This document shows, piece after piece, positions 1 through 15,788 of a DNA stretch of 15,788 nt (positions within the stretch are counted from its first letter, which is position 1; every line of letters starts with the position of its first letter). The position numbers and the translations under genes are program-made. The notes under the pieces are model-generated. The model ran no database searches and had not been told where the DNA came from. It saw only the letters and a list, made by a program, of their open reading frames with translations. The stretch is from Bdellovibrionota bacterium (lineage in GTDB: Bacteria > Bdellovibrionota > UBA1018 > UBA923), in NCBI GenBank assembly GCA_040754655.1, contig JBFMCE010000091.1, positions 1 through 15,788 of the forward strand, read 5' to 3'.

Positions 1-423
1 GGCCTTGGGAAGGAACTCCTCTGCTGCGATATATCCTGATTGTTTAGTCGTCTTCTCACGCGGCAAGGCTTTTTTAGGGACCTGAAAAACCGCTTTTGGG
101 AAAGCACTGTGAAAAACCTCACCCAAAGGCAATTGGTAATATTCTGAAATCCAATTGAAGAAATGGAAATCCTTAGCCGAGAAAACAACCGAATCAAATG
201 GAACGCTCAGCACCTCTTTGAGCTCAATCCCTCGAAGCTTGGGGTCAGCGAGATCTGTAAGCGAGACTACGAAACCTTCGATTACCCTTGAACGAAAGGG
301 CACTTTGACTAGGCTTCCTACGCGAAGGCCCTCCTTGAGATCTTCAGGCACGAGGTAAGATAAAGGTCCCGGTAGAGGGCGAGGAACGATGACATTGGCT
401 ACTAAAGGAACTACCTGATCCAT
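1..423 (-). CDS. priA: Primosomal protein N' (PriA), 5' part; runs off the left edge of the window
   Basis: Not in the ORF track. Manual translation from ATG at 423 is open to position 1: MDQVVPLVANVIVPRPLPGPLSYLVPEDLKEGLRVGSLVKVPFRSRVIEGFVV...FFNWISEYYQLPLGEVFHSAFP. This matches the PriA N-terminal 3'-DNA-binding domain pattern (Y.vP....G..V.VPF....G.V; W.s.YY..p.Gev). The start overlaps the upstream gene end by 13 nt. Confidence 0.9.
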   Translation of the reverse strand, partial: MDQVVPLVANVIVPRPLPGPLSYLVPEDLKEGLRVGSLVKVPFRSRVIEGFVVSLTDLADPKLRGIELKEVLSVPFDSVVFSAKDFHFFNWISEYYQLPLGEVFHSAFPKAVFQVPKKALPREKTTKQSGYIAAEEFLPKA

Positions 424-1250
424 TTGAGGTACGTCGCTATAAAGTCTCTGGTGTTCCCGTCAATATCTGATTTTACTCGTGAAGTCGGATGGGTCTTTGA
501 ATCCAGCGCTTTTACCGAGAGTGTTTCGATGCGCAACCAGAGTCTGCCGTCACGCATGACTTGAATCGACTTCGGGTAGAGAAAACTCTTCGGATTGCCG
601 TAGACCTGGTATTGCGAAAACCTGAAGTCCAAGGGCTCTGAACTAAACCCAGATTCGGGCGCCGATGGCATGACAGCGCGTAGCGGAAGATAACTGTCCT
701 TTTCAACCCAAAGTTGGGGAGCCTTGGGCATCTGTTGGTCTTTTGCCTGTCTTTCGCTTCCAATGGTGATCGCTACTCTGTTTTCATGGCGTGTAAGCGC
801 GACAGTAGATTCAGGTTTGTAAGGCAGAGAGCCTTCTTTCTCTGAGTAAAGCTCGGTCTCGTTCTTCAAGGGAAGGCCGCGAAGCTTCAAGTGTTCGAAA
901 ATCGCCCCTTCATCTCGAATCATCAAAAGGTCGTAAAGCGTTGGGCGACCTAAGACGCCGGCGTTCGGGCCAGTGAGCTTTCGTGAATGAGAGGCGAGTT
1001 CTTCGCCGTTCTCATCAAGAAGCCGGATAAAAGAGGTATCCGTTCCGATCAACGAGAGCGTTTCTGAAAAAGCTCGATGAAATTCTCCGTTAGACTTATA
1101 AACATGGATCTTCTGCGAGAATTGCAGATCGGCGATGTTTGCATGTTTTTTTGCAAGCATGCGTACCACGTAAAAACTAGGTGATACATAAGCTGACGCT
1201 GAAGAGCTTACCAGCATCAGGCTCGCCACAAATGAAATTGAAAGACGCAT
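411..1250 (-). CDS. Secreted hypothetical protein, possibly LolA-like fold
   Basis: The ORF track starts at 1322, inside galU. ATG at 1250, 7 nt after the galU stop, gives a Sec signal peptide MRLSISFVASLMLVSSSASA|YV. The C-terminal half is beta-rich, and LWVEKDSYLPLR...FRFSQY resembles LolA-superfamily proteins. The fold call is inference. Confidence 0.7.
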   Translation of the reverse strand: MRLSISFVASLMLVSSSASAYVSPSFYVVRMLAKKHANIADLQFSQKIHVYKSNGEFHRAFSETLSLIGTDTSFIRLLDENGEELASHSRKLTGPNAGVLGRPTLYDLLMIRDEGAIFEHLKLRGLPLKNETELYSEKEGSLPYKPESTVALTRHENRVAITIGSERQAKDQQMPKAPQLWVEKDSYLPLRAVMPSAPESGFSSEPLDFRFSQYQVYGNPKSFLYPKSIQVMRDGRLWLRIETLSVKALDSKTHPTSRVKSDIDGNTRDFIATYLKWIR

Positions 1251-1257
1251 CAGGAAC

Positions 1258-2121
1258 TTACCCCAGGTATTCTGATAATACCCTTCGCACCCCATCGGCA
1301 AGATCTGGTCGCTTGAGCGCAAAGGCTATCGTTGCTTCGATAAACCCAAGTTTATCGCCAGTATCGTACCGTCTGCCATCAAAAAGATAAGCAAGCAGTC
1401 CTTCTTCTACGGCCAGTCGTGCCAAAGCGTCGGTGAGTTGAATTTCTCCGCCGCGCCCGGGCGTGGTTTCAGCAATGAATTCAAAGACGTCAGGCGTAAG
1501 CACGTAGCGCCCAGGGCAAGCAAGTTGCGAAGGAGAATGCTCGGGCTGAGGTTTTTCAACCATCTCAGTCACCGTATAAAGTTGGTCGGTGATGCGTTTG
1601 CCCCCGATGATGCCGTACTTTGAAACTTCCTTTTTTGGCACCTTCATCACGCCGATGACTGAGGTCTCGCGCTCTTCAAAAACATTGATCAGTTGTTTGA
1701 TGCAGGGAACTTCCGAGACAATGAGGTCATCGCCCAATAAAACAGCAAATGGCTCATCACCCACCACCTGGCGTGCTGCGAGAACAGCATGCCCAAGGCC
1801 CAGGGGTTGTTTTTGACGAACCGCAATGATGTTCGCCATTTTCGAGACGTTCTCGGTAACCTCAAGCAAATCGCTCTTCTTCTTCTGCCTCAAGGTTTCT
1901 TCAACTTCAAAAGAGTGATCGAAGTGATCAACGATAGAGTCTTTTCCTCGGGCCGTAATGAGGATGATGTCTTCGATTCCGGCATGCACGCATTCTTCGA
2001 TGATGTACTGAATCATCGGTTTATCGATGATCGGGATCATTTCCTTCGGAATCGATTTTGTGGCTGGAAGAAAGCGCGTACCAAGGCCTGCAGCCGGAAT
2101 GACAGCCTTTTTCACCTTCAT
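1258..2121 (-). CDS. galU: UTP--glucose-1-phosphate uridylyltransferase
   Basis: KKAVIPAAGLGTRFLPATKSIPKEM, RQKQPLGLGHAV, LLGDD, MVEKP, GRYVL, GGEIQLTDA and YDTG motifs. GGAGG RBS at 2132-2136. Confidence 0.97.
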   Translation of the reverse strand: MKVKKAVIPAAGLGTRFLPATKSIPKEMIPIIDKPMIQYIIEECVHAGIEDIILITARGKDSIVDHFDHSFEVEETLRQKKKSDLLEVTENVSKMANIIAVRQKQPLGLGHAVLAARQVVGDEPFAVLLGDDLIVSEVPCIKQLINVFEERETSVIGVMKVPKKEVSKYGIIGGKRITDQLYTVTEMVEKPQPEHSPSQLACPGRYVLTPDVFEFIAETTPGRGGEIQLTDALARLAVEEGLLAYLFDGRRYDTGDKLGFIEATIAFALKRPDLADGVRRVLSEYLG

Positions 2122-2169
2122 AGACGAATCCCCTCCCTCGTCTTAAGAAAAAATCTTTTGATGCGCCGA

Positions 2170-2544
2170 TCAGGCGTAACGATAACGGTGTTCCGCGCCT
2201 TCGAGCTCGGATTTGCAATCGATGCAAAGCGTCGTAACTGGGCGTGCTTTCAAGCGCTGTTCTGCAATTTCTTCGCCACAGCGTTCGCATTCGCCGAAGG
2301 TTCCTTCATCAATACGACGAAGGGCCTCTTCGATTTTAGTCATTAGCATGCGTTCACGGTCGCGAATCTTCAACTGTAGAGTCTTGTCTGTTTCAACGCT
2401 TGCGACGTCAGTCCAGTCAGCGTACACTTCATCATCATGGGAGATTTGACTCACCGTTTGATGCATGTCTTTATTAAGAGACTCAAGCTGACCAGTCAGT
2501 ACTTTACGAAAATATTCCAATTTTGCCTTATTCATAAGCTCCAT
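2170..2544 (-). CDS. dksA: RNA polymerase-binding transcription factor DksA
   Basis: Coiled-coil tip DxxDxA (DWTDVA), RDRER..KIEEALRRI.EGTFG, and a C4 zinc finger CERC...RLKARP.TTLCIDCK. Alternative start at ATG 2535. Confidence 0.93.
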   Translation of the reverse strand: MELMNKAKLEYFRKVLTGQLESLNKDMHQTVSQISHDDEVYADWTDVASVETDKTLQLKIRDRERMLMTKIEEALRRIDEGTFGECERCGEEIAEQRLKARPVTTLCIDCKSELEGAEHRYRYA

Positions 2545-3444
2545 ACCTTTAACCCAGCGCGAAACCGAAGTAAAGACTCCCCCCGGAGAGCTTTTTACTG
2601 GGCAACTGGGGCTGTTTTGGCCTGGACCATTAATTCCGCTCTAGCTCTAGATTTTCAATCTTCTCGAACACTTAGCCTTGCTCAGAGCGGCAGGGGTGGT
2701 GCTCTTCTCAACGACACAATTACATTGAATCCAAGCCTGTTAGGTTTTCAGCCAATCTCCTCGGTTTCTGGAACCTTTAATTGGTTCAATAGTCCCCAGG
2801 TGAATGACGGTACTCAAAATCGCCTCTATAACGTTTCAGTTATTGACGGGAAAAACCAGTACGTCAATGCAGGGCTCTCTTTTACTCGAAGACCTGACCT
2901 CGATTTTATACATGCCGCATTGGCCAAGCGTGCATTGCAATGGCTTTCTTTTGGTGCTTCATTAAAGCGGTTTTCAAGTTACTCCAACTCCCGCGCGGCG
3001 GCCGGAGGTTCAGTAAATGGTTTTGATGGGGGATTATCCGCATCAATCGCCTTTCCTCCGAGTTTGATTTCTACTCCGATCCAACTCGGGTTTACCGCAG
3101 ACAACTTAATGCATTCCTCGAAGGACGAACCCTACGTCGGCCCTCGACAGTTGGGCGCCGGCGTAAAAGTGACCTTGCGCGAGATGCTCATGCTCTACGG
3201 GGACATCGTTGAAAATTATTCGCATTTCACGGGAGCTTATCCCATCTACAGCGCTGGAGCTGAGATCAGCTTAGGCGCAGATTTCTATGCGCGAGGCGGG
3301 TTATTTGGCTTTCGCGAGTCGGGATGGAGTTTTGGTGGCGGTTGGGTTGGCCCTCGCATGGGCGTAAGTTACGGTTATCAGAACAGGCAAGTCAGGGCGG
3401 ATCGCAGTTACCAACACGCCGTAACCATGGATATTTTCATGTAG
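2437..3444 (+). CDS. Outer-membrane beta-barrel protein, FadL/OmpP1/PorV-like (start uncertain)
   Basis: Signal-peptide-like segment RRAFYWATGAVLAWTINSALA|LD, followed by RTLSLAQSGRG..NDTITLNPSLLG, which resembles the N-terminal R..aMGga...NPA motif of FadL/PorV-type barrels. Then alternating Gly/aromatic beta-strands to the C-terminus. The true start cannot be fixed (see findings). Confidence 0.65.
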   Translation: MGDLTHRLMHVFIKRLKLTSQYFTKIFQFCLIHKLHTFNPARNRSKDSPRRAFYWATGAVLAWTINSALALDFQSSRTLSLAQSGRGGALLNDTITLNPSLLGFQPISSVSGTFNWFNSPQVNDGTQNRLYNVSVIDGKNQYVNAGLSFTRRPDLDFIHAALAKRALQWLSFGASLKRFSSYSNSRAAAGGSVNGFDGGLSASIAFPPSLISTPIQLGFTADNLMHSSKDEPYVGPRQLGAGVKVTLREMLMLYGDIVENYSHFTGAYPIYSAGAEISLGADFYARGGLFGFRESGWSFGGGWVGPRMGVSYGYQNRQVRADRSYQHAVTMDIFM

Positions 3445-3445
3445 C

Positions 3446-4237
3446 TCATCTCCGCCAAAATAATTTTGGTTTGTGAGAGTGTGGGTTTTTTCCAATTGAA
3501 ATGTCTTCATCATCAACGCCATAAATATCGGCGATCAACTTCGTGGTTAAGGTTTCTTCAAAGCTTCCGGCTGAGTAAACGCTTCCCTGGTGAAGCCAAA
3601 TGACGTTTGAGCAGAACTCAGCGGCTAAATTGAGATCATGACTTACCACCAATATGGTCATCCCTTCATTTTTCAGCGCATTGAGAAGCATGAAGACTTT
3701 CTGTTGGTACTTGATGTCTAGGTTGGCGGTGGCCTCGTCAAACAAGAGCACCTTCGGTGTTTGAGCAATGGCCCTGGCGATCAACACTAGCTGCAATTCG
3801 CCGAGAGAGAGCGAGGCCAGGGAAGTGTTTTCAAAACCTGCTATCCCGACCTTATCGATAGCGCTACGAGCGATGGAATAGTCTTCGTGAGTGGGCCTTG
3901 ACCAGTAATCGGTCCAGGGATAGCGCGCCTGCAAGACGAAATTCAAAACCGAGATTGAAAACGTGGTCTTCAAAAAACCAGGGACGAATGCGATGTGACG
4001 GGCAAGCTCCAACCTTGTCCATTGTTGCACTGGTTTCGAGTTCCATGAGATCTCCCCTGAGAGGTCTTTTGACGGTAAAAAGCCGCAGGCGAGTCGAAGC
4101 AAAGTCGACTTGCCAGAGCCATTGGGCCCGGCCAAACACCAATAAGATCCTGTCTCGATTGAAAAACTGATGCCGGAAAGAGCCGAGTTCTTTTGAGAAG
4201 GATACCGATAATCAAGGTTTCTGATCGTCAACTGCAC
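3446..4237 (-). CDS. ABC transporter ATP-binding protein, BtuD/FepC/FecE (iron-chelate/cobalamin) family
   Basis: GTG start. Walker A GPNGSGKST, signature LSLGE, ARAIAQ.P, Walker B/D-loop LLFDEATANLD, H-switch VSHDLNLA, and C-terminal LT...IADIYGV. Confidence 0.92.
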   Translation of the reverse strand: MQLTIRNLDYRYPSQKNSALSGISFSIETGSYWCLAGPNGSGKSTLLRLACGFLPSKDLSGEISWNSKPVQQWTRLELARHIAFVPGFLKTTFSISVLNFVLQARYPWTDYWSRPTHEDYSIARSAIDKVGIAGFENTSLASLSLGELQLVLIARAIAQTPKVLLFDEATANLDIKYQQKVFMLLNALKNEGMTILVVSHDLNLAAEFCSNVIWLHQGSVYSAGSFEETLTTKLIADIYGVDDEDISIGKNPHSHKPKLFWRR

Positions 4238-4243
4238 TTGTTG

Positions 4244-5191
4244 TTACCGCTCCTGCTTCCGAGCAATCATCAAGAAAAATGGGGCCCCCATGAGCGCCAT
4301 CACAACCCCTACGGGAAGCTCGGAAGGACGCGCAACTACTCGGGCTGCGACGTCTGAACACGCGATCAATGCAGCGCCGCCGAGAAAAGAGGCTGGTATC
4401 AAGGTAAAATGCCGGCGCAACCCTAGTCTGCGAAGGGTATGGGGAACGATGAGGCCGACAAATCCGATGACGCCTGCCACTGACACGCAGACCGCCGTCA
4501 TCAGGGCAACCAAGATGAAAACTCTTCTGCGAAAGGCGCCTATATTTAATCCTACGCTTTCGGCTGAGAGCTCATCGACGGAGAGCAGATCCAAAGGCTT
4601 CCAATGAAGCCATCCGATCACCGTCGCGATGCACATGAGTGCAAGTGTTGCCGAGGCTTCGCTCAGTGACAACGGACCAAAAGCTCCCATGAGCCAAGTG
4701 AAAGTGCTGGTCCAAGCGGCCGGATCAGCCAAAGCCATGACAAGCGTCGCTAGAGAAGTGAAAAAGAAACCCACGATGACGCCCGCCAGCAGCACCTCGG
4801 TAGAATGCCTAAAACTCTTTCTAAGCCAAAAGCCCAAGAAAACGAGGGCAGCCAGCGAGAAAATAAAGGCCGAGACTCCGGCTCCTAGAAATTGGTGCGA
4901 CTTGAGAAGTGATCCCAAGACGGCGCCAAGAGCCGCCGCAGAGGCGATTCCAATGGTGTATGGATCCGCCAGCGGATTGCCAAGGCTTGCTTGGATGAGC
5001 GTACCCGCGACCGCCAATCCCCCTCCTACCGCAATCGCACAAATGGTTCGAGGCACGCGCAAGAGCCAGAAGATCTGTTCGTCGAATCCTTCGGTGGCAC
5101 CGACGTTCAGTGAAAGCAATGCGCCTCCGATGAATAAGAGAACGAGCGCGGCGAATATATTAAACTCTAATCTCTTTTCCTTTTCGCGCAT
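4244..5191 (-). CDS. ABC transporter permease, BtuC/FecCD family
   Basis: LRVPR, Q...NPLADPY.IG, WLMG, AGVIGFVGLIVPH and ELPVG..MA.MGAPFF motifs, with many TM helices. Start placed at ATG 5191, which overlaps the upstream stop as TGATG; the ORF track start at 5254 lies inside the upstream gene. Confidence 0.93.
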   Translation of the reverse strand: MREKEKRLEFNIFAALVLLFIGGALLSLNVGATEGFDEQIFWLLRVPRTICAIAVGGGLAVAGTLIQASLGNPLADPYTIGIASAAALGAVLGSLLKSHQFLGAGVSAFIFSLAALVFLGFWLRKSFRHSTEVLLAGVIVGFFFTSLATLVMALADPAAWTSTFTWLMGAFGPLSLSEASATLALMCIATVIGWLHWKPLDLLSVDELSAESVGLNIGAFRRRVFILVALMTAVCVSVAGVIGFVGLIVPHTLRRLGLRRHFTLIPASFLGGAALIACSDVAARVVARPSELPVGVVMALMGAPFFLMIARKQER

Positions 5192-6639
5192 CAGATGATC
5201 TTTCCAAGTTCTTCCAATCCCTTTAGTAGCGTAAAGCCCGGTTTCGTCAGCCATTCCCCGGGCACGATGTAGACTTGATTTGAGCGCACGGCGCGCATGT
5301 TCTTGAACTGTAGCCAGAACTTGCGCGACTGCTCCGCCTCATTGCCGGAAGCGGTGAGCTTGCAAATGATGAGTACCTCTGGGTCTTTTGCGATGACTTC
5401 CTCAGGATTGGGCCGCGGGTACTTCGTGGGGGCATCGGAGAATATATTGTCGCCACCTGAGATTCTGACAAGCTCATCGATGAAGGTGCGTTTGCTGATC
5501 GTGATAAGAGGTTCCCAGCCTACTTGAATAAATACTTTCTTCTTTGTCTCGTGATTCGGCGTGCTTTTGTTTTTAGAAAAAGCCTTCCTAAGCGCGGCGA
5601 TTTTGGTCTGATCCTTCTGGCCCAAAGTTTTTGAAATCATCTCCGAGGTGCGGATGATGTCTGAGAGAGATTCTGTGTTGATGGTCAGGATCTTAAGCCC
5701 CAGTTTTTCAAGCTGGCTTACCGTTGAAGGCTCGTTTCCATCGATGCTTGCGAGCACGAGATCCGGGCGTAGTTTATAAATAGTTTCGACTGATAAATTG
5801 TTGTAGGGTCCCAGCAGATTCACTTTTCTTGAGAGATTTTCGGGGATGCTCGTGTATTCCGGCGCCCCAACCAGTCGATCGCCATAACCGAGGTCTATGA
5901 CCAATTCGGCGAGGCTTGGGATCAAGGCTACTATTCTTTCGGGCGCCTTCTCAAAAACCACCTTCTTTCCGCGGTAATCGGTCAAGGTCTGGTGAGCCGA
6001 GGCATCCTGGGGATGGAACGCGATCAATTGCGCCCCAACTAATAAGCCGACAAAAACCGAAGTTAAAAGTTTATTCCAATTGTCGCGGTGTCTTCCAAAG
6101 ACGATGAAAACCATGATGAAGATCGCCAGTTTGTCGCTTGTGCCGGGTAAGAAGAGGATCGCTCCTGCTAAGAGGCATAACATCGCGAATAAAGATCCTA
6201 GTGCTGAGACTCTAGTCGTTGCTAGCGAGAGAAGATAAACTAAAATGCTTGCGCCTCCCAGCCACGGATTGAATGCTAGCGCCGCTCCCAGCGTCGTAGA
6301 GACCCCCTTGCCTCCTCGAAACGAGAGAAAAGGCGAAAAACAATGGCCTAAAACTGAGGTTAACCCTATCCACAATGCAAGGTCTGGCCCCAGCTGTTCG
6401 TGTCGCGACGACAACTGGAGGTAATAAGCTACTGGCACGGCTCCTTTCAGAAAATCGAAGAGAAAGGTAAGGGCGCCAGGCACGACCCCTGCGGTCCGAA
6501 CGACGTTTGTCGCTCCGATGTTTGAACTGCCGACTTTTCGTAGATCAGAAACTCCCCAAAGCTTCGCGATAATCCAACCGAATGGGATTGCGCCGAGCAA
6601 GAATGAAACAGTGAGGGCTATGTACGCAGGGGTTTCCAT
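5191..6639 (-). CDS. plsY: Fusion of glycerol-3-phosphate acyltransferase PlsY (aa ~1-192) and a BtuF-like class III substrate-binding protein (aa ~216-482)
   Basis: N-terminal half: GAIPFG, DLRKVGSSNIGATNVVR, DFLKG, GHCFSPFLSFRGGKGVST and RHRDN (PlsY motifs 1-3). C-terminal half: TDYRG..V....PERIVAL.PSLAE, E.I..LRPDLV, FIDEL..ISGG.NIF, EEVIAKDPEV and AVRSNQVY (helical-backbone metal-chelate receptor). One uninterrupted reading frame. Confidence 0.9.
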   Translation of the reverse strand: METPAYIALTVSFLLGAIPFGWIIAKLWGVSDLRKVGSSNIGATNVVRTAGVVPGALTFLFDFLKGAVPVAYYLQLSSRHEQLGPDLALWIGLTSVLGHCFSPFLSFRGGKGVSTTLGAALAFNPWLGGASILVYLLSLATTRVSALGSLFAMLCLLAGAILFLPGTSDKLAIFIMVFIVFGRHRDNWNKLLTSVFVGLLVGAQLIAFHPQDASAHQTLTDYRGKKVVFEKAPERIVALIPSLAELVIDLGYGDRLVGAPEYTSIPENLSRKVNLLGPYNNLSVETIYKLRPDLVLASIDGNEPSTVSQLEKLGLKILTINTESLSDIIRTSEMISKTLGQKDQTKIAALRKAFSKNKSTPNHETKKKVFIQVGWEPLITISKRTFIDELVRISGGDNIFSDAPTKYPRPNPEEVIAKDPEVLIICKLTASGNEAEQSRKFWLQFKNMRAVRSNQVYIVPGEWLTKPGFTLLKGLEELGKII

Positions 6640-7397
6640 GCTTTGCTTCTATAACGATAAAGCGCGATTGCCCCCAAAATAACGATGATCGAGATGAATT
6701 GAGAAGTCGAGAGCACGTTTTCAATGACAAAACCCCTGATTTTATCTCCTCGGAAGATCTCAAGGATCGATCGAATGATGGAATAACCGATGAAATAGAG
6801 GCACAAAAGCTGGCCATCAAACTTCTTCCTCACGCGCAGCCAACGCAAAAAGAAAAATAACGCGAACAGCGACGCAGATTCATACAGTTGCGTGGGATGA
6901 AGGTAGACGCCATGCAAGTGCGGCTCAACTAAGCTGGAATAGAGCTTGATGCCCCAATTCTCACCCGTGGGTTTGCCGTAACAGCAACCTGCTGAGAGGC
7001 ACCCGAGCCTGCCAAATGCATGCGCCAAGGGTACGGATGTCGCGCTGAGGTCCAGCATGGTCCAACGCGGAAGTTTGTGTTTTTTCGTATACCAAAGGAA
7101 AAATGGAATATTAAGGAGCGGCCCACCGAAAAAAACAAGCCCTCCTTCCCAAACATAAAAGATCTCAATAGGGTGGCTTGAATAATAAGACCAGCGAGTC
7201 AAAACATAAAGGATTCGCGAGCCGATCATTCCGATCAAGAGCGACCAGAAGCCAAGGTCGACCATCTTCTCGCCCGGTAGGCCAAGTCTTTCGGTTTCAC
7301 GCTTCGCTACCCACAGTGATAACAAGAAGCCCGTCGCGATCAGCAGCCCATAAGTGTGTATGGGAAAACCCCCAATCTCAATGAGCACCGGAAACAT
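6618..7397 (-). CDS. lgt: Prolipoprotein diacylglyceryl transferase
   Basis: TYGL, GSRILYV, WEGGLVFFGG, GRLGC..AGCCYG, HPTQLYES and Y..IR..LE.FR motifs. Lies directly after lspA. Confidence 0.95.
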   Translation of the reverse strand: MFPVLIEIGGFPIHTYGLLIATGFLLSLWVAKRETERLGLPGEKMVDLGFWSLLIGMIGSRILYVLTRWSYYSSHPIEIFYVWEGGLVFFGGPLLNIPFFLWYTKKHKLPRWTMLDLSATSVPLAHAFGRLGCLSAGCCYGKPTGENWGIKLYSSLVEPHLHGVYLHPTQLYESASLFALFFFLRWLRVRKKFDGQLLCLYFIGYSIIRSILEIFRGDKIRGFVIENVLSTSQFISIIVILGAIALYRYRSKAWKPLRT

Positions 7398-7893
7398 GGG
7401 TTTTCCTCTGGTGGAGTTCCTTCTGGATGATGTCTAGGATAAGAACTCCTACGCCGATGCAGATCGCCATATCCGCTATATTGAAAGCCGGAAAATGAAC
7501 CGAGTATTTCCAATGGAAATCAAGGAAATCGATGACGTAGTTATACGCAGCTCGATCAATCAAGTTTCCCAACGCTCCGCCAATCACCAGTGAAAGGGCG
7601 GATGAGAGCTTTAAATCTTTATCTTCGATTTGCCGGAAAACGTAAAAGATCACCCCTAAGGCGATCAAGGGAGTGATGATAAAAAAAGGCACGCGAAAAG
7701 ACGCATCCCATCGCGCAAGCAGACCGAAAGCCGCTCCCGGATTGCGAACATAGGTTAAATTGAAAAAACCCTCGATGATCGAAAGCGACTCCCCCAACTG
7801 AAACTTTTGCGTGACCAGATGTTTGGTCAGTTGATCAAGGGAGATGATGGTTCCAGTTACGGCGAGCAATACGAGATATTTAAGCTTCATCAT
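7378..7893 (-). CDS. lspA: Lipoprotein signal peptidase (SPase II)
   Basis: DQLTK, NPGAAFG, GGALGNLIDR, VIDF and AFNIAD motifs, with both catalytic Asp residues present. Classic position after ileS, with an ATGA overlap. Confidence 0.97.
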   Translation of the reverse strand: MMKLKYLVLLAVTGTIISLDQLTKHLVTQKFQLGESLSIIEGFFNLTYVRNPGAAFGLLARWDASFRVPFFIITPLIALGVIFYVFRQIEDKDLKLSSALSLVIGGALGNLIDRAAYNYVIDFLDFHWKYSVHFPAFNIADMAICIGVGVLILDIIQKELHQRKTHVSGAH

Positions 7894-10670
7894 GCAATTC
7901 CTTCAACAGCGGTGACGCAGCGCTTGCACAATTGAGGGTGAGCCGGGCTTTGCCCCACTTCGGTCGTGTAGACCCAACATCGCGCGCATTTTTCACCTAA
8001 AGCACGTTCTACTTTAACTTCAAGGCCCTTGCCTTCCGTAAGTTCGATTTTTGAGACGATAAAGAGCCTTGCCAAATCTTCGCGCACATTATTGATGGCA
8101 GCAATCTTTTCTTTTGGAACCGCAACCGATACTTTTGCCTCGAGTGAGTGACCAATGTGTTTTGCGCTTCGAGCATTCTCAAGAGATTTATTGATAGTCT
8201 CACGCAACTCAAGGGCTGCTTCAACTCTATGAAAAGCTTCTTCCCTTCCGCTGACGCTTTGCCAGTTAGGAAAATCAGCTTCAAATACCGATCCGCTTTG
8301 TTTGAGATGTTTCCAAACCTCTTCAGCGGTAAAGCTCAAGATAGGGGCTAGCCCTGTCGCTAGCGCGACGCCGATTTTATGTAGTGCCGCTTGAGAAGAA
8401 CGGCGTTCGCGAGAGTTCTTGGCCGAAGTATAGAGCCTGTCCTTCAAAATATCGAAATACAAAGAGCTGAGATCGACGGCGCAAAAGTTCACGAGCGCAT
8501 GATAAGCAAGGTGGAACTCATAAGACTCATAAGATTGGCGCAACTTCGCCAGGAATTTCTCAGTCCGATACAAGGCCCATCGGTCTAGATCGCAGTAATC
8601 GGCGTCATCGGGGGCCATCGACGGTTCATAATCATAAAGATTGCCCAAGACGTAACGGAAGGTATTCCTGACCTTGCGATAAGATTCTGAAACCCGGTCG
8701 ATGGTTTCAAAAGAGAAATTGAGGTCATTCCTGTAGTCTTCAATCACGACCCAAAGCCGTAGAATTTCGGCTCCGAATTTATTTGTTATCTCAAAGGGGT
8801 CGACGACGTTGCCCTTTGACTTTGACATTTTTCGTCCATCTTTGTCGTTCACAAAGCCATGGGTAAGAACTTTTTTGAATGGCGCTGATCCGCGCGATTC
8901 TACGGCGGTGAGCAATGAAGTCTGAAACCATCCGCGATGTTGATCGCTGCCTTCAAGATAAAGATCGGCAGGCCAGGTGACCTTTCCCTGATTCAAACGG
9001 CTTGCCAAAACCGCGGCATGGCTCACGCCCGAATCAAACCAAACGTCCAGGATATCGGTTTCTTTTCTGAATTTTCGCGGATCTTTCTCGCCGCATTTTG
9101 AACAGCTTGTCTGAGGTTTGATGAGTTTCTCAACAGGCCATTCATACCATGCATTAGGACCATTCTTTTCGATGATAGAGGCTACGTGCTCAAAGCTGTC
9201 TTGCGAACTGACGGCCTCATTGCAACCTTCGCAGTAAAACACGGTGATAGGCACGCCCCAGACGCGCTGCCTTGAGATGCACCAATCCGGCCTGCTCTCA
9301 ACCATGCCTAGGATGCGGTTAATGCCCCAACCCGGAATCCATTCGACTTTATGGATTTCCGCGATCGCGCGTTTTCGTAAGCCAGTAGCTTCCATCCCGA
9401 TAAACCATTGTGGGGTCGCTCGGAAGATCACGGGTTTGATGCAACGCCAGCAGTGCGGGTAGGAATGTTGAATCTCTGAATGCTTGAGCAAGTGACCTGA
9501 GCTCTGCAGGTCTTCGATGATTTTTTTATTGGCCTCGAAAACCTTTGTCCCCTTGTAAGCAGGTACTTCTTCGGTGAGGCGCCCATAAGAATCCACGGGT
9601 GCCAATACCTCAAGTCCATATCTTAAACCAACTCTGTAGTCATCTACGCCATGTCCCGGAGCGGTATGAACAGCCCCCGTCCCTGCTTCAAGCGTCACAT
9701 GCTCGCCTAAAATAATGAGTGAACTCCTGTTCATGAAAGGATGTTCAGCCGAAAGCCTTTCAAAAGATGATCCTTTTAAAGTTGCTCTCTTTGTTCCCTG
9801 AAGGGTTACGTCGCTTAGGAATTTTTCTCTGAGCCCTTCAGCCACGATCAAGACTTCAGTGCCGGTATCGACGGCCGCATATTCAAACTCTGGGTGCAAA
9901 GCTATCGCCACGTTCGCGGGGAGCGTCCAAGGAGTGGTTGTCCAAATCACCACTGCGACTTTCTTTCCCTGGGCCGCCTCGGAAAGCGCGGGAAGTTTGG
10001 CGATGGACTCGTTTTTTAGGTAGAACTTCACATAAATTGAGGGGCTGCGGTGATCGTGATACTCAATCTCAGCATCAGCTAACGCAGTCGCGCAATTGGC
10101 GCACCAATATACGGGTTTATTGCCCTTATAGAGGTTGTTCGCTTTAGAGATACGACCTAGTTCGCGAACGATGTTTGCAACGTACTCATCGTTCATGGTG
10201 AGGTAGGGTTTCTGCCAGTCTCCGAACACGCCCAGCCTCTTAAATTGGTCTCGTTGTTTATTGATATAAGTAAACGCGAATTCCTTGCAAAAATTTCGGA
10301 TCTCTACTTTTGAGAGGCTTGCTTTGTCTTTTTTCTGGTCACGAAGTTGTTTTTCAACGCCAAGCTCGATCGGCAGGCCGTGACAATCCCAGCCAGGGAT
10401 GAATTCCGCATGATACCCCGACATGTTTTTGTATTTCACTACGATGTCTTTCAGAACTTTATTGAGCGTGTGGCCTATGTGGATGTTTCCATTCGCGTAC
10501 GGGGGGCCGTCGTGCAAGACGAAAAGCGGTTTGCCTGAGCGCTTTTTCACCATCTTGCCGTAAGAATCTTGCGCCTCCCATTGAGCGACTTGTTCGGGTT
10601 CTCGCTGAGGCAGGCTCGCCTTCATGGGAAAGTCAGTCTGGGGCAGGTTGAGCGTAGATTTATAGTCCAT
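7890..10670 (-). CDS. ileS: Isoleucine--tRNA ligase, type 1
   Basis: DGPPYANGNIHIGH, GWDCHGLPIE, WTTTPWTLPAN, GTGAVHTAPGHG, DWCISRQR, EGSDQHRGWF, KMSKS, and the C-terminal zinc finger CARCW...CKRC typical of IleRS1. Confidence 0.99.
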   Translation of the reverse strand: MDYKSTLNLPQTDFPMKASLPQREPEQVAQWEAQDSYGKMVKKRSGKPLFVLHDGPPYANGNIHIGHTLNKVLKDIVVKYKNMSGYHAEFIPGWDCHGLPIELGVEKQLRDQKKDKASLSKVEIRNFCKEFAFTYINKQRDQFKRLGVFGDWQKPYLTMNDEYVANIVRELGRISKANNLYKGNKPVYWCANCATALADAEIEYHDHRSPSIYVKFYLKNESIAKLPALSEAAQGKKVAVVIWTTTPWTLPANVAIALHPEFEYAAVDTGTEVLIVAEGLREKFLSDVTLQGTKRATLKGSSFERLSAEHPFMNRSSLIILGEHVTLEAGTGAVHTAPGHGVDDYRVGLRYGLEVLAPVDSYGRLTEEVPAYKGTKVFEANKKIIEDLQSSGHLLKHSEIQHSYPHCWRCIKPVIFRATPQWFIGMEATGLRKRAIAEIHKVEWIPGWGINRILGMVESRPDWCISRQRVWGVPITVFYCEGCNEAVSSQDSFEHVASIIEKNGPNAWYEWPVEKLIKPQTSCSKCGEKDPRKFRKETDILDVWFDSGVSHAAVLASRLNQGKVTWPADLYLEGSDQHRGWFQTSLLTAVESRGSAPFKKVLTHGFVNDKDGRKMSKSKGNVVDPFEITNKFGAEILRLWVVIEDYRNDLNFSFETIDRVSESYRKVRNTFRYVLGNLYDYEPSMAPDDADYCDLDRWALYRTEKFLAKLRQSYESYEFHLAYHALVNFCAVDLSSLYFDILKDRLYTSAKNSRERRSSQAALHKIGVALATGLAPILSFTAEEVWKHLKQSGSVFEADFPNWQSVSGREEAFHRVEAALELRETINKSLENARSAKHIGHSLEAKVSVAVPKEKIAAINNVREDLARLFIVSKIELTEGKGLEVKVERALGEKCARCWVYTTEVGQSPAHPQLCKRCVTAVEGIA

Positions 10671-10706
10671 AAGGATTTTTAGCTATAGCTGGTTTCAGGC
10701 GAAACT

Positions 10707-11591
10707 TCAAACGGCCCGAGTGGTTCTTCGGGCTTTGCTTCGGCTTGATCCGATGACCCCGATCACGATCAATACGCTTCCGAATATCGACCAGTTATCG
10801 GGGATTTCGCTCCAAATAGCCAAACCTATCAAAGCCGAAAAGAGCACGTTGAGCAGGCTCAAAGGGCTCGCCACAGACGCGGGCAAAAGCGAGTATGACT
10901 TCGTCATTGTCGCTTGGGCGGCTGTGGCAAACGTGCCACAGAGAAAAAGAAGAAGCCATTCTTTGGGGGTTGGGGGTACGTAGTGCATCACCATGGGCAC
11001 AAAGCTCAGTACGCTTGCCACTCCTGCAAAGGTGACAACAATGGAAGTCGTTGAAATCGACCGGGTTGCGACTTTGAGCGAGACATAGGCCACTGCCGAA
11101 GTGAGAGCGCTTGCGAAACCAGCGATTCCCCCTAAGGAAACGGCGTCAGCGCCGCTGAATTCAAAACTTGGCTTTAGGATGAAGGCAACGCCTACCAGAG
11201 CTAGTCCCACGAACATGACGGCTACTGGGGTAATTCGTTCGTGAAGGACGAAAAATGAAAGCAATAAAACAATGATCGGGGAAGTGTGATTCAGCATTAC
11301 GGCATCGGCAAGGCGCATATGCTCTAAGGCATAGAAGTATAATACTAATGAAACCCAGCCCGAAACTCCCCGGGTTAAAAGCGCAGGCCACTCTTTCCGC
11401 CAAGAATAGAGGGGGTCGCGAAAAGCCCACGGCAAGAGCCAAACAAGGTTGATGAATGCCCTGAAAAAAACGATCTCCCACGTCGGAAGATGCTCTAATG
11501 ACTTTACGATTCCAGCCATTATTGAGAAGAACAGTGAAGCAAGAACCATCCAGAGCAAGGGATTGATTTTAAGGTTAACTAACTTCGGCAC
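10707..11591 (-). CDS. EamA/DMT-family membrane transporter
   Basis: About 10 TM helices in two repeats, with EIVFFR, FYAL..M.LADA..LNHTSP...L.ERI and W.EIPD motifs. Start moved to GTG 11591, which has GAGGA 8 nt upstream and removes the overlap with the divergent gene. Confidence 0.88.
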   Translation of the reverse strand: MPKLVNLKINPLLWMVLASLFFSIMAGIVKSLEHLPTWEIVFFRAFINLVWLLPWAFRDPLYSWRKEWPALLTRGVSGWVSLVLYFYALEHMRLADAVMLNHTSPIIVLLLSFFVLHERITPVAVMFVGLALVGVAFILKPSFEFSGADAVSLGGIAGFASALTSAVAYVSLKVATRSISTTSIVVTFAGVASVLSFVPMVMHYVPPTPKEWLLLFLCGTFATAAQATMTKSYSLLPASVASPLSLLNVLFSALIGLAIWSEIPDNWSIFGSVLIVIGVIGSSRSKARRTTRAV

Positions 11592-11645
11592 CTTGTATAT
11601 CCTCGCCCGCAATTGTGCTAAGAAATGCAACTAAGGAGAAAAGCG

Positions 11646-12290
11646 ATGGCCTCAGTTCGTAGACAAAAGGAAGCATTGCGAGCCGCAGCTTTTGCATACC
11701 TCGCGGGGGCGCATTGTGTCACTGAAGAAGTCGAGAAGTCGTTAGAACTTGCAGACCCCAAAAGAGGCGCTCAACTCGTAGATTCGCAGCGTGAAATGCT
11801 TCGGGCCGATTATAAAAGGGTGATTGAATCGCGACCGGCGATCGAGACTTTTTTGGATGTGCTTGATGAAGAAGAGCTTTATCCCTTTGGTTCAGAATGG
11901 CCGAGAGATGAAATCGCGCAACTGATAGTATATTTGGTTCCACCAAAACTTCGTTTGGGAGACGATTCAGAGCCTGACTTGCGATTCCGGTTTAGAAAGG
12001 GATTCAAAAAAATACTCGCCGAATTCGCGTCGACCCTCGAAAGCATAGCACGACAACACAGTACCTTAGACCACTGGATGGCGCTTCTGCTCAACACCGC
12101 TTTTCATGCCGGAGTCGTAGCTGCCGCTCAAAGCGCTGAGAACTCAAAAGCCTACTACGCTGCGATTCCAGAGATTGAAGAAGAAACCGAACCTTGGAGC
12201 CGATATCCACAGCTACTAGAGCTTTTGGAGCGGCAGTTGCGCAGAGAAACCCGTCGTCGCACTGGTCTCGTGACTGGGTTAGATTTTTAG
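11646..12290 (+). CDS. Hypothetical protein, predicted soluble and alpha-helical
   Basis: Fills the gap between EamA and the rhodanese gene. ATG 11646 is preceded by a strong AAGGAG RBS (11633-11638). No signal peptide and no family recognised. Confidence 0.75.
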   Translation: MASVRRQKEALRAAAFAYLAGAHCVTEEVEKSLELADPKRGAQLVDSQREMLRADYKRVIESRPAIETFLDVLDEEELYPFGSEWPRDEIAQLIVYLVPPKLRLGDDSEPDLRFRFRKGFKKILAEFASTLESIARQHSTLDHWMALLLNTAFHAGVVAAAQSAENSKAYYAAIPEIEEETEPWSRYPQLLELLERQLRRETRRRTGLVTGLDF

Positions 12291-12298
12291 GGCCATAC

Positions 12299-12733
12299 TT
12301 ATTTGGCTTTTGTTATTGGTAAGCCAGCGCTTTTCCAGCTGTCGAAATCTTCAAAATAAGCCGTTTTAAAGCCTTCTTTTGAAAGTTTTTCAGCGTAGTG
12401 TTTCGCGCGGCCACCGCTGGCACAGTGAAAAACGATCTCTTTGTCTTTTGGAAGCGTTTTTACGAATTCTTTCCATTCGTTTTCACTACTCTCGATTTTG
12501 CTCGATGGAAACCATTTCGAAGGAGTGGCCTTTCCACTTTCTTTGAGCTCATCGCTTTCTCTGACGTCTATGAGAACGGCGAAGTCATTTGAAAGCATTC
12601 CGTAAGTTTCTTGAGGAGTCATGAGCCTAGGTGCGCGTGTTTCGGTCTTGGCCTTGCATGCCGACAGGAGAGCCAGCGCAAGGCATGTGAAAATGAAGGA
12701 TGTGAAAGTTTTTCGCCAAGGAATTGGTCGCAT
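12299..12733 (-). CDS. Rhodanese-domain lipoprotein
   Basis: ATG 12733 has an AAGGAG RBS. Signal peptide ends in lipobox LSA|C. Contains LIDVRE.DE and the active-site loop HCASGGRA, and ends in W..AGLP. Confidence 0.88.
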   Translation of the reverse strand: MRPIPWRKTFTSFIFTCLALALLSACKAKTETRAPRLMTPQETYGMLSNDFAVLIDVRESDELKESGKATPSKWFPSSKIESSENEWKEFVKTLPKDKEIVFHCASGGRAKHYAEKLSKEGFKTAYFEDFDSWKSAGLPITKAK

Positions 12734-12838
12734 TTCGTTCTCCTTGGCGTCTTTTACATTATCCAATTAAACATTGGAAATTTTCTCAAGTTTAGGTAGA
12801 TCAGTCTTTCTCAAAGATCTTTGCAAAGTTGAGTTAAC

Positions 12839-12928
12839 GGAGAGATGGCCGAGTGGCTTAAGGTACTCGCTTGGAAAGCGAGCGTTGGGTAACACCAACC
12901 GAGAGTTCGAATCTCTCTCTCTCCGCCA
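12839..12928 (+). tRNA. tRNA-Ser(GGA)
   Basis: Acceptor stem GGAGAGA/TCTCTCC, D-arm GCCGAGTGGCTTAAGGT, anticodon arm CTCGC-TTGGAAA-GCGAG, long variable arm GTTGG-GTAACA-CCAAC, T-arm GAGAG-TTCGAAT-CTCTC, G discriminator and encoded CCA. Confidence 0.98.
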
Positions 12929-13080
12929 TTTTAAGCAAGTCATTGCAAATCACAAGTAAGCACTGAGCGCGGCTACTTTGTGGCTTCAAATTGACTTTTC
13001 CTTCACCAGTCTAAGCCACTCTCGAAAAACTAACTTTTGTCAGGGGCCTAGGTGAACTCGGATTTTTGCTTAAGGGATTA

Positions 13081-13114
13081 GAAGAAGGTGTGAGGCTTTA
13101 CGGCCAGCCTCACA
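13081..13114 (-). terminator. Hairpin directly downstream of rpsR; probable terminator or 3' stabilising stem
   Basis: Perfect 9-bp inverted repeat TGTGAGGCT (13089-13097) / AGCCTCACA (13106-13114) with an 8-nt loop, 4 nt after the rpsR stop. The tail (CCUUCUUC) is only weakly U-rich. Confidence 0.6.
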
Positions 13115-13118
13115 ACAA

Positions 13119-13430
13119 TCAATATTCAGCGTGTTGAGGTGCCGAGGGCAACAAGGCAAGATGCCTCGCGCGCTTCACTGCCTGAGTAAGCTCGCGTTGT
13201 TGTCTTGCGTTGAGACGGCTGATCCTCGAAGGAACAAGTTTAGAGCCTTCAGAAAGGAAATTGCGAAGCGTTTCGACGTCTTTATAATCAAAGGTAAGGT
13301 CGGCGGGTGGTTTACGACGACGCCCCTTAAAACCGCCGCTTCCGCCATCTCGGTCTTTATAACTATCCTTGTCTTTATAGTTTTCTCTGTCGCCTCTATC
13401 GCCACGTCCAAAGTTGTCTCTATCTTCCAT
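13119..13430 (-). CDS. rpsR: 30S ribosomal protein S18, no zinc-binding cysteines, with a charged N-terminal extension
   Basis: [24 protein letters not shown].....[18 protein letters not shown] is the S18 core. GAGGA RBS upstream. Confidence 0.96.
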
Positions 13431-13458
13431 GTCTTTTCCTCAAATCTTTAAATAAGCG

Positions 13459-13782
13459 TTAAGCGAGTTCTTCTCCAGAGCTCTTTGCATATCGAACAGC
13501 TGAGAGTTTTCCGTTCTTTTCTACCCGCTTAATTCCAATGCGTGACGGCTTACCCTTACTGTCGAGTAGCATTACGTTTGAATAATTGATGGGGAGCTCT
13601 TTTTCGACGATGCCACCCTTAGGATTTGCTTGAGTGGGTTTAGAATGTTTTTTGCGAATATTTACGCCTTCTACGACGATTTTCATATCTTCCGGATAAA
13701 CCGCCGTTACTTTGCCAGCTTTTCCTTTACTGCTGCCCGCAATAACTTGTACGGTGTCACCTTTTTTGATCTTCAACTTCAT
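13459..13782 (-). CDS. rplX: 50S ribosomal protein L24
   Basis: [22 protein letters not shown] (KOW motif), VEGVN..KKH.KP, GGIVEKE.PI.YSNV and R.AKSSGE. GGAGG at 13795-13799. Confidence 0.97.
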
Positions 13783-13861
13783 AAATTAAATAAACCTCCA
13801 GAAACTGCTTTGAGTCGGGCTATTCAGATACCAGAATTTCCCTTTTCTTTCAGTATTTTTT

Positions 13862-14749
13862 CTACGGCGCCAGGCGATGCGTTTTCATCCATTGAGTTAC
13901 CAGCCCAGAAACTTCTTTGATCAGTGAACTTGCTCCGGCCTGGATATGATCGCCATTAGTTTGGACGCGTTCGACTTGAGCTTGAGAGTGTTCAAGCGAA
14001 TGCCAAAGCGCATCAACAGATGTTTTGGGTAAAAGATTGTCCTTTTCCGCGCTGACCATCAGCACACGTTGGTGAGATTTCAAGTTTGCAATTGATTCTT
14101 CCGGCGAAGGAGCTTCTAAATACCACCAGCCTATTGAGGTCACCAATTTGGCGAGTACTTCGCCAAGTAAACCAAACCGTGGTTGCAGCCTTTGAGCGAG
14201 GCGTTGTTCCAAGGTTTCAGGAATTTGAGCAAAACCATGAATCAGAATTACTCCTGTAATATCAGGATCTTCTGCGGCTGCAGCCAATGCAAATGGAGCT
14301 CCAAAACTTGCTCCAAGGATGAGCGTTTGCGTCTTATTGACATCGGGGCGCTGGTGCAAATACGACTTTAGAAGTCGTATTCCTTTTAACGTGTCTTGAA
14401 CCGCTCGTTTTGCTTCTGGCGCGTGTCGAAAACTTTGGGGAAACTCAAATCTCCTCGGAGGAGAAAATGGATAGTCAAAGCTTGCGGCAATGATCGGAAT
14501 AGATGGTTTTACAAGCTCTAATACTCGGGCTGCCCGTTCAAATCCTCCAAAAACGAGAAGGGTCGGAGTTTTTTCCTTTGTTTTTAGTGGGTTGGACACA
14601 AGAAGTGTCGCTCTGATCTCTTTGTCTGGTCGAATCGGAAGAGAGCAAAATTCGTGACGAACCGCGGTAGAAGTCGTTTCACTAGCTCCGAGAATACTAG
14701 GAAAAAGAAGGCCAATAAGGAAGGCGACGAGGCAAAAACAGTTCTTCAT
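13862..14749 (-). CDS. Secreted alpha/beta hydrolase (putative esterase/lipase)
   Basis: N-terminal signal peptide, FGG oxyanion-type loop, nucleophile elbow GASFG (S148), and candidate Asp237 (AEKDNLL) and His268 (GDHI). Confidence 0.82.
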   Translation of the reverse strand: MKNCFCLVAFLIGLLFPSILGASETTSTAVRHEFCSLPIRPDKEIRATLLVSNPLKTKEKTPTLLVFGGFERAARVLELVKPSIPIIAASFDYPFSPPRRFEFPQSFRHAPEAKRAVQDTLKGIRLLKSYLHQRPDVNKTQTLILGASFGAPFALAAAAEDPDITGVILIHGFAQIPETLEQRLAQRLQPRFGLLGEVLAKLVTSIGWWYLEAPSPEESIANLKSHQRVLMVSAEKDNLLPKTSVDALWHSLEHSQAQVERVQTNGDHIQAGASSLIKEVSGLVTQWMKTHRLAP

Positions 14750-14785
14750 TTACGACTTTGGTCATCGTAGTTCAATTTCGCCGGG

Positions 14786-14825
14786 AAAGAAATACCCCTA
14801 GCCTCATAAGGTGAAGCTAGGGGTA
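14786..14825 (-). terminator. Rho-independent terminator after the OmpA-like barrel gene
   Basis: Minus-strand RNA UACCCCUAGCUUCA-CCUUA-UGAGGCUAGGGGUA forms a 14-bp stem with one G-U pair that is only possible on this strand, followed by UUUCUUU. Confidence 0.85.
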
Positions 14826-14862
14826 GGAAAAGATATCCAAATACGCTTTTTAAAATCGTATA

Positions 14863-15729
14863 TTAAAGTGGTAATACTACCGAGCCGAAGACAAACAAAC
14901 CGGGGTCTGTGCCCTGAAAAGTCACTCCAGTATCTGCTCGGGCGGCAATATTTTCGTTAATAAGTAGCTTTAAGCCGCCGCCCAAGAAGGCATTGAAATA
15001 ACTGTCAGAGATATTCTCACCATTCACAACGACATTATCGCTCGAAGAAAATGAGGGGCCAACTGCTGCTTTGACGAAAGGCACAATTGGACTTTCGCTG
15101 ATGATCCAGTCGTAACGCAAGCCGCCATCTACGTGAAAAATAGTCGCATTAACGTCATTGTCGCCTGAGAGAAAGCTTAAGTAGAGGCTAGGCTCGAAAT
15201 AAAACGGGAAGTTTTTTGCAACTCGGAATGAGAGGTTGGTTCCTACGGAAAAAGCCGCTTTATCTTCAATGCTGATGCTACCAAGTACTGGGGAGATCTC
15301 GAAAAACGACAGTTGAGTGCCCTGGGGTTTAGGAGCTTGTTCCGTTTCAGAAGTGCCAGCCGATGAAGCAGGTGAACGTTTAGGTTGTTCACTTTTAGAT
15401 TCACTTTGAAGCTGGTCTAAAAACATCGGCGAACCGCTTTTCTCTTGTTCAGGTTGTAAAGGGGCTTGCTCGCTTAAGGTGCTCGGCGAACCTTCACTTG
15501 CCGGAGCTCTTTCACGTGATGGGACGACTTCAGTCTCTGCTTCAAGTTGATCTTCTTCGATCACCTCTTCTTCTGTAAACTGGTCATTTGTTTGAGCTTC
15601 ATCAAGATATGCGGGATCTTCAGCCCGAATCGGAGGCACGTCTTGGCTTGGCTCTGTAGAGTATTGCGCAAAGCTCATAGGCGTGGCGATGGCCATAAGA
15701 ATTGCTACTGTCAGCAAATGGTTCTTCAC
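14863..15729 (-). CDS. Outer-membrane protein: signal peptide, acidic disordered region of ~120 aa, and a C-terminal OmpA-like barrel of about 8 strands
   Basis: GTG start with GGAGG RBS. Signal peptide MKNHLLTVAILMAIATPMSFA|Q, an E/S/P/Q-rich linker, then strands such as GGLRYDW, IVPFVKAAVG, FLGGGLKLLI and NIAARAD that are typical of OMP beta-barrel domains. Confidence 0.78.
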   Translation of the reverse strand: MKNHLLTVAILMAIATPMSFAQYSTEPSQDVPPIRAEDPAYLDEAQTNDQFTEEEVIEEDQLEAETEVVPSRERAPASEGSPSTLSEQAPLQPEQEKSGSPMFLDQLQSESKSEQPKRSPASSAGTSETEQAPKPQGTQLSFFEISPVLGSISIEDKAAFSVGTNLSFRVAKNFPFYFEPSLYLSFLSGDNDVNATIFHVDGGLRYDWIISESPIVPFVKAAVGPSFSSSDNVVVNGENISDSYFNAFLGGGLKLLINENIAARADTGVTFQGTDPGLFVFGSVVLPL

Positions 15730-15788
15730 TTGAATTCCCTCCGTCTAATTATTAAATATCTTAGTTCAAGGCCAGTGTTGCAATGCAG

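Follow-up and report, generated by a model that had tools for sequence, protein, structure and literature searches.

ABC importers of the OpuA and GlnPQ type carry binding domains fused to their own permease. The fbcH product of Bradyrhizobium (cytochrome b/c1) is a two-protein precursor, split at an internal signal peptide. The acyltransferase PlsY has seven transmembrane (TM) helices, with its functional loops and Arg183 region on the cytoplasmic side and its active site facing the cytoplasm; in the portions of Li et al. 2017 used here, the sole C-terminal PlsY fusion discussed is that of a DegV domain, also cytoplasmic (PMC5700162).

We analysed a 15,788-nt stretch of DNA from a Bdellovibrionota bacterium (contig JBFMCE010000091.1), called here the window, in which PlsY and a B12-type substrate-binding protein (SBP) are truly one gene (Table 1), as they are in a group of Bdellovibrio-like bacteria. 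Stand-alone PlsY (about 190-200 aa; Aquifex aeolicus, 5xj5) has the same full-length family match, motifs and seven-TM fold, but the fused protein has ~290 extra C-terminal residues, modelled as an eighth hydrophobic segment and a putatively periplasmic binding domain. With the type II B12 importer BtuF/BtuCD (1n2z, 5ysc) it shares the class III fold, and a BtuC-like permease and an ATPase are encoded downstream. Unlike BtuF, however, it is not a separate pre-protein, its putative signal peptide being internal, behind a seven-TM enzyme, and both it and the permease score under the equivalog cut-offs. As in OpuA and GlnPQ, the binding domain is attached covalently to a membrane protein, but it is joined to an enzyme with no relation to the transporter, PlsY here and Lgt in sister cases, and the FecCD permease is separate; closer to the OpuA/GlnPQ pattern are two relatives, P0032 and P0033, the latter combining PF01497 and PF01032 in one 624-aa protein. 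The order of parts recalls fbcH, in that a single ORF encodes a polytopic membrane protein and, behind it, a signal-peptide-like segment and then a periplasmic domain, but the halves of fbcH are subunits of one complex whereas those of PlsY-SBP are functionally unrelated, and cleavage here is only predicted.

Table 1. Coordinates of the fused gene, its parts and its neighbours in the window
Feature	Positions	Strand	Family matches and remarks
ileS, head of the gene string	7890..10670	-	PF00133, PF08264, PF06827
lspA (signal peptidase II)	7378..7893	-	PF01252
lgt (prolipoprotein diacylglyceryl transferase)	6618..7397	-	PF01790, 225 bits
Fused ORF: PlsY, signal-peptide-like linker, BtuF-like SBP	5191..6639	-	482 aa + stop, stop-free
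PlsY domain, residues 1-190, seven TM helices	6070..6639	-	PF02660, TIGR00023
Linker, residues 191-215: hydrophobic helix, then His-Pro-Gln-Asp-Ala-Ser-Ala	5995..6069	-	
Class III (cluster A) substrate-binding domain, BtuF-like, residues 216-482	5194..5994	-	PF01497
FecCD/BtuC-like permease, 315 aa from overlapping ATG	4244..5191	-	PF01032, 246 bits
Importer ABC ATPase (BtuD/heme/FecE-like)	3446..4237	-	PF00005

Anatomy of the fused gene

The genes form a tightly packed string, ileS-lspA-lgt-plsY::SBP-permease-ATPase. The 3′ end of lgt overlaps the start of the fused ORF by 22 nt, and the permease start ATG overlaps its TGA stop at 5191 (TGATG). A first-pass annotation had described a single stop-free 482-aa ORF of PlsY and a binding protein, followed by a cognate permease and ATPase. 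The ORF was confirmed with Pfam matches to both domains, and the importer genes were recognized by PF01032, PF00005 and NCBIfam models. The top NCBIfam match of the permease is BtuC (192.5 bits, under the cut-off of 334), and every match of the ATPase is also under its equivalog cut-off.

The PlsY domain, which had been called near-complete, is complete. Pfam PF02660 (G3P_acyltransf) aligns to residues 11-191 over profile positions 1-164 of 164 (146.9 bits; cut-off 24.1), and the separate PlsY of a genome of the same family (G001) stops just 3 residues past the position where the linker starts. The NCBIfam PlsY model TIGR00023 is also reached (138.8 bits; cut-off 137.2). Among 28 aligned fused proteins, G37-S38-x-N40-x-G42-A43-T44-N45, H99...S102 and G109-G110-x-G112 are invariant, and P103 and K111 nearly so (at least 90%). 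These stretches correspond to the active-site motifs named by Lu et al. 2007 and Li et al. 2017. Since the majority of the invariant columns of the fused family fall in the PlsY part, this part is under constraint. In the AlphaFold model residues 1-185 mostly have pLDDT >85 and form the seven-TM-helix PlsY fold, which Foldseek aligns to Aquifex PlsY 5xj5 with a target-normalised TM-score of 0.86 (rmsd 1.9, 192 columns, 38% identity). To the question, also raised earlier, of a second plsY or a plsB, the genome (90% complete) answers with no PF02660 match beyond the fused gene, which holds its sole PF01497 match as well, and with a 553-aa PlsB-core-like acyltransferase, so PlsY need not be the sole route. 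PlsX (PF02504) is encoded on contig C141 (322 bits).

The C-terminal part matches Pfam PF01497 (Peripla_BP_2) over residues 236-460 (76 bits) and TroA_like NF038402 (72 bits; cut-off 30). Its closest solved relatives by sequence are BtuF structures (5ysc, E 3.6e-26; 1n2z, E 9.2e-24), and the same two are the top fold matches at a TM-score of about 0.8, with heme binders nearly equal. PF01497, the fold and the adjoining FecCD permease and ATPase place the domain in class III (cluster A). We call it BtuF-like only, because its score of 119.7 bits lies below the cut-off of the BtuF equivalog NF002894 (234). At the gathering threshold no cobalamin riboswitch was found within the window, where the search returned only a tRNA; elsewhere the genome has one cobalamin riboswitch and seven B12-binding-domain matches. 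The ligand is probably a corrinoid, with heme or another iron complex as the alternatives.

AlphaFold gives the fused protein as two confident domains with a low-confidence linker between them; at a pTM of 0.55 the mutual orientation of the domains is not fixed.

Split and fused relatives at the same locus

Both Pfam domains, PF02660 and PF01497, occur together in 28 other database proteins at 40-58% identity, from assemblies in NCBI, JGI, ENA and Logan. In whole-genome scans of the order, the fusion is stop-free in seven of 116 genomes, the window's own included; the other full-length matches are in G003, G004, G005, G008, G009 and G040, that of G004 ending at a contig end. An eighth fused genome, G007, is frameshifted within a poly-A run. 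Recurrence across so many independent assemblies rules out an assembly or frameshift artefact, in agreement with the earlier judgement that no simple frameshift error explains the ORF. The accompanying opinion that no such architecture had been described needs dividing: no paper with PlsY joined to a binding protein, BtuF included, was found in full-text literature, but NCBI nr already has several fused members, named solely 'glycerol-3-phosphate acyltransferase' and titled 'Bacteriovoracia bacterium' or 'Deltaproteobacteria bacterium'. Persistence down to 40% identity could mean an advantage, for example a tether, rather than neutrality.

The fusion originated from adjacent genes. The string lspA-lgt-plsY-SBP-permease-ATPase is conserved in the taxonomic order, and in at least 41 of the 116 genomes plsY and the SBP gene are separate neighbours that share contig and strand. 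In one split relative (G001) the two frames are offset and overlap by 8 nt, so that inserting or deleting a few nucleotides there would bring them into one frame. Several candidate fusions were rejected. Tblastn matches spanning residues 3-482 in L027 (Bacteriovoracaceae) and 12-482 in L047 (Bdellovibrionia) come from split adjacent genes in different frames, and the long frames around the SBP in G101, G102 and G110 are merely stop-poor. In G101 and G102 the binding-protein gene directly follows lgt, and this transporter locus is also present in five relatives where PlsY is undetectable.

The genes have fused on more than one occasion. PlsY junctions are of at least three types; G040 (protein P0175) and P0211 keep the entire PlsY tail, with different junctions, and G040 lies outside the main fused clade in a quick SBP tree with many nodes unresolved. 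At the same locus two proteins of 45% mutual identity (P0106 and P0107) are instead Lgt-SBP fusions with the same kind of linker. One locus has thus merged repeatedly, with two different upstream enzymes. The several PlsY junctions and the two Lgt fusions argue for a read-through fusion that is topologically tolerated and against functional coupling specific to PlsY.

The signal-peptide-like linker

In the window's protein the linker region consists of basic residues (R183, H184, R185 and K190), a hydrophobic segment, P210 and A213-S214-A215, with a predicted signal peptidase I site after A215. In position and in build, with basic residues followed by a brief hydrophobic stretch, Pro and Ala-x-Ala, it matches the signal peptides with which separate orthologues begin; such a peptide is present in five of the five separate SBPs considered (G001, G038, G026, G019 and G002). 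The linker is most likely the binding protein's retained signal peptide, serving as TM8. Three signal peptidase I (PF10502) matches are found in the genome.

Across the 28 aligned members the linkers are variable and cannot be aligned, yet all are hydrophobic. The uncharged core spans 11-23 residues, with a median of 15. Six cores, those of P0003, P0005, P0013, P0016, P0020 and P0021, measure 20-23 residues, a length sufficient for stable membrane anchors. Pro occurs in 18 of the 28 tails and strict Ala-x-Ala in 17, against a mean of 9.3 in shuffled linkers; none of 2000 shuffles reached 17, a count that, with the 28 sequences being related, is not an independent-sample statistic. A relaxed -3/-1 rule does not discriminate (24/28 real linkers; shuffled mean 24.05). 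AlphaFold models a helix over residues 185-206 and, at 217, the strand that opens the binding domain; the stretch between with pLDDT <50 (207-214) almost reaches the predicted cut.

Possible fates of the fused product

The fusion is genuine and evolutionarily maintained in a Bdellovibrionota family, and we give a probability of roughly 0.6 to the reading in which adjacent genes merged, the signal peptide became internal and the product is a two-protein precursor. The fusion most likely arose through loss or bypass of the plsY stop within the conserved string. PlsY would be translated first, forming seven TM helices with the N-terminus out and the C-terminus in. Residues 191-215 would be the former N-terminal signal peptide of the SBP, for which the basic RHRxNWxK end of PlsY would supply the positively charged n-region. 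Because PlsY has seven TM helices and a cytoplasmic C-terminus, the linker would insert in-to-out as an eighth, exporting membrane segment. The BtuF-like domain would thereby reach the periplasm and may serve the BtuC/BtuD-like importer whose genes follow directly. The first-pass annotation had suggested PlsY itself as a possible membrane anchor or export carrier; the binding domain must indeed cross the membrane, but the element taking it there would be the SBP's own signal peptide. We lean towards signal peptidase I cutting after Ala-Ser-Ala (A213-A215). The cut would yield a binding protein of the ordinary soluble kind and a PlsY that is longer by one helix, and any coupling of the two would be limited to co-expression.

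Should the linker instead persist as an uncleaved TM8, the SBP would be anchored beside the permease by PlsY, or by Lgt in its sister proteins, and an enzyme of an essential pathway would have been recruited as permanent anchor of a corrinoid-type SBP in a diderm. This is possible, though we rate it clearly lower than cleavage. Retention of the fusion over deep divergence fits a tether, as do the longest cores, the 11 of 28 tails that lack strict Ala-x-Ala and the modelled linker helix, which is continuous over 22 residues; but 10 of the 28 cores have at most 13 residues by a crude run definition, short for a bilayer, and that of P0211 has about 12. Pro and Ala-x-Ala are moreover kept where the linker otherwise varies freely, and the signal peptides of the separate orthologues are ordinary and cleavable-looking. 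The host phylum also speaks against a tether, since Bdellovibrionota are diderm bacteria, whose binding proteins usually sit free in the periplasm; the SBP would then be comparable to binding proteins that monoderm bacteria and archaea anchor by a lipid or a TM segment. If true, it would put a tethered SBP in a Gram-negative periplasm, at a fixed 1:1 stoichiometry of lipid-synthesis enzyme to nutrient receptor. A true link between import and envelope biogenesis, a further extension of tethering, is even less likely. It had been suggested earlier that nutrient import may be physically coupled to the biogenesis of the membrane. In such a scheme PlsY and the importer would cooperate; import might, for example, gate phospholipid synthesis or determine where it occurs, and the two would be held in a complex by the fusion. 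Conservation of the plsY-SBP neighbourhood across the order, in split and fused genomes alike, and the fused gene's being the sole source of either domain detected in its genome are in keeping with it. We nevertheless consider it very improbable. The genes are split in many genomes, the transporter locus occurs where PlsY is undetectable, Lgt takes the place of PlsY in two proteins and the AlphaFold model leaves the domain orientation free; furthermore the PlsY active site is cytoplasmic (PMC5700162) and the binding domain presumably periplasmic. On present evidence the fusion is no sign of a new connection between nutrient uptake and the synthesis of lipids.

We give equally little credence to a fusion that is only apparent, with overlapping in-frame cistrons giving two proteins and the SBP having an internal translation start of its own. 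The codon of M176 is an in-frame ATG, 15 residues before the hydrophobic core, but no Shine-Dalgarno-like purine run precedes it. Between K190 and the core ATG and GTG are absent, and the sole in-frame TTG (L205) comes too late for a signal peptide to remain. Some members have a Met within the linker (e.g. P0004, P0012 and P0016), at positions that are not conserved. An independent cistron, finally, needs no keeping of frame, yet all 28 relatives are in frame and stop-free.

The fusion is a clean natural example of packed membrane-protein genes merging harmlessly when topology permits, here with a signal peptide placed behind an enzyme whose C-terminus lies inside. It also offers a simple test bed for the processing of internal signal peptides in bacteria and for the tolerance of PlsY to an eighth helix. 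The public labels of the fused proteins call for caution in annotation, as they conceal the binding domain: with records that say only 'glycerol-3-phosphate acyltransferase', the genome's sole class III SBP, and with it a probable corrinoid importer, is hidden.

In other PlsY fusions found, PlsY is again the N-terminal module, and its partners are membrane or cytoplasmic modules, in no case an exported binding protein. PF13664 (DUF4149) is the partner in many proteins with a length of about 400-430 aa, Nramp is the partner in P0047, and GpsA domains, from a pathway neighbour of PlsY, are present in P0090, P0092, P0094, P0096 and P0098.

A conserved fusion of PlsY and a binding protein

A single stop-free ORF encodes PlsY (residues 1-190), a linker (191-215) and a BtuF-like class III substrate-binding protein (SBP, 216-482), and is followed by the genes of the cognate permease and ATPase (see table). 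Pfam and NCBIfam matches confirm this reading of the first-pass annotation, except that the PlsY part, there called near-complete, is complete; it also passes the cut-off of the NCBIfam PlsY equivalog TIGR00023 (138.8 bits, cut-off 137.2).

Features of the window and of related loci (plain coordinates, window; G, genomes of the same order, G000 being the window's own; C, contigs; L, loci)
Feature	Coordinates	Strand	Remarks
Fused ORF	5191-6639	-	482 codons
G3P_acyltransf (PF02660)	fused ORF residues 11-191		profile 1-164 of 164, 146.9 bits (Pfam)
Peripla_BP_2 (PF01497)	fused ORF residues 236-460		76 bits (Pfam)
FecCD permease	4244-5191		downstream of fused ORF; its ATG shares one base with the TGA of the fused ORF
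ABC ATPase	3446-4237		downstream of fused ORF
lgt, lspA, ileS			upstream of fused ORF; lgt end and ORF start overlap by 22 nt
ORF, 335 aa	2437-3444	+	no Pfam or NCBIfam match at E 0.001
ORF, 303 aa	411-1322	-	no Pfam or NCBIfam match at E 0.001
ORF, 221 aa	11625-12290	+	no Pfam or NCBIfam match at E 0.001
tRNA-Ser (anticodon GGA)	12839-12928	+	sole RNA family match in the window
PlsB-core-like protein (PF01553), 553 aa	L019 (G000:C127) 1018-2679
Cobalamin riboswitch	G000:C50:8352-8443	-	in L108; 35.6 bits, above gathering
ORF preceded by the riboswitch, at least 457 aa	L108 3-1373	-	runs off the locus
Frameshift in a fused gene	L011 (G007:C125), about 2118-2133		Lys codons
Lgt-SBP fusion	L103 (G069:C100) 1071-2693	-	no plsY between

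The fusion is real, as first proposed, and conserved. Both Pfam domains are found in 28 other proteins in a search of ~5.8 billion, at 40-58% identity to the window protein; 27 are 451-510 aa long and one is a 379-aa fragment, and they derive from NCBI, JGI, ENA and Logan assemblies. In 116 genomes of the order, the window's own among them, whole-genome scans gave a stop-free full-length fusion in seven (G000, G003, G004, G005, G008, G009 and G040; the G004 match is cut by a contig end). Since the architecture recurs across independent assemblies, it is not an assembly artefact. An eighth fused genome, G007 (a MAG 71% complete, in 540 contigs), has a frameshift in an A run within the binding domain; the gene is a pseudogene, or the homopolymer was misread in sequencing.

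Fusion proteins are already in public databases, named after their PlsY half, including records from MAGs that bear the titles 'Deltaproteobacteria bacterium' or 'Bacteriovoracia bacterium'. Full-text literature searches found no paper on the architecture, in line with the first-pass annotation, which knew of none described; the part of Li et al. that deals with PlsY fusions in Pfam reports DegV alone (PMC5700162). Metagenomes commonly hold further PlsY fusions (database proteins P0039-P0098), in which the partner is PF13664 (DUF4149; dozens of clusters, about 400-430 aa), Nramp PF01566 (P0047, 563 aa) or GpsA domains (P0090, P0092, P0094, P0096 and P0098; about 584-591 aa).

Origin and recurrence at the locus

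The gene string lspA-lgt-plsY-SBP-permease-ATPase is common in the order. Among the rows listed, the PlsY and SBP matches are separate neighbours on one contig, both on the same strand, in at least 41 genomes out of 116. In six such split loci read in detail, all five separate SBPs seen (G001, G038, G026, G019 and G002) begin with a typical signal peptide of Met, Lys/Arg, a hydrophobic run and small-x-small. The stop-to-stop frames of plsY and SBP in G001, from the window's own family, are offset and overlap by 8 nt, so a short insertion or deletion around the stop of plsY would join them. In the fused forms the plsY/SBP boundary is read through.

Two further PlsY-SBP fusions, in G040 (identical to P0175) and P0211, keep the longer PlsY tail of their own lineage, with junctions that differ from each other and from those of the window's family. 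When the binding domains were placed in a quick maximum-likelihood tree (47 rows, LG+G4, SH-aLRT only), G040 fell outside a strongly supported clade (support 100) of the other 29 fused rows, which also holds the split form G001, the three PlsY-less forms G002, G006 and G023, and G015. Like PlsY, Lgt is a protein of seven TM helices with its C-terminus in the cytoplasm, and in G069 the SBP is fused in frame to it through a similar, signal-peptide-like linker; this protein is P0106 in the database (PF01790 + PF01497), and P0107, 45% identical, is a second such fusion. The SBP thus fuses to whichever membrane enzyme precedes its gene, as is expected if an internal signal peptide makes fusion harmless. 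This pattern is hard to reconcile with a PlsY-specific functional partnership, such as the coupling of nutrient import to membrane biogenesis that the first-pass annotation put forward as one option.

Proposed topology and possible processing of the fused protein

Class III binding proteins have to work in the periplasm. PlsY, as described by Li et al. 2017 (PMC5700162), has seven TM helices, both of its long functional loops lie on the cytoplasmic side, to which the phosphate clamp near Arg183 also opens, and a cytoplasmic DegV domain is found fused to its C-terminus; from these points we infer that the N-terminus is out and the C-terminus in. The PlsY domain of the window protein compares with 5xj5 at a target-normalised TM-score of 0.86 (rmsd 1.9, 38% identity). 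The linker, as an eighth segment, would run in-to-out and put the binding domain into the periplasm.

Across the 28 aligned fused proteins the PlsY part extends to the invariant R183-H184...N187-W188 and the binding domain begins near D221. The stretch between W188 and about D221 is unalignable, always hydrophobic and then a short polar tail; its core, measured roughly as the uncharged run, spans 11-23 residues with a median of 15. Pro occurs in 18 of the 28 tails and strict Ala-x-Ala in 17, against 9.3 expected when each tail is shuffled; 17 was reached in none of 2000 shuffles, which is not a probability because the sequences are related. By the looser -3/-1 rule the tails could not be told from shuffled ones (24 observed, 24.05 expected). 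The window protein has L191-F208 as this segment, followed by H209-P210-Q211-D212-A213-S214-A215 and then H216. AlphaFold2 with the family alignment (mean pLDDT 89.3, pTM 0.55) makes residues 185-206 a helix and starts the binding domain's first strand at 217, with confidence below 50 at 207-214; the predicted cut after A215 lies one residue past this stretch.

The product can be classed as an exported binding protein joined covalently to a membrane protein, or as the precursor of two proteins with a signal peptide in its interior. We favour a cut in the linker by signal peptidase I, at a probability of about 55-60%, because many cores are short (13 residues or fewer in 10 of 28), the tails keep their Pro and Ala-x-Ala features, separate SBP orthologues have cleavable-looking signal peptides, PF10502 (signal peptidase I) is matched three times in the window's genome, and fusions to unrelated enzymes are tolerated. 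The six cores of 20-23 residues, the 11 tails lacking strict Ala-x-Ala and the long maintenance of the fusion speak instead for a permanent tether, PlsY holding the binding domain at the membrane by an uncut linker, an option we regard as less likely. Separate initiation of the SBP inside the fused ORF is unlikely: M176 is the only usable start codon before the core and has no ribosome-binding-site-like sequence upstream, and the frame is open in all relatives.

Activity and ligand of the two halves

The PlsY half is very probably active, judging from its motifs, which are invariant across the fused family, and from the presence of PlsX in the window's genome. In this genome (90% complete) the fused gene gives the sole PF02660 match; the 553-aa PlsB-core-like protein is also encoded there, so PlsY need not be the sole glycerol-3-phosphate acyltransferase. 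No PF02660 match was found in G002, G006, G023, G101 and G069 (89, 94, 95, 88 and 56% complete), where lgt is followed directly by the SBP gene (L017, L105, L009, L101 and L103). A homologue of the 553-aa protein is present in all four of these PlsY-less relatives tested and was not found in split G001.

A corrinoid is a plausible ligand, since the closest solved structures by sequence are BtuF (5ysc, E 3.6e-26; Escherichia coli BtuF, about 1e-23), the window's genome has no PF01497 match besides the fused gene, and it does have a cobalamin riboswitch outside the window and seven B12-binding-domain matches. By fold BtuF is also best, with heme binders almost equal, and the binding domain misses the NCBIfam BtuF equivalog cut-off. 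The ORF preceded by the riboswitch matches no Pfam family, even at E 1, and could be an unrecognised B12-related protein, perhaps of the outer membrane. Among other binding proteins in the database search, P0033 (624 aa; PF01497 + PF01032) is fused to its own FecCD permease and P0032, from Thermococcus, is 621 aa long, about twice the usual length.
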